64,000 bases of DNA. Origin: an uncultured Actinomycetes bacterium. GTDB taxonomy: Bacteria > Actinomycetota > Thermoleophilia > Gaiellales > Gaiellaceae. The translations under genes and the position numbers were made by a program. This document shows positions 1 through 64,000 of this stretch, piece by piece. The stretch covers positions 13,016 through 77,015 of the forward strand of contig CAWIUN010000009.1 in the NCBI GenBank assembly GCA_963839285.1. Direction: 5' to 3'. How positions within the stretch are numbered: the stretch's first letter is position 1; every line of letters begins with the position of its first letter. Below the pieces are notes generated by a model, which did no database searches, was not told the DNA's origin, and was given only the letters and a program-made list of their open reading frames with translations.

Positions 1-444
1 CGCGTTCAGCGCCGTGCCGCCGGTCGGCTCGCGCGGCAGGTCGAGCGTCAGGCGGGGCTCGTAGACGATCCCGGCGAGGTGGGCGCCGGCCCCGCCGCCC
101 CGCATCAGCCGCCGCTCGTCGCGGACGCCGAAGAAGCCCGTCCACTCGGCGCCCGAGTAGGTCGTCGGGATCGAGACGACGGGCAGGCCGGTCGCGGCGG
201 AGATCGCCTTCGCGAGGTCGATCGCGCTGCCGCCGCCGAGCGCGAGCAGCCCGTCGCAGCCGGACGCCTCCCGCGCGGCGGCGTCGAGGTCGGCGCTCGG
301 CACCTGCGACCAGACGCCCTGCACGGGCACCGGCAGCTCGAGCCCCGAGGAGCGGCGGCTCGCGACGAGGAGGGGCCGCCCGACGCCGGCGTCGACGAGG
401 ACGCCGCCGAGCTCCTCGAGCCCCCAGCGGACGATCGGCCTCAC
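1..444 (-). CDS. Iron-containing alcohol dehydrogenase family protein (maleylacetate reductase-like); partial, C-terminus lies beyond the window edge
   Basis: Minus-strand frame is open to the window edge, so it is absent from the ORF track. Translation from GTG 444 reads VRPIVRWGLEELGG...LALGGGSAIDLAKAISAATGLPVVSIPTTYSGAEWTG...LTLDLPREPTGGTALNA. The GGGS-x-D-x-AK and PTTxSG motifs are Fe-ADH signatures. GTGA overlap with the LysR stop. Confidence 0.75.
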   Translation of the reverse strand, partial: MRPIVRWGLEELGGVLVDAGVGRPLLVASRRSSGLELPVPVQGVWSQVPSADLDAAAREASGCDGLLALGGGSAIDLAKAISAATGLPVVSIPTTYSGAEWTGFFGVRDERRLMRGGGAGAHLAGIVYEPRLTLDLPREPTGGTALNA

Positions 445-1331
445 GCCAGCTCCTCGCGGCAGAAGGCGACGAAGGCCTCCGCGGCGCGGGTCGGCGTCCG
501 TCCGCTCGAGCGCACGAGGGCGAGATCGCGCGCCGGCGCGAAGCCCTCGACGTGGGCGGCGGCGAGCGCGCCCGCCTCGAGCTCGGCCTCGACGGAGGTG
601 CGCGAGATGAAGGTGAGGCCGTAGCCGCGCTGGACGGCCGTCTTGACCGACTCCTGCAGCCCGAGCTCGACCCGCACGTCGAGGTCGCGCAGCCGCAGCC
701 CCTGCGCGCGGAGCTCGTCCTCGAGCACCTGGCGGACCCCCGCGCCCTCCTGCATCGCGATCAGCGGCTCGCTGCGCAGCTCCTCGAGCGTGATCGTGCG
801 GTCGGCGAACCGGTGCCCCGGCGGGCAGACGAGGATCACCTCGTCGCGGAAGAACGACTCGAAGGAGACGCCGCGGTGCCGGCGGGCCGCGCCGACGACG
901 CCGAGCTCGAGCTCGCGGTCGGCGACGAGCTCGATCACGCGCTGGGTGTCGAAGACCGAGAGCGAGACGTGCAGCTCGGGGTTGCGCCGCTGGAACTCGC
1001 AGACGAGCGTCGCCATCACGATCCCGCCGGGCCCGGTCGAGGCGCCGAGCTCGAGCGTGCCGGTCAGCGCTCCGTCGTCGGCGCCGATCTCCTCGAGCAG
1101 CTGCCCCTCGAGCGCGAGCAGCCGCTGCGCGCCCCGGTAGAGCCGCAGCCCGGCCTCGGTCGGCTCGACCCGGCGGCCGGAGCGGTCGAGCAGCTGCGTC
1201 CCGAGCCGCTTCTCGAGCGCGCGCACCTGCAGGCTGACCGCCGGCTGGGTCACCCCGAGCCGCTCCGCCGCCTGCGAGAAGCTGCGGCGGTCGACGACCT
1301 CGCAGAACGCCGCCAGCTGACGCGTGTCCAT
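441..1331 (-). CDS. LysR family transcriptional regulator
   Basis: 296-aa ORF. The N-terminal HTH MDTRQLAAFCEVVDRRSFSQAAERLGVTQPAVSLQVRALE is followed by a LysR substrate-binding domain. Confidence 0.9.
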   Translation of the reverse strand: MDTRQLAAFCEVVDRRSFSQAAERLGVTQPAVSLQVRALEKRLGTQLLDRSGRRVEPTEAGLRLYRGAQRLLALEGQLLEEIGADDGALTGTLELGASTGPGGIVMATLVCEFQRRNPELHVSLSVFDTQRVIELVADRELELGVVGAARRHRGVSFESFFRDEVILVCPPGHRFADRTITLEELRSEPLIAMQEGAGVRQVLEDELRAQGLRLRDLDVRVELGLQESVKTAVQRGYGLTFISRTSVEAELEAGALAAAHVEGFAPARDLALVRSSGRTPTRAAEAFVAFCREELA

Positions 1332-1762
1332 AAGCGGACCGTATCGCGCCGCGGACGTCCAGCCGGGTCCGTCGTCGCGGCTCGGACTAGCTCGTCGACC
1401 CGGCTCTCGACGAACTCGAGCCGGTTGCCGAACGGGTCGTCGGCGTAGAAGCGGCGCACGCCCGGGATCAGGTCGTCGTCGCGCGTCTCGACGCCCGCCT
1501 CCGCGAGCCTGCGCCGCAGCTCGTCGTAGCCCTCGACCCGGAAGGCGGGATGCGCCTTGGTCGCGGCGGCGAACGGCTCGGCGACGCCGACGTGGAGCTG
1601 ACGGCCGTCCGGGAGCCCGAACCAGGCGCCGCCGCGCGTCTCGAGCGCCGCCGGCTTGGCCAGCTCCTCGAGCCCGAGCAGCCCTCCGAAGAACGCGCGC
1701 GCCTCGTCCTCGCGGCCGGCGGGCGCGGCGAGCTGGACGTGGTCGAGCCCGGTCAGGCGCAT
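1250..1762 (-). CDS. VOC (glyoxalase/bleomycin resistance/dioxygenase) family protein; 3' end uncertain
   Basis: MRLTGLDHVQLAAP...FYADDPFGNRLEFVES is a typical single VOC domain. The ORF runs about 45 codons past the domain and overlaps the LysR start by 82 nt. An out-of-frame TAG at 1387-1389 sits where the protein would be expected to end, so an indel is possible. Confidence 0.7.
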   Translation of the reverse strand: MRLTGLDHVQLAAPAGREDEARAFFGGLLGLEELAKPAALETRGGAWFGLPDGRQLHVGVAEPFAAATKAHPAFRVEGYDELRRRLAEAGVETRDDDLIPGVRRFYADDPFGNRLEFVESRVDELVRAATTDPAGRPRRDTVRLWTRVSWRRSARSSTAAASRRRRSGSG

Positions 1763-1786
1763 CGGAGGAAGGTCTAGCATCAACCC

Positions 1787-2800
1787 GTGGCGACGACGCC
1801 GCCCCCGCTCGAGGACACGCTGGTCCGGGGCTACACCCGGCTGGCGGGCAGGTCGGCCCGGCGCCGGATCGACCTGGAGCTGCGCCTGCTCGACGTCCTG
1901 CTGGCGCTCGTGCTCGGCCTGCTGAGCCTGCCGCTCGTGCTCGCGATCGCGGCGGCGACGCTGCTCGCGGACGGGCGGCCGGTGCTCTACCGCGGCGAGC
2001 GGGTCGGGCGGGCGGGCCGCTTCTTCACGATCGTCAAGTTCAGGACGCTGCGCGTCGGCGCCGAGGAGCGGCTCGGCCACCTGCTCGGGCCGGAGCTCGT
2101 CGCGGCGACCCTGCGGGAGCACACCCGGCTCGGCCGCTGGCTGAAGGCGAGCCAGCTCGACGAGCTGCCGCAGCTCTGGAACGTGCTCCGCGGCGACATG
2201 TGCCTCGTCGGGCCGCGGCCGATCCGCCCGCGCTTCTTCAGCGAGCTCGCGCACGAGATCCCCGCCTACTGGCAGCGGCTCGTCGTCCGCCCCGGGCTGA
2301 CCGGGCTGGCGCAGATGCGGCGCGGCTACGAGACCTCGATGGAGGAGAAGCTCGCGCACGACCTCGAATGGGTCGCCGACCGGTCGGTGCCGCTGTACCT
2401 GCGCACGCTCGCTCTCGACGGCCGTCCGGGTCCTCAGGCAGAGTCTGCGCCGATGAGGACCGTCGCGCTCGCAGACGAGGACGGCCGCGTCGTCTGCGCG
2501 CGCTGCGCGGTCGCCGACACCTTCGGGACGCGGCTGCGCGGGCTGCTCGGCCGGCGCGGGCTCGAGCCCGACGAGGGGCTGCTGATCCGGCCGACGAACT
2601 CGATCCACATGTTCTTCATGCGCTTCGCGATCGACGCGGTCTTCCTCTCCCGCGACGGCGAGGTGCTGCGCGTCGTCGAGGAGCTCCGGCCGTGGCGGGC
2701 GGCGATGCGGCGCGGGGCGAAGTCCGTGGTCGAGCTGCCTGCGGGCGCCGCGGGCCGGGCGGGCATCCGCGAGGGCATGCGGCTCGCCGAGCGGGCCTGA
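1787..2800 (+). CDS. Bacterial sugar transferase (polyprenyl-phosphate glycosyl-1-phosphate transferase, WbaP/PglC-like) fused in frame to a DUF192 domain
   Basis: GTG start, with GGAGGAAGG 15 nt upstream. One TM helix, then FTIVKFRTL...DELPQLWNVLRGDMCLVGPRP...RPGLTGLAQ (Bac_transf signature). From Met at 2453: ADTFGTRLRGLLGRR...LLIRPTNSIHMFFMRFAIDAVFL...VVELPAG (DUF192 signature). No stop separates the two parts. Confidence 0.8.
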   Translation: MATTPPPLEDTLVRGYTRLAGRSARRRIDLELRLLDVLLALVLGLLSLPLVLAIAAATLLADGRPVLYRGERVGRAGRFFTIVKFRTLRVGAEERLGHLLGPELVAATLREHTRLGRWLKASQLDELPQLWNVLRGDMCLVGPRPIRPRFFSELAHEIPAYWQRLVVRPGLTGLAQMRRGYETSMEEKLAHDLEWVADRSVPLYLRTLALDGRPGPQAESAPMRTVALADEDGRVVCARCAVADTFGTRLRGLLGRRGLEPDEGLLIRPTNSIHMFFMRFAIDAVFLSRDGEVLRVVEELRPWRAAMRRGAKSVVELPAGAAGRAGIREGMRLAERA

Positions 2801-2880
2801 CCCGGGGCCTGCCGCCGCGCGAGCGTCTCGGCGCGGGCCGCCGCGGCCGACGCCCGGCGAGTCTCTAGAGTTCGCGCCCC

Positions 2881-4765
2881 ATGTGCGGGATCTGCGGGAT
2901 CGCCTCGACCGGCGGCGCCGACCGCGACGCGCTCGCGCGGATGAGCGCGCGGCTCGTCCATCGGGGCCCCGACTCGGACGGCGTCTTCGTCGACGGGCCG
3001 GCGGGCCTCGCGGCGCGGCGGCTCGCGATCATCGACCTCGAGACCGGCGACCAGCCGATCGCGAACGAGGACGGCTCCGTCCACGTCGTCCAGAACGGCG
3101 AGATCTACAACTACGAGGAGCTGCGCGCGCGGCTCGAGCGCGCCGGCCACCGCTTCGCGACCCACGGCGACACCGAGGTGCTCGTCCACGCCTACGAGGA
3201 GTGGGGCGTCGCCTTCCCCGAGCGGCTGCGGGGCATGTTCGCGGTCGCGGTCTGGGACGCCGGCGCGGCGGCGGCTCGTGCTCGCCCGCGACCGCTACGG
3301 GATCAAGCCGCTCTACTGGCGCGACGGCCCGGACGGGCTGCTCTTCGCCTCGGAGCTGCGGGCGCTGCCGCGCGGCGAGGTCGACCTCGACGCGCTCGAG
3401 GCGTTCCTCGCCTTCAACTCGATCCCGGCGCCGCTCTCGATCTTCCGGGAGACGCGCAAGCTGCCGCCCGGGCACGTGCTCGTCCGCGAGGGGGACGGCG
3501 AGCCGCGGCTCGAGCGCTACGCGCGCCCGGGGCCGCTGCCGGAGCGCGGCGACGACGACGAGGCGGAGCTCGTCGAGGAGCTGCGGGCGCGGCTGCGCGA
3601 CTCCGTGCGGGCGCACCTCGTCTCGGACGTCCCGGTCGGGGTGCTGCTCTCGGGCGGGGTCGACTCGGGCCTGCTCGCGGCGCTCGCCGCGCAGGAGTCC
3701 TCCGAGCCGGTGCGGACCTTCTCGATCGGCTTCGAGGAGCAGTCCTTCGACGAGCTCGCCGACGCGCGCGTCGTCGCGGAGCGCTACGGCACCGACCACC
3801 GCGAGCTCGTCCTGCGCCCCGACGCGGCCCTGCTCCTGCCCGCGCTCGCCGAGGCCTTCGACGAGCCCTTCGCCGACTCGTCCGCCCTGCCGACCTACCT
3901 CGTCTCGGAGCTCGCCTCCCGCGACGTCAAGGTCGCGCTCTCCGGCGAGGGCGGCGACGAGCTCTTCGGCGGCTACTACACCTACGCGGCCGACCTGCTC
4001 GCGCTCCGCTTCGGCTTCGCCGCGCCGGCGCTGCGGCCGCTCGTCGAGCGGCTGCCGGCCTCGACGCGGAAGGCGAGCCTCGACTACAGGGCGAAGCGGT
4101 TCGTGCGTGCCGCCCATCTGCCGCCGCTCGAGGCCCACCACGGCTGGAAGGAGATCTTCGCGCCGGAGCTGCGCGCCGAGCTGACCGGCCGCCGGCACGG
4201 CTTCGACCCGGTCGACCTCTACCGCGGGCGCTACGCCGAGACCGAGGGCGCGGACGTGCTCGCGCGGCTGCAGGACGTCGACTTCGGCATCTACCTCGTC
4301 GACGACCTGCTCGTGAAGACCGACCGGGCGTCGATGGCGCACTCGCTGGAGGTACGCGTGCCGTTCCTCGACCCGCTGGTGACGAGCTTCGCGTTCTCGC
4401 TGCCGCGGCATCGGAAGGTGCGCGGGCTGCAGAAGAAGGTGCTGCTGCGGAAGGCGGCCGAGCCGCTCCTGCCGCACGGGGTCGTGCACGGGCGCAAGCG
4501 CGGCTTCTCGATCCCGGCTGCGGCCTGGCTCCGCGGCGGCCTGGAGCCGTTCGCCCGCGAGACGCTGGCCGCGGAGACGCTGCGGCGGCAGGGGTTCTTC
4601 GACCCGGCGGTCGTCGGCCGGCTGCTCGACGACCACGTCGCCGGCCGCGAGGACCGCTCGCGCCAGCTCTGGGGCCTGCTCGCGTTCACGCTCTGGCACG
4701 AGCGCCACGTCGAGCGCGAGCCGGCGCCGCTGCGCTCGGCGCGCATGGAGGCGCTCGTCCGGTGA
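2881..4765 (+). CDS. asnB: Asparagine synthase (glutamine-hydrolysing) family amidotransferase; frameshifted near 3258-3275
   Basis: MCGICGI N-terminal nucleophile start and GATase domain (2881 frame). The protein continues as LARDRYGIKPLYW...SGGVDSG...synthetase domain in the 3278..4765 frame. A +1 shift lies inside the run gccggcgcggcggcggc. Confidence 0.85.
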
Positions 4766-5160
4766 GCATCGAGTCGCTGCGGCCGTTCGAGCTCGCCCAT
4801 CCGGGCACGGAGCTGCGCCGGCGCCTCGTCGCGCTCGTGCTCGAGGGCGTCAAGACGGCGACCGCCGGGCGGCTGCAGGACTTCTCGGACGAGGATCCCG
4901 TCCCGGTCCCGGGCGAGCGGTTCGCGCTCGTCGACGCCGACGGGAGCCGCGTCGCGGTGGTCGAGACGACCGAGGTGCGGATCGTGCGCGCGGCCGACGT
5001 CGACGTCGCGTTCGCCCGCGACGAGGGCGAGGGCTTCGAGACGGTCGCCGACTGGCGCGCGGCGCACGAGCGCTTCTGGGCGGGTGACGGCGGTCTCGAG
5101 GACGACACGCAGGTCGTCTGCGAGCGCTTCCGGGTCGTCGAGCGGCCGGCCGCCTCGTGA
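4762..5160 (+). CDS. ASCH domain-containing protein
   Basis: 132 aa from GTG 4762 (GTGA overlap with the asnB stop). LVLEGVKTATAG...ERFALVD...EVRIV...DEGEGF...WRAAHERFW resembles the ASCH beta-barrel fold. Confidence 0.65.
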   Translation: MSIESLRPFELAHPGTELRRRLVALVLEGVKTATAGRLQDFSDEDPVPVPGERFALVDADGSRVAVVETTEVRIVRAADVDVAFARDEGEGFETVADWRAAHERFWAGDGGLEDDTQVVCERFRVVERPAAS

Positions 5161-6176
5161 GGGTCTGGATCGACATGACGGCGAGCGCGCATCCGCTCGT
5201 CTACCGGCCGCTGATCGGGCTGCTGCGGGAGCGCGGCGACGAGGTCGAGATCACGGCGCGCGACTACGCGCAGACCCTGCAGCTGCTCCGCCTGCACGGG
5301 CTCGAGCCCGACGCCGTGATCGGCCACCACGCCGGCCGCTCGCGGCTGCAGAAGGGGCGGGCGATGGCGGGGCGGCTCCGGGGGCTGCGGCGCTTCGCGA
5401 AGGGCCGCGGCTTCGACCTCGCCCTCGCCCACGGCTCGCACGAGCTGACGCTGACCGCGCGGCGGCTCGGGATCCCGAGCGCGACGACGTTCGACTACGA
5501 GTGGGCCTGGCTGCAGCACCAGCTCGGCTGCCGCGCGGCGACGAAGGTGGTCGTCCCGGAGTCGATCCCGCCCGAGCGGCTCGCGCGCTACGGGGCCGTG
5601 CCGCCGAAGCTGCTCCAGTACCCGGGGCTGAAGGAGGAGTACTACCTCGCCGACTTCGAGCCCGACGCCGCGGTGCTGGAGCCGTGGGATCTCGACCCGG
5701 CGCGGGTGCTCGTCGTCCTGCGGCCGCCGCCCGACGTCTCGCTCTACCACCGGCAGTCGAACCCGCTCTTCCCGCAGACGCTCGACCACGTCGGCCGGCG
5801 GGACGACGTGCACGCGATCGTGCTCCCGCGCACCGACGAGCAGCGCGAGTACGTGAAGCGGCTCGGGCTCCCGTCGGTGATCGTCCCCGAGCAGGCCGTC
5901 GACGCCCAGAGCCTGATCGCGCTCTCCGACCTGGTCGTCTCGGCCGGCGGGACGATGAACCGCGAGGCGGCGGCGCTCGGCATCCGCGTCTACACGACCT
6001 ACGGCGGCCGCCTCGGCGGCGTCGACGAGGAGCTGATCCGGCAGGGCCGCCTGCGGCCGCTGACCGATCCGCGGGCGCTCGAGCTCGTCAAGCGGCACGA
6101 CGCGGCGGAGCCGCGCGTCCGCCGCGACCCGCAGGTGCTGCTCGACCTGCTGCTCTCGGCCCGCGAGCCGGGCTGA
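5157..6176 (+). CDS. DUF354 domain-containing protein (GT-B-like, glycan biosynthesis associated)
   Basis: 339 aa. [44 protein letters not shown] and C-terminal [14 protein letters not shown] match the DUF354 pattern. Start overlaps the ASCH stop. Confidence 0.65.
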
Positions 6177-6220
6177 CGCGGCGGCTCGGGCCGCAGAGGG
6201 AGCGACCCGGCGAGCGTCGC

Positions 6221-8052
6221 TCAGGCGACCGCGAGCGCGGCCAGCACGTCGTCGCCGTAGCGCTCGAGCTTCGCCGGGCCGACGCCCGGGATCTGCGAGA
6301 GCTCGCCGAGCGTCTGCGGCCGGCGCGCGGCGATCTCGGCCAGCGTCGCGTCGTGGAAGACGACGTAGGCGGGCACCGCGTCGGCCTGCGAGCGCTCCCG
6401 CCGCCAGCTGCGCAGCGACTCGAAGAGCGGGTCGCCCTCCGGCTTCGGCCCCGCCGGCCTCGGGCGCGCGCGTCCGGACGCCGAGCTCGGCGAGGAACGG
6501 GCTCGGCCTGCGCGACCACGTCAGGGCCAGGTGGACGCGCGCGCGGGTCATGCCGACGTAGAGCAGCCGCCGCTCCTCGTCGACCTCGGCGTCGGTGCGC
6601 GCCTGCCGGGACGGCAGCTCCTTGTCGTCGAGCCGCGGCAGGAAGACGGCGTCGAACTCGAGCCCCTTGGCGCGGTGGTAGGTGAGGAGGTTGACGCCCG
6701 AGGCCTCGGGGCCGCCGGAGGAGAAGCGCGCGCGCAGGTCGTCCGCGAAGGCCGTCCCGGAACCGTCGAAGGCCTCTGCGAGCCGCACGAGCCGGGCGAG
6801 GTCGGTCTGGCGGACGAGCTCCCGCTCGCCGAGCTTGTCCGGCACGACCTCGAGCAGACCGGCGTCGAGGGCGAGCCGCCGGACCTGCTCGGCCGCGGGG
6901 CCGCCGTCGAGCCGGCGCAGCAGCGAGCGCGCCGCCTGCCGCTCGAGCAGCGAGGCGCCCTGGAACGGGATCTCCGCGTCGTGGAAGCGCTCCTCGAAGT
7001 CGGCCAGCCGGGCGTTCGTGCGGCAGAGCACCGCCACCTGCTCGAGCGGGCAGTCGAGCTCGCGGATCCGCCCGACGATCCAGGCGTCCTCGTCGGCGGC
7101 GCTCGCGAACGGCCGCACCTCCGGCTCGGGCCCGGCCGGCCGGGCGGCGCGGAGCGTCTTCTCGGCGCCTCCGAGCAGCGGCACGAGCCGGTTCGCGAGG
7201 GCGAGCACCTGCGGCGTCGAGCGGTAGTTCTCCTCGAGCCGGACGACGGCCGCGTGCGGGAACCGCCGCGGCGCGGCGAGCAGGTGCTCGGGGCCGGCGC
7301 CGGTGAAGGCGTAGATCGACTGGTAGTCGTCGCCGACGACGCAGAGGTCGTCGCGGTCGCCGAGCCAGAGGTCGAGCAGCGTCTGCTGCAGCAGGTTGAC
7401 GTCCTGGTACTCGTCGACGGTGAAGGCGGCGTAGCGCGCGCGGAAGCCGTCGACCGCCGCCGGGTCGCGCTCGTAGAGGCGCACGGCCTGCTCGAGCAGG
7501 TCCTCGAAGTCGGTCAGGCCCTGCTCGGCCTTGCGCGCCTCGTAGGTGCGGTAGACCCGGGCCATCAGGTCGGCCGGGATCGGCGGCTCGTGCCCGCCCA
7601 GCTCGCCGAGGTAGCGCTCGGGCCCGATCCGGCGGTTCTTCGCCCACTCGATCTCGGTCGCGAGGTCGCCGGCCGGCCGGAACTTGTACGGCGCCGGCAG
7701 GCCGTTCGCCGATCTGGCGCAGCGCGACGGCCTTCGAGGCGACGATCCGGCCGACCGCCCCGGGCGCGAAGTGGCGCAGCTGCGCCAGCGCCGCCGAGTG
7801 GAAGGTGGAGGCGCGGACGCCGGTCGCACCGAGGCGCGCCAGCCGCTCCCGCAGCTCGCCGGCGGCCTTGTCGGTGAAGGTGACGGCGAGGATCTGCCCC
7901 GGCGCGAACGCGCCCGTCGCGACCTGGTTCGCGATCCGCCGCGTGATCGTCGTCGTCTTGCCCGAGCCCGCGCCGGCGAGGATGCAGACGGGCCCGCGCA
8001 CCGCCTCGGCGGCGCGGCGCTGCTCCGCGTTCAGGCCCTCGAGGACGTCCAC
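6221..8052 (-). CDS. UvrD/Rep/PcrA superfamily-1 DNA helicase with C-terminal HRDC-like domain (UvrD2-like); two frameshifts (about 7710 and about 6450)
   Basis: Walker [13 protein letters not shown], then DEYQD, YRST, VLCRTN and [11 protein letters not shown]...[10 protein letters not shown] motifs, spread over three frames. The last 75 aa ([63 protein letters not shown]) look like an HRDC domain. Stop TGA at 6221-6223. Confidence 0.85.
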
Positions 8053-8111
8053 CGGGCCACCTTAGCGGCGGCCGCGGCGCGCAGCTGTGCCGAGTCCGTG
8101 CCTTCGGTGGA

Positions 8112-10000
8112 TCAGTGCATCGTGTCCTCGAGCGCCGGCTCGCGTGCGACGGCGCCGAGGCGCTTCTGGCCGCGGATCATCCCGTTCAGCTTCGCGACGA
8201 CGTCGAGCGTCGAGCCCTGGTCGACGAGATGCGAGAGCTCGCCGAGCTGCTCCTCGAGCCAGACGGTGTCGATCGCCTCGCGGGTCGAGCGGCGGATCTT
8301 CGGGTGCTTGGTCGGGAGCACCTCCTCGCCGTCCGACCAGAGCTCCTCGTGCAGCTTCTCGCCGGCGCGCGCGCCGACGTAGCGGATCTCGATCTCGGAC
8401 TCGTCCTTGCCCGAGAGCCGGATCATGCTCTTCGCCAGCTCGAGGATCGAGACCGGCTCGCCCATGTCGAGCACGTAGACCTGGCCGTGGTTGCCGAACG
8501 CTCCCGCCTGGACGATCAGCGAGACCGCCTCCGGGATCGTCATGAAGTAGCGCGTCATCTCCGGGTGCGTGACCGTGACCGGGCCTCCGCGCTCGATCTG
8601 CTTGCGGAAGATCGGGATCACCGAGCCGGAGGAGTTGAGCACGTTGCCGAAGCGCACCGCGACGAAGCGCGTCTCGACGTCCTCGCGCAGCCCGTACGCC
8701 TCGAGAATCCACTCGCAGACCGCCTTCGACTGGCCCATCATGTCTTCGGGTTCGCGGCCTTGTCGGTCGAGACGAGCACGAAGCGCTTCGCGCCGGACTC
8801 GACCGCGACCTCGGCGATCGTCCGGGTGCCGAAGACGTTGTTGCGCACCGACTCGACCGGGTTCGCCTCGAGCAGCGGCACGTGCTTGTAGGCGGCGGCG
8901 TGGAAGACGACGGCCGGCGCGTAGCGCTGGAAGACCTCGCGCATCTTCGCCCGGTCCTTGACGTCGCCGAGCACCGGCACCGCGGGCGAGAAGTCGCGCT
9001 CCTCGAGCAGCTCGCGCTCGATCTCGAACAGGGCGGCCTCGGAGTGGTCGACGAGGATCAGGCGGCCGGCGCCGACGCGGGCGATCTGGCGGCAGAGCTC
9101 GGAGCCGATCGAGCCGCCGGCGCCGGTCACGAGCACGGTCTCGCCCGCGAGGTAGGAGGCGATCGCGGCCAGGTCGACGTCGACCGGCTCCCGGCCGAGC
9201 ACGTCCTCGACCTGCACCGGGCGCAGCTGCCGGGCGAGGTCGACGTCGCCGGAGATCAGCTCCTGCAGGGCGGGCAGCGTCTTGACGGCGACGCCGTCGG
9301 CGCGGCAGGCCTCGACGATCCGCTGGCGGGTCGCGCCCGAGGCGGTGGGGATCGCGATCAGCACCTCGTCCGGCTTGTGCTCGCGCAGGAGCCGCCGCAG
9401 GTCGTCGACCTGGCCGAGGACGCGGACGCCGTGGATGCGCAGGTTCTTCTTGCGCGGGTCGTCGTCGACGATCCCGATCGGCGTCAGCGAGAGCCGCGGG
9501 TTCCGCTGCAGCTCGCGGATGATCAGCTGGCCCGCGTCGCCGGCGCCGACGACGATCACCTCGCGGCCGCGGGCGACGAGCGAGCCGGGCCGCGGCCGCT
9601 CCATCAGCGAGCGGGCGAGCAGCCTCGTGCCGGCGACGAAGGCGAGCGTCAGCAGCAGGTCCATGACGGCGATCGAGCGCGGCAGCCGGACGTTGTTGAC
9701 CGGCTCGGCCAGGTAGACGGTCACGTAGGCGACGAGCGAGGCGACGACGACGCCGCGCGCGGCGCCCCACATGTCGCGCGTCGAGACGTAGCGCCACCAG
9801 CGGTTGTAGAAGCCGAAGGCGACGAAGACGACCAGCTTGATCGCGAGGACGATCAGGATCGTCTTCGAGAGCAGCGTCCGGTAGTAGATCGGGACGCCCT
9901 GGTCGAAGCGGAGCTGGAACGCGAGCCACCAGGCGGCGCTGACGAGGGCGGCGTCCGCCGCCAGCTGCCAGACGCGGTGCCGGTTGACCGGGAAGATCAT
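8112..10000 (-). CDS. Polysaccharide biosynthesis protein CapD/PglF/WbpM-like (membrane-anchored NDP-sugar 4,6-dehydratase); frameshift near 8742
   Basis: Four N-terminal TM helices and the Rossmann motif VLVTGAGGSIGSEL. STDKAANPKT is joined by a -1 shift to MGQSKAVCEW...VRFGNVLNSSGSVIPIF. Confidence 0.85.
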
Positions 10001-10004
10001 CGTC

Positions 10005-11081
10005 CTAGACGGACACGGTCGCCGCGGAGCGGACGACCGAAACCACGCGGCTCTGCTGCTCGGCCGAGATCCCGGCCCAGAGCGGCAGGCAGAGATTCTC
10101 GCGCGCAGCCTTCTCCGTCTCGGGGAAGTCCCCTTCCGCGTAGCCGAGGTAGGAGAGCGCCGGCTGGAGGTGCAGCGGCGGCTGGTAGTAGGACGCGTGG
10201 CCGATGCCCGCCTCGGTCAGCGCCTCGGAGAGGCGGTCGCGCTCCGGCGAGCGGACGCAGTACATGTGGTAGACGTGGCCCGGCTCGTCGGCGGGGAGCT
10301 CGCAGACCTCGCCGAGCCCGAGCTCGCCGTAGCGGGCGGCCGCGTCGCGGCGCTGCCGGTTCCAGCCGTCGAGGTGCGGCAGGAAGATCCGCAGGAAGGC
10401 GGCCTGGAGCGCGTCGAGGCGGGAGTTGTAGCCGACGTAGTCGAACGTCTTCTTCGCCTTCGAGCCGTGGAAGCGGAGCATCCGGATCCGCTCGCCGAGC
10501 TCGTCGTCGTTGACGGCGACGAGGCCGCCGTCGCCGACGCAGAAGAGGTTCTTGGTCGGGAAGAAGCTGAAGGTCGCGACCGGCGCGGTGCAGATGCCGC
10601 CGGCGCCGAAGGCCTGGGCCGCGTCCTCGATCACCGGCAGGCCGAGCTCCTCGAACTCGGCGACCGGCGCCGGGCGGCCGAACAGGTGCACCGGCATGAT
10701 CGCCTTCGTCCGCGGCGTGACGCGGTCGGCGACGTCGGCCGGGTCGAGGTTGAGCGTCGCCGGGTCGATCTCGGCGAAGACGGGCGTCGCGCCGCGCCGG
10801 GCGATCGCCTCGGCCGTCGCGTAGAACGTGAACGAGGGGCAGATCACCTCGTCGCCGGGGCCGACCCCGAGCGCGTCGAGCGCGAGCACGAGCGCGTCGG
10901 TGCCGTTGGCGACGCCGATCGCGCCGCGGGTGCCGAGGTACTCGGCGGCCTCGCGCTCGAACCCCTCGACCTCGGGCCCGAAGATGAACCGGCCCGACTC
11001 GAGCGTCGCCCGGAAGGCCTGCTCGAGCTGCGGGACGAGCGGCGCGTACTGCGCCTTGACGTCAACGTGCGGAATCTGCAC
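10005..11081 (-). CDS. DegT/DnrJ/EryC1/StrS family PLP-dependent sugar aminotransferase
   Basis: 358 aa. GPEVEGFEREAAEYLG, NGTDAL, FSFFPTKNL (PLP lysine region) and YNSRLD motifs. Confidence 0.9.
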   Translation of the reverse strand: MQIPHVDVKAQYAPLVPQLEQAFRATLESGRFIFGPEVEGFEREAAEYLGTRGAIGVANGTDALVLALDALGVGPGDEVICPSFTFYATAEAIARRGATPVFAEIDPATLNLDPADVADRVTPRTKAIMPVHLFGRPAPVAEFEELGLPVIEDAAQAFGAGGICTAPVATFSFFPTKNLFCVGDGGLVAVNDDELGERIRMLRFHGSKAKKTFDYVGYNSRLDALQAAFLRIFLPHLDGWNRQRRDAAARYGELGLGEVCELPADEPGHVYHMYCVRSPERDRLSEALTEAGIGHASYYQPPLHLQPALSYLGYAEGDFPETEKAARENLCLPLWAGISAEQQSRVVSVVRSAATVSV

Positions 11082-11739
11082 GACGCCTGAGTGTAGACGA
11101 CCGCCGCCGGCGCAGGACTACGTAGAACGCCACAGCCACGACCGCCGCGGCGACCAGGTAGTCGGCGAACCGGAAGCCGTGGTGGAAGCGCTCGTAGCCG
11201 GTGCCGAGGCCGTAGCCGGCGCCGGCGAGCGCGAACGCCCAGACCGCGGAGCCGAGCAGCGTCAGGACGCTGTAGCGGCCGAGCGGCACCCGGAAGACGC
11301 CCGCCGGGATCGAGACGAAGGAGCGGACGACCGGGGTGACGCGGCCGAGGAGCACGGCCCAGTCGTCCCAGCGGTCGAACCAGGCCTCGGCGCGGTCGAG
11401 CCTCTGCTCGTCGAGGTGCAGCCAGCGGCCGTGGCGGGCGAGCAGCGGCCTGCCGCCGTAGAGGCCGATCGCCCAGCCGAGCCAGGAGCCGACCAGGTAG
11501 CCGAGCGTGCCGGCCAGCGCGATCGCGACGTAGGCGTCGATGCCGCTGCCGAGGTCGACGCCGGCGACATGGACGCTGTGCGAGGCGAAGGCGCCCGCCG
11601 CGAGCGCGCCCCCGTAGACCATCACGAGCTCGCTGAAGGCGGGCAGCACCGCGTCGACCAGCATCAGGCAGAAGACGGCGTAGAGGCCGTAGTCGCCGAC
11701 GAACGAGGTCAGCGAGCCCGAGATCGACGCCGGGACCAC
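11062..11739 (-). CDS. DedA family (SNARE-associated) membrane protein
   Basis: 225 aa, multi-TM, with WFDRWDDWAVLLGRVTPVVRSFVSIPAG, a typical DedA core. Confidence 0.8.
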   Translation of the reverse strand: MVPASISGSLTSFVGDYGLYAVFCLMLVDAVLPAFSELVMVYGGALAAGAFASHSVHVAGVDLGSGIDAYVAIALAGTLGYLVGSWLGWAIGLYGGRPLLARHGRWLHLDEQRLDRAEAWFDRWDDWAVLLGRVTPVVRSFVSIPAGVFRVPLGRYSVLTLLGSAVWAFALAGAGYGLGTGYERFHHGFRFADYLVAAAVVAVAFYVVLRRRRSSTLRRRADSAR

Positions 11740-11866
11740 CGGCGGATTCTACTTCAGCCGGCTGCGGCGGAAGACGCTCTGCTGCCGACAGCCGGACGGC
11801 TCCCGCCTGCCACCCGCCGAACCGCCGAACGACCGCAACCGCCCTCCCCGCCCACGCGCTCGTCCG

Positions 11867-12388
11867 GTGAGGCGGCTCGTCGCGGCGGCGCTCGCGCTCG
11901 GCGCCTACGAGGGACTCGTCCGCGGCGCCGTCACGCTCGACCTCGGGATCGGCCGCCGCGTGCAGCCGCTCGGCCCGCGCACCTGGCTGCTGCCGGCGCC
12001 CCGCGAGCGCGTCTTCGAGCTCGTGGCCGCGGCCTACGCCGAGCGGCGGCCGCGGGCGCTGCAGGCGAAGGTCGAGATCTGGGAGCGCGGCGAGGACATG
12101 GTGCTCGCCGCCCACAGGACGCGCGTCGGCCGCCGCACGGTCGTCACGGTCGAGACCGTCCGGCTCGAGCCGCCGGCGCTGATCGCGTTCCGGCTCGTGC
12201 GCGGCCCGGTGCCGCACGTCGCCGAGACGTTCGAGCTCGAGGAGGCGGACGGCGGCGCGACCCTGACCTGGCGCGGGGAGCTCGGCACCGACCTCGGGCC
12301 GGTCGGCGCCTTCTGGGGACGGCGCGTCGCCGCCGCCTGGGAGGCCGCCGTCGCCGCGTCGATCGCCGAGGTGCGGCACCATCTCTAG
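11867..12388 (+). CDS. SRPBCC (polyketide cyclase/dehydrase-like) family protein
   Basis: 173-aa ORF with high GC3. The pattern APRERVFELV...FRLVRGPVPHVAETFELEE..GGATLTWRGEL is typical of the START/Bet v1-like fold. Confidence 0.55.
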   Translation: MRRLVAAALALGAYEGLVRGAVTLDLGIGRRVQPLGPRTWLLPAPRERVFELVAAAYAERRPRALQAKVEIWERGEDMVLAAHRTRVGRRTVVTVETVRLEPPALIAFRLVRGPVPHVAETFELEEADGGATLTWRGELGTDLGPVGAFWGRRVAAAWEAAVAASIAEVRHHL

Positions 12389-12423
12389 CGCAGCCGCCCC
12401 CGGCCGCGAGATACGTTGACGGG

Positions 12424-13746
12424 GTGAGCGCCGCCGCCGAGACCCGCACGCAGCTCGTCGAAGGGCTGATGGAGCGCTTCCCGCACGTGCCGCGGGAGGC
12501 GGTGCTGAAGGAGGACCTGCTCCGCACCGGCATCGACTTCGACGTCTCGGCCCTGACCGACAACCTCGACGGCGAGGTGAAGCCGAAGTCGTACTTCATC
12601 TTCTCGTTCGACCAGAAGCCGCTCGCGCAGCTCGGCGAGGCGGCGCTGCGGCGGCCGCCGGAGGAGGTGGCGCTGAGCGGCGGCCCCTGGGAGCTGCGGC
12701 GCACGATCGTCTCCGTCCGCGTCAACCCCGGCTCGCCCTACCGCGCCCGGCTCGGCGAGGACGGCGGCCTGCGGCTCGAGCTCGACGGCCGCCCGGTCGC
12801 GGACGTCGCCCTGCCGCCGATGCCCGAGTACTACCGCCACACGCTCGCGAACGGGAAGACCGTGATGGAGACGGCGCCGACGATCCAGTGGGGCTACCTC
12901 GTCTACCTGACCGTGCTGCGCCTCTGCCAGTACTTCGGCGCGCACGAGGAGTGCAAGTTCTGCGACATCAACCACAACTGGCGCCAGCACAAGCGGGCGG
13001 GCCGGCCCTACACCGGGGTGAAGCCGGTCGAGGACGTCGTCGAGGCGCTCGCGCTGATCGACCGCTACGACGACGGCGCCTCGAAGGCGTACACGCTGAC
13101 CGGCGGCTCGGTCACGAGCACCGTCGACGGCCTCGCCGAGGCCGACTTCTACGGCCGCTACGCCCGGGCGATCGAGGAGCGCTTCCCCGGCCGCTGGATC
13201 GGCAAGGTCGTGGCGCAGGCGCTGCCGAAGGCCGACGTCCAGCGCTTCGCCGACTACGGCGTCAAGATCTACCACCCGAACTACGAGGTCTGGGACAAGC
13301 GGCTGTTCGAGATCATCTCCCCCGGCAAGGAGCGCTACGTCGGCCGCGAGGAGTGGCACCGGCGGATCTTCGACGCGGCCGAGGTGTTCGGGCCGCGCTA
13401 CGTGATCCCGAACTTCGTCGCCGGGGTCGAGCTGGCCAGGCCGTTCGGCTTCGCGACCGTCGACGAGGCGATCGCGTCGACGACGGAGGGGCTCGAGTAC
13501 TTCATGAGCCGCGGGATCACGCCCCGCTTCACGACCTGGTGCCCGGAGCCCGCGACCCCGCTCGGGCGCGACAACCCGGAGGGCGCGCCGCTCGAGTACC
13601 ACATCCGCCTGCTCGAGGCCTACCGCGCGACGCTCGAGCGCAACGGGCTCGAGCCGCCGCCCGGCTACGGCCCGGCCGGCCCCGGCAACGCGGTCTTCTC
13701 GGTCAGCTCGTTCATGGACTCGCTCGAGGCGCCGGTGACCGCATGA
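12424..13746 (+). CDS. Radical-SAM-like TIM-barrel enzyme with a non-canonical CX8CX2C cysteine triad and an unassigned 130-aa N-terminal domain
   Basis: Starts at GTG 12424, inside the long 10828..13746 ORF. Core reads LRLCQYFGAHEECKFCDINHNW...TLTGGS...HPNYEVW...NFVAGVEL (GG and GxxE-type radical SAM elements). Only 4 Cys in 440 aa and no CX3CX2C. ATGA overlap with the next gene. Confidence 0.7.
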   Translation: MSAAAETRTQLVEGLMERFPHVPREAVLKEDLLRTGIDFDVSALTDNLDGEVKPKSYFIFSFDQKPLAQLGEAALRRPPEEVALSGGPWELRRTIVSVRVNPGSPYRARLGEDGGLRLELDGRPVADVALPPMPEYYRHTLANGKTVMETAPTIQWGYLVYLTVLRLCQYFGAHEECKFCDINHNWRQHKRAGRPYTGVKPVEDVVEALALIDRYDDGASKAYTLTGGSVTSTVDGLAEADFYGRYARAIEERFPGRWIGKVVAQALPKADVQRFADYGVKIYHPNYEVWDKRLFEIISPGKERYVGREEWHRRIFDAAEVFGPRYVIPNFVAGVELARPFGFATVDEAIASTTEGLEYFMSRGITPRFTTWCPEPATPLGRDNPEGAPLEYHIRLLEAYRATLERNGLEPPPGYGPAGPGNAVFSVSSFMDSLEAPVTA

Positions 13747-14786
13747 CGCGGATCTCGGTCGACGAGGCGCGGGCGCTCTGGCACGAGGCCTCCGACGAGG
13801 AGCTGCGCCGGCTCGCGCAGGAGGCGCGCGGGCGCTTCCACGAGCCCGACCGCGCGACCTACATGGTCATGCGGATCATCAACTACACGAACGTCTGCGT
13901 CGCCCAGTGCGACTACTGCGCCTTCTACGTGCTCCCGAACCGGCCCGGCGGCTACGTGCTCTCGCGCGACGAGGTCTTCGCCAAGATCGACGAGCTGCTC
14001 GAGCTCGGCGGCGACCTCGTCGGCTTCAACGGCGGCTTCAACCCGCGGCTGCCGCTCGACTACTACGCCGACCTCTTCCGCGCCGTGCGCGAGCGCTACG
14101 GCGACCGGGTCGAGTTCTACGCGCTCACGATCGCCGAGTTCCTCTACCTCGCCGACCGCGCCGGCCTCTCGCACGCCGAGGCGGCGGCGCGCCTGCGCGA
14201 GGCGGGCGTCCACTGGGTCACCGGCGGCGGCTCCGAGATCCTGACCGAGGACTTCCGGGCGCGGCACGCCAAGTTCAAGTACACGGTCGCCGACTACTTC
14301 GAGGCGCAGCGGGCGATCGTCGACGCAGGCATGCGGACGACCGCGACGATGGTGATCGGCTTCGACGAGACGCTCGACGAGCGGCTCGAGCACCTGCAGC
14401 GGACGCGCGACTTCCAGGACGGCTGCCTCCGCGACGGCCACGACGGCCTCTTCTCGTTCCTCTGCTGGACGTACAAGCCGTACGGCACCGACCTCGGCGG
14501 CGACGAGATCTCGCCGCAGGAGTACCGGCGCTGGATGGCGCTCTCGCGGATCTTCCTCGACAACGTCAGGCACTTCCGCACCTCGGTGCTGACCCAGAAC
14601 GAGGAGGCGTTCCGCGCGCTCGACTACGGCGCCGACGACTTCGACCTGCCGATCGAGGACGAGGTGACGCAGAAGGCGGGCGCGACGATCGAGCTCGACC
14701 TCGAGGGCCTGCTGGCGGTGCCGCGGAGGCTCGGCTACCGGGTCGAGTACCGCCGCGCCGAGCGGCCCGCGGCGTTCGCGGCCTAG
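13743..14786 (+). CDS. CofH/MqnC/MqnE-family radical SAM enzyme (futalosine-pathway menaquinone biosynthesis)
   Basis: 347 aa. INYTNVCVAQCDYCAF (CX3CX2C), GGFNP, TGGGSEI and MVIGFDET...FLCWTYKP. I cannot distinguish MqnC from MqnE by eye. Confidence 0.85.
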   Translation: MTRISVDEARALWHEASDEELRRLAQEARGRFHEPDRATYMVMRIINYTNVCVAQCDYCAFYVLPNRPGGYVLSRDEVFAKIDELLELGGDLVGFNGGFNPRLPLDYYADLFRAVRERYGDRVEFYALTIAEFLYLADRAGLSHAEAAARLREAGVHWVTGGGSEILTEDFRARHAKFKYTVADYFEAQRAIVDAGMRTTATMVIGFDETLDERLEHLQRTRDFQDGCLRDGHDGLFSFLCWTYKPYGTDLGGDEISPQEYRRWMALSRIFLDNVRHFRTSVLTQNEEAFRALDYGADDFDLPIEDEVTQKAGATIELDLEGLLAVPRRLGYRVEYRRAERPAAFAA

Positions 14787-14830
14787 CGTCCGGGCTGCGC
14801 GAGATCGCCGAGCGACTCTAGACTCGGCGC

Positions 14831-15195
14831 GTGGCCGTCCGGTGGATCAAGCCGAACATCCGCTCCGACCGCTTCGACGAGAGCCGGGCCTTCTACACCG
14901 GGGTGATCGGCCTCGAGGAGGGCAGGCGGCCTCGACTGGATCCTCTTCTTCGGCGGCAGGCGGCGAGAGGTGCAGCTGAGCGTGATGACGCTCGACGTCG
15001 CGGCCGGGCATCCACCCGGACGTCTCGATCGAGGTCGACGACGTCGACGCCGTCCACGAGCGGGCGGTCGCAGCGGGCGCCGAGATCGTCCACCCGCTGA
15101 CCGACGAGGCCTGGGGGCTGCGGCGGTTCTTCGTGCGCGACCCGAACGGGGCGGTCGTCAACGTCACGCAGCACCCGCCGGCCGGGGAGCCTCCC
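14831..15195 (+). CDS. VOC/glyoxalase domain protein; two +1 frameshifts (about 14925 and about 15010); runs without a stop into the cupin ORF
   Basis: VRWIKPNIRSDRFDESRAFYTGVIGLEEG (frame 2), GLDWILFFGG..EVQLSVMTLD (frame 0) and HPDVSIEVDDVDAVHERAVAAGAEIVHPLTDEAWGLRRFFVRDPNGAVVNVTQH (frame 1) together make one complete VOC domain. Confidence 0.6.
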
Positions 15196-15198
15196 CCG

Positions 15199-15735
15199 GT
15201 GCCCGAGGCGCCGCTCGAGCGGACCGAGCAGGGGCTCGTGCCGGCGGGCGAAGGCTGGTTCGTGCTCAACGCCCGCGACGCGCGCTGGCGCGCCGGCGGC
15301 CGTCCCGCGATCTGCGCCTTCGAGGGCGAGCCGAGGTTCGAGCAGCTCGGCCTCAACCTGAACGTGCTCGCGCCGGGCGAGCCGATGTCGATGTACCACT
15401 GGGAGGCCGACCAGGAGGACTTCCTCGTCCTCGAAGGCGAGGCGCTGCTGCTCGTCGAAGGCGAGGAGCGGCCGCTCCGCCGCTGGGATCTCGTCCACTG
15501 CCCGGCCGGGGCGCGGCACACGATCGTCGGCGCCGGCGCGGGGCCCTGCCTCGTGCTCGCGCTCGGCGCGCGCGACCGCTCGGAAGGGCCGGACTGGGGC
15601 GGCTACCCGGTCGACGAGGCGGCCGTGCGGCACGGCGCGGGTGTCGAGCGCGCGACGACCGACCCGCGCGAGGCCTATGCCCGCTTCGCGCAGCGCGCGC
15701 CGACCGGCTACCGGGACGGCTGGCTGCCGGACTGA
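15199..15735 (+). CDS. Cupin domain-containing protein (possibly the C-terminal half of a VOC-cupin fusion)
   Basis: GTG 15199 is preceded by GGGGAG. GEGWFVLNARDARW...GEPMSMYHWEADQEDFLVLEGEALLLVEGEERPLRRWDLVHCPAGARH is a classic cupin two-motif barrel. Same frame as the last VOC segment. Confidence 0.7.
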   Translation: MPEAPLERTEQGLVPAGEGWFVLNARDARWRAGGRPAICAFEGEPRFEQLGLNLNVLAPGEPMSMYHWEADQEDFLVLEGEALLLVEGEERPLRRWDLVHCPAGARHTIVGAGAGPCLVLALGARDRSEGPDWGGYPVDEAAVRHGAGVERATTDPREAYARFAQRAPTGYRDGWLPD

Positions 15736-15737
15736 AG

Positions 15738-16503
15738 CTACGCCGCGGCGCCGGCGGGCGCGACGAAGCGGAGCTCGGGCACCTCGTCGAGCTCGCCGAC
15801 CTGCTGCGCCAGCTCGAGGAAGGTGTAGAGGCCGGCGCGCTCGCGGGGGCCGAAGCGGTAGCGGAGCTTCTCGAAGTAGCGCGCGACGAAGCCGGCCGGG
15901 TAGCCGTAGCGCTCGGAGGCCTCGAAGGCGAGCTGCTCCGGCTCGCTCCGCGCCAGCTGCACCGAGGCGACGAGCGCCTCCTCGAGCGCGCCGATCCCGT
16001 CCGGGGCCGGCTCGCGGACGGCCCAGACGGCGAAGACCATCGGCAGGCCGGTCCGCTCGAGCCAGAGGCGGCCGAGGTCGTAGTGCGGCGTCGGGTCCTC
16101 GAACGAGGAGCGCAGGGCCGCGTCGCCGATCAAGCAGCTTCGCCTCCGCCTCCTCGCCGAGCGGCACGTGCTCGGCGTCGGGGAAGAGCACCTTCGTCAG
16201 CACGACCGAGGTCGCCGACTCGGGCGTGACCGCGACGACGCGCACGCGCTCGGGCGGGGTCTTCGTCACGAGCTGGATCGACTCGACCGCGCCCTCGGAG
16301 GAGACGCAGAGACCCGGCAGCACGCGCAGCCGGTCGGCGTGGCGCGCGTAGGCGATCGAGGAGATCGGGGCGACGTCGATCTCGCCGGCGACGAGCTGCC
16401 GGTTCAGGGTCGTCGGCACGCCCTGCACCTCCTCGTACTCGGCGCCGACCCGGTAGAAGACCGGCGCCATGTTCAGGTAGGAGATGCGGCCCAGCCTGAT
16501 CAC
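15738..16503 (-). CDS. mqnA: Chorismate dehydratase MqnA (futalosine pathway); +1 frameshift near 16133
   Basis: MIRLGRISYLNMAPVFY...GEIDVAPISSIAY...EAKLL joins IGDAALRSSFEDPTPHYDLGRLWLERTGLPMVFAVWAV (ORF 15738..16133) after removal of one base. Confidence 0.85.
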
Positions 16504-16516
16504 GGCTCGGCTCCGG

Positions 16517-17434
16517 TCACGAGACCCGGTCGACGACGGCGTAGGTCAGGGCCTCGAGCTCCTCGCGGTGGAGGGCGCCGTCAAGGAGGCCTCGCGCCTC
16601 GCGGGCGTACTCGAGCGCGACGGCGCGCGAGCGCTCGATCGCGCCCGAGGCGGCGACGCGGATCAGGGCGCCGTCGATCGGCCCGCCGGCCAGCGCCTGC
16701 GCCACCACCTCGTCCTCGCGCGCCGCGAGCAGGAGCGGCAGCGTCGGCGTGCCCTCGCGCAGGTCGGTGCCGGCGATCTTGCCGGTCTCGACCGTCTGGC
16801 CCGCGCAGTCGAGGATGTCGTCGGCGATCTGGAAGGCGATCCCGAGCGCGAGCCCGAAGCGGCCGAGGTCGAGGTCGAAGCCGCCGCCGAGCAGGCACGC
16901 GGCCTCGAACAGCTTCCCCGTCTTGAGGGCGCAGCGCTCGAGGTAGCTCTCGACCGTCGTCGCCGCGTCGTGGGTCTGGCGCCGCTGCAGCGCCTCGCCG
17001 CGGGCGAGGCAGAGCGCCGCGTCGGCGAGGACGGCGACCGCACGCGGGTCGCCGGCGGCGGTCAGCTCCGAGAAGGCGCGCGCGAACAGGTAGTCGCCGG
17101 CCGCGCGCGCCGCGTCGGCGCCGAACACGGACCAGGCGGAGGCGCGGCCGCGCCGCACCTCGGCGCCGTCGATCAGGTCGTCGTGGACGAGCGTCGCCAT
17201 GTGGACGAGCTCGACGGCGACGCCGGCCGCGACCGGGGCGGCGGAGCGCTCGGGCGAGGCGAGGAAGACGAGCAGCGGCCGCAGCCGCTTGCCGCCGGCG
17301 GCGAGGGCCTGCTCGCCGACCGAGGCGACGAGCCCGGGATGGCTCGCGACCGTCCCCTGCAGCCGCTCCTCCAGCTCCTCGAGGTAGGAGTCGAGCCCGG
17401 GCGCCTCGCGGATCGCGGCCAGCGTCGGGATCAC
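16517..17434 (-). CDS. Polyprenyl diphosphate synthase (trans-isoprenyl diphosphate synthase; menaquinone side chain)
   Basis: 305 aa with both aspartate-rich motifs, LVHDDLID and QIADDILD. GKRLRP motif near the N-terminus. Confidence 0.9.
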   Translation of the reverse strand: MIPTLAAIREAPGLDSYLEELEERLQGTVASHPGLVASVGEQALAAGGKRLRPLLVFLASPERSAAPVAAGVAVELVHMATLVHDDLIDGAEVRRGRASAWSVFGADAARAAGDYLFARAFSELTAAGDPRAVAVLADAALCLARGEALQRRQTHDAATTVESYLERCALKTGKLFEAACLLGGGFDLDLGRFGLALGIAFQIADDILDCAGQTVETGKIAGTDLREGTPTLPLLLAAREDEVVAQALAGGPIDGALIRVAASGAIERSRAVALEYAREARGLLDGALHREELEALTYAVVDRVS

Positions 17435-18117
17435 GACGGCACCACCCCGACGTGCAGCGCGACGATCCCGCCGGCGAAGGTGCGGTACTCGACCCCGCGG
17501 AAGCCGCAGGCCTCGAGCAGCCCCGCCAGCTCGCCGACCTGCGGGAAGCGGCGCACGCTCGCCGGCAGGTAGGTGTAGGCGGCGCCGCCCGGGAGCAGCC
17601 GGCCGAGCAGCGGCACGACCCGGTCGAACCAGAGCGAGTAGAAGACCCGCAGCGGGCCCGTCGGCCGCGTGATCTCGAGCACGCCGAGCCGGCCGCCGGG
17701 CCGGAGCACGCGGCGGAGCTCGCGCAGCCCCGCCTCGAGGTCGTCGAGGTTGCGGACGCCGAAGCCGACGGTGGCGGCGTCGAAGGAGCCGTCGGGGAAC
17801 GGCAGCGCGAGCGCGTCCCCCTGCACGAAGCGAAGCTGCGGCGCCTTCCGCCGCGCCCGCTCGAGCATCCGCTCCGAGAAGTCGAGCCCGGTGACGCGCC
17901 CGCCCGCGCGCGCGGCGGCGAGCGCGAGGTCGCCGGTGCCGCAGGCCGCGTCGAGCACCTCGTCTCCCTCGCGGACGACGCGCTCGGCCGTGATCCGGCG
18001 CCAGCGGCGGTCGAGCCCCGCCGTCATCACGCGGTTCATCACGTCGTAGACCGGTGCGATCCGGTCGAACATCGTCCGCACCGCGTCCGGCGCGAGCCTG
18101 CCTGTCTCGGCCGTCAT
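17431..18117 (-). CDS. ubiE: Demethylmenaquinone/ubiquinone methyltransferase UbiE/MenG
   Basis: 228 aa. MFDRIAPVYDVMNRVMTAGLDRRWRR and the SAM motif VLDAACGTGDL. Overlaps the polyprenyl synthase start. Confidence 0.9.
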   Translation of the reverse strand: MTAETGRLAPDAVRTMFDRIAPVYDVMNRVMTAGLDRRWRRITAERVVREGDEVLDAACGTGDLALAAARAGGRVTGLDFSERMLERARRKAPQLRFVQGDALALPFPDGSFDAATVGFGVRNLDDLEAGLRELRRVLRPGGRLGVLEITRPTGPLRVFYSLWFDRVVPLLGRLLPGGAAYTYLPASVRRFPQVGELAGLLEACGFRGVEYRTFAGGIVALHVGVVPS

Positions 18118-18246
18118 TGCCCCTCGCGTTGTATCAGGCTGCCGCCGTCTCCCAGCCGGGCGAGCGGGCTTCCCAGCCTGCCGGCGCCGCGCTCGACGCC
18201 CGCTATGCCGGGGAAGACGCGCACGGCACCTCCCCCGCCGCCACGG

Positions 18247-19080
18247 CTACTGCGGGCCCTTCGAGGCCTCGAGGAAGACCGCGAGCTGGCGCAGCTGCGT
18301 CTCCGTGAAGTCGGCGAAGCTCGGCATCGGCGAGCCCGGGTTGACGCAGCTCGGGCACTTGAGGTGGCGGATCTGGAAGTCGATGCCGAGGTTCTTCGTC
18401 CCGATCTTCGTCAGGTCGGGGGCGCCGAGGTTCGAGGAGCCGGCGCCGAGGTAGGTGTGGCAGTTCATGCAGCCGGACTGCGCGAACAGGCGCGCGCCGG
18501 GCACCGCCGCCTGCGGCAGGTTCTCGCGCTCGACCCAGCTCGGCACCTTCGCGAGCAGCTCGCTGCCGAGCGCCTCCTTCGCGGTCGCGCCCTTGTAGGT
18601 GAGGACGCCCATCGAGACGACGGTCAGGATCGCCGCGACGATCGCGACCGGCCGCCGCGAGAGCCGCCGCTCGGCGCGCAGGTCGAAGAACGGCAGCCCG
18701 AGCAGCAGGATCAGGCAGATCGTCGGGATCCCGATCGTGCCGAGGATGACCGACTCCGGCCACTTGAAGATCCGCAGCAGGTAGAAGAGGAAGTAGAAGT
18801 ACCAGTCCGGCCGCGGGACGAAGTTGATCGTGCCCGGGTCGGCCGGGTCGTCGTAGAGCCGCCCGAGGATGCCGCTCGCGCTCGCGCCGCCGTCGTGGCT
18901 CTCGGCCGCCGTGAACTTCCAGAGGATCGCGAGGCCGACGATCACCGACACGACGACGAGCGACATGATCGTGTCGTGGAGCATCGCGTAGGGGTGGAAC
19001 GGCTTCCCCCGCTCCTTGACGTCGGCCTTGTACTGCTGGAACTCGCTGCGGCGGCGCTGGATCCGGCTGCTAACGGCCAC
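18247..19080 (-). CDS. qcrC: Menaquinol:cytochrome c reductase QcrC-type subunit (cytochrome b subunit-IV-like domain fused to mono-haem cytochrome c)
   Basis: 277 aa. N-terminal 3-TM region with PRPDWYFYFLFYLLR (PEWY-type Qo motif). C-terminal domain carries CMNCH haem-binding and PMP Met-ligand motifs. Same architecture as Bacillus QcrC. Confidence 0.8.
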   Translation of the reverse strand: MAVSSRIQRRRSEFQQYKADVKERGKPFHPYAMLHDTIMSLVVVSVIVGLAILWKFTAAESHDGGASASGILGRLYDDPADPGTINFVPRPDWYFYFLFYLLRIFKWPESVILGTIGIPTICLILLLGLPFFDLRAERRLSRRPVAIVAAILTVVSMGVLTYKGATAKEALGSELLAKVPSWVERENLPQAAVPGARLFAQSGCMNCHTYLGAGSSNLGAPDLTKIGTKNLGIDFQIRHLKCPSCVNPGSPMPSFADFTETQLRQLAVFLEASKGPQ

Positions 19081-19908
19081 GGCCCGTCCCCCGGCTGGTC
19101 GGCTTGACGAGTCCGGCGCGCGCGCCGTTTCCGGACGGGGCGGCGCCGTCGAGCGGACCGCTGCCGGCGGCCTCCTTCGACCAGGGCGGCGAGGAGACGC
19201 CGAGGCGCACGACGAGGTAGAGGTGCAGCCCGATCATCCCCATGATCGCCCCGGGCAGGAGCAGCATGTGGATCGAGTAGAAGCGGCTGAGCGTGCTCCG
19301 GGCCGATCTCGGCCCCACCTCGGAGGAGCGAGGCGATGAAGGGCCCCAGGAACGGCGCCGTGCCGTTGATGTTGACGCCGACCACGGTCGCCCAGTACGC
19401 GGTCTGGTCCCAGGGGAGCAGGTAGCCGGTGAAGCCCTCGAACATGCCGATCGCGAGCAGCAGCACGCCGATGATCCAGTTCAGCTCGCGCGGGTACTTG
19501 TAGGCGCCGAAGAGGAACACGCGCCCCATGTGCATGAACATCAGGATGATGAAGACCGAGGCGCCCCAGCGATGCATGCCGCGGACGAGCCAGCCCCAGG
19601 TCAGGTCGTTGGTGATGTGCTGGATCGACGAGTACGCGACGGCGCGGCCCGTCTGCGGGTCGACCGTCGCGCTCGGCTCGTAGTACATCGCCAGGATCAC
19701 GCCGGTCAGCGCCTGGACGAGGAACGCCGTCAGCGTCGCCGAGCCCAGCGTCTGGAACCAGTCCGTGTCGCCCGGGACCTTGCGGAAGAGGAAGTAGCGG
19801 ACGCCGCCGACGAGGCCGGAGCGCTCCTCGAGCCAGTCGACCGGGTAGAGCGCGGCGCGCCTTCAGCTGCTCGCGGCGCTGCGCGCGGATGTCTGCCCGG
19901 GTCGCCAT
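19070..19908 (-). CDS. qcrB: Cytochrome b6-type subunit QcrB; two frameshifts (about 19855 and about 19300)
   Basis: MATRADIRAQRREQLK / ALYPVDWLEERSGLVGGVRYFLFRKVP...WGWLVRGMHRWGASVFIILMFMHMGRVFLFGAYKYPRELNW...LPWDQTAYWA / TLSRFYSIHMLLLPG is reconstructed from three frames. The His ligand regions are present. Confidence 0.85.
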
Positions 19909-20868
19909 CTAGTGGGGCGCCTGCACCGGGTAGAACCAGCCCTCGGGGCCGTCGACGTGCTGGCCGGGCCCGGTCAGCTCGTAGGCGGTGATCTTCGCGT
20001 TGGCGCCGTTGCCGCTGACCTTGCCGACGCTGTAGTTCTCGAGCAGGACGAGGCGCTGGTTCTTGACCGCGAACGTCCAGCGGTCGAGGCCGCGCACCGG
20101 CGGGCCGGCGGTGCGGTTGCCCTCGGTGTCGTAGGCGCCGCCGTGGCAGGGGCAGATGAAGCCGCCGGCCGGGGTCGTCGGGATCAGCGTCACCTCGTTC
20201 TCCTTGGTCTTCACCGTCTTCGACTGGTCGTCGAGGATCGGGCCGCCGGGCTGCACCGGACAGCCGAGGTGCGCGCAGCGGTTCGAGATCACGGTGAAGC
20301 TCGGGACGCCCTTCAGGAGCCCGTTGTTGCGGACGTAGGCCGTCCGCCGCGAGACCTCGCCCTTCGACGGGTCCTCCATGAAGGTCGCGACCATGAACTG
20401 GCCCTCGGGGAAGTTCGAGACCGGGCCGAGGTCGATCTCCGGATGGCCCTGGTGCAGGAACGGCGGCAGCACCGCGAAGCCGACGACCGGCACGGTGACG
20501 ATGGCGCCGATGACGCCGCCGAGGCCGAGCGTCGCGCCCTCGAGGAACGTCGAGCGCGGGAACCGCTCGGCGCCCCCGTAGTGCGGCATCGCGGGGCCGG
20601 CCTCCTGCGCGGGCAGGGCCGGGCCGGTCGGGCGCTCGGGCGCCCCTTCCTCCTCGACGGGGGTCGCCTCGACCGCCGCGTCGCGGCCGGTCGCGAGCTC
20701 GCGCACCCAGAGGAAGCCGAAGGCGACCGCGATCGCCGCGCCGATCCCGGCGACGATCCAGGAGATGACCAGGCCGACGAGCAGCGTGGCGACGCCGACG
20801 GCGAAGCCGACGGGCCAGAGGCTGGGACCGGGCAGGTCGTGCCGGTCGTGCTGGGGCGTGGGCTCCAC
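19909..20868 (-). CDS. qcrA: Rieske [2Fe-2S] subunit QcrA with an extended 3-TM N-terminal region
   Basis: CAHLGC and CPCHGG cluster boxes. GTG 20868 was chosen because the ATG at 20967 would overlap the UbiD gene by about 60 nt; the start remains uncertain. Confidence 0.85.
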   Translation of the reverse strand: MEPTPQHDRHDLPGPSLWPVGFAVGVATLLVGLVISWIVAGIGAAIAVAFGFLWVRELATGRDAAVEATPVEEEGAPERPTGPALPAQEAGPAMPHYGGAERFPRSTFLEGATLGLGGVIGAIVTVPVVGFAVLPPFLHQGHPEIDLGPVSNFPEGQFMVATFMEDPSKGEVSRRTAYVRNNGLLKGVPSFTVISNRCAHLGCPVQPGGPILDDQSKTVKTKENEVTLIPTTPAGGFICPCHGGAYDTEGNRTAGPPVRGLDRWTFAVKNQRLVLLENYSVGKVSGNGANAKITAYELTGPGQHVDGPEGWFYPVQAPH

Positions 20869-20905
20869 TAGGCGGTGGGATTCAAGCTGGCGGTGGTGGT
20901 GAGCG

Positions 20906-22414
20906 TCAACGTCGCAACAGATGACGCAACGGGGACGAACTATGACGCACGCTGCCGTCGGACGCACGGAGAACCGAGTCGAGCCCGTACTCGGACCAGC
21001 GACGGTCGACGAGCTCCCGGATCTCGTCGCTCATCCGGATCTCCTCCGGCCACGGCCGGGCACCCTCCGCGGGGCCCTTGGCGGTCGCGTCGACGCCGAT
21101 CTTGCCGCCGACGAACTGGAGCGTCGGCGCGTGGTCGAGCTGGTCGAGCGGGCCCTCGGTGATGACGACGTCGCGCTTCGGATCGACGTTGGCGCCGACG
21201 TAGAAGAGCACCTGGGCGTAGTCGTGCACGTCGACGTGCTCGTCGACGACGACGACCGCCTTCGTCAGGCTCAGCATCCCGAGGCCCCAGATCGCGTGCA
21301 TGACCTTGCGGGCATGGCCGGGGAAGGCCTTGCGGATCGAGACGATCGCGCAGTTGTGGAAGGCGCCGGCGACAGGCAGGTCGTAGTCGACGATCTCCGG
21401 CACGGTCATCCGCACGGCGGGCAGGAAGATCCGCTCGGTCGCCTTGCCGAGCCAGGCGTCCTCCTGCGGCGGCTTGCCGACGACGATCGACGGGTAGATC
21501 GCGTCGCGCCGCATCGTCATCGCGGTCACGTGGAAGACCGGGAACGGCTCCGGCGGCGTGTAGAAGCCGGTGTGGTCGCCGAAGGGGCCCTCCTCGCCGA
21601 GCTCGTCGGTCTCGACGTAGCCCTCGAGCACGATCTCGGCGTCCGCGGGCACCTCCACGTCGACCGTCTTGCCCTTGACGACGCCGACCGGCGCGCCCCT
21701 GAGGAAGCCGGCGAGCATCAGCTCGTCGAGGTGCTTGGGCAGCGGCGCCGAGGCCGCGTAGGCGGTGATCGGGTCGAGCCCGAGCGCGACCGCGACCTCG
21801 ATCCGGCCGTCGGTCGCGAGCCAGTCGGCGCGCCCGTCCTTGTGGATCTGCCAGTGCATGAAGGTGGTGCGGCGGTCGATCTTCTGCATCCGGTACATGC
21901 CGACGTTGCGCCCGCCCGTGCGCGGGTCGTGGGTGAGGACGGCCGGGAGGGTGATGAACGGCGCCGGGTCGCCGGGCCAGCAGTGCTGGATCGGCAGCAG
22001 GTCGAGGTCGACGTCGTCGCCGGTCAGGACGACCTCCTGGCAGGGCCCGCCGCGCACCTGCTTCGCGCGCGAGTCGGCGATCGACTTCAGCGTCCGCAGG
22101 CCGCGCACCTTGTCGGCGAGGCCCTGCGGCGGCTGCAGCTCCAGCACGCCCGAGAGCCGCTCGGCGACGTCGTCGAGCCGTTCGACCCCGAAGGCCATGC
22201 ACATCCGCCGCTCGGTGCCGAACTGGTTGATCAGCAGCGGGTGGCGGGCGCCGGCGACGCGCTCGAAGAGGAGCGCCGGGCCGCCGGCCTTGACCGTGCG
22301 GTCGACGATCTCGGTGATCTCGAGACGCGCGTCGACCTCGGCCTGCACGCGGACGAGCTCGCCCTCGCGCTCCAGCAGCGCGATCCAGTCGCGGAGGTCG
22401 GCGGGAGGAGCCAT
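20906..22414 (-). CDS. UbiD family (prenylated-FMN dependent) decarboxylase, menaquinone biosynthesis type
   Basis: 502 aa from ATG 22414 (GGGAGG upstream). LLINQFGTERRM...GRNVGMYRMQ...GPFGDHTGFY are UbiD hallmarks. No frameshift. Confidence 0.9.
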   Translation of the reverse strand: MAPPADLRDWIALLEREGELVRVQAEVDARLEITEIVDRTVKAGGPALLFERVAGARHPLLINQFGTERRMCMAFGVERLDDVAERLSGVLELQPPQGLADKVRGLRTLKSIADSRAKQVRGGPCQEVVLTGDDVDLDLLPIQHCWPGDPAPFITLPAVLTHDPRTGGRNVGMYRMQKIDRRTTFMHWQIHKDGRADWLATDGRIEVAVALGLDPITAYAASAPLPKHLDELMLAGFLRGAPVGVVKGKTVDVEVPADAEIVLEGYVETDELGEEGPFGDHTGFYTPPEPFPVFHVTAMTMRRDAIYPSIVVGKPPQEDAWLGKATERIFLPAVRMTVPEIVDYDLPVAGAFHNCAIVSIRKAFPGHARKVMHAIWGLGMLSLTKAVVVVDEHVDVHDYAQVLFYVGANVDPKRDVVITEGPLDQLDHAPTLQFVGGKIGVDATAKGPAEGARPWPEEIRMSDEIRELVDRRWSEYGLDSVLRASDGSVRHSSSPLRHLLRR

Positions 22415-22425
22415 CTCGCGCGAGT

Positions 22426-22629
22426 CTAGAGGCTCGCTGCGTGTCGGCCGCGGCCAGCTGCGCCGCAAGTCGGCCGGCTAGTAGCGCCGGCGGCGGCGGC
22501 GCGGCGGGCGCTGCGGCGGCCGCCGACGACGTGCGTGAGCTCGCCGAGCACGGCGACGCCGAGGAAGATCAGCCCGACGACCAGCATCACGAGGATGACG
22601 CTGACGCCTTCGGAGGTCGCGAGGAGCAC
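22426..22629 (-). CDS. Hypothetical small membrane protein
   Basis: 67-aa ORF with one clear TM helix (VSVILVMLVVGLIFLGVAVLG), followed by an Arg/Ala-rich tail. No recognisable family. Confidence 0.3.
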   Translation of the reverse strand: MLLATSEGVSVILVMLVVGLIFLGVAVLGELTHVVGGRRSARRAAAAGATSRPTCGAAGRGRHAASL

Positions 22630-22638
22630 GGCGGGAAT

Positions 22639-23175
22639 CTACCGGACGCGCCCGGCGTGCGCCGCGAGGGCGCGCTCGACCGCCTCGCCGCCCGCCGTCC
22701 CCCGCGCGAGCGCCTCGAGCGGCGCCGGGTCGGAGCAGGTCCGGAGGGCGCCGCGCGCCCCGCCGAGCGCGCCGGCGCCGAGCAGTGCCGCGGTCGCCGC
22801 CCAGACCGCTCCGTCGCCCTCGCGGTCCTCGGCGCGCAGCTGGCCGCAGAGCGAGATCAGCTCGGCGAGGTCGGAGACGGCGGCGACGGAGCCCTGCGCG
22901 GCGACCCGGACGAGCCCGTGCGCGTAGAGGTAGTCGCCGAGCAGGAGCGCCGTGTCGGGGTCGGGCGGCGCGAAGAGCCGCGGCCGGCCGAAGTGGACGA
23001 GGTAGGCCTCGTAGATCGTCTCGAGCCCGAGCGCGTACCGCTCCTCGCCGAGCGGCGAGAAGACGAGCGTGCGGTCGCGCTCGGCCCGCGGCCGCAGCGC
23101 CTGCGCCCAGAGCTCGCTCTCGGCGGCGGCCTCCTCGGCGAGCGTCTCCCAGACGTCAACGAGCGAGGAAGGCAC
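22639..23175 (-). CDS. Hypothetical protein (conserved-looking, alpha-helical), overlapping the hemL 3' end
   Basis: GTG 23175 is preceded by GAGGAGG. ...[23 protein letters not shown]...[17 protein letters not shown]... shows high GC3. I could assign no family. Confidence 0.45.
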
Positions 23176-24424
23176 GGACCTCCTCGATCGTGCGGTCGAT
23201 CTCCCCGTCGCCGTGGGCGAGCGAGAGGAACAGGCACTCGAACTGGGACGGCGCCACGTAGATGCCGCGGCCGAGCAGGTGCCGGAAGAGCGCGCCGTAG
23301 CGCTCGGTGTCGCAGCGGGACGCGTCCTCGAAGTTCCGGACGGGCCCTCGCCGCAGAAGAGCGTCGCCATCGCGCCGACCCGCTGCACGGTCGTGCCCGG
23401 GAGGCCCGTGAGCCCCTGCTCGAGCCGGGCGCCCTTCCGCTCCAGCTCCTCGTAGACGGCCGGGTCCCGCAGGCGGCGCAGCACGGCGAGGCCGGCGGCG
23501 GTGGCGAGCGGGTTCCCCGAGAGCGTCCCCGCCTGGTAGACGGAGCCGACGGGCGCCAGCTCGCGCATCACCTCGGCGCGGCCGCCGAAGGCCGCGAGCG
23601 GGAGGCCGCCGCCGACGATCTTGCCGAGCACCGTCAGGTCGGGCAGGACGCCGTAGCGCTCCTGGGCGCCGCCGCGGGAGACGCGGAAGCCGCTGATCAC
23701 CTCGTCGAAGACGAGCAGCGCGCCGGAGGCGTCGCAGAGCTGCCGCAGCACCTCGAGGAAGCCGGGCGCGGGCGGGACGACGCCCATGTTGCCGGCGACC
23801 GGCTCGACGATCACGCAGGCGATCCCCTCGCCGTAGCGGACGAACGCCTCGGCGACGGCGTCGACGTCGTTGTAGGGGCAGACGATCGTGTCGTTCGCGA
23901 CCGCCGTCGGCACCCCCGGGCTGGAGGGGATGCCGAGCGTCGCCAGCCCGGAGCCGGCGGAGGCGAGCAGCGCGTCCCCGTGCCCGTGGTAGCAGCCGGC
24001 GAACTTGACGATCCGGTCGCGCCTGCGTGAACCCGCGCGCGAGCCGCAGCGCGCTCATCGCCGCCTCGGTGCCCGAGGAGACGAGCCGCACCTGCTCGAG
24101 CGACGGCACCGCGTCGACGAGCTCGGCGGCGAGCTCGACCTCGCGCTCGGTCGGGGCGCCGAAGCTCGTCCCGTCGACCGCGGCCGCGCGCACCGCCTCG
24201 ACCGTGCCCGGGTCGGCATGGCCGAAGACGAGCGGGCCCCAGGAGAGCACCCAGTCGAGGTAGCGCTCGCCGGTGACGGTCTCGAGGTAGGCGCCCTCGC
24301 CGCGGCGGACGAAGAACGGCTCCTCGAGCCCGACCGCGCGCATCGCCCGCACCGGCGAGTTGACCCCGCCCGGGATCAGCGACTCGGCGCGGCGGAAGAG
24401 CTCGGACTTCGTCTCCAGCGGCAT
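23156..24424 (-). CDS. hemL: Glutamate-1-semialdehyde 2,1-aminomutase HemL; compensating frameshifts near 24025 (+1) and 23343 (-1)
   Basis: [27 protein letters not shown]...[17 protein letters not shown] / [16 protein letters not shown]...[10 protein letters not shown]...[10 protein letters not shown] / VRNFEDA...[19 protein letters not shown]. The central third lies in a different frame. Confidence 0.9.
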
Positions 24425-24432
24425 CGTCGGAA

Positions 24433-25377
24433 CTACAGCCGGCCCGCCAGCTCCCCGGCCCAGTAGGTGATGACGACGTCTGCGCCGGCGCGGCGGATCG
24501 AGGTCAGCGACTCGAGCGCCGCCTGCCGCTCGTCGAGCAGGCCGGCGCGGGCCGCCGCCTTGACCATCGCGTACTCGCCCGAGACGTTGTAGGCCGCGAG
24601 CGGCAGGTCGAACGCGTCCCGGACGGCGCGGATCACGTCGAGGTAGGGCAGCGCCGGCTTGACCATCAGCGCGTCCGCGCCCTCCTCGACGTCGAGCTCG
24701 CACTCGCGCAGCGCCTCGCGCACGTTCGCGGGATCCATCTGGTAGCCGCGCCGGTCGCCGAACTGCGGCGTCGAGTCGGCCGCCTCGCGGAAGGGCCCGT
24801 AGAAGGCGGAGGCGTACTTGGCCGAGTAGGCGAGGATCGGCGTCTGCGGCAGCGCCTCCCGGATCGCGCCGACGCGGCCGTCCATCATGTCGCTCGGCGC
24901 GACGACGTCGGCGCCCGCCTCGACGTGCGAGACGGCGGTGCGCGCGAGCAGGTCGAGCGTCTCGTCGTTCGCGACCTCGCCGTCCCGGATCACGCCGCAG
25001 TGGCCGTGGTCCGTGTACTCGCAGAGGCAGACGTCGGTGACGAGCAGCAGCTCGGGGAAGCGCCCGCGGAGCGCGCGGAGCGCCTGCTGGACGATCCCGT
25101 CCTCGACCCAGGCGCCGGAGCCCTCGTCGTCCTTCGACTCGGGGATCCCGAACAGGAGCACGGCGCCGACCCCGCTCGAGCCGAGCTCGTCCACCGCGCG
25201 GACGAGGTCGTCGACGGAGTGACGGCCGAGCGCGGGCAGGAGCTCGTTCGGCTCGCTGCGCGGCGCGACGAAGTACGGCATCACGAGCTCCGCGGGCGAG
25301 AGCCGGGTCTCGCGGGCGAGCGAGCGCAGCGCGCCGGTGCGGCGCAGCCGGCGCAGGCGGGTGGCGGGGAAGCTCAT
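24433..25377 (-). CDS. hemB: Porphobilinogen synthase (delta-aminolevulinate dehydratase) HemB
   Basis: 314 aa. [22 protein letters not shown] (metal site), [13 protein letters not shown] and [10 protein letters not shown] (Schiff-base lysine). Confidence 0.95.
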
Positions 25378-26619
25378 GCGGTACAGGTTACGGCGCGGCG
25401 GTCGGCTTCAGCGGGGCGACCTCCGCGGGCTCCGGCTCGGGCTCGGTGCCGGCCCTCGGGAACGGCCTCGACGACGGCTGCCGGGGCGGCCTGCTCCTGC
25501 CAGGGCTCGAGCGTGAACCGCTCGCCGAGGAACTCCCAGGTGGCGCGGCCCGCCGCGAGCAGCGGCAGCGCGAGCAGCGCCCCGACGAGCCCGTAGATCT
25601 CGCCGCCGGCGAGCAGGCCGAAGATGACGAGCAGCGGGTTGAGGCGCAGGGCGCTCCCCATCACGTTCGGCGCGACCACGTGTCCCTCGAGCTGGTGGAC
25701 GCCGAGGAAGAGCAGCGCCACCCAGAGGACCGACGACCGGGTGCACGAAGAGCGCGTAGACGAGCGGCGGCACGGCGCCGATCCAGGGGCCGACGTACGG
25801 GATCACCTCGGTCAGCGCCACCCAGGCGCCGAAGAGGAGCGCGTAGCGGTCGCCGCCCGGGAGCAGGCCGGTGACGCCGAAGATCCAGAGGCCGAGGCCG
25901 GCGCTGCCGCCGATGATCAGCGAGAGGAGCGCCTGCCCCCTGACGTAGCCGGCGAGCGCGCCCTCGATCCGCGGCACGAGCGCGCCCGAGCCGGGGCGGG
26001 GCGGGAAGCGCCGGTCGATCCGCGCCTGCAGGCGCGGCAGGTCGAGCAGCATGTAGATCGAGACGACGAGCAGCAGGACGAGCTCGAACAGCACCTTCCC
26101 GATCGAGACCGCCGCGCCCTCGACGAAGTCGACGACCCTGGTCGTGTAGCGGCCGACGTCCTTCTCGCGGATCTGCTTGACGGCGCGGTGGCCGCGCTCC
26201 TGCACCTTCACCTGGCGCAGATGGTGGGTGTCGAGCCAGACCTGGAAGCGGTCGACGTCGTGGTCGGCGGCGCTGCGGGACCGTCCGGACGGCTCCGTAA
26301 AGTAGGCGTCGACCCTGTTCGCGGCGGTCTTCGTCTGGTCGACGGCGACCGTCCCGAGCGCACCGATGGTGAGACCGAGCGCCGCCAGGAAGCTCAGGTA
26401 CACGATCGCGACCGCGAGGCCGCGCGGGATCCGGACCCGCTGGAGCGCCCGCACGACCGGGTCGAGCAGCAGCGCCGCGAGGGCCGCGACGACGAAGACG
26501 AGGACGACGTGGTAGGCCGTCGTCGCCAGCACCCAGGCGAGCAGGAGCAGCAACGGCAGCCCCACGAGCTGGATCCAGCGCGGGATCTGGAGCTTCGGCG
26601 GCCCGCCGGCGTCAGCCAT
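25374..26619 (-). CDS. AI-2E family transporter (PerM/UPF0118); +1 frameshift near 25730
   Basis: Multi-TM protein. ...[25 protein letters not shown] joins [25 protein letters not shown] (ORF 25374..25721). ATGA overlap with the hemB start. Confidence 0.85.
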
Positions 26620-26814
26620 CGCGCTGATCGTAGCGCCGCCGTGCTCCCGTTCCGGCAGCCGTTCTGGGACTGGACCGAGGCGGTCGACGGAGCGCTCGCC
26701 CTCGACCGTCACGAGCTGTGGGAGGAAACCGCCTTCCGACCAAAGAATCGGGTGTCACAAAGTCCGGGGAGGCCGCGGTTGAATCCTGTTCGGTCCTCGG
26801 CTACGGTGCCCGGG

Positions 26815-27594
26815 ATGCCCGCGCCGAGATCCCGGCCGCGGACGCGTGCGCGCGTCCGCCCCCAGAAGCAGCGGTCGGTCCGTCGCGCGCGCCGCGTGGC
26901 GGTGCTCGTGCTGCTCGGTTCGGTGCTGACGGCGATCCTCCTGCTGACCGCGTTCGGCGGCGGCAACGCCTCGCTGGACACGGCGGCGCCCGCGCTCGCG
27001 ACGCGCCTGCTTCCGGCCGGGCCGCCGAAGCCGCAGGTCGTCGCGATCTACAACAACCTGCGCCTGCAGCTCCCGGTCGCGCAGTCGAGCATGACCGCGG
27101 TCGGCTACAGCGGCGGCAGCGTCGGGTCGCTCGAGCTGCAGCCGATCGGCACGCAGGCGAACCAGGGGATCTTCCAGCGCCTCGCGCACAAGCTCTTCGG
27201 CGGCGACTCCGGCACGCTGCGCTGGTACCAGCTCGCGGGCGGCGGCGGCGCCTCCTCGAGCGCGCTCGACGTCGGCGCGGCGCCGGGCACCGACGTCTAC
27301 GCCCCGGTCGACGGCACGATCGTCGGGCTCAACGACCTGATCCTCGACGGGCGGGCCTTCGGCCAGCAGATCGAGATCCAGCCGAGCGGCGCCCCCTCGA
27401 TCGTCGTCGTCGTCTCGCACGTGCGCGCGGACGCGCTCACCGTCGGCTCGGCCGTGGTCGCGGGCGCCTCGAAGCTCGGCAGCGTGCTCGACTTCTCCGG
27501 CGTCGAGCGCCAGGCGCTCGCGCGCTACACGCAGGACGAGGGGAACCACGTGCTGATCGAGGTCCACCCGGCCGCGACGCTCGCGGTTCCGTAG
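26815..27594 (+). CDS. Membrane-anchored M23/LytM-like domain protein
   Basis: Basic N-terminus plus a TM anchor (VAVLVLLGSVLTAILLL). C-terminal GTDVYAPVDGTIVGL...IEIQP...VVVVSHV resembles the M23 beta-barrel, but the catalytic His motifs are not obvious. Confidence 0.6.
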   Translation: MPAPRSRPRTRARVRPQKQRSVRRARRVAVLVLLGSVLTAILLLTAFGGGNASLDTAAPALATRLLPAGPPKPQVVAIYNNLRLQLPVAQSSMTAVGYSGGSVGSLELQPIGTQANQGIFQRLAHKLFGGDSGTLRWYQLAGGGGASSSALDVGAAPGTDVYAPVDGTIVGLNDLILDGRAFGQQIEIQPSGAPSIVVVVSHVRADALTVGSAVVAGASKLGSVLDFSGVERQALARYTQDEGNHVLIEVHPAATLAVP

Positions 27595-27598
27595 CGCC

Positions 27599-28375
27599 CT
27601 GCGGATCCTCTTCGTCGGAGACGTCTTCGGGCCTGCCGGGCGGCGGGTCGTCGAGGAGCGCCTGCCGGGCCTGCGCGAGGAGCTCGGGATCGACTTCTGC
27701 ATCGTCAACGGCGAGAACGCGGCGGACGGGCGCGGGCTGACGGCGCGGCTGGCCGAGCGGCTGCTCGCCGCGGGCGCCGACGTGATCACGCTCGGGAACT
27801 GGACCTGGGGACAGCGCGACTTCGGCGGCTACCTGGCGCAGGCGGAGCGCGTGATCCGGCCGGCGAACATGTCCTCGGAGGCGCCCGGCCGCGGGCTCTG
27901 CGTCGCGACGGCGGCCGACGGCACGCCGGTCGCCGTCGTCAACCTGCTCGGCGAGCTGACGCTGACGCCTGCCGCGCACCCGTTCGAGGTCGCCGAGGCG
28001 CTCGTCGCCGAGGCGCGGCGCGAGGCGCAGGTCGTCGTCGTCGACTTCCACGCCGAGGCGACGAGCGAGAAGATCGCGCTGGCGCAGATGCTCGACGGCA
28101 CCGTCACGGCGGTCCTCGGCACCCACACGCACGTGCAGACGAACGACGCCCGGGTCCTCCGCGGCGGCACGGCGGCGGTCACCGACGTCGGCATGACCGG
28201 CCCGCACGACTCCGTGATCGGCGTCCAGTCCGAGCTCGCGATCCGGCGCATGCGGACGCAGATGCCGGTCCGCTTCCACCCGGCCGAGGGCGGCGTCCGG
28301 CTCGAGGGCGCGCTCGTCGAGTGCGGCCCCGACGGCCGGGCGACGAGCTGCGAGCTCGTCCGCGTCGCCGAGTAG
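27599..28375 (+). CDS. ymdB: YmdB-like metallophosphoesterase (TIGR00282 family; 2',3'-cyclic-nucleotide phosphodiesterase); start codon unclear
   Basis: LRILFVGDVFGPAGRR...IVNGENAADGRG...VVVDFHAEATSEK...GTHTHVQTND...TDVGMTGP. Homology begins at a CTG at 27599. There is no ATG, GTG or TTG in frame back to the stop at 27554, so the start was lost to an indel or is non-canonical. Confidence 0.8.
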   Translation: MRILFVGDVFGPAGRRVVEERLPGLREELGIDFCIVNGENAADGRGLTARLAERLLAAGADVITLGNWTWGQRDFGGYLAQAERVIRPANMSSEAPGRGLCVATAADGTPVAVVNLLGELTLTPAAHPFEVAEALVAEARREAQVVVVDFHAEATSEKIALAQMLDGTVTAVLGTHTHVQTNDARVLRGGTAAVTDVGMTGPHDSVIGVQSELAIRRMRTQMPVRFHPAEGGVRLEGALVECGPDGRATSCELVRVAE

Positions 28376-28380
28376 CCCCT

Positions 28381-29590
28381 TCAGGCCGGCGGCCTGCGCG
28401 CGCGGACGCCCGGCGAGGCCAGCACCACGAGCAGGGTCACGAGCACGAGGTCGCGGGCGAGCACGAGCCACGAGGAGGTCGCGTCGAACTCGCGCACGAG
28501 GTCCCAGTAGCGGTACGGGAACCAGCCCTGCGTCAGGCCCATCGCGGCGTAGAGGAGCGCGACGGCCCAGACGCCGCGGCGGCCGCGCACGAGCACGACG
28601 AGCGGCACGAGCCAGATCAGGAACTGGGGCGAGGCGACCTTGCCGAGGGCGACGAAGGCGACGACGGCCGCGGCGGCGTAGCGGGCGAGCCGCGCCGGCT
28701 CGGCGGGGCCGCGGGCGAAGCGGAGCCAGAGGAGCACGAGCACCGCCGCCTGCAGCCCCGTCTGGATGCCGGCGAGCACGCTCGGGAGGGTGCCGACGAG
28801 GTTCTGCGAGCCGGCGCTCGAGCGCATCTCGATCGCGAGCCCGGAGACCTGGTGGGCGACGAGCAGGAAGCCGGCGCCGAGGCTCTCGATCTGCAGCGGC
28901 CGCGAGAGCTGGCGGTCGAGGCTGTGCCCGACCCCGGACGGCGAGAGCGCGACGAAGGGGAGCACGCAGGCCGCGAGGACGGCGAGGAAGACCCCGAGAC
29001 AGACCAGGGCCTCGCGCCGGCCGCGCCGCCGCCACGTCCACGCGAGCGCGAGCGGCAGCAGCACGCCCGGGGTAGATCTTCGCGGCGACGCCGAGCGCGA
29101 GCCCGGCGTGGCCGAGCCGGTCTCGCCCGGCGAGCAGGGCGGCGAGCGCCGCGGTCGCGAGCAGCGCCGGCCAGAGGTCGAAGCGGCTGAGGACGACCGA
29201 GCCGAGCGCGACCGGGAAGGCCGCCGCGGCCCAGAGCGCCGCCCGGAGCCGGCGGTCTCCGTCGCCGAGCGCCCGCGCGCCGACGGCGACGGCGACGAGC
29301 AGCGCCAGGCCGCAGATCGCCATCTCCCACTCGAAGACGGTGCGGAACCCGTCCTCGTCGTCGCTCAGGAGCGCCGGGACGACGAAGGGGACGAGCGCGA
29401 GCGGCGGGTACTCGGGCGTGAAGTCGCGGTAGGGGACGTCCCCGCGCGTGATCGCCTCGCCGTACTTCGCGTAGACGGGCGTGTCGACGATCTGCGCGTC
29501 GTCGAAGACGCCGACGTGCAGCAGCGCGAAGCAGCCGAGGAAGAGCGCGGCCGAGGTCGCGACGGCGAGCGCCGTCCGGGCGCTCTCAGC
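28381..29590 (-). CDS. GT-C membrane glycosyltransferase, DUF2029/GT87-like; +1 frameshift near 29066 and no in-frame start codon
   Basis: N-terminal ...VYAKYGEAITRGDVPYRDFTPEYPPLALVPF... followed by multiple TM helices. AAKIYPG joins VLLPLALAWTW in the 28381..29064 frame. The upstream frame stays open to the stop of the previous gene with no start codon. Confidence 0.65.
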
Positions 29591-31379
29591 GGACAGCGGC
29601 CGGCTCCGGGACTCTGCGCTCGTCGCCGACCTCGACCGGAGCCTCCGCCGTCTCGACCACGCCGCCCGGCGCCAGCACGACGATCGCCGCGAAGGGGAAG
29701 AACCAGGGGATGTAGAGCCACGACCAGTGCGTCAGCACGAGCTCGAAGCCGAGCAGGAGCGCGGCCGTCAGCGCCGCCAGCTGGAAGGGCGACTTGCGGC
29801 GCGGCAGGAAGACGGCGGCGATCGCGCCGGCGACGAGCAGCCCCTCGAGCAGCTTCTGGACGAGCGCGAGGTCGGGGATGCCGCGGGCGTGGTACTGCCC
29901 CCAGTCCCAGAGCGAGAACGGCGAGTGCCGCGTCACCTGCGTCCAGACCGTCCGGTCCCAGAAGACGCGCGCCGCGTGCAGGGGGCTCGGTTCGAGCAGC
30001 AGCACCGAGAGCGCCGCGAGGCTCGCGATCGCGAAGCCGGCGACGCAGGGCGCGACGCGGCGCGGCCGCCGCCACTCCGGATAGGTGAGCCAGAGCGGCG
30101 CGAGGATGAAGGCGGCGAACTTCGTCCAGCCGGCGAGCGCGAGCAGCATCCCGCGCGCCACCGGCGTCGTCGCGAGCCAGAAGCCGAAGATCAGGAACGC
30201 CGGCATGATCGCGTCGTTCGTGTTCGAGTTCGACGCGTACTGGGTGAACGGGTAGGCGGCCCAGGCGAAGGCGAGGGTCGCCGCCAGCCGGTTGCCGCCG
30301 TAGCGCCGGCCTACGAGCGCGAGCCCGAGCACGCAGAGGACGTCCCAGAGGATCGACGTGAAGTGCGCGGCGGGCAGGTCGTCCCACTTCCCCGTCCAGC
30401 CGAGCGCCCAGTAGCCGGGCAGGTAGGCGGCGTAGGAGACGGGCCCGTAGGTGTCGCCGAGCGGGTTCGCCGACTCGCAGCGCCCGTTCGTCTGGATCCG
30501 TTCCCGGATCTCGCCGGCCGAGTCCGCCGGGCCGCACGCCTTCAGGTCGCCCTCGATCGGGAAATGGCCGTAGGGCGCCTGCCCGTGCGCGAGCCGGTCG
30601 GCGCCGATCACGCCCGCGTAGCCGACGTCGATCACGTTCGAGGCCTGCACGTTGAGGCCGATCCGGAAGCCGAGCAGGAACACGGTCGCCGCCGCCAGCA
30701 GCCAGACGGGCCAGACAGGGCGGCTGCCGTCGCCGCGGCCGCTGCGCGCCGCCCAGAGCGCCCGCAGGAGCAGGTAGAGAAGCGGCGGGTAGACGAGCGG
30801 CACGCTCGTGAAGACGTCGCCCTGGTTGAAGAACCAGAGGCTCGCCGTGAACGAGAGCAGCACGAGCAGGTCGAGGTTCCGGAGCGAGCGGAGCCGGCGC
30901 CAGTCGGCGAGCCCGAGCAGGAAGACGCCGCAGAAGCCGAGCCAGATCGCCGGGCTGTTGATCTTCGTGCCGCCGAAGGCGCCGTCGTAGCCGCGGGCCA
31001 TCTTCCAGGCGACCTGCGGGCCGGTCCACGCCTCGGTGACGGCCCCGGTCGTGTCGTCGACCTTCCCCTCGGCGATCTCGCCCGCCTTGCCCGACCAGAC
31101 CTTGACCGTCCAGGCGCCGTCCTCGAAGGTCGCCTCCGTCGTCGGGTGCGGCGGGTAGCGGTCGAGCCAGCCGGCGACCTTCGGGGCGGCGAGGAAGATC
31201 GAGGTGACGCGCGACTCGGTGAGGCGCGGCGTCTCGGGCGCCGGCGCGACCGGCGTCTCGACGAGGTGGCCGAACTTGTCGTAGACGGGCGCGGTCGGGG
31301 CCGTGGCGGCCGCCGCACCGCTCACGGCGGCCGTGCCGAGCGCGAGCAGGCAGCAGGCTGCGAGCGCGAGCCGCCGCAT
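29586..31379 (-). CDS. GT-C-type integral membrane glycosyltransferase with signal peptide and a small N-terminal periplasmic domain
   Basis: 597 aa from ATG 31379 (ATGA overlap with the GtrA stop). Signal peptide MRRLALAACCLLALGTAAVSG, then a roughly 100-aa soluble domain (EATFEDGAWTVKVWSGKAGEIAEGKVDDTTGAVTEAW, PepSY-like pattern), then more than 10 TM helices. Confidence 0.7.
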   Translation of the reverse strand: MRRLALAACCLLALGTAAVSGAAAATAPTAPVYDKFGHLVETPVAPAPETPRLTESRVTSIFLAAPKVAGWLDRYPPHPTTEATFEDGAWTVKVWSGKAGEIAEGKVDDTTGAVTEAWTGPQVAWKMARGYDGAFGGTKINSPAIWLGFCGVFLLGLADWRRLRSLRNLDLLVLLSFTASLWFFNQGDVFTSVPLVYPPLLYLLLRALWAARSGRGDGSRPVWPVWLLAAATVFLLGFRIGLNVQASNVIDVGYAGVIGADRLAHGQAPYGHFPIEGDLKACGPADSAGEIRERIQTNGRCESANPLGDTYGPVSYAAYLPGYWALGWTGKWDDLPAAHFTSILWDVLCVLGLALVGRRYGGNRLAATLAFAWAAYPFTQYASNSNTNDAIMPAFLIFGFWLATTPVARGMLLALAGWTKFAAFILAPLWLTYPEWRRPRRVAPCVAGFAIASLAALSVLLLEPSPLHAARVFWDRTVWTQVTRHSPFSLWDWGQYHARGIPDLALVQKLLEGLLVAGAIAAVFLPRRKSPFQLAALTAALLLGFELVLTHWSWLYIPWFFPFAAIVVLAPGGVVETAEAPVEVGDERRVPEPAAVR

Positions 31380-31819
31380 CAGCTTCCGCGGCGGAACGAC
31401 CAGAGCTTGTTGCCGAGGAAGTTCAGCGGCATCACGAGCACGATCGAGATCGCCTGCGCGACGATCTTGCCCGCGCCGAGCCAGACGAAGAGCGTCAGCC
31501 ACGCCTGGTTCGCGCCGAGCGCGACCGCCGAGACCGCGAGGAAGCGGGCGCCCTGGTAGGCGAAGTGGCCGCGCTGCGAGCGGAACGTCCAGGCCCGGTT
31601 GAGCACGTAGTTGCTCGCCGCGGAGACGACGAACGAGACGGCGGCGGCGGCGCGGAAGTGGACGCCGGCGTGGAGCAGCGCCGCGTAGACGCCGAGGTTG
31701 ACGACGTAGCCGCTCGCGCCGACGAGCGAGAACTTCGCCAGCTGCACCCAGTTCGCAGGCCGACGGAGGGCGCGCGCGGCCCGGACGGCGACCGGCTGCG
31801 GTGCGGTGGGGTGCTCCAC
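31379..31819 (-). CDS. GtrA family protein (polyprenyl-phosphate sugar translocation-associated)
   Basis: 146 aa, 4 TM. FSLVGASGYVVNLGVY...NYVLNRAWTF...NFLGNKLWSF are GtrA hallmarks. Confidence 0.85.
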   Translation of the reverse strand: MEHPTAPQPVAVRAARALRRPANWVQLAKFSLVGASGYVVNLGVYAALLHAGVHFRAAAAVSFVVSAASNYVLNRAWTFRSQRGHFAYQGARFLAVSAVALGANQAWLTLFVWLGAGKIVAQAISIVLVMPLNFLGNKLWSFRRGS

Positions 31820-31873
31820 GGCCCGGCGAGCGTAGCAACGCCTCCGGGGCCGCTCCCGCGACCCGGCTGCACG

Positions 31874-32317
31874 CTAGGCGGGAGAGACCGGGCGGACACG
31901 CAGACCGGCGTCGGGCTCGACCCGGCGCACGTCGCCGTCTGCCTCGACGAGCACGCCCGTGACGATCCCGCCGTTGCCGACGATCACGTCGCGCAGCCTG
32001 CCGACCGGCTCGCCGCCGCGCTCGAGCTCGACGCCGCGCAGGCTCGAGAGCGTGTCCGCCCGCGACCGGTAGAACGCGAGCTCCGCCTCCTCGAGCAGCG
32101 TCAGCGCCGAGCGGACGGTGATCTCGCCGTCCTCGAGCACCGCCGCGGCCAGGGGGAGGAAGCGGTGGACCTCGTCGCCGCAGCGGACGTCGAGGCCGAG
32201 CGCCCGTTCGGCGGCCAGGTCGAGGATCAGGTCGACGGGACGGCCGAGCTGGATCCCGTGCAGGCGCACGGGCAGACGCAGCAGCTCCCCGGCCGGACGA
32301 CCCCCCATCACGCTCAT
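31874..32317 (-). CDS. PRC-barrel domain-containing protein
   Basis: 147 aa. Two repeats of the pattern G.PVG.L.D.I.D......GV.VE (LGRPVDLILD..., GEPVGRLRDVIVGNGGIVTGVLVEADG). Confidence 0.5.
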   Translation of the reverse strand: MSVMGGRPAGELLRLPVRLHGIQLGRPVDLILDLAAERALGLDVRCGDEVHRFLPLAAAVLEDGEITVRSALTLLEEAELAFYRSRADTLSSLRGVELERGGEPVGRLRDVIVGNGGIVTGVLVEADGDVRRVEPDAGLRVRPVSPA

Positions 32318-32345
32318 TCTCTCCCGCGCCCCACGCTGGAAACCG

Positions 32346-32987
32346 TCAGAAGCCGCCCTCGCCGACGAGCGGCACGAACCGGCAGGGGATGCCGCCGGCG
32401 ACGGACGGGCCGCCGGGCCCCTTCACGACCACCTGCAGCTGCTGGCCGCTCGGCCCGCCCACCGGGACGACGAGCCGCCCGCCCTCGGCCAGCTGCTCGT
32501 AGAGCGGCTGCGGGAGCCCGGGCGCGGCGGCGGCGACGGCGATCGCCTCGAACGGCGCCCGCCCGGGCACGCCGAGGCTGCCGTCGCCGAGGACGACCTC
32601 GACCCGGTCGCACCCGGCCGCCGCCAGGTTCGCGCGCGCGAGCTCGGCCAGCTCCGGGATCCGCTCGATCGTGACCACCTCGTCGGCGAGCTCGGCGAGC
32701 ACGGCCGCCTGGTAGCCCGAGCCGGAGCCGACGTCGAGCACCCGTTCGCCGCCGTCGAGCCGGAGCTCCTCGCAGATCCGCGCGACCATGTACGGCTGCG
32801 AGATCGTCTGGTCGTGGCCGAGCGGCAGCGCGTTGTCGGTGTAGGCCAGGTGGCGGACCTCGGCCGGGACGAACAGCTCGCGCGGGACGCGCTCGAACGC
32901 GGCCAGGACACGCTCGTCGCCGATGCCGCGGCGCCGCAGCTGCCGCGCGACCATCTCCGTCCGCTCAGGCTGCCAGTCGGCCGACAT
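32346..32987 (-). CDS. pcm: Protein-L-isoaspartate O-methyltransferase
   Basis: 213 aa. VPRELFVP...ALPLGHDQTISQPYMVA...VLDVGSGSGYQAAVLA...APFEAI. Confidence 0.9.
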   Translation of the reverse strand: MSADWQPERTEMVARQLRRRGIGDERVLAAFERVPRELFVPAEVRHLAYTDNALPLGHDQTISQPYMVARICEELRLDGGERVLDVGSGSGYQAAVLAELADEVVTIERIPELAELARANLAAAGCDRVEVVLGDGSLGVPGRAPFEAIAVAAAAPGLPQPLYEQLAEGGRLVVPVGGPSGQQLQVVVKGPGGPSVAGGIPCRFVPLVGEGGF

Positions 32988-34251
32988 ACGCGGGCGGCTC
33001 GACGCCGAAGTGCTCGAGCACGAGCGGCGCGATCCCCGTGATCGAGTCGGGCGGCTCCCCGAGCCCGACCGTCAGCATCGGCACGAGCGAGTCGCCCGGC
33101 TCGAGCGAGCCGTGGCTGCCGCCGCCGAGGTGGTGGCGGCCGCCGAGGTCGGCGAACTCGACGCCCGGCGCGGCCGAGACGAGCACCTCGCCCGCGTTCG
33201 GGTTCGCGAGCGCGGCCGCCGCGCGGGCGAGGCCCTGGGGATAGCCGTCGAGCAGCTCGAGCCCCTCGTCGCCGTCGCGGCGGGCGACGACGCGGCCGCC
33301 CTCGCGGAAGAGGACGAGGTGGCCGCCGCCGATCCGCTCGGCGAGCGCGCGGGCCCGGCCGCCGCGCAGGTCGTAGACCATGCCCGCGCGGTTCGAGGCG
33401 GCGACGACGACGTCCTCGGCGCCGTCGAGGTGGTCCTCGAGCCGGTCGACCCGGTCGACGAGCGTCTGCCCGTGGTCGGAGCAGAGGACGACGGCGTAGC
33501 GGTCGAGGAACTCGTCGAGCCCGCCGGCCGCGTCGACGAGGGCACCGACCGCGGCGTCCGAGCGGGCGAGCGCCTCGCCGGCCGAGCCCGGCCCCGACGC
33601 GTGCGAGGCGTAGTCGTAGTCGGGCAGGTAGAAGACGAGGAAGTCGAAGCCGTCGCGGGTCACGAGCCAGCGGCCGACGTGCGCGGCGTAGGCGTCGATC
33701 GACCCCGCGGCGCGGCTGCGGACGGCGAGCGGCGCCCCGGTCGGGTCCGATTCGAAGAGGCTGTAGAAGAAGAAGCGCTTCGGCCCGAACGCGTGCGGCA
33801 CGGCCGGCAGCGTCGGCAGGTGCCGCGTGCGGCCGCGGTAGCAGGTGATGTTGATCGCCCCGGCGGTGTGGCCCGCGTCCTCGAGCGCCTCGTAGACGGT
33901 GACCGCGTCCGGCGAGAGGTGGCGCTGGTTCATGTTGAAGATCGTGTCGCGGAGGCCGGCGACCATCCCCGCGGCGCGCATGGCGTGGAAGGAGGAGCCG
34001 TACTCGACGAGGCGGCGCTCGCCGCGGTGCCACCAGACGAGGTGCGGGATCCCGTGCACGTCCGGGTGGGCGCCGGTCGCGATCGCGGAGAGGCAGACGG
34101 GCGTCAGCGACGGGAACGTCGAGACGGCCTGCCGGTAGCTCCCCGCCTGGTGCAGCGCCGCGAGCACGGGCGCGTCGCCGGAGGCGACCGCGGACTCGTA
34201 GACGTCGGGGGTCAGCCCGTCGATGACGACGAGGATCGCCTTGCGGGCCAT
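32965..34251 (-). CDS. Alkaline phosphatase superfamily protein (nucleotide pyrophosphatase/phosphodiesterase type)
   Basis: 428 aa from ATG 34251. ILVVIDGLTPD...FPSLTPVCLSAIATGAHPDVHGI...YLPDYDYASH...SDHGQT...GGSHGS are metal and nucleophile motifs of the NPP/AlkP family. It forms the 3' part of the chimeric ORF 32965..35553. Confidence 0.8.
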   Translation of the reverse strand: MARKAILVVIDGLTPDVYESAVASGDAPVLAALHQAGSYRQAVSTFPSLTPVCLSAIATGAHPDVHGIPHLVWWHRGERRLVEYGSSFHAMRAAGMVAGLRDTIFNMNQRHLSPDAVTVYEALEDAGHTAGAINITCYRGRTRHLPTLPAVPHAFGPKRFFFYSLFESDPTGAPLAVRSRAAGSIDAYAAHVGRWLVTRDGFDFLVFYLPDYDYASHASGPGSAGEALARSDAAVGALVDAAGGLDEFLDRYAVVLCSDHGQTLVDRVDRLEDHLDGAEDVVVAASNRAGMVYDLRGGRARALAERIGGGHLVLFREGGRVVARRDGDEGLELLDGYPQGLARAAAALANPNAGEVLVSAAPGVEFADLGGRHHLGGGSHGSLEPGDSLVPMLTVGLGEPPDSITGIAPLVLEHFGVEPPAYVGRLAA

Positions 34252-34670
34252 CAGTCCCGCGCGAGGATGCGCAGCCCCGCGTAGCGCTGCGCCGCACGCG
34301 CGCGGAGCCGCGCGCCGAGGGCCGGCAGCGCCAGCGCCTCCAGGTAGCCGAGCCCGGGCACGAAGGCGAGCCCGGCCAGCACGAGCGCCACGCCGCCGAC
34401 GAGCACCGCCGTGCCGCCCCGGGTGCCGCCGCGGCGGAGCGCGCCGCCGACGACCTGCCGCGCGCCGATCGTGCCCGCGAGCGCGCCGAGCCCGCCGCCG
34501 ATCGCCTCGTCCCAGTTGTCGACGAGGAAGCCGATGCCGACGGCGATCGCCGCGGCCGCGACGAGCGCGACGACGAGCGCCGTCCGCGCCGCCCCGAGCA
34601 GGCCGACGAAGAGGACGCCGAGCGCCGCTCCGAGCCCGGCGAGCAGGCCGATCAGGTACCAGTCCCCCAC
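34251..34670 (-). CDS. Hypothetical Gly/Ala-rich membrane protein
   Basis: GTG 34670. 139 aa with 3-4 TM helices (DWYLIGLLAGLGAALGVLFVGLL...). ATGA coupling to the downstream phosphodiesterase. Confidence 0.45.
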   Translation of the reverse strand: MGDWYLIGLLAGLGAALGVLFVGLLGAARTALVVALVAAAAIAVGIGFLVDNWDEAIGGGLGALAGTIGARQVVGGALRRGGTRGGTAVLVGGVALVLAGLAFVPGLGYLEALALPALGARLRARAAQRYAGLRILARD

Positions 34671-34761
34671 CGTCGATGAGTGTAGCGCCGCGGTCTGCGT
34701 AACCGATTCGCCGGGAAGCTCGTTGAAGGTCAGGAAACCGGTTGAAATCCCAAGGAGGATC

Positions 34762-35061
34762 GTGAGTACCGACCCCCGCCCGCTGCTCGTCTTCTTCTCC
34801 TCGCGCCGCTCCGGGCCCGCCCGGCGGATGGAGAGCCTGCTCGCCCACATCTCGCGCAAGGAGCGCGGGCGGCTGCGCGTCACGATCGTCGACGTCGACG
34901 ACAGGAGCGAGCTGGCCGAGCGCTTCCAGGTCGAGGCCGTGCCGACGCTCGTGCTCGTCAAGCAGAAGCGCGTCGTCGCCCGGCTCGCGGGCCGCGCCAG
35001 CGCGCCGCGGATCGAGCGGATGCTCGAGGAGCACCTCGAGCCCGACCTCGCCGTCGCCTAG
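34762..35061 (+). CDS. Thioredoxin-fold protein lacking the CxxC active site
   Basis: Strong RBS AAGGAGGA 3 nt before GTG 34762. LLVFFSSRRSGPARRMESLL...DVDDRSELAERFQVEAVPTLVLV aligns with the thioredoxin WCGPC region, but reads SGPA. Confidence 0.75.
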   Translation: MSTDPRPLLVFFSSRRSGPARRMESLLAHISRKERGRLRVTIVDVDDRSELAERFQVEAVPTLVLVKQKRVVARLAGRASAPRIERMLEEHLEPDLAVA

Positions 35062-36245
35062 CTCCGGCTGCTCGAGCCGGCGGATCACCTCGAGCGTGAA
35101 CGCCGCGGCCCGCGCGCCGTCGACGACGCGATGGTCGAAGCTGAGCGCGAGGTTGCCGACCTGCCGGACGACGACCTGGCCGTCGCGGACGACCGGGCGC
35201 GGCCCGATCCGGCCGATCGAGAGGATCGCCGTCTCGGGGTGGTTGACGATCGGCGTCTGGAAGAGCCCGGCGAGCTTGCCGGCGCTCGTGACCGTGAAGG
35301 TCGAGCCGCGCAGCTCCTCCGGCTTCAGCCTCCCCTCGCGCGCGGCCTCCGCGAGCCGGCGCACCTCCGCGTCGAGCTCGTCGATCGTGGCCGTGTCGCA
35401 GCCGCGCACGACGGGGACGACGAGCCCCTGGTCGGTCTGGACGGCGACGCCGAGGTCGTAGCGGTCGAGGTAGACGATCTCGTCCCCCTCCAGCCGCGCG
35501 TTCAGCTCCGGGAACTCCCGCAGCGCCGCCGCGACGGCCTGGAGGCCGCGCACGAGCGCCTGCTTCGGGTCGACGTGCGAGAAGTCGCACTCCTCGACGT
35601 AGGTGACCGCCGGGACCTCGCGGTGGGCGCGGGTCAGGTGCTCGACGATCTGCCGCCGGACGCCTCTGACCGGCTCGCGGCGGCCCTCCGCGGCGGGGCC
35701 GCTGCTGCTGCGCCGGGTCCGGCTCCGACCGGCCCCGGGGACACGGCCGCGGCGCGCACGTCCGCCTCGGTCACCCGGCCGCCGGGGCCGCTCGCGGCCA
35801 CCGCCGCGAGCTCGACGCCGAGCTCCTGCGCGATCCGGCGCACGAGCGGCGTCGCCCGCACCGCTCCTCTGGAGGTCCCGCCGCGCGCCCGTCCTCGTGA
35901 CACTTCGTCACTTGAAGCGTTCTGCCCGGGCTCCGGGAGCTGCCGCTCCGAGAGCTGCGGCTCCGACGGCTGCGGCTCCGAGGCGGAGGCGGGGGCGGGC
36001 TCGGCGCCGTCGCCGCCGATGACGACGAGCACCGTCCCGACCGGGACGACGTCGCCCTCGCCGACGAGGATCCGCGAGACCGTTCCCGCGGCCGGCGAGG
36101 GGATCTCGACCGTCGTCTTGTCGGTCGCGATCTCGACCAGCGGGTCGTCCTCGGCGACCTCCTGCCCCTCGGTCACGAGCCAGCGGGCGATCTCGCCCTC
36201 GGTCAGGCCCTCGCCGAGGTCCGGGAGCTTGAACTCGTAGGCCAT
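35058..36245 (-). CDS. Dihydrolipoamide acyltransferase E2 of a 2-oxoacid dehydrogenase complex; frameshift near 35695 and a second indel just before the expected stop
   Basis: Lipoyl domain MAYEFKLPDLGEGLTEGEI...EIATDKTTVEIPSP and E1/E3-binding domain ATPLVRRIAQELGV. The catalytic domain (...FTVTSAGKLAGLF..., SFDHRVVDGA) lies in the 32965..35553 frame. A TAG in the original frame at 35058-35060 lies tail to tail with the thioredoxin-like stop. Confidence 0.85.
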
Positions 36246-37213
36246 CAGAACGCGAGCAGCTTCCGCGCGGCGGCGCAGACCCGCTCGACCGACGGCATGT
36301 AGGCGTCCTCGAGCTGCCAGTACGGGTACGGGACGTCGTAGCCGGTCACGCGCAGCACCGGGCCCTGCAGGTCGAGGATCGCCTTCTCCGCGACGAGCGC
36401 CGCGAGCTCGGCGCCGAAGCCGGCGGTGCGCGGCGCCTCCTGCACGATCACGACGCGGCCCGTCTTCGCGACCGACGCGAGCAGCGTCTCCTCGTCGAGC
36501 GGCCGCAGCGAGCGCAGGTCGACGACCTCCACCGACGCGTCCAGCGCGTCGGCCGCCCGCTCGCAGACGCCGACCATCGCCCCGTAGGCGACGAGCGTCA
36601 GGTCGTCGCCCTCGCGCGCGAGCCGCGCCTGCCCGAGCGGGACGACGTGCTCGCCCTCGGGCACCTCGCCGCGCGCGGTCCGGTAGACGAGCTTCGGCTC
36701 GAGGACGACGACCGGGTCCGGGTCGCGGATCGCCGCCGCCAGCAGCCCCTTCGCGTCGGCGGGCGTCGACGGGATCGCGACCTTGATCCCCGGCGTGTGC
36801 ACGTAGTAGGCCTCCGGCGAGTCGTCGTGCAGCTCGGGCGCGCGGACGCCGCCGCCGTAGGGCATCCGGATCGTGATCGGGAACTCCATCCGCCCGCCCG
36901 TGCGCCAGCGGTAGCGGCCGACGTGGGTGATCAGCTGGTCGAGGCAGGGGTAGGAGAAGGCGTCGTACTGCATCTCGCAGACCGGGCGCCAGCCCGCCAT
37001 GCAGAGGCCGACCGCGGTGCCGAGGATCCCCGCCTCGGCGAGCGGCGTGTCGACGCAGCGGTCAGGCCCGAACCGCTCGCGCAGGCCGGCCGTCGCCCGG
37101 AAGACGCCGCCGGCGCGGCCGACGTCCTCGCCCATGACCATGACGTCGTCGTCGCGGGCGAGCTCGCAGTGGAGCGCGTCGTTGACGGCCTCGACGAGGA
37201 GCTTCTCAGCCAC
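36245..37213 (-). CDS. 2-oxoacid dehydrogenase E1 component beta subunit
   Basis: 322 aa, with transketolase-like pyrimidine-binding and C-terminal domains (VMGEDVG..GGVF...DTPLAE.GI.G...). Confidence 0.95.
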   Translation of the reverse strand: MAEKLLVEAVNDALHCELARDDDVMVMGEDVGRAGGVFRATAGLRERFGPDRCVDTPLAEAGILGTAVGLCMAGWRPVCEMQYDAFSYPCLDQLITHVGRYRWRTGGRMEFPITIRMPYGGGVRAPELHDDSPEAYYVHTPGIKVAIPSTPADAKGLLAAAIRDPDPVVVLEPKLVYRTARGEVPEGEHVVPLGQARLAREGDDLTLVAYGAMVGVCERAADALDASVEVVDLRSLRPLDEETLLASVAKTGRVVIVQEAPRTAGFGAELAALVAEKAILDLQGPVLRVTGYDVPYPYWQLEDAYMPSVERVCAAARKLLAF

Positions 37214-38267
37214 GCCCGCCCTCCAGCAGCCGCTTCAGCTCGGCGCGGTCGGCGGCGAGCTGCGGCGGCGGCACGGCGTAGGCGTGGTCGAAGACGAGGC
37301 CCGGGTCCGCGGCCGGCTCGGCCTCGGCGGCCCTGATCCCCTCGCGCATGACCGCCTCGGCCTCGGCCCGCGCCTCGGCGACGAGCTCGTCCCCGAGCAG
37401 GCCGAGCGCGCGCAGGTAGCGCTCGTAGCGGCCGACGCACTCGCGCCGCCGCTCCTCCTCGACGCGGCCTGCGTCGATGTAGGCGCGCGGGTCGTCGGCG
37501 GTCGCGTGCGGTGCGGCGCGATACGTGACCGCCTCGACGAAGGTCGGCCCCTCGCCGGCGCGGCCGCGCGCGAGCGCCTCGCGGGTCGCCTCGTAGACGG
37601 CGAGCACGTCGCCGCCGTCGACGCGGACGCCCGGCATCCCGTAGCCGATCGCCTTGTCGGCGAGCGTCTCGGCGCGCGTCTGCGCCGCGACCGGCGTCGA
37701 GATCGCCCACTGGTTGTTGTTGCAGAAGAGCACGACCGGCGCGTCCATGACCGCGGCGAAGTTGGCCCCCTCGTGGAACGCGCCCTCGGAGGTGGCGCCG
37801 TCGCCGAAGTAGACGATCGCGCACGCCTGCTCGCCGCGCAGCCGCTTGCCCCAGGCGAGCCCGGCCGCGTGCGGGACGTGGGTGCCGATCGGGACGCAGA
37901 TCGAGGCGACGTTGTAGTCGGCCGGGTTCCACCAGCCGGACGGGTGGCCGCGCCACCACTGCAGGATCGTCGCCGCCGGGATCCCGCGCAGGAGGCCGAT
38001 CGCCGACTCGCGGTAGCTCGGGAAGATCCAGTCCTCGTCGGCGAGCGCGTAGGTCGAGCCGACCTGCATCGCCTCGTGGTTCCAGTAGATCGCGTAGGTG
38101 CCGATCCGGCCCTGGCGGTGGTAGACGACCGAGCGCTCGTCGTAGGTGCGGAGCAGGACGAGCTGGCGGTAGAGGTCGAGCAGGTCCTCGTCGGTGAGGC
38201 CCTCGACCCGGCGCTCCTCGTCGATCACGCGTCGGAGGTCGTGCTCCGCGGGGACTGCCTGCGCCAT
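37206..38267 (-). CDS. 2-oxoacid dehydrogenase E1 component alpha subunit (ThDP-dependent)
   Basis: 353 aa. YFGDGATSEGAFHEGANFAAV...LFCNNNQWAIST ThDP-binding motif. Confidence 0.95.
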   Translation of the reverse strand: MAQAVPAEHDLRRVIDEERRVEGLTDEDLLDLYRQLVLLRTYDERSVVYHRQGRIGTYAIYWNHEAMQVGSTYALADEDWIFPSYRESAIGLLRGIPAATILQWWRGHPSGWWNPADYNVASICVPIGTHVPHAAGLAWGKRLRGEQACAIVYFGDGATSEGAFHEGANFAAVMDAPVVLFCNNNQWAISTPVAAQTRAETLADKAIGYGMPGVRVDGGDVLAVYEATREALARGRAGEGPTFVEAVTYRAAPHATADDPRAYIDAGRVEEERRRECVGRYERYLRALGLLGDELVAEARAEAEAVMREGIRAAEAEPAADPGLVFDHAYAVPPPQLAADRAELKRLLEGGRG

Positions 38268-38336
38268 GCGGGGCGAGGGTATCGCAGTGGACGGATCCGG
38301 CGGCGCGCCCTTCGCCCCGTGCCGGTCGTCGCTCCC

Positions 38337-39247
38337 TCAGACGAGCACGGAGACGGCGTCGCGCTCGACCTCGAAGACGGCCTCGACGACGTCGCCGAGG
38401 TCCTCGCCGTCTGCCTGCAGCGGCAGCGGCCGGTCGCAGCGGGCGACGACGCGGTCGAGGTCGTGGCCGTAGAAGACGTCGTCGGCCGCGACCTGGCCGC
38501 GGCCCGTGACGGCGTAGCGGAGGAAGCGGGGGAGCGAGCGCGGGCGCAGCTCGTGCGGGGCGACGACGTCGAGCCCGAGCTCGAACTCGGCTCTCGGCGC
38601 GATCCGCAGCGGGATCGGTCCCGCGTAGCTGTAGGGGTCGCCGTTCGCGACGAGGACGAAGGCGGCGCGGCCGAAGCCCTCGAGCTCGAGCTCGTCGGTC
38701 CAGCGGCCGCGGCGGCGCGCGAGCAGCCGCGCGATCGTCAGCCCGAAGACGAGGTCGCCGGGACGCTGGCCGTGCTCGTCGCGGCCGAGCGCGTCGAGCC
38801 GCCTGACGGCCTCGGCGTCGAGGCCGATGCCGGCGCTGAAGGAGAAGCGGCGCCCGTTGACGCGGCCGAGCGAGATCCTGCGCGTGCGGCCGGCCTCGAT
38901 CGCCTCGGCCAGCTGCTGCGCGGCCCGCGCCGGGTCGCGCGGGATCCCGAGCGCCCGCGGGAGCACGCTCGTGCCGCCGCCCGGGCACGAAGCCGATCGG
39001 GCACGGCCGCTCGACCCCGTTCAGCGCCTCGTTGTAGACCCCGTCGCCGGAGAAGACGACGACCACGTCCGGCCCGCCCGCCGCCCGGCAGAGCTCGGTC
39101 GCGTGGCCGGGGTGACGCGTCAGCTCGGTCGTCACCTCGCCGACGCGCGCGAGCGCCTGCCTCGACCGTGCGCAGCCCGTCGGCGGTGACGCCGCTCGCG
39201 AAGGGGTTGACGACGAGCAGGATCCGCCGCGGGGGCCGAGTCGCCAC
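38337..39247 (-). CDS. Diacylglycerol kinase catalytic-domain lipid kinase (YegS/BmrU-like); two frameshifts (about 39157 and about 38978)
   Basis: RILLVVNPFASG / TTELTRHPGHATEL...VVVVFSGDGVYNEALNG...IGFVPG / GGTSVLPRALGIP...GRVNGRRFSFSAGIGLDAE, reconstructed from three frames. Confidence 0.85.
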
Positions 39248-39271
39248 GGCGCGGATCGTATGCCGCTCGGT

Positions 39272-39847
39272 CTAGGCGGGCGTCGAGTAGCCGCGCATGC
39301 CCTCGACGAGCAGCGCGAAGAAGCGGTCGGCCAGCTCGCCCGTGTCCCGGCCCGGCTGCAGCCAGGTGTAGGCCCAGTTGCCGACCGAGAGGAAGAGCCG
39401 CGCGGCGGCGGCCTCGTCGAGGTCGGTGCGCAGCTCGCTCCGGTCGACGCCCTCGCGGAAGAGCGCCCGGATCCGCTCCTCGTAGCGGCGCCGCTCGGCG
39501 ACGAAGCGCTCGCGCGGCTCGCCCTCGAGGTAGCGCCACTCCTGCACGAAGACGGTCGCGACGTCGAGCTGCTCGGCGACGACGCGCAGGTGCGCGCGCA
39601 GCGCGAGCCGGATCCGCTCGACCGCGCGCGTCGCCTCGGGGACGCCGTCGAGCGCGGCGTGGAACGCCTCCGCGCCCTCGAGCGCCGTCGCCGCGAGCAG
39701 CTCCTGCTTCGAGGCGATGTGGTGGTAGAGCGAGCCCTTCTGGACGCCGAGCGCCTCGGCGATGTCGCCGATCGAGGTGCCGTGGTAGCCCTTGCGGGCG
39801 AAGAGGCGCGCGGCCTCGCGCGTCAGCTCGGAGCGCCTGGCGGACAT
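39272..39847 (-). CDS. TetR family transcriptional regulator, PaaR-like (divergent from paaABCD)
   Basis: MSARRSELTREAARLFARKGYHGTSIGDIAEALGVQKGSLYHHIASKQELL is a TetR HTH. Transcribed divergently from paaA. Confidence 0.85.
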   Translation of the reverse strand: MSARRSELTREAARLFARKGYHGTSIGDIAEALGVQKGSLYHHIASKQELLAATALEGAEAFHAALDGVPEATRAVERIRLALRAHLRVVAEQLDVATVFVQEWRYLEGEPRERFVAERRRYEERIRALFREGVDRSELRTDLDEAAAARLFLSVGNWAYTWLQPGRDTGELADRFFALLVEGMRGYSTPA

Positions 39848-39860
39848 GCTTGAATGGAGC

Positions 39861-39874
39861 CTAACGACCGTTCG
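39861..39874. promoter_or_regulatory. Putative PaaR operator (CTAACGACCGTTCG) in the 37-bp paaR-paaA divergent region
   Basis: Pseudopalindrome AACG-N2-CGTT, 10 nt upstream of the paaA ATG and overlapping its RBS region. It fits the CNAACGNNCGTTNG pattern I recall for Thermus PaaR (from memory, unverified). Confidence 0.45.
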
Positions 39875-39884
39875 GGAGGATCGC

Positions 39885-40780
39885 ATGGATCAGCGCGAGC
39901 AGGAGTTCCTCGAGTACGTGCAGGGCGGCGGCCAGGTCGAGACGACCGACTGGCTGCCCGACGACTACCGGGCGAAGCTGATCAAGTTCGTCGAGATGCA
40001 CGCGAACTCGGAGCTGATGGGCGTCCTGCCCGAGCGCGAGTGGATCCTGCGCGCGCCGACGCTGCAGCGGAAGCTCGCCCTGACCGCGAAGGTGCAGGAC
40101 GAGGTCGGGCACGCGCAGCTGATCTACCGCGTCGTCGAGGACCTCGGCAAGCCGCGCGAGGCCTGCCTCGCCGACCTCGTCTCCGGCACGAGCAAGTTCC
40201 ACAACGTCTTCCACTACCCGACGAAGACGTGGGGCGACGTGGGCGTGATCGCCTGGCTCGTCGACGCGGCCGCGATCATCTCCCAGAAGGCGCTGCTCCG
40301 GTGCTCGTACGCGCCCTACGCGCGGATCATGAAGAAGATCTGCTGGGAGGAGTCGTTCCACATCCTGCACGGGCGGGACGTGATCCTGGCGCTGATGACC
40401 GGCACCGACGAGCAGCGCGAGCTCGTCCAGGAGGCGGTCGACCGCTGGTGGGGGCCGCTGATGCAGTTCCACGGGAACCCGATCCCGCGCGACGAGGACC
40501 CGATGTACCTCTGGCGGATCAAGAGCCAGGGGAACGAGGAGGCCCGGCAGCAGTTCCTCGAGGGCTACGTGCCGCAGCTGCGCGAGCTCGGGCTCGAGAT
40601 CCCCGACCCGGCGCTCCGGCGCGGCGAGGACGGCGTCTGGGCCTACACCGAGCCCGACTGGGCCGAGCTGCGGCACGTCGTCACCGGCCACGGCCCGAAG
40701 ACCGAGGAGCGGCTCGCCTTCCGTCGCCGCTTCCTCGAGCAGGAGCGGTGGGTGCGCGACACGGTGCTGGGGCCGCGTGA
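39885..40780 (+). CDS. paaA: 1,2-phenylacetyl-CoA epoxidase subunit PaaA; reading frame slips near the 3' end (about 40760-40776)
   Basis: ATG 39885 with GGGAGGA RBS. Di-iron ligand motifs ELMG...EVGHAQ and EESFH. The expected stop is the TGA of the GTGA overlap with paaB (40778-40780), but it is in another frame. Confidence 0.9.
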
Positions 40781-41064
40781 TCTGGGAGGTCTTCCGCCGG
40801 GACCGCAAGGGGCAGCCGTTCGAGCACGCCGGCTCGATCGCGGCACCGGACGCGGCGTTCGCCGAGGCCTACGCGCGCGAGCAGTACGGCCGGCGAGGCG
40901 AGTCGGTCGCGCTCTGGCTCGTCCCCCGCGACGCCGTCCACGTCGTCGACGACTGGGCCGACGAGTTCGACCTCAAGTACCGGCGCGTCGACGGCTACTC
41001 GATCAAGGTGCGGCTGAAGGAGGCCCGTGAACGAGCAGGAACAGCTGCTCCTCGGCCTGGCTGA
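40777..41064 (+). CDS. paaB: 1,2-phenylacetyl-CoA epoxidase subunit PaaB
   Basis: 95 aa. [39 protein letters not shown]...[10 protein letters not shown] has typical PaaB length and pattern. Confidence 0.85.
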
Positions 41065-41665
41065 CGACGAGCTGATCGTCGGCTGGCGCGACTCCGAGTG
41101 GACGGGGATCGCGCCGGTGCTGGAGGAGGACGTCGCCTTCTCGTCGATCGCGCAGAACGAGATCGGCCACGCGCGCGCCGTCTACCAGCTGCTGACCGAG
41201 GACGCCGACGCGCTCGCGTTCGACCGGCGACCCGACGGCGTACCGCTGCGCGCCGCTCGTCGAGCTGCGGCTGCTCGACTGGGCGCCGACGATCGCGCGC
41301 CGGTGGCTGTACGAGCTCGCCGACGAGGTGCGGATCGAGCACCTGAAGAGGTCGGACGACGCGGCGCGTCGCCGGCCTCGCGGCGAAGATCGACCGCGAG
41401 GAGGCCTACCACCGCATGCACGCCGAGATGTGGGCGGAGCGGCTGCGCGGCGAGCCGCGCTTCGAGCGCCGCGCTGGAGGAGCTGTGGCCGTACGCGCTC
41501 GGCATCGTGCCGGCGGAGCTGCGCCCGGAGCTCGCCGAGCGCGCCGGCCGCCCAAGTGACGATCTGTCACAAGCGATCGAGCGCGGCGAGACGCTGGACG
41601 AGCTGCGCGAGCTCTGGGAGGAGATGACCGTCGTGCGGCGGAGCGCGCCGGGAGCGCAGTGGTGA
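41027..41665 (+). CDS. paaC: 1,2-phenylacetyl-CoA epoxidase subunit PaaC; three successive +1 frameshifts (about 41238, 41365, 41470)
   Basis: [50 protein letters not shown] / [42 protein letters not shown] / [26 protein letters not shown] / [12 protein letters not shown]... The frames run 2, 0, 1, 2. Confidence 0.8.
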
Positions 41666-41677
41666 CAGAGGCGCGCG

Positions 41678-42178
41678 GTGGCCGACGCGATGGCGGTGAC
41701 CGCCGAGCAGGTCTGGGACGCGCTCGCGGAGATCCCCGACCCCGAGATCCCGGTGATCTCGCTGGTCGAGCTCGGCGTCGTCCGGGAGGTCGAGGTCGAC
41801 GGCGACCGCGTCCGGGTCGAGTTCACGCCGACGTTCCTCGGCTGCCCCGCGCTCGAGGCGATGCGGTCGCAGCTCGAGTCCGCGATCGCCGGGCTCGGCG
41901 GCGAGCCCGAGGTCGAGGTCGTCTCCGACGACTCCTGGTCGACCGACAGGATCACGCCCGCCGGCCGCGAGAAGCTCCGCGAGGCGGGCTTCGCGCCTCC
42001 CGCCCCGCGCGAGGCGACCGCGCCGAAGCTCGTGCAGCTGCAGGCGAAGGTCTTCCGCTGCCCCTACTGCGGCTCGACCGAGACCCGCCTCGACAACATC
42101 TTCGGCCCGACCCCCTGCCGCTCGATCCGCTACTGCGAGAGCTGCCGCCAGCCGTTCGAGCAGTTCAAGACGATCTAG
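41678..42178 (+). CDS. paaD: Phenylacetate-CoA oxygenase subunit PaaD (PaaJ; SUF/MIP18-like domain plus C-terminal Cys cluster)
   Basis: 166 aa. VWDALAEIPDPEIPVISLVELGVV...FTPTFLGCPA...CPYCGS...RYCESCRQPFEQFK. Confidence 0.9.
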   Translation: MADAMAVTAEQVWDALAEIPDPEIPVISLVELGVVREVEVDGDRVRVEFTPTFLGCPALEAMRSQLESAIAGLGGEPEVEVVSDDSWSTDRITPAGREKLREAGFAPPAPREATAPKLVQLQAKVFRCPYCGSTETRLDNIFGPTPCRSIRYCESCRQPFEQFKTI

Positions 42179-42375
42179 ATGACCCGACCCGTGACGAGAC
42201 GGTCCCGAGCGGTCGGATAGACGCGCGCGCGACGTGCAGGACCGGCGGAGTCGCGCGACTGACGGCCGGTGCGAGCCTCGGCGGCCGCCGCGGCCGACGC
42301 TGGTCGTGCGGGGGGACATACCTGGCCGTTTCGGCCACGCGCAGCAGCCGCGACGCCGTCACGATCCGTGTGGGG

Positions 42376-42585
42376 ATGGCGTCGTGGTGGGAGAAGAGCG
42401 CGAGCAGGACCCGGACGGCGTCCGGGTCCCGGTCGCGCCTCCTCGTCTGCGCCTCCTGCGGGTGCCCGAGCGGGCTGCAGGCGGCGGGCTGGCGCGGGTA
42501 CCGCGTCGAGGACACGGCAGACGGACGCGCGCCCGGCGCCGTCGTCTTCCGCTGTCCGTCCTGCGCCAGGAACCGCGCCGCCTGA
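42376..42585 (+). CDS. Hypothetical small zinc-ribbon protein (strand assignment ambiguous)
   Basis: 69 codons with about 95% GC3. Ends ...LLVCASCGCPSGLQAAGWRGYRVEDTADGRAPGAVVFRCPSCARN (CxxC-N29-CxxC). The antisense ORF 42165..42515 shares the same wobble positions, so GC3 cannot decide the strand. Confidence 0.3.
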   Translation: MASWWEKSASRTRTASGSRSRLLVCASCGCPSGLQAAGWRGYRVEDTADGRAPGAVVFRCPSCARNRAA

Positions 42586-42649
42586 CCGACGCAGGGCGCC
42601 CGGCGGCTGCTGCTGGCAGAATCGACGCGCTGCCTCCAGAATTCCTCCG

Positions 42650-44312
42650 ATGACGGCTGCGGCGGGAGACGCGGAACGGCTGCGGCGGCTGCAGGTCCTG
42701 TCCGACGCCGCGCTCGCGCACCTGCGGCTCGACGACCTGCTCGCGACCCTGCTCGAGCGGACGCGGGAGGTGCTCGAGGTCGACACCTGCGCGGTGCTGC
42801 TGCTCGACGAGCCCTCGAACGAGCTCGTCGCGCGCGCCGCCGTCGGGATCGAGGAGGAGGTCGAGCAGGGCGTCCGCATCCCCGTCGGCCGCGGCTTCGC
42901 CGGCCGCGTCGCAGCCCGCCGCCGGCCCGTGATCCTCGACGACGTCGACCACGCCGACGTGCTCAACCCGATCCTGCGCCAGAAGGGGATCAAGTCGCTG
43001 CTCGGCGTGCCGCTGCTCGTCGGCGGCGAGGCGATCGGCGTCCTCCACGTCGGCTCGCTGACCCCGCGCCTCTTCAGCACCGACGACACCGAGCTGCTGC
43101 AGCTCGCCGCCGACCGGGCCGCGATCGCGATCGAGCACGCGCGCCTCTACGAGGCCGAGCGGACGGCGCGGACCCGGATCGAGCACGTCCAGGCGATCAC
43201 CGACGCGGCGCTCGCGCACCTCGAGCTCGACGAGCTCCTCGCGCGTGCTCCTGCCGCGGATCCGCGAGATCCTCGGCGCCGACACCTGCGCGGTGCTGCT
43301 GCTCGACGAGCCCTCGAACGAGCTCGTCGCGCGCGCCGCCGTCGGGATCGAGGAGGAGGTCGAGCAGGGCGTCCGCATCCCCGTCGGCCGCGGCTTCGCC
43401 GGCCGCGTCGCCGCCCGCCGCCGGCCCGTGATCCTCGACGACGTCGACCACGCCGACGTGCTCAACCCGATCCTGCGCGAGAAGGGGATCAAGTCGCTGC
43501 TCGGCGTGCCGCTGCTCGTCGGCGGCGAGGCGATCGGCGTCCTCCACGTCGGCTCGCTGACCCCGCGCCTCTTCAGCGCCGACGACACCGAGCTGCTGCA
43601 GCTCGTCGCCGAGCGGGTCGCGATCGCGATCGAGCGGGCACGCCTGCACGAGGCGACGCTGCAGCTCGACCAGCTGCGGCTCGACTTCGTCGCGATCGCC
43701 TCGCACGAGCTGCGGACACCGGCCACCACGGTCTACGGCGTGCTGGCGACGCTGACGCAGATCGAAGGGCTCTCCGAGACCACGCGCGGCGAGCTGCTGC
43801 AGACCGGCTTCGAGCAGGCGGAGCGGCTGCGGCGGCTGCTCGAGCAGCTGCTCGACCTCTCGCGCCTCGACGCGGAGGCGATGCGGATCGAGCCGCGGCC
43901 GCTCGTCCTGCGCGGCACGATCGCGGAGATCGCGGCCGCGGCCCTGCCGGACGGACCGACCGTCGAGGTCGACGTCGCGGGCGACCTCGCGGCCTTCGCC
44001 GACCCGCTCGTGCTCGAGCGTGTCCTCTCGAACCTGCTCGCGAACGCCGCTCGCCACGGCGCGGAGCCGATCGTGGTCGCCGCCGAGCGGCGCGACCGGC
44101 ACCTGAGGATCGCGGTCGAGGATGCAGGCGGGGGCGTGCCCGACCACGTGCGGGTGCGGCTGTTCGAGCGGTTCGCACGCGGCGAGGAGGCGCGGGGCAG
44201 CGGCCTCGGGCTCTCGATCGCGCGGGCCTACGCACGCGCGCACGGCGGCGACCTCGTCTACGCGCCGACCGGGCAGGGCGCGCGCTTCGAGCTGATCGTG
44301 CCGCAGGGCTGA
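42650..44312 (+). CDS. Cytoplasmic sensor histidine kinase with two tandem near-identical GAF domains; +1 frameshift near 43244
   Basis: GAF1 (42.75-43.15 kb) and GAF2 (43.25-43.65 kb), then HisKA (FVAIASHELRTPATTV) and HATPase_c (NLLANAARHG, DAGGGVP, GSGLGLSIA). No TM segment. Confidence 0.85.
42782..43106 (+). repeat. Direct repeat copy 1 (GAF-domain core), about 99% identical to 43281..43605
   Basis: By-eye alignment gives 325 nt with 3 mismatches (positions equivalent to gca/gcc, cag/gag, acc/gcc codons). Confidence 0.85.
43281..43605 (+). repeat. Direct repeat copy 2 (GAF-domain core)
   Basis: Offset is 499 nt from copy 1: 498 nt (166 codons) plus the single inserted base that causes the frameshift. 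Confidence 0.85.
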
Positions 44313-44324
44313 GCGCGCGCCGGG

Positions 44325-44799
44325 TCAGCAGAGCCGGGCGAGGCGGCCGGTGTCGACGTCGTAGAGGAAGCCGCCGACCTCGAGGCCCTGCAGGTACGGG
44401 TACGAGCGCACCCGCTGCACGTCCGCGCGGACCGTGTCGGCCGGGTCGCTCGTCGCCAGGAAGGCGAGGCTGCGCGTGTCCGGGCCGCCGGCCTCCTCGA
44501 CGGCGGCGTGCAGGTCGTCCTCGCTGCCGGTCGTCATCCGGCAGCGCGTGTGTGCGATCACCATCGCCCGCTCGACGCCGAGCAGGTAGAAGGCGAGGAC
44601 GAGGGTGCGCAGGACGTCGTCCGTGACGCGCGCGCCCGCGTTGCGCAGGATCTTCGCGTCGCCGGGGCCGAGGCCGAGCATCGAGAGCGGCTCGATCCGC
44701 GAGTCCATGCAGGTGAGGATCGCGAGGCCGCGACCGGCGACGGGGCGGCCAGCGCCGCGGGCGTAGTGGCGGCGAGGAGTCGGCGAACGGGTGCGCCAC
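44325..44799 (-). CDS. Beta-class carbonic anhydrase; probable frameshift in the N-terminal about 30 codons (about 44770)
   Basis: LAILTCMDSRIEPLSMLGLGPGDAKILRNAGARVT...MVIAHTRCRM contains the CxDxR and HxxC zinc ligands. The ORF track starts at the internal Met of CMDSR. An upstream GTG at 44799 (VAHPFAD...) is in another frame. Confidence 0.8.
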
Positions 44800-44938
44800 G
44801 GCCGATCCTAGGACAGCGGGTCTTGGCGGCGAGGACGTCGTCCGCGAAACGGGCTCGTCGCGTCGAGTCCGACCCGGCGCCGGCATCCCGTCACGCTCGA
44901 GCCGGAGCAGGTCGGTCTAGCGCTAGGGTGTCCGGCGG

Positions 44939-45474
44939 ATGGCGAAGGGCTGGGTGGCGTTGCTGCGCGCGGTCAACCTGGGGCCGCGGAACCGCGTGCC
45001 GATGGCGGAGCTGCGCGCGCTGCTCGAGGCGGAGGGCTTCGAGGACGTGCGCACCTACATCGCGAGCGGCAACGTGCTCTTCCGCGCCGGCGGCGGGCGG
45101 GCGGCGCTCGCGCGCAGGCTCGAGGAGCTGATCGCGGCGCGCTTCGGCGTCGAGACCCCGGTCGTGCTGCGGAGCTTCGACGAGCTGCAGGCGGTCGCGT
45201 CCGGGCACCCGTTCGGGGACGACACCGCGCAGACGCACGTCACCTTCCTCGCCGCGAAGCCGTCCGCGAAGGCGGTCGCGGGCCTGCGCGCGCTCGAGCT
45301 CGGCGACGACACGGTCGCCGTCGTCGGCGCCGACGTCTACGCGCGGCTGCCGAACGGCGTCCAGGGCGCCCGGGCGACGGCCGCGGTGCTGGAACGGCAG
45401 CTCGGCGTCCCGGGCACGGCCCGCAACTGGCGCACCGTCACGAAGCTCGCCGAGCTGACCGCGCCGAGGCCTGA
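44939..45474 (+). CDS. DUF1697 domain-containing protein; 3' end uncertain
   Basis: MAKGWVALLRAVNLGPRNRVPMAELRALLEAEGFEDVRTYIASGNVLF...GTARNWRTVTKL matches DUF1697 over about 175 aa. The ORF itself stays open to 45721 as antisense of the next gene. An out-of-frame TGA at 45472-45474 sits at the expected end. Confidence 0.75.
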
Positions 45475-45692
45475 TCCACACGCCTCTCCCTCAGAGCCTG
45501 CGCGCAGACGAAGAGCTCGCGGTCGGGCTTGCGGGCGACCCGGACCGGCACGTGGTCGACCCGGAGCACCTTCCACCAGGCGCCGTGCTCGACGAGGGCG
45601 CCGACGCGCGGCGTCTCGTCGAACAGCTTCTCGTCCACGCTCCAGCGGCCGTCCGGGAACTCGAGCTTCAACGTGTAGACCCCTGCGCTCAT
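45438..45692 (-). CDS. Hypothetical small protein
   Basis: ATG 45692 is preceded by GGAGGAG at ideal spacing. MSAGVYTLKLEFPDGRWSVDEKLFDETPRVGALVEHGAWWKVLRVDHVPV... looks like a beta-rich globular sequence. No family recognised. Confidence 0.5.
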   Translation of the reverse strand: MSAGVYTLKLEFPDGRWSVDEKLFDETPRVGALVEHGAWWKVLRVDHVPVRVARKPDRELFVCAQALRERRVDQASARSARRAS

Positions 45693-45840
45693 CGGCTCCT
45701 CCGCTCCTGACCGGCTGCTGACGAAGCTGGCATCGACCGTCCCCGGCGGCCGCGGGACACCGGTTCGAGGGATCCGCGCGCGCCGCGGCTCTCCTCTCCC
45801 GCGAGGGATTCGCAGCCGGAAGCGGCCAGGCCGGACGTGG

Positions 45841-46624
45841 TTGGATAGGCGCGTGGAGCGGCGCTGCGCGATCGTGACGGGGGCCGGCACCGGCATCGGC
45901 CGCGCCGTCGCCTCCCGCTTGCGGCCGACGGGTACGGCGTCGTCCTCGTCGGCCGTCGCCGGGAGCCGCTCGAGCGTGTCGCCGCCGGGCTCGAGGACGC
46001 CGTCGTCGCGCCGGCGGACTGACCCGGCCGGACGAGCTCGAGACCGCCGTCGCCGCAGCGGCAGCCGCCTTCGGCGGCGTCGACCTGCTCGTCGCGAACG
46101 CCGGCGTCGGGACGAGCGCGGCGGTGCTGGAGGAGACCCCGGAGAGCTGGGAGACCACGCTCGGGATCAACCTGACGGGCGCCTTCCTCGCGACCCGTGC
46201 CGCGCTGCCGCACCTGCTCGAGCGGCGCGGCTCGGTCGTCTACGTCGCCTCGGTGAACGCGGTGCTGGCGGGACCGGGCTGGACGTCGTACTGCGTCTCG
46301 AAGGCGGGGCTCGTGATGCTCGCGAAGTGCGTCGCGGGCGACTACGGCCGCCGCGGCGTCCGCGCGAACGCGGTCTGCCCGGGCTGGGTGCGGACGCCGA
46401 TGGGCGACGAGGACATGGACCGTGTCGCCGCCGCGCGCGGCACCGACCGCGAGGGCGCCTACCGGCTCGTGCACGAGCGCCACCCGCTCGGCCGGGCCGC
46501 GGAGCCCGAGGAGGTCGCCTCGGTCGTCGCCTTCCTCGGCTCGGACGCGGCCGCCTACGTCACGGGCGCCTCGATCATGGTCGACGGCGGCACGACGGTC
46601 GTCGACCCGACCGCGCTCGCCTGA
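45841..46624 (+). CDS. SDR family oxidoreductase; two -1 frameshifts (about 45920 and about 46019)
   Basis: AIVTGAGTGIGRAVA / AADGYGVVLVGRR... / ...NAGV...SVNAVLAGPGWTSYCVSKAGL (YxxxK)...PGWVRTPM...TGASIMVDGG. Confidence 0.85.
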
Positions 46625-46647
46625 CCCCGCCTCGCTAGGATCGGGCC

Positions 46648-46863
46648 GTGGCGCGCGTCGAGATCCTCTACTGCCCCGTCTGAAGCGGGTACGACCGACG
46701 GGCCGCGAGTCTCGCGGCCGAGCTCGCGCAGCGCGGCATGGAGGCCGAGATCCGCGAGGGCGAGACGAGCCAGTTCGACGTGCTCGTCGACGGCGAGCTC
46801 GTCTTCTCGAAGCAGCGCGAGGGCCGCTACCCGGACGCCGACGAGCTCGCCACGCAGGTCTAG
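46648..46863 (+). CDS. SelW/Rdx-family redox protein; candidate selenoprotein with in-frame TGA (46681-46683) at the CxxU position
   Basis: GTG 46648 with AGGA 7 nt upstream. VARVEILYCPV-TGA-SGYDRRAASLAAELAQRGMEAEIREGETSQFDVLVDGELVFSKQREGRYPDADELATQV-TAG. The frame and high GC3 continue across the TGA. Compare mammalian SelW YCGAUGY. Missing from the ORF track because of the TGA. Confidence 0.6.
46701..46719 (+). promoter_or_regulatory. SECIS-like hairpin 17 nt downstream of the in-frame TGA
   Basis: Perfect 8-bp stem GGCCGCGA / UCGCGGCC with a GUC apical loop. The GU in the loop lies 28-29 nt from the U of UGA, within the spacing used by bacterial SECIS models. Confidence 0.45.
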
Positions 46864-48218
46864 CGCCGCACCTCGCCCGTCGTGGTCAGGTTCGAGGCGA
46901 GCGTCGGGTAGCGCTCGGTCAGGAGCAGCAGGTAGCCGAAGGTCTGCGCCTGGTAGCGCAGGCAGTAGGCGGCGAGGTCGCGCATGCCCCTCGGGACCCG
47001 GCCGATGCAGACGGCGACGACCCAGGCGAGGACGCCGACGAGCTGGAGCACGTAGCCGAGCACGGACATGAGGACGTAGGCCGGGATCACGAGCACGATC
47101 CGCAGGGCGACCTTCCAGCGCTCCTGCTCGGCCGGCGGCGCGATCACGACGTCGACCGGGTAGCTGCCCTCCCAGCCGCGGAAGCTCGGGTACGGCTCGG
47201 CGACGAGCCACGTGTAGGCGTTCACGTGCGCCTGGAAGCGGACGAAGCGGGCGAGGAACGCGTGCAGGCCCGCCGGGATGCGGCCGCGGACGAGCGCGAT
47301 CGCCCAGCCGACGACGGCGGCGAGGAGGGCGACGAGCTGCCAGCCGGCGAGGACGGCGAGGAGCGGCAGCGCCAGGACGAGCCGCAGCGCCGCGGTCAGC
47401 CGCCAGCGCACGCGGTCGTCGGCGACGACGAGCTCGACCGGGTGCCGCTCGGGCGCCGCGCCCGTGAACTGCGGCTCGCGCTTCTCGCGGAAGGCGGCGA
47501 CGCCCTCGGCGAAGTCGGGCGTCTTCGTCGCCTCCGACTGCAGCCGCGCCTCGAGCTCGAGCTGCTGCTCGAGGGTCGCCGTGCCCGCGTGGTCGAAGAG
47601 CCTCTTCGTCAGCGCGATCCCGCGGGTCGGCATCTCGGCGTAGCGCTCGGCGAGCTGGCGCGCGTGCCGCTCGAGCTCGTCGTCGGGGACGACCGCGGTG
47701 ACGAGGCCCCACTCGAGCGCCTCCCGGGCCGAGAGCTTGTGCCCGCTCGTCATCCACTCGAAGGCGCGCGCGTAGCCGAGCAGCCGGTGGACGAAGAACG
47801 AGCCGCCCGCGTCGGGGACGAGGCCGATGCCGATGAACGCCGGCACGAAGCTCGCCGACTCGGCGGCGATGCGGACGTCGCAGGCGCAGGCGAGCGAGAG
47901 CCCCGCGCCGGCGGCGGGCCCGTTCACGGCCGCGATCACCGGCTTCTCGAGCCGGCGGATCGCGAGCACGTTCGGGTGGTAGCGCTCGCGGAGGGCGTCG
48001 CCCGTGTCCATCTGCGCGAACTCGGCGAGATCCTGGCCGACGCAGAAGCCGCGGCCGGCACCGGTGAGCACGACCGCGCGGACCGCCGGGTCGGCGGCCT
48101 GCCCGAGGGCGTCGCGCAGCGCCGCGTGCGCCGCCCCGTTCAACGCGTTCAGCACGTCGGGACGGTTCAGCGTGATCGTCGTCAACGCGCCGTCGCGGCG
48201 CCACTCGACCTCGGCCAT
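46860..48218 (-). CDS. Enoyl-CoA hydratase/isomerase (PaaG-like crotonase) fused to a C-terminal DUF4389-like membrane domain
   Basis: Residues 1-255 form a crotonase (LNRPDVLNALN...GAGRGFCVGQDL...AAVNGPAAGAGL...AFREKREPQFTG). They continue without a stop into ERHPVELVV...RWRLTAALRLVLALPLLAVLAGW... with 4 TM helices. Confidence 0.85.
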   Translation of the reverse strand: MAEVEWRRDGALTTITLNRPDVLNALNGAAHAALRDALGQAADPAVRAVVLTGAGRGFCVGQDLAEFAQMDTGDALRERYHPNVLAIRRLEKPVIAAVNGPAAGAGLSLACACDVRIAAESASFVPAFIGIGLVPDAGGSFFVHRLLGYARAFEWMTSGHKLSAREALEWGLVTAVVPDDELERHARQLAERYAEMPTRGIALTKRLFDHAGTATLEQQLELEARLQSEATKTPDFAEGVAAFREKREPQFTGAAPERHPVELVVADDRVRWRLTAALRLVLALPLLAVLAGWQLVALLAAVVGWAIALVRGRIPAGLHAFLARFVRFQAHVNAYTWLVAEPYPSFRGWEGSYPVDVVIAPPAEQERWKVALRIVLVIPAYVLMSVLGYVLQLVGVLAWVVAVCIGRVPRGMRDLAAYCLRYQAQTFGYLLLLTERYPTLASNLTTTGEVRR

Positions 48219-48241
48219 CGCGGCCGAGCATATAGCCGCCG

Positions 48242-49011
48242 TCAGCCGGTGAAGCGCACGAGCGCCAGCGCGACGAGCGCGATCCCGGCCGGCGCGAGCG
48301 CGGTCACGTCGATCGCCGGGACGACGCCTGCTAGAGCAGACGGGCGAGCTCGGCCGTGCCGACGGCGAGCGCGAGGCCGGCGGAGACGCTCGTCAGCGCG
48401 AGGTTCCAGCGGCGCGTCGCGAGCGCCTTCCGGTAGGCGCGCGCCATCGCCGCGGCGTCGGCGCTGTCGATCAGCGTCATCCCGGCCGAGAAGACGAGCG
48501 GGAGCGCGAGCACGACCGGCAGCGGCGCGCCCGCGGTCATGACGACGAGGACGAGCACGCTGGCGGCGTCGAAGCCGAGCCCGAAGACGAGCCCGAGCGG
48601 GTAGAGGTGCCACGGCTTGGCGATCCGCGCGAAGAGCCGGTCGAGCCGGTGCCGGCGCGTCCGCATCAGCGTCAGGTTCGAGACGCCGAGCGCGCAGAGC
48701 GTCGTCCCGGAGACGGCGGCGCCGACCTCGGGCGAGGGCAGGACGCCGAGCCCGTACGAGGCGGCGACGACGACCGCGAGGACGACGGTCGAGTGGCCGA
48801 GCGAGAAGATCAGGCCGACGGGGCCGCCGCGCAGCTGCCGCCGGGTCGCGTTGTCGATCGCGAGCAGGTGGTCCGGGTCGAAGCCGTGCCGGAGGCCGAG
48901 CACGTAGGCGAGGCCGGCCGCGCCGAGCAGCGAGGGCCGGGCGCCGGCGTAGAGCCCGACGAGCGTGAGGCCGGCGACGTGGAGCACCGCGATCGGGACG
49001 ACGACCTTCAT
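48242..49011 (-). CDS. NiCoT (HoxN/HupN/NixA) family nickel/cobalt transporter, short form; probable -1 indel at the annotated stop (48331)
   Basis: LRHGFDPDHLLAIDN, FSLGHSTVV and GLGFDAAS signatures. After the TAG at 48331 a further TM helix (AGVVPAIDVTALAPAGIALVALALVRFTG) continues in another frame to 48242. Confidence 0.8.
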
Positions 49012-49250
49012 GTCTCGACGGCGACGCTCTCGAGCAGCACCGACTGCGCGCGCGGGTCGGTCGCCGGGATCGGCTCGCCGAAGACGACCTCGACGCCCGC
49101 CAGCGGCGTGTCCTGCAGGTGCTCGACGAAGTGCTCCGGCGTGAAGTGCGAGAGCGAGCCGAGCCGGACCCGGAGCCGCACCGGCCGCGCGTCCCCGGCC
49201 GCGGCGGCGACCGCCCCGACGAGGTCGTCCATCAGCTTCCGCTCGTGCAC
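49008..49250 (-). CDS. hypA: HypA-like hydrogenase nickel metallochaperone lacking the zinc-finger domain
   Basis: 80 aa. [14 protein letters not shown]...[24 protein letters not shown]...GVEVVFGE aligns with E. coli HypA residues 1-70, including the MHE nickel site. No CxxC pairs are present. ATGA coupling to the NiCoT gene. Confidence 0.65.
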
Positions 49251-49660
49251 CGCTCCACCTCCTCGACCGCGCGCGGGATCGCCGCCTCGACCTCGGGCGA
49301 GAGCGCGGCGCCCGTGTCGAAGCAGGCGCCCTCGACGGCGACGACGTACGCCCGCTCCGGCAGCCGGCCGAGCGCGCGCGCCAGCTCGACCGTGTCGGCG
49401 AGCGAGAAGTGGTGCGTCGAGCCCTTGAAGAGCTCGGCCGGCAGCTGCTCGGCGGCGAGGTCGATCCGGTAGACGGTGCCGGGCGCGCCGCCGCCGCGCG
49501 CCGCGTCGACGAGCACGAGCGGGTCGGCGCCCTCGAGCTCGTCGAGCAGCCCCGTCGGCTCGGCCTCGCTGACGATGACCCGCACCCCGCGCAGGCGCCG
49601 CGCGATCTCGAGCCCGACGGCGTCGTCGCCGCGCAGCTCGTTCCCGAGCGCGACTACGAG
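49232..49660 (-). CDS. [NiFe]-hydrogenase maturation endopeptidase (HyaD/HoxW family); start codon not identifiable
   Basis: [23 protein letters not shown]...VLVDAA...[17 protein letters not shown]...VVAVEG. No ATG, GTG or TTG lies in frame near the N-terminus. Confidence 0.8.
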
Positions 49661-50965
49661 CGCTCGACGTCGAGCGTCAGGAAGTGGGTCGCGCACGAGA
49701 TGCAGGGGTCGTAGTTGCGGATCGCCTGCTCGCACTTCCAGCGCAGCTCGTCCTCGGGCAGCTGCACGTACGCCGTCACGAAGCGATGGAGGTCCTCCTC
49801 GATCTGGCCCTGGTTCTGCGAGGTCGGCGGCACGATCTTCGCGTCGACGATCGAGCCGTCGGCGGCGAGCTCGTAGCGGTGGTAGAGGATCCCGCGCGGC
49901 GCCTCGGTGCAGCCGTGGCCGACGCCCGCCCGCGGCGTGCACTCGACGAACGGCTGCTCCGGCGGCTGGTAGGCGCGGACGATCCGCAGCGCCTCCTCGG
50001 CGGCCTCGACCAGCTCGACCGCGCGGACGACGATGCTCTTGAACGGGTTGCGGACGACCTCCTCGAGCCCGGCCGCCTCCGCCGCCTCGAGCGCCGCGGT
50101 CGAGAGCCGGTCGCGGAAGAGCGCGTAGCGCGCCAGCGGGCCGACGAGGTACGAGCCGCGCTCGCGCAGCCGCGCGTGCAGCGCGTTCGAGTGCTCGACG
50201 TGCACCTCCTCGACGTGCTCGAAGAACTCGGAGATCTCGATGTCGAGGCCCTTGTTCGAGACGAGCCGGCGGCCCGCGGTCGATCGGGTAGCGGCCCTCC
50301 TGCGCGAGCGCGACGAACTCGTAGTCGTGCTCGAAGTCGGGGAAGTCGAGCGTCGCCGCCCAGGCGACGGTGTCGAGCGCGGCGTCGCGGGCCCAGACGA
50401 GCTCCGGCTCGAGCGCGGCCAGCTCGGCGGGCTCGGGCGCCCGGTAGAAGCCGCCGACGCGGACGTTGATCGGGTGCACCTCGCGGCCGCCGACGACCGT
50501 CATCAGCCGGTTGCCGAGCTTCTTCAGCCGCAGCGCCTTCTCGACCACGTCGGGCGCGACCGAGGCGAGCTCGATCGCCGAGTCGTAGCCGAGGAAGTCC
50601 GGCGCGTGCAGGAGGTAGACGTGCAGCGCGTGGCTCTCGATCCACTCGCCGCAGTAGAGGAGCCGGCGCAGCGCCTCGATCCGCGGCGGCACCTCGACGC
50701 CGCAGACCTCCTCCATCGCCAGGCACGAGCTCATCTGGTAGGCGACCGGGCAGATGCCGCAGATCCGGGCGGTCACGTCGGGCGCCTCGGTGAACGGGCG
50801 CCCGCGCAGCAGGCCCTCGAAGAAGCGCGGCGGCTCGTAGATCCGCAGCTTCACGTCCTCGACCGCGCCGTCGTGGAGCGTCACGAGCATGCCGCCCTCG
50901 CCCTCGACCCGCGCCAGGTAGTCGGTGCGGATCTCGCGCGTTCCCGGCGCGGTCGTCTCAGGCAT
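49654..50965 (-). CDS. [NiFe]-hydrogenase large (alpha) subunit, group 3-type; +1 frameshift near 50272
   Basis: N-terminal [10 protein letters not shown] (L1 CxxC) and C-terminal DPCISCATH (L2). EGRYPIDRG joins [33 protein letters not shown]. Confidence 0.9.
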
Positions 50966-51669
50966 GGAGGGCCTCCCGGAAGCTCGAGCGGAGCTCGAGC
51001 GGCAGCGCGGCCGGGTTCGCCGACTCGGCCGGGCCCGAAGCAGCCGAAGCAGCCGCGGTGGTAGGACGGGCAGAGGGCGTCGCAGCCGGCGCGCGTGATC
51101 GGGCCGAGGCAGGGGATCCCCTGCACGAGCAGGCACGGCGTCCCGCGGAGCTTGCACTCGACGCAGACGGCGTAGGACGGGATCCGCGGCCGCCGGCCGG
51201 CGAGGAAGGCGGTCAGGACCTCGAGCAGCTGCGCCTTCGAGATCGGGCAGCCGGGGAGCTCGAAGTCGACCCGCACGTGCTCCGAGACCGGCGTCGAGGT
51301 CGCGAGCGAGGAGAGGTACTCGGGATGGGGGTAGACCGAGGCGGCCAGCTCGTCGGCGTCGACGGCGTTCCGCAGCGCCTGGATCCCGCCCGCGGTCGCG
51401 CAGGCGCCGATCGAGACCAGCACCTTCGAGACCTCGCGCACCTGCTTGATCCGCTCGACGTCGTGCGGCGTCGCGACCGAGCCCTCGACCAGCGTCACGT
51501 CGTAGGGGCCCTCGATCTCGCGGCTCGTCGCCTCGAGGAAGTAGGCGATCTCGACCTCGCCCGCGATCGCGAGCAGCTCGTCCTCGCAGTCGAGCAGCGA
51601 CAGCTGGCAGCCGTCGCAGGAGGAGAACTTCCAGACCGACAGCTTCGGCTTGACGGCGACGACGCTCAC
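50958..51669 (-). CDS. [NiFe]-hydrogenase small (delta) subunit, group 3-type; +1 frameshift near 51031
   Basis: [11 protein letters not shown]...[10 protein letters not shown]...LPGCP...CVECK...[27 protein letters not shown], then [23 protein letters not shown] after the shift. The stop overlaps the large-subunit ATG. Confidence 0.85.
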
Positions 51670-52515
51670 AGCTCCCGCACCCCCAGGAGCGCCTCGACCT
51701 CGTCCCAGCGGTAGACCGGGCCGTCGCGGCAGATCAGCTCGGGGCCGAGCTGGCAGTGGCCGCAGAGGCCGACGCCGCAGCGCATGTTCCGCTCGAGCGA
51801 GACGTGGACGTCGCTCGGGGCGAGGCCCTGGTCGATCAGCGCCTCGGCGCTGAAGCGCATCATCAGCTCCGGGCCCGCAGACGAACGCGGTCGTCCGCTC
51901 CGGGTCGAAGGGCGCGCGCGGCACGAGCGTGGTCACGAGCCCGACGCGGCCCTCCCACTCGCTCGGCGCGGCGTCGACGGTGACGAGCACGTTCAGGTCG
52001 GGGCGGCCGCGCCAGCGCTCGAGCTCGTTGCGGAAGACGACGTCGGCGGGCGTGCGGGCGCCGACGAGGAGCGACACGTGCTCGTAGTCGTCGCGGTGCG
52101 AGAGCACGTGGTAGAGGATCGGGCGAACCGGCGGCAGCCCGACGCCGCCGGCGACGATCACGATCTCGCGGCCGGCGGCCTGCTCGATCGGCCAGCCGTG
52201 CCCGAACGGGCCGCGGACGCCGACCGTGTCGCCCGGCCGGAGCGCGCAGAGCGCCTCGGTGACGGCGCCGACCGCGCGGATCGTCTGCACGAGCGGGCGC
52301 CGGCGGGCGACGTCGCCGCTGACCGAGATCGGCACCTCGCCGATCCCGAAGGCGTAGAGCATCGTGAACTGCCCCGGCCGGATCTCGAGCTCGGGGCCGT
52401 CGAGCTCGAGCGTCCAGGTGTCCTCGGTCTCGCGCCGGCGGCGGAGCAGCGTGTAGGGCCGCGGCAGCATCGAGGCCTCGACGGCGGCGTGGTCGGGTCT
52501 AGTCGAGACGGCCAT
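51666..52515 (-). CDS. Hydrogenase gamma subunit (FAD/NAD(P)-binding ferredoxin-reductase-like, C-terminal 2Fe-2S; HydG/AsrB-like); +1 frameshift near 51871
   Basis: [21 protein letters not shown]...[14 protein letters not shown]...FVCGP / [15 protein letters not shown]...[16 protein letters not shown] overlap with the small subunit. Confidence 0.85.
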
Positions 52516-52960
52516 AGAGGTCGAGGAGTCGGAGGCGGGTCGCCTGCAGGCGGACGGCGAGCAGCTCGGAGAAGCGCTTCAGCAGCGCGTAGCCGAGCTC
52601 GGGGTCGCGGTCGCACTTGCCCCGCAGGCAGGCGCCGTCGAAGGCGAGCGCCCGGACCTGGTCGAGCGCGAGACCGTCGAAGTGGCAGCGGTAGGGCGGG
52701 ATCAGCCACGACCAGCCGACGAGCTCGCCGGGCTCGATCGTCTCGATCCGGACGCCGCCGCGGCCGGGCACCCAGATCTCGGTCACGACCTGTCCGGCGC
52801 GGACGAGGTAGAAGGTGTCGGCGGGCTCGCCCTCGCGGAAGAGCTGCTCGCCCGGGGCGAAGCGGACGTTCTTGGCGCAGCCCGCGATCACCTCGAGGTG
52901 CTCGGGCAGCATGCCGGCGAACGCCTCGGTATCAGGCAGCAGCGTCTCAAGCGTTTGCAC
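52499..52960 (-). CDS. Stand-alone cyclic-nucleotide-binding (cNMP/Crp effector) domain protein inside the hydrogenase operon
   Basis: 153 aa. [25 protein letters not shown]...GELVGWSWL... beta-roll plus C-helix. No HTH or other output domain. Overlaps both flanking hydrogenase genes. Confidence 0.8.
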
Positions 52961-54065
52961 CGATGACCTCCTTGGTCTCCGAGAAGGCGCGGGCCTCCTC
53001 GCGCAGGTCGATCCCGGCCGGGCACCAGGTGATGCAGCGGCCGCAGCCGACGCAGCCGCCGACGTCGAACTGGTCCTGCCAGGTCGCCAGCTTGTGCGTC
53101 AGCCACTGCCGGTAGCGGGAGCGCGGCGTCAGCCGGGTGCCGCCGCCGTGCATCTCGCTGTAGGCGACGGAGAAGCAGGTGTCCCAGACGCGGACGCGCT
53201 CGGCGCCGCCGTCCAGGTCGGTCACGTCCTCGACGGACGTGCAGAAGCAGGTGGGGCAGGCGAGCGTGCAGTTGCCGCAGGCGAGGCAGCGTTCGGCGAG
53301 GTCGGCCCAGCGCGGGTCCTCGAGCCGCGAGAGCAGCCCGGCGCGGGCCTCCGCCGGGTCGAACGCGGGCTCGATCGCGGCCTCGGCGCGGGCGAGCACG
53401 GCGCGGGCGGCCGCGTGGTCGGAGTCGGTGGCGCGCGGCGCCTCGAGCTCGTCGAGCAGCTCGGCGCCGGCGGTGCTGCCCGCCTCGGCGAGGAAGCGGT
53501 GGCCGCCGACGAGGATCTCCGTCAGGACGACGTCGTAGCCGGCGGAGGCGCGCGGGCCGGTCTTCGTCGTCGTGCAGAAGCAGGTCGAGGCGGGCTCGCC
53601 GCAGTTGACGGCGACGACGAAGAGGGCGGCGCGGCGGGCGGCGTAGTCGCGGTCGGCGTAGCGGCCGCCGAGGAAGACGCGGTCCTGCACCGAGATCGCC
53701 GCCAGCTCGCAGGGGCGGACGCCGACGAGCGCCGTCGGCGTCTCGTCGGGAGGCTCCGGCTCGACCTCGAGGTCGGCGCCGGTGCGGAAGAGGGGCAGCC
53801 GCGGCGGCAGCAGGTCGCGCTTCCAGGACTGGGGGCCGACCGCGTAGCCGAAGCGCGCCTCGTCGCGCCGGGCCTTCAGCCGGTAGCCGCCGGGCTCCTG
53901 GACGTCGGTGACGCCCACCGGCAGGTCGAAGGCGGACTCGAGCTCGTCGTAGACGATCGCGCCGTCGCGGACGCGCGGCCCGCGGACGCGGTAGCCGCGC
54001 TCGTGCAGGGCCGCGACGAGGGCGTCGAGGCCGTCGAGGTCGAGCACACGCGAGGGGCCGGTCAC
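52947..54065 (-). CDS. Hydrogenase beta subunit (4Fe-4S dicluster protein, HydB/AsrA-like)
   Basis: GTG 54065 with GGAGG 8 nt upstream. CLACGNCTLACPTCFC and CVGCGRCITWCP cluster motifs. The N-terminal half resembles anaerobic sulfite reductase subunit A. Confidence 0.8.
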   Translation of the reverse strand: MTGPSRVLDLDGLDALVAALHERGYRVRGPRVRDGAIVYDELESAFDLPVGVTDVQEPGGYRLKARRDEARFGYAVGPQSWKRDLLPPRLPLFRTGADLEVEPEPPDETPTALVGVRPCELAAISVQDRVFLGGRYADRDYAARRAALFVVAVNCGEPASTCFCTTTKTGPRASAGYDVVLTEILVGGHRFLAEAGSTAGAELLDELEAPRATDSDHAAARAVLARAEAAIEPAFDPAEARAGLLSRLEDPRWADLAERCLACGNCTLACPTCFCTSVEDVTDLDGGAERVRVWDTCFSVAYSEMHGGGTRLTPRSRYRQWLTHKLATWQDQFDVGGCVGCGRCITWCPAGIDLREEARAFSETKEVIGANA

Positions 54066-54196
54066 GCCACCAGCCTCCGCGGAGGCCGGGCCCTGCGCAT
54101 CGGTGCGCCGACCGATCGCCCCGTACGGCATTTCCCGCAGAGCCCCGGTGCGGCGCCCCGATGGCGCGGCGCGGCGCCTCGGCCACGCTTCGCGGC

Positions 54197-54412
54197 ATGT
54201 GCCTCGGCATCCCGGCGCAGATCGTCGAGCCGCCCAGCGGGGGCCTCGCGCGCGCCGACGTCGGCGGCGTCCGGCGCGAGATCTCGACCGTGCTCGTCGA
54301 GGGGCCGCTCGAGCCGGGCGACTGGGTGCTGATCCACGTCGGCTTCGCGCTCAACCGGATCGACGAGGAGCAGGCGCGGGCGACGCTGGCGCTGCTGGAC
54401 GAGCTCGCATGA
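54197..54412 (+). CDS. hypC: Hydrogenase assembly chaperone HypC/HupF
   Basis: Starts with the invariant MCLGIP. 71 aa. ATGA overlap with hypD. The track ORF begins 12 codons upstream at 54161. Confidence 0.9.
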   Translation: MCLGIPAQIVEPPSGGLARADVGGVRREISTVLVEGPLEPGDWVLIHVGFALNRIDEEQARATLALLDELA

Positions 54413-55513
54413 GGTACGTGGACGAGTTCCGCGACCCGGCCCTGGCGCGGAAGCTGCTGCGCCGGATCGCGGCGCTGGCGCGGCCGGCGGCGCTGATGGA
54501 GGTCTGCGGCGGCCACACGCACGCGATCTACAAGCACGGCCTGCCCGAGCTGCTGCCGCCCGAGGTCGAGCTCGTGCACGGGCCCGGCTGCCCCGTCTGC
54601 GTCGTCCCGCCGGGCCGGATCGAGGACGCGATCGCGCTCTCGCTGCAGCCGGGGATCGTGCTCGCGACCTTCGGCGACATGCTCCGGGTGCCGGGCCGGC
54701 GCCGCTCGCTGCTCGACGCGCGCGCCGCCGGCGCCGACGTCCGCACGGTCTACTCGCCGCTCGACGCGCTCGCGATCGCCCGCCGCGAGCCGGAGCGCGA
54801 GGTCGTCTTCCTGGCGATCGGCTTCGAGACGACCGCGCCCTCGACCGCGGTGACGCTGCGGCAGGCGCGCGCCGAGGGCGTCGCCAACTTCCGCGTCCTC
54901 TGCAACCACGTCCGGATCGCGCCGCCGCTCGAGGCGATCCTCGACGCCCCCGGCGTCCGGCTCGACGGGCTGATCGGGCCCGGGCACGTCTCGACGGTGG
55001 TCGGCTCGGACACCTACGGCTTCGTCGCCGAGCGCCACGGCCTGCCCGTCGTCGTCGCGGGCTTCGAGCCGCTCGACCTGCTGCAGGCGATCGCGATGCT
55101 GCTGCAGCAGCTCGCCGAGGGCCGCTGCGAGGTCGAGAACCAGTACACGCGCGCCGTCGAGCCCGCCGGCAACGCCGCTCGCGCTCGCCGCGCTCGACGA
55201 GGTCTTCGAGCTGCGCGAGAGCTTCGAGTGGCGCGGGCTCGGCGAGATCCCGGAGAGCGGCTTCCGGCTGCGCGAGGAGTACGCCGCCTTCGACGCGGAG
55301 CGGCTCTACGAGCTGCCGAACGAGCGGGTCGCCGACCCGAAGGCCTGCCGCTGCGGCGACGTCCTGCGCGGGCTCGCGAAGCCGCCCGAGTGCGGCGTCT
55401 TCGGCACCGCCTGCACGCCGGAGCGGCCGCTCGGCACCTGCATGGTCTCGGCCGAGGGCGCCTGCGCCGCCTACTACGCCTACGGGAGGGGCCGTGCACT
55501 CGCCCGCGCCTAG
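54409..55513 (+). CDS. hypD: Hydrogenase formation protein HypD; +1 frameshift near 55174
   Basis: MRYVDEFRD...MEVCGGHTH...GPGCPVCV...FETT...PGHVS. After the shift: ...CRCGDVLRG...CGVFGTACTPE.PLG.CMVS.EGACAAYY. Confidence 0.9.
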
Positions 55514-56525
55514 GCTGCGCGAGGAGCGGATCACGCTCGCCCACGGCGCCGGCGGCTCGGCGACGCAGAGGCTCGTCGAGGGGCTCTTCCTGCCGGCGCT
55601 CGAGAACCCGCTGCTCGCGCGGCTCGACGACGCGGCGCTCCTGAACGCGGGCGGCGTCCGGCTGGCGCTGACGACCGACTCCTACGTCGTCAAGCCGCGG
55701 CGGTTCCCCGGCGGCGACATCGGCGAGCTCGCGGTCAACGGCACCGTCAACGACCTGGCCGTCTCGGGCGCGCGGCCGCTCGCGCTGACGGCGGGCTTCG
55801 TGCTCGAGGAGGGGCTCGAGCTGGACGAGCTGCGCGTGCTCGCGGACTCGATGGGCCGCGCGGCGGAACGGGCGGGCGTCGCGATCGCCGCCGGCGACAC
55901 GAAGGTGGTCGAGCGCGGCACCGGCGACGGCCTCTACGTCACGACCGCGGGCATCGGGCTCGTCGACCCGCGCGCCGACCTCGGCGCCGCGCGCGCCCGG
56001 CCCGGCGACGCGGTGCTCGTCTCGGGCACGCTCGCCGACCACGGGATCGCCGTCCTGATCGCCCGCGGCCGGCTCGCGCTCGAGGCCGAGATCGAGAGCG
56101 ACACGGCGCCGCTCTGGGAGCTCGTCGAGGGCCTGCTGCCGCTCGAGGACGACCTGCGCTTCCTGCGCGACCCGACCCGCGGCGGGCTCGCGACGACGCT
56201 GAACGAGCTGGCGCGCGGCGCCGGGTACGGCCTCCTGCTCGAGGAGACGGCGCTGCCCGTCCGCCCCGAGGTCGCCGCCGCCTGCGAGATCCTCGGCATC
56301 GACCCGCTCACCGTCGCCAACGAGGGCAAGCTCGTCGCGGTCGTCGCCCCGGAGGCGGCGGGGGCCGCGCTCGCCGCGCTGCAGCGCCATCCGCTCGGCC
56401 GCGACGCGGCCGTGATCGGCGAGATCGCCGCGGAGCGCGACGGGCTCGTGCTGCTGGAGACGCCGTTCGGCGGCCGGCGGGTCGTCGACACGCTGGTCGG
56501 CGACCCGCTGCCGCGCATCTGCTGA
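55494..56525 (+). CDS. hypE: Hydrogenase expression/formation protein HypE
   Basis: 343 aa. AIR-synthase-like fold (DSYVV.P..FPGGDIG.LAV.GT.NDLA) and the invariant C-terminal PRIC. Confidence 0.95.
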   Translation: MHSPAPRLREERITLAHGAGGSATQRLVEGLFLPALENPLLARLDDAALLNAGGVRLALTTDSYVVKPRRFPGGDIGELAVNGTVNDLAVSGARPLALTAGFVLEEGLELDELRVLADSMGRAAERAGVAIAAGDTKVVERGTGDGLYVTTAGIGLVDPRADLGAARARPGDAVLVSGTLADHGIAVLIARGRLALEAEIESDTAPLWELVEGLLPLEDDLRFLRDPTRGGLATTLNELARGAGYGLLLEETALPVRPEVAAACEILGIDPLTVANEGKLVAVVAPEAAGAALAALQRHPLGRDAAVIGEIAAERDGLVLLETPFGGRRVVDTLVGDPLPRIC

Positions 56526-56543
56526 TTCCGGTCAGGCGACGGC

Positions 56544-57085
56544 CTAGCCCGGCGGTCCCGCTCCTCGGCCTGCTCGCGCGGGGTCGCCTCGACCGCGATC
56601 TCCTCGTTGACGGCCTCGGTCGCGAACGAGCCGGCGACGCCGAGACCGAGCCCGAGCAGGGCCCAGCGCAGGCCGCGCCGCTCCCTGCCGCGCGCGGCGT
56701 CGAGCGAGAGCCGCCCCGGCCCCTCGTCGGCGAGCGCGAACAGCATCGCCAGCAGCGCCGCGGGGTACTCGTAGCCGCCCTCGGTCACCCAGGGCCCGTT
56801 GCTCGCGTGCACGCGCCGGATCGCGGTCGTCAGCACCCCCGAGAGCAGCGCGGTCGCGACCGGGGTCGCCAGGCCGGCCGCCAGCAGCAGCCCGCCTCCC
56901 GCCTCGGCCGTGCCCGCGGCGATCGCGTTCCGGCGGCCGGGCCTGATCCCGACCGACTCGAAGAACTCGCCGGTGCCCTCGGGCCCGTGCCCGCCGAACC
57001 AGCCGAAGAGCTTCTGCGTGCCGTGGCCGACGAAGCCGAGGCCGACGGCGACGCGCATCAGCATGCGTCCGAGTCCCATCTCCAC
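56544..57085 (-). CDS. DoxX family membrane protein; 3' end uncertain
   Basis: RVAVGLGFVGHGTQKLFGWFGGHG..GTGEFFES.G plus 4 TM helices. The ORF stays open for another 600 nt antisense to hypE. An out-of-frame TAG at 56544 marks the plausible end. Confidence 0.75.
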
Positions 57086-57158
57086 TCCTTTCGCTCGCGT
57101 CCTCGCTCCCGTTCCCGCCCGGCCCGTCCGCTAACGCGGGCGGGATAGAGTCCGCGGC

Positions 57159-57953
57159 GTGCCCGACCCGTACGCGGCCTTCGACACGCTCGAGCTCGAC
57201 CGGCCCGCGGCGGGCGTGCTCCGGATCACGCTGCGGACGCCCGGGCGCCTGAACGCGGTCGGCGCGGAGATGCACGGGCAGCTGGCCGGGATCTGGAAGG
57301 CGGTCGACGCCGACGACGAGACGCGCGCGGTGATCGTCCGCGGCGCCGACGGGGCCTTCAGCGCCGGCGGCGACCTCGACCTCGTGCTCGGGATCGCGAA
57401 CGACTTCGAGACCCGCGTCCGCGTGCTCAAGGAGGCGCGCGACCTCGTCTACAACGTCGTCGACTGCTCGAAGCCGATCGTCTCGGCGATCACCGGGCCG
57501 GCGGTCGGAGCGGGCCTCGCGGTCGGCCTGCTCGCGGACATCTCGATCGCGACGCCGCAGGCGCGGATCGTCGACGGGCACACGCGGCTCGGCGTCGCCG
57601 CGGGCGACCACGCGGCGATCGTCTGGCCGCTGCTCTGCGGGCTCGCGAAGGCGAAGTACCACCTGCTCCTCTGCGAGCCGCTGACCGGCGAGGAGGCCGA
57701 GCGGATCGGGCTCGTCTCGCTCTGCGTCCCCGAGGACGAGCTCGAGCAGCGGGCGCTCGAGATCGCGCGGCGCCTGGCCGCGGCCTCGCAGCCGGCGATC
57801 CGGCACACGAAGCTGGCGCTGAACAACTGGCTCCGCGCCGCCGGGCCCGCCTTCGACGCGTCGCTGGCGCTCGAGTTCCTCGACCTGACCGGCCCCGACG
57901 TCCACGAGGGCGTCGCCGCGATCCGGGAGAAGCGGCCGCCGCAGTTCGACTAG
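57159..57953 (+). CDS. Enoyl-CoA hydratase/isomerase family protein
   Basis: 264 aa. LNAV...GAFSAGGDL...[19 protein letters not shown]...REKRPPQF. Confidence 0.9.
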
Positions 57954-58240
57954 TCGAGCTCGACGAACTCGACCACGGGCTGCGGGAAGCCGCGCTTGTA
58001 GGCGTCCTTGCCGGTCGCCAGGAACTCCTCGCTGGAGACGGCGGCCTTGAAGGCGTCGCGGTCGGGGAACTCCCACTCGGCGACGTAGGCGTGCCGCGGC
58101 TCGCCGACGGGCGCACCGAAGACGCGGCCGTGCCGGAAGGTGCTGCCCGGGACGGCGCGGCAGAGCTCGGCGTGCTCGGCGTACTGCCTCTCGTCCGGCT
58201 CCTGCTCGTAGAGGACGGCGACACGGATCATGCGGCTTCC
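57950..58240 (-). CDS. EthD domain-containing protein
   Basis: 96 aa from the internal Met. [29 protein letters not shown]...[20 protein letters not shown] has the dimeric alpha-beta barrel pattern of the EthD family. Confidence 0.65.
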
Positions 58241-58313
58241 TTTCCTGGGAGAGAGCGCAGCGTATCCCTCGGCCCGGAGGCGTGTCCGCCGCGGCGGCCC
58301 GTAGGCTGCGCCG

Positions 58314-58754
58314 ATGAGCGGCGTCGCGATCCTGCTCGCCCTGCTGGCGGGCCTCGCCGGGTCGGTGCAGGCCGCCGTCATGGGCCGGTTCGGCGAGCGC
58401 GTCGGCGTCTTCGAGGCGCTCGCGTTCGCGTCGCTCGTGCAGGCGGTGCTGACGGCCGCGCTCCTGCTCGGCGTCCGCCAGAGCCTCTCCGGCTACGCGG
58501 CCGCGGCGCGCCAGCCCGCCTGGCTCTGGGCCGGCGGCGCGATGGGCGCCTTCATCGTCCTGACGGTCACGGTCGCGACCCCGCGGATCGGCACGGCGGC
58601 GACGATCGGCCTCCTGATCGCCGGCCAGCTGGCGATGGGCGTCGCGATCGACCGCTTCGGCCTCTTCGGCTTCTCGCAGATCGACATCTCCTGGCCGCGG
58701 GCGCTCGGGGTCGTCCTGCTCGGCGTCGGCGCCGCCCTCTCGCTGCACCGCTAG
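58314..58754 (+). CDS. DMT superfamily transporter, DUF606/YdcZ-like
   Basis: 146 aa, 5 TM. GS.QAAVMGR.G...GG..GAFIV......PRIG.A....LIAGQL...V.ID.FG. Confidence 0.75.
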   Translation: MSGVAILLALLAGLAGSVQAAVMGRFGERVGVFEALAFASLVQAVLTAALLLGVRQSLSGYAAAARQPAWLWAGGAMGAFIVLTVTVATPRIGTAATIGLLIAGQLAMGVAIDRFGLFGFSQIDISWPRALGVVLLGVGAALSLHR

Positions 58755-58919
58755 AGGCTTGCTGCACATCGGACGTCCCCAGCGGGGCCGTTCCAGGCCG
58801 AGCCAGGGCGTGCCGGCGTCCGTGGCGCATGCTGGTTGCACGTGTGAGGACGCCGGTCCGGCCTGGCGCCGCGCCTGGGGCGGTACGTCCGCGGCCGCGG
58901 ACGATGCGCAGCAAGCCTC
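58754..58919. repeat. Long-range inverted repeat (18-nt arms, 1 mismatch) bracketing a GC-rich nested-helix region; structured RNA or MITE-like element
   Basis: Arms GAGGCTTGCTGCACATCG (58754-58771) and CGATGCGCAGCAAGCCTC (58902-58919). An inner 9-bp helix pairs CCGGCGTCC (58813-58821) with GGACGCCGG (58848-58856). Begins at the last base of the DMT stop codon and lies 73 nt upstream of the MFS start. Confidence 0.5.
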
Positions 58920-58991
58920 CGGGTGGCCTGGACGGGGAATGCGTTTCGCGGCACACTCGTTGTCGGCAGCACCACCACCGCAGGAGGAACG

Positions 58992-60432
58992 ATGACCCAG
59001 GCTGCACCCGACCCGCGGCGCTGGCAGGCGCTCGCGCTGGTCTGCTCGGCGATGTTCATGACCATCCTCGACGTCTCGATCGTCAACGTCGCGCTCCCCT
59101 CGATCGGCACGGCGCTCGACTTCTCGCGCGAGAACCTCCAGTGGGTGATCTCCGCCTACGCGATCGCCTACGGCGGCTTCCTCCTGCTCGCCGGCCGCAC
59201 CGCCGACCTGCTCGGGCGCCGCCGCGTCTTCATGAGCGGCCTCGTCCTCTTCACGATCGCCTCCCTCGTCTGCGGCCTGGCGCAGTCGGAGGGGATGCTG
59301 ATCGCCTCGCGCGCCGTGCAGGGCCTCGGCGCGGCGATCATCGCGCCGGCGGCGCTCTCGATCGTGACGACGCTCTTCGCCGAGGGGCCGGAGCGCAACA
59401 AGGCGCTCGGGATCTGGGGCGCGGTCGGCGGCTCCGGCGCCGCGGTCGGCGTCCTCGCCGGCGGCGTCCTGACCAAGTACCTCGGCTGGGAGTGGATCTT
59501 CTTCGTCAACGTGCCGGTCGGCGCGCTGGCGCTCTCGCTGACGCGGCCGCTCGTGCACGAGAGCCGGGTCGACACCGACGAGCGCAGCTACGACCCGCTC
59601 GGCGCGCTCACCGTCACCTCGGGCATCGCCCTGCTCGTCTACGCGATCTCGAAGGCGCCGGACGTGGGCTGGGCGACCGGCACGCACGATCGGCCTGCTC
59701 GCGGCCGCGGCGGCGCTGCTCGCCGCCTTCGCCTGGGTCGAGACGCACGTGGCGCGGCCGCTCGTCCCCTTCCGCTTCTTCCGCGTCCGCACGGTCGCGG
59801 CGGCGAACGTCGTCGGCGTCCTGCTCGCCTCGGTGATCTTCTCGAACTTCTTCCTGCTGACGCTGTACGTGCAGCAGGTGCTCGGCTACTCGGCGCTGCG
59901 CGCCGGGCTGACCTTCGTCGCGACCGCGGGCACGGCGGTGCTGACGGCGGGCGTCGCGCAGGCGGTCGTCACCCGCGTCGGGCCGAAGCTGCCGATGGCC
60001 CTCGGGCTCGCGCTGCTCAGCGCCGGCATGATCTTCTACACGCAGATCCCGACCTCGGGCAGCTTCGCCTCGGCGCTGCTGCCCGGCTACCTGCTGGTCG
60101 GCGTCGGGATGCCGTTCGCCTTCATCGCGGTCACGATCGCCGCGCTCGCGGGCGTCGAGCGGCACGAGGCGGGCCTCGGCTCGGGGATGATCAACACCTC
60201 GCAGCAGGTCGGCGGCGCGCTCGGAGTGGCGGTCGCCTCGACGGTCTTCGCCACGCACTTCAACTCGCTCGTCTCGAGCGGCGTCGCGGCGCCCGAGGCG
60301 CTGACGAGCGGCTTCTCCAGGGCCTTCTGGGTGCTCGCGGGGCTCGGCATCGTCGCCGTCGCCGCCACGATCTCCCTCGTCCGCCGCGAGGAGACGGCTC
60401 CGGAGGCCGAGACCGCGCCGGTCGTGATCTAG
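58992..60432 (+). CDS. MFS transporter, DHA2 (EmrB/QacA, 14-TM) family; +1 frameshift near 59688
   Basis: RBS AGGAGGAA precedes ATG 58992. LDVSIVNVALPSI...GRTADLLGRRRVF... . WATG joins IGLLAAAAALLAAFAWVETHVARPLVPFRFF in the 59749..60432 frame. Confidence 0.9.
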
Positions 60433-60532
60433 CGGGTTTCGCGGCGGCGGGCAGGCGGGAGACGTTGTCGATGGAGCAATCGGGCGGCAGCCGGGCAGAC
60501 GAGCCCGCCGGGGCCGGTCGAGCGGCGCGAGG

Positions 60533-60901
60533 GTGCGCCGCCGGCAGCCGAGCGCGACAGCGCGTGCGCCGCCCGCCGGGGGGGCGACGAGCGCGGCGCC
60601 GCCGGGGCGGTCGGAGCCGAAGCCGCCCCGCGAGGGCCGCGGCGTCGGCGTCTGGGCGAGCGTGATCGGCTTTCTCGCCGCCGCGGCCGCGTTCCTCGTC
60701 TTCGTCGTCCAGAACACCGAGACGGTGCACGTCGACTGGACCGTCTGGTCGGTGGGCGTCTCCCTCGCCGCGGTCGTCTTCGGCGCGATGCTGCTCGGCT
60801 CGGCGCTGACGCTCGCGCTCGGCGCGATCTGGCGGATCCGCCGCCGCCGCCGTCACCGCGAGCGCGAGGAGCTGCACCGCCTGCGCGCCGGCGGAGGCTA
60901 G
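60533..60901 (+). CDS. LapA-domain (DUF1049) membrane protein; N-terminus uncertain
   Basis: FLVFVVQNTETVHVDWTVWSVGVSLAAVVFGAMLLGSALTLALG, followed by a basic tail. The Arg/Pro-rich N-terminal 40 aa may not be real. Confidence 0.55.
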   Translation: MRRRQPSATARAPPAGGATSAAPPGRSEPKPPREGRGVGVWASVIGFLAAAAAFLVFVVQNTETVHVDWTVWSVGVSLAAVVFGAMLLGSALTLALGAIWRIRRRRRHREREELHRLRAGGG

Positions 60902-63117
60902 AGACCGACGACGTCGTCGGGGCGGACCGGGACGCGGACGAGCTCGCGACCCGTCGCGTCCCGCAGCGCCGCGACGACCGCGGCGGTCGAGACGACCGTC
61001 GGCGGCTCGCCGACGCCCTTGACGCCGTAGGGCGCGTCCGGCTCGGGGACCTCGATCAGCACCGACTCGACCGGCGGCATGTCGAGCGCGGTCGGGATCA
61101 GGTAGTCGGTGAAGCTCGCGTTCGTGATCAGGCCGTCCCGCGTCTGGATCTCCTCCATCAGCGCGAGCCCGATCCCCTGGGCGGTGCCGCCCTCGATCTG
61201 GCCCTCGACGGCCTTCGGGTTGACCGCCTTGCCGACGTCCTGCGCCGTCCCGACCCAGACGACCCGCGTCAGCCCGAGCTCGACGTCGACCTCGGCGACG
61301 ACCTTCATCGCCGCGACCGCGAAGGCGACGTGCGCGTTCCCCGCGTCGGTGATCTGCCCCGTCTCCGGGTCGAGCGGGTGCGTGCGCGGATGCCGGTAGA
61401 CCCGCTCGACGTCGACCTCGGCCTCGCCGGTGCGCTCGCGCTCCTCGAGCGCCGCCCGGCAGGCGAGCTGCACCGCGCCGGCGGCCATCCACGTCATCCG
61501 CGAGGCCGACGCCGAGCCGGACGAGCCGACCGTCGCCGTCCCGGCCGGCGCGAGCGCGACGTCCTCGATCCCGAGCTCGGTGCGCGCGACCTGGAGCATG
61601 ACGTTGACGACCCCCTGCCCGACCTCGGCGGCGGCGCAGTGCAGCTCGGCCGAGCCGTCCGCGAGCAGCCGCACGCGGGCGGCGGTGAAGTCGTCGAAGC
61701 CCTCCGAGTAGCAGATGTTCTTGTACCCGACCGCGAAGCCGACGCCGCGCCGGACGCCCTCGCCGCGGGTCGTGTTGCCGGCGCCGCCGGGCAGCCGGAT
61801 CGGGTCGCGCGGCAGCGACTCGGCCGCCGGCGGCTCGAGCGCGGCCGCCGCCCGGATCACGTCCGCGGTCGGCAGCGAGCCGGTGATCCTCTGCCCGGTC
61901 GGCAGCCGGTCGCCGGGCGCGAGCGCGTTCCGCAGCCGCAGCTCGACGGGGTCGAGCTCGAGCGCCTCGGCCAGCCTGTCCATCTGCGCCTCGGCGGCGA
62001 AGCACGTCTGCACGGCGCCGAAGCCGCGCATCGCGCCGCAGGGCGGGTTGTTCGTGTAGACGCAGGTCGACTCGATCAGCGCGTTCTCGACCGCGTAGGG
62101 CCCGCACGCGAAGGCGGCCGCGTTCGACGTGACCGCCGTCGACGAGGACGCGTAGGCGCCGCCGTCGAGCAGGATCCGCATCCGGACGGCGACGAGCTTG
62201 CCGTCGCGGTTGGCGCGGTGCTCGCACCAGATCCGCGCCGGATGCCGGTGCACGTGGCCCGTGAACGACTCCTCGCGCGAGTAGACGATCTTGACCGGCC
62301 TCTCGGTGTGCAGCGCCAGCAGCGCGCCGTGGATCTGCATCGAGAGGTCCTCGCGGCCGCCGAAGGCCCCGCCGACGCCGGAGAGGTGGATCCGCACCTG
62401 CTCCGGCTCGAGGCCGAGGCAGGGCGCCACCTGGTCGCGGTCGACGTGCAGCCACTGGGTCGCGACGTAGATGTCGACGCCGCCCTCGCCGTCGGGCACC
62501 GCGAGGCCCGACTCCGGCCCGAGGAAGGCCTGGTCCTGGATCCCGAGCTCGTAGACGCCCGTGACGGTGACCTCGCCCTCGGCGTCCGGGTCGCCGTGGC
62601 GGACGACCATGTGCCGGACGACGTTCGGGCGCGGGTCCTCGCGGTAGCCGTGGCCGGCGGTGACGCCCGGCGGGTGCAGCGGCTCGCCCTCGGTCGCGCG
62701 CTCCATCTCGGTGACCGGCTCGAGCGGCTCGTAGTCGACGACGACGAGCTCGGCGGCGCGGCGCGCCTGCTCGGGATGCTCGGCCGCGACGAGCGCGACC
62801 GGCTCGCCGAAGTAGCGGACGCGGTCGACCGCGAGCACCGGCTGGTCGGGGAACTCGAGCCCGTAGGTCTTCTGACCGGGAACGTCGTCGTGCGTCAGCA
62901 CCGCGTGGACGCCCTGCACCTTCAGCGCGGCGCCGATGTCGATCGAGCGGATCCGCGCGTGCGCCCAGGGGCTCCGCAGCGTGTGCCCGTAGAGCATCCC
63001 GGCCGCGAAGAGGTCGCTCGCATAGGCGAACTCGCCCGTCACCTTCGGGACGCCGTCGACGCGGCGGACGCTCTCGCCGACGCGGCCGAGCTCGAGCTTG
63101 CGCGCGGGGCTGCTCAC
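60898..63117 (-). CDS. Xanthine dehydrogenase/aldehyde oxidase/CoxL family molybdopterin-binding large subunit
   Basis: 739 aa from GTG 63117 (overlaps the small-subunit stop). RVDGVPKVTGEFAYASD...GGAFGGRED...PPCGAMRGFG...GQIEGG..QG.G. No frameshift. Confidence 0.9.
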   Translation of the reverse strand: MSSPARKLELGRVGESVRRVDGVPKVTGEFAYASDLFAAGMLYGHTLRSPWAHARIRSIDIGAALKVQGVHAVLTHDDVPGQKTYGLEFPDQPVLAVDRVRYFGEPVALVAAEHPEQARRAAELVVVDYEPLEPVTEMERATEGEPLHPPGVTAGHGYREDPRPNVVRHMVVRHGDPDAEGEVTVTGVYELGIQDQAFLGPESGLAVPDGEGGVDIYVATQWLHVDRDQVAPCLGLEPEQVRIHLSGVGGAFGGREDLSMQIHGALLALHTERPVKIVYSREESFTGHVHRHPARIWCEHRANRDGKLVAVRMRILLDGGAYASSSTAVTSNAAAFACGPYAVENALIESTCVYTNNPPCGAMRGFGAVQTCFAAEAQMDRLAEALELDPVELRLRNALAPGDRLPTGQRITGSLPTADVIRAAAALEPPAAESLPRDPIRLPGGAGNTTRGEGVRRGVGFAVGYKNICYSEGFDDFTAARVRLLADGSAELHCAAAEVGQGVVNVMLQVARTELGIEDVALAPAGTATVGSSGSASASRMTWMAAGAVQLACRAALEERERTGEAEVDVERVYRHPRTHPLDPETGQITDAGNAHVAFAVAAMKVVAEVDVELGLTRVVWVGTAQDVGKAVNPKAVEGQIEGGTAQGIGLALMEEIQTRDGLITNASFTDYLIPTALDMPPVESVLIEVPEPDAPYGVKGVGEPPTVVSTAAVVAALRDATGRELVRVPVRPDDVVGL

Positions 63118-63581
63118 ATGGCCTCCGCGGCGAGCCGCACGGCGTCGAAGATCTTCGCGTAGCCGGTGCAGCGGCAGAGGTTGCCCGAGAGCGCCTCGCG
63201 GATCTGGTCGTCGCTCGGCGAGGGCACGCGCTGCAGCAGGTCGGCCGCCGCCATCACGAGCCCCGGCGTGCAGAAGCCGCACTGGACGGCGCCCGCCTCG
63301 AGGAACGCGTCCTGCACCGGATGGAGCGCCTCGCCCGAGGCGAGCCCCTCGACCGTGACCACCTCGTGCCCGTCCGCCTGGGCGGCGAGGACGAGGCAGG
63401 CGCAGACGAGCTCGCCGTCGTAGAGCACCGAGCAGGAGCCGCACTCGCCCTGCTCGCACGCGTTCTTCGAGCCGGGGAAGCCGAGGTGCTCGCGGAGCGC
63501 GAAGAGCAGGCTCTCGCCCTCCCAGACGTCGGCCTCGACCTTCCGGCCGTTGACCGTCAGCGCGATCTTCATACCGTGCAC
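63114..63581 (-). CDS. (2Fe-2S)-binding small subunit of the molybdo-dehydrogenase (CoxS-like)
   Basis: CEQGECGSCSV...C.C and QCGFCTPG...NLCRCTGY, both 2Fe-2S motifs. The start may be Met at 63572. Confidence 0.9.
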   Translation of the reverse strand: MHGMKIALTVNGRKVEADVWEGESLLFALREHLGFPGSKNACEQGECGSCSVLYDGELVCACLVLAAQADGHEVVTVEGLASGEALHPVQDAFLEAGAVQCGFCTPGLVMAAADLLQRVPSPSDDQIREALSGNLCRCTGYAKIFDAVRLAAEAM

Positions 63582-64000
63582 CTCTCGAGCGCCCGCGCGG
63601 CGAGGACGCGCAGCGCGTGCCGGCGGTAGGCGGCGCTGCCGCGGACGTCGTCGATCGGCGAGGCGGCCTCGGCGACCCGCTCCGGCAGCGTCTCGGCCTC
63701 GTCGTGACGAATGGTCACAAGCCCGACGACGGGCCCGGCCGACCCGAAGGCGGCGCGCACCTCGCCGCGCTCGCGGTCGACCGCGACGGCGAGCGAGCAG
63801 ACCGCGATCACCATCGCGTTCCGCGGCCCGATCTTCATGAACGTCTGGCGGGCGCCGGAGGGCCGGACGCGGACGGCGACGATCAGCTCGTCCGCCGCGA
63901 GCGCGTTCCGCTTCGGCCCGAGCAGGAACTCGGCCAGCGGCAGCGTCCTCGTCGCGCGCGGCGGAGGCGAGCTCGACCTCGGCGCCCTCGACGAGGAGCG
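63569..64000 (-). CDS. FAD-binding medium subunit of the molybdo-dehydrogenase (CoxM-like); partial at the window edge, frameshift near 63955
   Basis: ...TRTLPLAEFLLGPKRNALAADELIVAVRVRP...FMKIGPRNAMVIAVCSLAV...SPIDDVRGSAAYRRHALRVL is the CO-dehydrogenase flavoprotein C-terminal domain. The frame changes upstream of 63955. Confidence 0.8.
   Translation of the reverse strand, partial: RSSSRAPRSSSPPPRATRTLPLAEFLLGPKRNALAADELIVAVRVRPSGARQTFMKIGPRNAMVIAVCSLAVAVDRERGEVRAAFGSAGPVVGLVTIRHDEAETLPERVAEAASPIDDVRGSAAYRRHALRVLAARALERCTV

Follow-up and report, generated by a model that had tools for sequence, protein, structure and literature searches.

A variant radical-SAM protein with a CX8CX2C motif as a likely stand-in for the aminofutalosine synthase MqnE

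Background

Menaquinone biosynthesis through the futalosine pathway involves MqnE, a radical-SAM enzyme whose reaction is one of the few in this superfamily that add the adenosyl radical and do not abstract hydrogen. The MqnE step is regarded as fixed and indispensable, and also as an antibacterial target. No alternative to MqnE was found described in the literature that we searched, nor was the protein family considered here. A cluster motif of the CX8CX2C type has been documented for RadicalSAM.org megaclusters 4-6-x (PMC9477430). These megaclusters, as well as the NCBIfam family NF045502 ("variant_rSAM", product name "radical SAM protein"), are sequence groupings without assigned function. 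Here we analyze a gene of this type in the window, i.e. the whole 64,000-nucleotide stretch of DNA from an uncultured Gaiellaceae bacterium that was examined. An earlier note, made from the sequence alone, had proposed that the gene encodes either a divergent replacement of MqnE or MqnC, or an enzyme of an undescribed step.

Results and discussion

The variant radical-SAM protein

The open reading frame at 12424..13746 (+) starts with GTG and encodes 440 amino acids; third-position GC is about 1.0 over its entire length, and the frame was judged real. We will call its product vrSAM (variant radical-SAM enzyme), as supported by the family match, the cluster motif and the barrel model given below. 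The protein contains exactly four cysteines (168, 177, 180 and 373), and its sole cluster-type motif is C168-X8-C177-X2-C180, so the CX3CX2C criterion of the radical SAM superfamily is not met. In an alignment of 44 vrSAM homologues (25-78% identity), C168, C177 and C180 are invariant, as are G228 within TLTGGS, P300-G301-K302, G334 and G342. Nearly invariant are G227 of the TGG motif, E288 and W290 of NYEVW, and E336 of GVEL.

By its score of 155.2 bits (residues 27-382, cut-off 125), vrSAM is a member of NF045502, a family that is itself uncharacterised. The Pfam radical SAM model PF04055 gave 23.4 bits (E 7.5e-5) against a gathering score of 29.5, and thus fell short of it; the expanded cluster loop accounts for this weak match. 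There was no match at E <= 1 to TIGR03700, the MqnE model with a cut-off of 434.55 bits, and the 26.1 bits obtained with TIGR04043 (MSMEG_0568 family radical SAM) fell below the cut-off of 303.7, so vrSAM belongs to neither family. No Pfam assignment could be made for the N-terminal 150 or so residues, and in the ESM Atlas only "radical SAM protein" clusters were retrieved.

The AF2 model of vrSAM (pLDDT 94.6) is a full (beta/alpha) radical-SAM barrel of the HydE/PylB/BioB/MqnE type with a GGE-like SAM motif. Its top structural matches were the HydE, PylB, BioB, ThiH, HydG and LipA barrels (Z 14.6-16.0 over approximately 240-250 residues, with HydE at 16.0, PylB at 15.9 and LipA at 15.6), and Foldseek matches of the model ranged from E 1e-8 to 1e-5. 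However, identity to these barrels is only 10-15%, the genomic context of vrSAM differs from theirs, and auxiliary-cluster cysteines are absent, C373 being the only further cysteine. MqnE (6xi9) shares the barrel to a similar extent (Z 15.2; 250 residues aligned, of which about 15% are identical), which means that vrSAM resembles MqnE structurally no more than it resembles HydE, PylB, LipA, BioB or ThiH, all lying within one Z unit. While MqnE has the CX3CX2C motif, vrSAM has CX8CX2C and about 150 extra N-terminal residues without recognisable fold. When the first 155 residues were folded alone (pLDDT 84.6) and compared with 48,161 chains, no match exceeded a Z of 2.6; therefore no fold can be named, and the region may not be an independent domain.

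In profile comparisons, vrSAM proved remotely homologous to the MqnC/MqnE/CofH clade. The hhalign comparison with this clade gave a probability of 96.9% (E 1.4e-10, 199 columns); the last two motif cysteines of vrSAM align with the CxxC of the clade, and its invariant PGK aligns with the A-P-x-K motif, which is PGK in MqnE. By sequence profile, the nearest PDB match was BioB, a weak one (E 1e-6). Taken as a whole, vrSAM is likely to be a [4Fe-4S]/SAM radical enzyme and a structurally elaborated distant relative of MqnE, MqnC and CofH, with cluster binding and SAM cleavage being inferred.

The coupled partner and the gene neighbourhood

The TGA stop of vrSAM (13744-13746) overlaps, within ATGA, the ATG at 13743 of an MqnC-like radical SAM gene (13743..14786, +), whose divergent product we will call divMqnC. 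It has the CX3CX2C motif and the CofH_C domain in common with MqnC. On the other hand, it scores 294.8 bits with the MqnC model TIGR03699, against a cut-off of 428.1 (192.6 bits with TIGR03700), is 38% identical to canonical MqnC and 26-27% to MqnE, and forms a separate clade that was seen solely together with vrSAM. In a related-locus search run from a 10-row alignment, which yielded 80 species loci, divMqnC adjoined vrSAM in about 68. Across genomes, it takes the place of MqnC in the presence/absence pattern. One genome (G578) contains MqnE and divMqnC in the absence of canonical MqnC, a pattern which fits divMqnC performing the job of MqnC. The predicted complex of vrSAM with divMqnC scored 0.00 and was counted neither for nor against an interaction. 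As a separate observation, no genome sampled contained divMqnC without vrSAM; the intermediate could thus differ from aminofutalosine, which would speak against a simple swap for MqnE.

Convergent with the vrSAM-divMqnC pair lies mqnA (15738..16503, -; chorismate dehydratase family, VitK2_biosynth, PF02621), matched in two pieces. It is split over two frames in this assembly by a 1-nt insertion near 16132, an extra T that is seen on alignment to the orthologue from a related genome (G001). Further genes on the same strand encode a polyprenyl diphosphate synthase (16517..17434, -; PF00348, 180 bits), a UbiE/MenG-type demethylmenaquinone methyltransferase (17431..18117, -; TIGR01934, 221.8 bits, above cut-off), menaquinol:cytochrome c reductase encoded by qcrC, qcrB and qcrA (18247..20967, -; Pfam Cytochrom_B_C and Rieske), and an MqnL-like UbiD-type decarboxylase with UbiD, UbiD_N and UbiD_C domains (20906..22468, -). 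The qcr genes are part of a conserved super-operon, and the synteny agrees with that of two relatives, G014 and G015. An SRPBCC gene (Polyketide_cyc2; 11867..12388, +; PF10604, 40 bits) ends 35 nt upstream of vrSAM. It was considered as a member of the module and rejected, being absent by tblastn from all 80 related loci, and it probably does not belong there. A downstream cupin gene was likewise rejected, as it is rare in these loci.

All that the earlier note had read from the window was confirmed, with two qualifications. This concerns the 440-residue protein with four cysteines and a sole CX8CX2C motif (by frame and sequence check), the barrel elements TLTGGS, NYEVW and GVEL, the unassignable N-terminal region, the ATGA overlap with an MqnC/MqnE-family gene, and the neighbouring mqnA, polyprenyl synthase, ubiE and UbiD-type genes. 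One qualification is the insertion in mqnA. The other is the description of the coupled gene as canonical: the CX3CX2C motif is there, but the MqnC score is below cut-off, and the non-canonical type of divMqnC had been missed.

Displacement of mqnE and mqnC in Gaiellales

Neither canonical MqnE nor canonical MqnC was detected in the window's own genome, which is 81.5% complete. Its sole other MqnC/E-family match (1082 bits) is FbiC/CofGH, an F420 enzyme; a match on another contig (C29), considered as a hidden MqnE, i.e. a second MqnC/E paralogue, was rejected since it is this same FbiC/CofGH. Two MqnA-family genes are present in this genome.

Among 40 relatives, where MqnE was called canonical above 434 bits and MqnC above 428 bits, vrSAM was found in two only (G001 and G015, the latter 93% complete), and canonical MqnE and MqnC were missing from exactly these two. 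Two incomplete MAGs (G020, 64% complete, and G035, 78%) show neither vrSAM nor a clear MqnE. In the remaining relatives, MqnE and MqnC are encoded about 2 kb apart, or are present as fragments at contig ends or with frameshifts. The canonical operon is represented by G014, with the order ubiE - polyprenyl - mqnE - 139 aa - mqnA - mqnC - DedA. In G015, the order is ubiE - polyprenyl - mqnA - vrSAM - divMqnC; here vrSAM directly follows mqnA, and mqnE is missing from the operon. In Gaiellales, the vrSAM-divMqnC pair thus displaces canonical mqnE and mqnC within the same super-operon. Canonical MqnE/MqnC is absent from 32 of the 33 genomes with the vrSAM-divMqnC arrangement.

Complementarity with MqnE in other lineages

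Nearly every futalosine-pathway genome examined contains one of MqnE and vrSAM together with one of MqnC and divMqnC, the single exception being a fragmented MAG. The occurrence of vrSAM is complementary to that of MqnE in four lineages. Besides Gaiellales, this was seen for example in Gemmatimonadota, where vrSAM and divMqnC are present, unlinked, in the identical three of 121 genomes (G441, G539 and G548); canonical MqnE was detected in 86 of the 118 others and in none of these three. One of them, a complete Gemmatimonadales chromosome (G441), retains MqnA, MqnD and MqnB (216 bits), and a nucleoside intermediate is therefore still expected.

Decayed MqnE genes also occur in genomes carrying vrSAM. 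Three genomes of a MAG clade (G596, G598 and G599) encode vrSAM and canonical MqnC (469-482 bits), with neither MqnE nor divMqnC. At the mqnE position they harbour a relic that joins residues 9-60 directly to 220-359 and so lacks the Fe-S/SAM core. Streptomyces G322, whose genome is 100% complete, has intact MqnC and vrSAM and, next to UbiX, a 331-aa relic of MqnE that is devoid of the CX3CX2C loop. No other high-quality genome in a sample of 401 Actinomycetota has MqnC without MqnE. It must be noted that many genomes in the comparison are MAGs and that kin are not independent; independent events, of which there are around four or five, are therefore fewer than the counts suggest.

The vrSAM gene is present in all ten Streptomyces sampled (76-78% identity), nine of which possess intact MqnE too, a co-occurrence missed by the earlier note. 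Orthologues are found in S. lividans and S. violaceoruber. The Streptomyces neighbourhood is conserved and contains no mqn genes (sugar ABC transporter, ROK regulator, FAD/ALO oxidase, RsgA and Ada).

As for more distant relatives, two clades deserve mention. In the clade of 51-62% identity, an MqnA-family gene is adjacent in five of 23 metagenome loci, two of which have the order MqnA - PNP_UDP nucleosidase - vrSAM - EPSP synthase (AroA) - shikimate dehydrogenase (AroE) (L142 and L143). Members at about 40% identity are located between or beside UbiD-family genes, with CoA ligase, OYE reductase and TRAP transporters; the family in its entirety is thus not specific to menaquinone. Very long branches part this clade from that of the window, and the tree points to horizontal transfer between Gaiellales and Gemmatimonadota. 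None of the distant Actinomycetota paralogues (24-37% identity) was found near mqn genes.

Proposed function of vrSAM

Although the evidence is inferential, it is very likely that vrSAM acts somewhere in the futalosine pathway to menaquinone. Since it accompanies the loss or decay of MqnE throughout, it can be regarded as a probable stand-in for this enzyme. From the presence/absence pattern and the MqnA-adjacent loci, it follows that vrSAM is most likely an analogous aminofutalosine synthase. The case for this activity rests on gene context and phyletic complementarity alone, without any biochemical or genetic test; which substrate is used, whether an adenosyl group is added to it and what product results are inferences as well. 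In the proposed scheme, 3-enolpyruvyl-benzoate, the product of MqnA, would be the substrate of vrSAM in the Gaiellaceae genome; vrSAM would add the 5'-deoxyadenosyl radical derived from SAM to it, giving aminofutalosine, and the later cyclisation (the dehypoxanthinyl-futalosine cyclase step) would be performed by the coupled divMqnC. MqnA, MqnD and the late steps of UbiD, UbiE and prenyl type would be retained. If this reading is right, the redundancy in Streptomyces remains unexplained, or vrSAM might have another role there.

The proposal of the earlier note is thus supported, with the data pointing to MqnE as the enzyme replaced. It would have been refuted if the protein belonged to a well-characterised family unrelated to menaquinone, if the cysteine triad were not conserved, or if the genome had separate canonical mqnC and mqnE and homologues did not co-occur with mqn genes. 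None of these applies: the matching family is uncharacterised, the triad is invariant, the genome has only FbiC/CofGH besides, and vrSAM homologues do co-occur with mqn genes in several lineages.

Alternative explanations were considered as well. The first, which we find unlikely, assumes that vrSAM belongs to the futalosine pathway and catalyzes a different or additional reaction, for example formation of a modified adduct cyclisable by divMqnC alone, or joint action such as that of CofG with CofH. Loss of MqnE would then reflect a rerouted middle of the pathway, not a one-for-one swap. In favour of this, divMqnC forms its own clade (38% identity to MqnC), occurs solely in vrSAM genomes and is coupled or adjacent in Gaiellales, and Streptomyces retains vrSAM alongside the full canonical pathway. 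Against it, vrSAM is found with canonical MqnC and without divMqnC in the three relic-bearing MAGs and in Streptomyces G322; vrSAM is therefore independent of divMqnC, and canonical MqnC accepts what the pathway delivers. Moreover, MqnB or PNP_UDP nucleosidases are kept adjacent or in the genome, as expected for an aminofutalosine/futalosine intermediate.

A bolder reading, which appears improbable too, is that vrSAM departs from the chemistry of MqnE: starting from chorismate or from what MqnA produces, it would form another radical adduct, and the early futalosine pathway would then have a third variant. The UbiD-linked relatives of about 40% identity and vrSAM would jointly make up a radical-SAM family acting on aromatic carboxylates, and Streptomyces would run the vrSAM chemistry in parallel to MqnE for a separate purpose.

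Much less probable is that vrSAM is an accessory to a UbiD-type decarboxylase/prFMN, or, in broader terms, an enzyme of aromatic carboxylates, and that it is connected with mqn genes via MqnL, the late-pathway UbiD-type decarboxylase, and not via MqnE. The UbiD-associated clade and the UbiD gene in the super-operon of the window speak for this. However, it does not explain why vrSAM is found where MqnE is missing or decayed (Gaiellales, Gemmatimonadota and the MAG samples), nor why almost no other futalosine genome with UbiD in these samples has it; the exception is Streptomyces, which has both. Furthermore, the 51-62% identity clade accompanies MqnA, nucleosidase, AroA and AroE, not UbiD, and the UbiD-associated clade is only remotely connected to that of the window.

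Finally, it is highly unlikely that vrSAM is unrelated to menaquinone and that the pattern merely results from transfer of a two-gene cassette and incomplete MAGs: the Streptomyces gene away from mqn genes, the many MAGs and the tree's hints of horizontal spread would agree with it, but the pattern is repeated in a Gemmatimonadales chromosome that is complete and in a Streptomyces genome of 100% completeness, MqnE relics remain at the expected operon position, and in a second clade, of 51-62% identity, some members again adjoin MqnA-family genes.

Conclusions

Should vrSAM indeed be an analogous aminofutalosine synthase, it would represent a second, structurally distinct enzyme for the MqnE step, an independent solution to an unusual chemistry, set apart by a cluster loop of the CX8CX2C type and by a novel N-terminal region. 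As an orthologue is present in every Streptomyces sampled, ordinary genetics of a model organism would suffice as a test. The finding would provide the first function for part of NCBIfam NF045502, and would correct pathway predictions for the abundant soil Gaiellales and some Gemmatimonadota, which are now MqnE-less by annotation.

Sequence, family and fold of vrSAM

The variant radical-SAM protein vrSAM (12424-13746, + strand), the proposed analogue of the aminofutalosine synthase MqnE, is encoded by a GTG-initiated reading frame with GC3 of ~1.0 over its full length, the GC content of the window being ~74%. Several claims that the earlier note had made from sequence alone held: the product is a radical-SAM-like protein of 440 residues, it contains only four cysteines (C168, C177, C180 and C373), and its reading frame ends in a TGA (13744-13746) that overlaps the start codon of the downstream MqnC/MqnE-family gene (ATG at 13743). 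Of the HMM searches which that note had proposed, NCBIfam NF045502 'variant_rSAM' matched above cut-off (155.2 bits vs 125), while Pfam Radical_SAM remained below its gathering score (23.4 bits vs 29.5). As the NF045502 match covers residues 27-382, the N-terminal region of vrSAM belongs to the family model. The family, labelled by NCBIfam only as 'radical SAM protein' without specific name, is small (693 representatives at 50% identity clustering, E <= 0.001). Invariant among 44 members (25-78% identity) were C168, C177, C180, G228, P300-G301-K302, G334 and G342; CX8CX2C is listed as the cluster motif for several uncharacterised megaclusters of RadicalSAM.org (PMC9477430).

An AlphaFold2 model (44-row alignment; pLDDT 94.6, pTM 0.94) matched radical-SAM barrels in both Foldseek and VIA-align, namely HydE (Z 16.0), PylB (15.9), lipoyl synthase (15.6-15.7), MqnE (6xi9; Z 15.2, 250 residues aligned, rmsd 4.0, 15% identity), and HydG, BioB and ThiH (14.6-15.1). 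Since these values are tied, the fold tells only that vrSAM is a radical SAM protein of the full-barrel group. Compared profile to profile with aligned sequences of divMqnC (the divergent MqnC-like product of the downstream gene), MqnC, MqnE and CofH, vrSAM gave a probability of 96.9% (E 1.4e-10, 199 columns), the CxxC of that clade aligning with the last two cysteines of the vrSAM triad and its A-P-x-K motif (PGK in MqnE) with the invariant PGK. The N-terminal region, unassignable in the earlier note, remained so: residues 1-155, folded separately (pLDDT 84.6), found no fold match among 48,161 PDB chains (best Z 2.6).

divMqnC and the host genome

The gene for divMqnC (13743-14786, +) had been noted as a canonical CX3CX2C member of the MqnC/MqnE family. 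The motif held, and a CofH_C domain is present, but the sequence is divergent and falls under every curated cut-off (MqnC, 294.8 vs 428.1; MqnE, 192.6 vs 434.6), with 38% identity to canonical MqnC and 26-27% to MqnE of related genomes; JGI names this neighbour 'cyclic dehypoxanthinyl futalosine synthase'. As for a second MqnC/MqnE paralogue, a possibility also raised beforehand, no further MqnC/E-type match was found in the host genome (a 3.7-Mb MAG, 81.5% complete) except one on contig C29, which was ruled out as it is the F420 enzyme FbiC/CofGH (1082 bits). This fused FO synthase is intact (774 aa, C29:68293-70617; L001:349-2673), therefore coenzyme F420 is probably made by this organism. 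The genome contains two MqnA/MqnD-family genes, and its proteins have their best matches in sequences named Gaiellaceae.

Some irregularities were observed around the locus. The mqnA gene (15738-16503, -) carries one extra T near 16132 relative to its same-genus orthologue and is split over two frames, which might indicate either a MAG assembly error or recent pseudogenization. Region 14831-15735 (+), between divMqnC and mqnA, contains a cupin reading frame (15133-15735), has two stop codons if read as a single frame from 14831, and is not conserved at that position in most related loci. In relatives G014 and G015, ubiX lies between qcrC and ubiE; in the window's genus only a 130-nt gap (18117-18247) is found there, the closest UbiX-like match in the host genome being partial and on another contig (C20:968016-968384, 47% identity).

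Exchange at one chromosomal site in Gaiellales

Only two of 40 relatives contained vrSAM, the same-genus G001 (87% identity) and G015 (81% identity; 93% complete, 10 contigs), and in exactly those two the MqnC/E-type matches were limited to divMqnC and FbiC. The other reasonably complete relatives possessed canonical MqnE (~440-477 bits) and MqnC (~436-498 bits), ~2 kb apart. The canonical genes of G014 (UbiD - qcrABC - UbiX - ubiE - polyprenyl synthase - mqnE - 139-aa gene - mqnA - mqnC - 457-aa gene - DedA - DegT) and the vrSAM-divMqnC pair of G015 (ubiE - polyprenyl synthase - mqnA - vrSAM - divMqnC, then DedA - DegT further on) occupy a common chromosomal site. In the window and G001, the pair is inverted and convergent with mqnA. 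When loci were scanned with one genome per species (80 loci, 83-88% identity), vrSAM followed by divMqnC was present at this site in ~68. Canonical MqnE and MqnC were both absent from 32 of 33 tested genomes with this arrangement; the sole exception, G578, has MqnE (435.7 bits) besides divMqnC, without canonical MqnC.

Gemmatimonadota

Three of 121 sampled Gemmatimonadota genomes (G441, G539 and G548) harboured vrSAM (75-84% identity), and exactly these three harboured a divMqnC orthologue (79-80% identity), unlinked to vrSAM on other contigs or ~230 kb distant. Canonical MqnE (E < 1e-100) was detected in 86 of 118 genomes without vrSAM and in none of the three with it. The third case rests on an unpublished genome, G539; G021 and G499, also unpublished, were counted only in the canonical-genome tallies. 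G441, a complete 5.8-Mb chromosome (OY969570.1), retains MqnA, MqnD and canonical futalosine hydrolase MqnB (216.7 bits), so that its pathway should still pass through a nucleoside intermediate. Its divMqnC orthologue (L101, C1:1888311-1889339) contains one in-frame TAG, possibly a sequencing error, possibly a sign of a pseudogene.

vrSAM beside canonical MqnC and decayed MqnE

In G596, G598 and G599, which are related MAGs, vrSAM stands alone; canonical MqnC (469-482 bits) is present, neither MqnE nor divMqnC was found, and the super-operon is otherwise canonical. Directly upstream of mqnA, all three keep a conserved 184-aa reading frame (L203:7864-8418, +; also L202 and L204) in which MqnE residues 9-60 are fused to 220-359, the deleted stretch being the catalytic core with the Fe-S motif and SAM core.

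All ten sampled Streptomyces (genus g79) contained vrSAM (76-78% identity) next to sugar-transport, ROK, FAD-oxidase, RsgA and Ada genes, and nine also contained intact MqnE (~540 bits). In the remaining genome, G322 (100% complete, 5 contigs), the place of MqnE beside UbiX is taken by a 331-aa MqnE relic (L205:5141-6136, -) from which the whole CX3CX2C loop is gone; MqnC (453 bits), vrSAM and two genes of the MqnA/D family are intact. As the relic's frame is still open, the protein may have been retained for a non-catalytic role. Of 401 sampled Actinomycetota, no high-quality genome other than G322 had an MqnC-type match without MqnE; neither MqnE nor vrSAM was found in the fragmented G258 (88% complete, 360 contigs). 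In Streptomyces G094, MqnC, MqnE and two genes of the MqnA/D family are present a second time as a full set within 6 kb (C1:8053468-8059340), far from the main set; this second set could belong to a natural-product cluster.

In the vrSAM tree, Gemmatimonadota sequences were nested inside Gaiellales, with Streptomyces and G015 basal, and this whole group was separated from the rest of the family by a very long branch.

Proposed role of vrSAM

Nearly every genome examined possesses one of MqnE or vrSAM and one of MqnC or divMqnC, the exceptions (G258, G020, G035 and G597) all being incomplete MAGs. Most genomes have MqnE with MqnC; vrSAM occurs with divMqnC in Gaiellales and Gemmatimonadota, with MqnC in the three MAGs and G322, with both canonical enzymes in Streptomyces, and with MqnE and divMqnC in G578. 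All combinations occur. The simplest account is that vrSAM would provide MqnE activity and divMqnC would provide MqnC activity. The substrate would be unchanged 3-enolpyruvyl-benzoate, fitting the retained MqnA, and the product would be adenosylated, fitting the retained nucleosidases. A role of vrSAM somewhere in the futalosine pathway is very likely; that it is specifically an MqnE analogue is the most likely reading, with moderate confidence. Substrate, chemistry and product are all inferred. Several points weaken this reading: the presence of vrSAM alongside intact MqnE in Streptomyces has no explanation, divMqnC was not found without vrSAM in the genomes sampled, independent evolutionary events are few (~4-5), and many genomes are MAGs.

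No alternative to MqnE was proposed in the literature searched. The complementarity of vrSAM and MqnE, the MqnE relics and the two-by-two combination pattern are new here. The Streptomyces orthologue, in a cluster of 2819 members every one of which is named 'radical SAM protein', offers a route to experiment.

More distant clades

Scanning metagenomes with more distant family members as seeds yielded a clade 51-62% identical to the window protein, with an MqnA-family gene immediately adjacent in five of 23 loci. Metagenome loci L142 and L143 carry, in this order, genes for an MqnA-family protein, a PNP_UDP nucleosidase, vrSAM, an EPSP synthase and a shikimate dehydrogenase; judging by gene order, this is a chorismate-to-futalosine operon with vrSAM in the place expected for MqnE.

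Paralogue clusters of ~40% identity were present in metagenome loci L122-L134, L163 and L171 (e.g. L128:4293-12451), with MmgE/PrpD, TctC and Amidohydro_2 genes nearby. The context of this clade is UbiD - vrSAM-like - OYE reductase - AMP-forming CoA ligase - UbiD - TRAP transporter (DctP), and these clusters could represent a pathway of aromatic-carboxylate or aromatic-acid catabolism with an unassigned radical-SAM step. Given this catabolism-like context, the wider family is not dedicated to menaquinone.

Follow-up and report, generated by a model that had tools for sequence, protein, structure and literature searches.

We analyzed a stretch of 64,000 nucleotides from an uncultured Actinomycetes bacterium, here called the window. 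A preliminary description had placed in it an overlooked SelW/Rdx-like gene with an internal TGA. The stop of an SDR gene (46624) and the end of a convergent gene (46860) are indeed 235 bp apart, and in this gap begins a 72-codon frame on the plus strand, from GTG 46648 to TAG 46861-46863, with one in-frame TGA at 46681-46683; the translation quoted for it is correct. The features of the locus are listed here in order.

45841-46624, plus strand: SDR gene, readable only with two frame switches (three-frame translation).
46636-46641, plus strand: putative -10 hexamer TAGGAT (TAnnnT), 6 nt upstream of the start, holding both an AGGA and an in-frame TAG.
46648-46650, plus strand: GTG start codon, where a leaderless mRNA probably also begins; a start is conserved here in 84 of 84 related loci.
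46648-46863, plus strand: coding sequence of a predicted SelW-like/Rdx selenoprotein of 71 residues, V/M-ARVEILYCPV-U-SGYDRRAASLAAELAQRGMEAEIREGETSQFDVLVDGELVFSKQREGRYPDADELATQV, then stop.
46672-46683, plus strand: redox motif C-P-V-U (TGC CCC GTC TGA), codons 9-12, aligning with CEPC of MIEN1 and CTQC of Atu0228.
46681-46683, plus strand: predicted selenocysteine codon UGA, codon 12; TGA in 85 of 85 loci including the window.
46699-46720, plus strand: SECIS-type hairpin, with stem 46701-46708/46712-46719 and apical loop G-U-C at 46709-46711.
46708-46710, plus strand: Ser codon AGT, which gives the loop-closing A plus the G-U of the loop.
46861-46863, plus strand: stop codon TAG, in a 4-nt overlap with the end of the convergent gene.
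46860-48218, minus strand: enoyl-CoA hydratase (ECH) fused to DUF4389 (Pfam ECH_1 219 bits, DUF4389 88.6 bits).

An in-frame TAG at 46636-46638, four codons upstream of GTG 46648, closes the frame, so that this GTG is the sole possible start in the window. The G+C content of the window is 74%, and third positions rich in G and C continue across the TGA as had been described, with GC3 of 0.93 upstream and 0.95 downstream (at most 40 adjacent codons per side). When both strands of the 64-kb window were scanned, 46681-46683 was the only TGA flanked on both sides by strongly coding sequence in its own frame. Elsewhere in the window TGA is the most frequent normal stop, closing 19 of 36 long ORFs, while TAA is absent; the Rdx gene itself ends in TGA at 63 of the 84 related loci. 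Given that TGA is the commonest ordinary stop, the standard code applies, and read-through at 46681-46683 would need a local signal. In relatives the frame closes 60-72 codons past the TGA.

A protein search found 396 relatives. Many of these are fragments of 39-60 amino acids whose first residue lies past the TGA position. A scan of one genome per species gave 476 stretches that encode a relative, and 80 of these 476 were fetched, by means of the peptide pattern GYDxRAASLA; another set (L001, L004 and L087-L089) came through the protein search. Almost all of the 80 are from Gaiellaceae, Gaiella or Thermoleophilia MAGs, produced in many studies and on many platforms. The TGA is present in each of the 84 related loci, at protein identities of just 64-76%. 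The TGA at 46681-46683 is no one-off base-call error. Variation among the 84 loci is biased toward third codon positions on both flanks of the TGA.

Most database relatives entered as “full-length” read YCPVW. In two of these (P0030 and P0006) the W of the database product corresponds to TGA in the DNA, and the genuine TGA stop has likewise been entered as W; the W in YCPVW entries is therefore a translation artefact. In the remaining “full-length” entries the site is occupied by C, R, G or L, in every case through a codon that differs from TGA by one base. Variants checked at the DNA level are TGT (P0001), TTA (P0013) and GGA (P0018), each from one short contig, while the C of P0014 is taken from the protein sequence alone. 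Cysteine does thus occur naturally at the aligned position, the TGT form being verified in the DNA of locus L087; there are two Cys forms among the approximately 80 sequences inspected. Solved bacterial homologues carry CxxC. Non-TGA variants are over-represented among the “full-length” entries only because such forms can be called by gene callers. We consider it practically certain that this is a real gene and that it is translated through the TGA.

The assignment to the SelW/Rdx family, made earlier from the layout of the translation, was borne out by profile searches. With U replaced by C, the product scores 49.7 bits against Pfam Rdx (PF10262; gathering score 22.6), residues 3-71 aligning to positions 1-72 of the 74 in the profile, and 47.0 bits against TIGR02174 (CXXU_selWTH; curated cut-off 34.2). 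The best NCBIfam match by E-value is NF041051 (SelTWH_Campy), aligned end to end at 50.8 bits, below the equivalog cut-off of 88; on these scores the window protein falls outside that equivalog and within the broader subfamily only. Sequence matches in the PDB are all Rdx/SelW-related (MIEN1, Atu0228, a Vibrio “SelW-related protein”, SAV_2001 and a “SelT/SelW/SelH domain” entry), the best being MIEN1 (E = 4.8e-6). The Cys and Pro of the redox motif are invariant in the 84 related loci, and the Cys codon is TGC in 83 of 83 distinct sequences.

The fold was tested on an AF2 model of P0001, a natural homologue of the Cys form with 70% identity to the window protein. The model (pLDDT 93) has the order beta-alpha-beta-beta-beta-alpha, with beta-1 at residues 3-8 and alpha-1 at residues 15-28, and places the CxxC/CxxU motif between these two elements, as in the Rdx/SelW-like family. 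In a Foldseek search with this model the best 23 PDB matches were all SelW-related/Rdx, mouse SelW included; mouse SelW had a TM score of 0.64 and the other 22 scored 0.78-0.86, with ordinary thioredoxins far behind. The gene product belongs to the SelW-like/Rdx family by sequence and, as modeled for this close homologue, by fold. It is predicted to be a thiol/selenol redox protein.

The perfect 8-bp hairpin reported downstream of the TGA, GGCCGCGA-GUC-UCGCGGCC, is found at 46701-46719 and starts 17 nt past the TGA, as stated; a pair C46699-G46720 can optionally be added, leaving G46700 bulged. Its fold energy is ordinary for DNA of 74% GC (z = -1.24 for 48 nt and +0.26 for 71 nt), so its significance rests on conservation and not on thermodynamics. 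Orthologues do keep the hairpin. Among 83 distinct sequences, positions +20 to +38, counted from the T of the TGA, are near-invariant and include compensatory changes, whereas the codons beyond this stretch show free variation. At the closing pair +20/+38, 77 of these Gaiellaceae-type sequences have G-C, five A-U and one C-G, and the pair is never broken; the pair +23/+35 is C-G in 71, U-G in eight, U-A in one and broken in three. In an alignment of 75 sequences the corresponding counts are GC 68, AU 5 and CG 1 for +20/+38, and CG 63, UG 8 and UA 1 for +23/+35. In this alignment 98.4% of the cells are paired, as against 23-56% when the partners are slid by 1-3 columns, and none of 500 shuffles reached the observed number of double changes. 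The covariation is nevertheless thin: the sequences are related, and in those of Gaiellaceae type six of the eight core pairs are constant. Two further structures were considered and rejected: a small hairpin enclosing the UGA itself is not conserved, and a lower stem (46685-46690/46722-46727) is specific to the window and not conserved in relatives.

The strongest single fact for selection on the hairpin is codon usage. The Ser in the loop is AGT in 83 of 83 distinct sequences, a codon that accounts for 2.1% of Ser codons in 656 background ORFs from the same loci, and the fixed AGT is what places G-U in the apical loop. In established SelB-SECIS complexes, the G-U of the apical loop is the part of the hairpin that SelB recognizes. 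At two other conserved Ser positions in the gene, 3-5 different codons are found. The Leu next to the loop Ser is always CTC and one Ala always GCG (83/83 distinct sequences each). Conservation of amino acids within the hairpin is partly built in, since loci were retrieved with GYDxRAASLA; the evidence from synonymous sites is free of this retrieval bias, and the loci found by protein search (L001, L004, L087-L089) agree in nucleotides. Two divergent loci of lower GC content (L090 and L091) keep the TGA and have a different hairpin in the same place, GCGGGC-CGUGA-GCC(U)CGC, with GU again in the loop. In the TGT (Cys) form the stem has partly decayed, with a U-C mismatch and a G-U wobble. These comparisons show selection on the hairpin at the level of its nucleotides.

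In the published description, a bacterial SECIS element is a stem-loop that follows directly on the UGA and has G in its small apical loop (PMC1088965), and the window hairpin, with its 8-bp stem 17 nt past the UGA and loop GUC, fits this description. A search of the whole window with Rfam release 15 gave no match at the gathering threshold; bacterial SECIS elements are poorly covered by such models. With E values allowed up to 10, Rfam returned only chance microRNA-like matches for 46550-46950, and no bacterial SECIS model. We also scanned for an in-frame TGA combined with a stem of at least 7 bp and a GUC loop, and found no credible further selenoprotein gene outside the Rdx genes. The hairpin core motif occurs once in the SelA loci described below, in a non-coding context.

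The start of the gene is as regular as its interior. All 84 loci have a GTG or ATG 10 or 11 codons before the TGA, but a classical Shine-Dalgarno (SD) sequence precedes it in just five. The AGGA noted 7 nt upstream of the GTG is present, but its proposed role as ribosome-binding site did not stand; in relatives it belongs to the -10 box TAGGAT. A TAnnnT hexamer lies 5-8 nt upstream of the start in 79 of 84 loci, where 0.17 loci would be expected by chance; the spacing is 6 nt in 50 loci and 7 nt in 25. Counted from the start codon, these 79 loci have T at -12, A at -11 and T at -7, and G is enriched at -15 and -14. The rule for actinobacterial and mycobacterial -10 elements is TANNNT centered 7-12 bp upstream of a purine transcription start site, often after S-R-N and with no -35 element (PMC3898074). 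From this rule, the conserved TAnnnT and the rarity of SD sequences, it seems most likely that the gene has its own promoter and that a leaderless mRNA begins at the GTG. The promoter motif is conserved in the aligned loci; that the mRNA is leaderless and starts at the GTG is a prediction. A scan for E. coli-type two-hexamer promoters and for terminators found nothing, which for the promoter was to be expected.

We examined the neighborhood of the gene. In 64 of approximately 78 loci with enough sequence, the next gene after the Rdx gene is a convergent ECH gene, and DUF4389 is present in approximately 25; in some relatives ECH and DUF4389 are separate genes. As the Rdx and ECH genes converge, this is conserved synteny within the family and not co-transcription. 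The SDR gene is not a conserved neighbor, no related locus having an SDR match within 2.5 kb. Its two frameshifts indicate that the window sequence, or the genome, is not error-free.

Genes for selenocysteine (Sec) decoding were sought in the same sequences and beyond. With ARAGORN, neither the 64-kb window nor the set of 84 related loci (approximately 1.4 Mb) gave a tRNA-Sec; odd-length calls in two of these loci (L067 and L055) were inspected and are false positives. tblastn with E. coli SelA, SelB and SelD detected no SelA or SelD in the window or the related loci (approximately 1.4 Mb), and the SelB matches there cover the generic GTPase domain only and are not selB. Metagenomes were then scanned with a high-GC back-translation of the SelA PLP-lysine motif, the motif having been verified in E. 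coli SelA. This yielded 120 SelA loci, many of them with selB, selD and tRNA-Sec(UCA). One locus (L160) has a selA-selB-selC cluster and a tetranucleotide distance of 4.0 to the Gaiellaceae set, for which the leave-one-out median is 4.4; its signature lies in the core of the Gaiellaceae distribution. The SelA lineage of this locus is very abundant in soil (more than 120 clusters at identities of at least 89%), is found on MAG contigs of up to 2.99 Mb, is accompanied by a full SelB with the SelB winged-helix domain, and is labeled only “Actinobacteria/Actinomycetota bacterium”. On contigs from soil Actinomycetota whose tetranucleotide signature is Gaiellaceae-like, selA-selB-tRNA(Sec) clusters do occur, in some cases in MAGs of the same series as Rdx-bearing MAGs. 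None of the SelA records ERZ25039602, ERZ25039577, VAXT01, JBKPQP01 and WNGO01 is among the 80 Rdx-bearing assemblies, and blastn of SelA loci against Rdx loci returned only weak, paralogue-level matches. Ranked by tetranucleotide distance to the window, the first 21 loci are without exception Rdx loci, and the SelA loci that come closest (L194 and L131) fall in the same distance range. The case for Sec decoding in a soil Actinomycetota lineage with a Gaiellaceae-like signature is circumstantial and does not amount to proof for the genome of the window. We found no report of Sec use in Gaiella or Thermoleophilia in the searchable literature.

We propose that the locus is a functional gene for a thioredoxin-fold, SelW-like/Rdx oxidoreductase whose UGA is predicted to be decoded as Sec through the SelB/SECIS mechanism, and we give this reading a probability of about 0.88. 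The comparison of loci indicates a real gene, conserved across the TGA; we infer that the residue inserted is Sec and that SelB would be the reader of the hairpin. Transcription would start from the gene's own -10 promoter, TAGGAT, giving a leaderless mRNA that begins at the GTG. The ribosome would meet the UGA at codon 12, where the hairpin 17 nt further on, showing G-U in its loop, would act as a bacterial SECIS and recruit SelB-GTP-Sec-tRNA(Sec), so that Sec would be inserted instead of termination, and translation would then proceed to the TAG. The 19 nt of the hairpin also code for a portion of helix alpha-1 (R-A-A-S-L-A-A), so the requirement on the RNA would freeze both codons and amino acids there.

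The alternatives differ in what they make of the UGA and of the hairpin. Recoding of the UGA by something other than the canonical SelB route, whether hairpin-driven insertion of Cys by a tRNA-Sec-like Cys tRNA or near-cognate read-through with Trp, Arg or Gly, would accord with the Sec machinery and the Rdx gene not being found in one and the same assembly. It would accord as well with the metagenomic TGT, TTA and GGA variants, and the CGA/AGA variants known by translation, whose hairpin is intact (except for the partly decayed stem of the TGT form) and which suggest that other residues are tolerated in assemblies. These non-TGA variants are, however, single short contigs, one base from TGA. 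The site is moreover the U of CxxU in a family defined by Sec or Cys at this point, and the loop keeps the G-U recognized by SelB in known systems even though this takes a Ser codon of 2% usage; insertion of Cys would need only TGC or TGT and no hairpin, yet the TGA is kept in 85 of 85 loci. We therefore regard such recoding as improbable. A broader form of the idea, in which the UGA is recoded without SelA, SelB and tRNA-Sec, the hairpin driving insertion of Cys or another residue or having a second, regulatory role such as selenium- or redox-dependent control of a leaderless transcript, seems to us just as improbable. If it were true, a lineage very abundant in soil would possess a programmed signal for UGA recoding of a new kind.

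The hairpin might instead have another role at the RNA or DNA level, as attenuator, RNase site or protein-binding site, with the UGA ending an 11-codon leader peptide and the Rdx part translated separately from a start further on. Gene callers do find downstream ORFs of 39-60 amino acids, and the stem sequence is more invariant than SECIS stems usually require. A product made downstream would, however, lack beta-1 and the entire redox motif, whereas relatives conserve VEIxYCPV and the HMM alignment starts at residue 3. The first in-frame start downstream is scattered from 8 to more than 60 codons past the TGA, and in 77 of 84 loci is without an SD-like motif, while the conserved promoter motif and start lie upstream of the TGA, against separate downstream translation; a leader peptide is accordingly rated as quite unlikely, below non-canonical recoding. 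That the window copy is a pseudogene, or that its TGA is a sequencing or assembly error for TGC or TGG, can draw on the adjacent SDR gene, whose two frameshifts point to errors or decay nearby. Against this, the TGA stands in 84 of 84 independent assemblies from many studies and sequencing platforms, both of its flanks are under purifying selection, and the window copy is intact in frame, start, stop and hairpin. We give this last explanation hardly any weight. Decoding of the UGA as Sec remains the preferred reading.

Bacterial SelW-like selenoproteins have been known since 2005, and the window gene is a further member of this group; the known selenoprotein mechanism is unchanged by the finding. 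Its first consequence is a corrected annotation, with a real, expressed-looking gene where gene callers report either nothing or a shortened ORF. The same misannotation recurs across hundreds of public Gaiellaceae/Thermoleophilia genomes and metagenomes, the public protein databases holding mostly N-terminally truncated fragments, entries with W for TGA, and rare point variants. If the predicted decoding is correct, the gene implies use of Sec in Gaiellaceae, a widespread aerobic family of soil actinobacteria. Modest added interest comes from its near-universal presence, with systematic misannotation, in an abundant soil lineage, from an invariant SECIS-type element that doubles as coding sequence for helix alpha-1, and from the probable leaderless transcript. 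With a compact, near-invariant 19-nt putative SECIS and a UGA approximately 33 nt from the predicted 5′ end of the mRNA, the gene could serve as a model for Sec insertion in high-GC Gram-positive bacteria.

In each testable respect the gene agrees with the SelW-like family and with a bacterial selenoprotein gene. Zhang, Gladyshev and co-workers reported bacterial SelW-like selenoproteins with CxxU and an in-frame SECIS in 2005-2006 (PMC1088965, PMC1794560); in the Sargasso Sea data no selenoprotein family was more abundant (PMC1088965, PMC1794560), and Cys homologues were few in Sec-using organisms (PMC1794560). Like them, the window protein is of approximately 70-80 amino acids with a thioredoxin-like fold and an N-terminal CxxU, and has its SECIS-type element in the coding sequence just past the UGA; Cys forms are likewise few among its relatives, as in the described family (PMC1794560). 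Unlike the described genes, it has a Gaiellaceae/Thermoleophilia host, a group not discussed as a Sec user in the searchable literature, its putative SECIS is unusually invariant in sequence, and it is apparently leaderless.

Mouse SelW (2npb) and MIEN1/C17orf37 (2ljk) share the fold and the position of the CxxU/CxxC motif. Sequence identity is however only approximately 25%, and the window element is in-frame and bacterial in type, whereas eukaryotic SelW relies on a 3′-UTR SECIS of different structure and on SBP2/eEFSec. The E. coli fdhF SECIS carries a bulged U near its loop; the window stem is a perfect G+C-rich 8-mer in which G46700, at the stem base, is the sole candidate bulge. The likeness of the two loops pointed out in the preliminary description holds against the fdhF sequence itself, which we verified: GGUCU in fdhF and AGUCU in the window. 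Both hairpins lie in the coding region past the UGA and have a small apical loop with G-U followed by C-U, the loop G-U standing 28-29 nt from the U of the UGA in the window and 22-23 nt in fdhF.

In public metagenome gene calls of the Rdx/SelW-like family, TGA is rendered as tryptophan both at the selenocysteine (Sec) codon and at genuine TGA stops, so that the products of these calls terminate in W; examples are the protein relatives P0030 (DNA locus L001, 10001-10225) and P0006 (L004, 10001-10219), and many further JGI entries are alike. Other database entries of the family start downstream of the TGA. With W at the TGA or a start past it, most of the family's database sequences are thus incorrect, either at the active site or upstream of it.

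Some metagenome contigs have the Sec codon swapped for a codon one base off TGA, with the SECIS hairpin intact: TTA in L088 (1518-1520) and GGA in L089 (881-883). At the protein level the Sec position is R in P0012 and P0019, G in P0023, and L in P0031. These non-TGA variants represent either recent loss of Sec or base-call errors.

Genes around the Rdx gene in the window include the following.

44325-44708, minus strand, beta-carbonic-anhydrase fragment (from annotation of the surroundings)
44939-45500, plus strand, DUF1697 protein (from annotation of the surroundings)
45841-46624, plus strand, SDR gene, adjoining the Rdx gene on its upstream side
46860-48218, minus strand, ECH-DUF4389 fusion, convergent neighbour of the Rdx gene
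48331-49011, minus strand, NicO-type nickel/cobalt transporter (from annotation of the surroundings)

Of about 78 loci with sufficient sequence, 64 retain an ECH gene next to the Rdx gene. ECH and DUF4389 are fused in the window and are separate genes in relatives (L089 1050-2864; L090 659-3041). Two frame switches are needed to read the SDR gene: 'AIVTGAGTGIGRAVA' and 'LAADGYGVVLVGRRREPLERVAAGL' fall in two different frames, and the C-terminal two thirds of the gene use yet another; these breaks reflect either gene decay or assembly indel errors. The carbonic anhydrase fragment, the DUF1697 protein and the NicO-type transporter have no obvious link to selenium.

In an abundant soil Actinomycetota lineage reached via SelA, an O-methyltransferase-like gene (Pfam Dimerisation and Methyltransf_2) is flanked by selA and selB and overlaps both (L213 11296-12246; L215 3458-4408); it is of reduced length in L212 (11296-11811). 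At L160, whose SelA belongs to this lineage, a tRNA-Sec gene comes directly after selB. Two ARAGORN calls, one a 'tRNA-???' of 95 nt whose anticodon has 4 bases (L067 3010-3104, minus strand) and the other a 'tRNA-Thr' of 97 nt (L055 16178-16274, minus strand), were rejected as apparent false positives, both lying within G+C-rich coding sequence and lacking a UCA anticodon.

A divergent, lower-GC relative (L090 493-560) keeps the TGA, but the hairpin that follows it differs: it reads GCGGGC-CGUGA-GCC(U)CGC and lies inside a 6-bp outer stem, CGACAA/UUGUCG. L091 has an identical sequence. The L090/L091 hairpin is a second SECIS variant within the same protein family.
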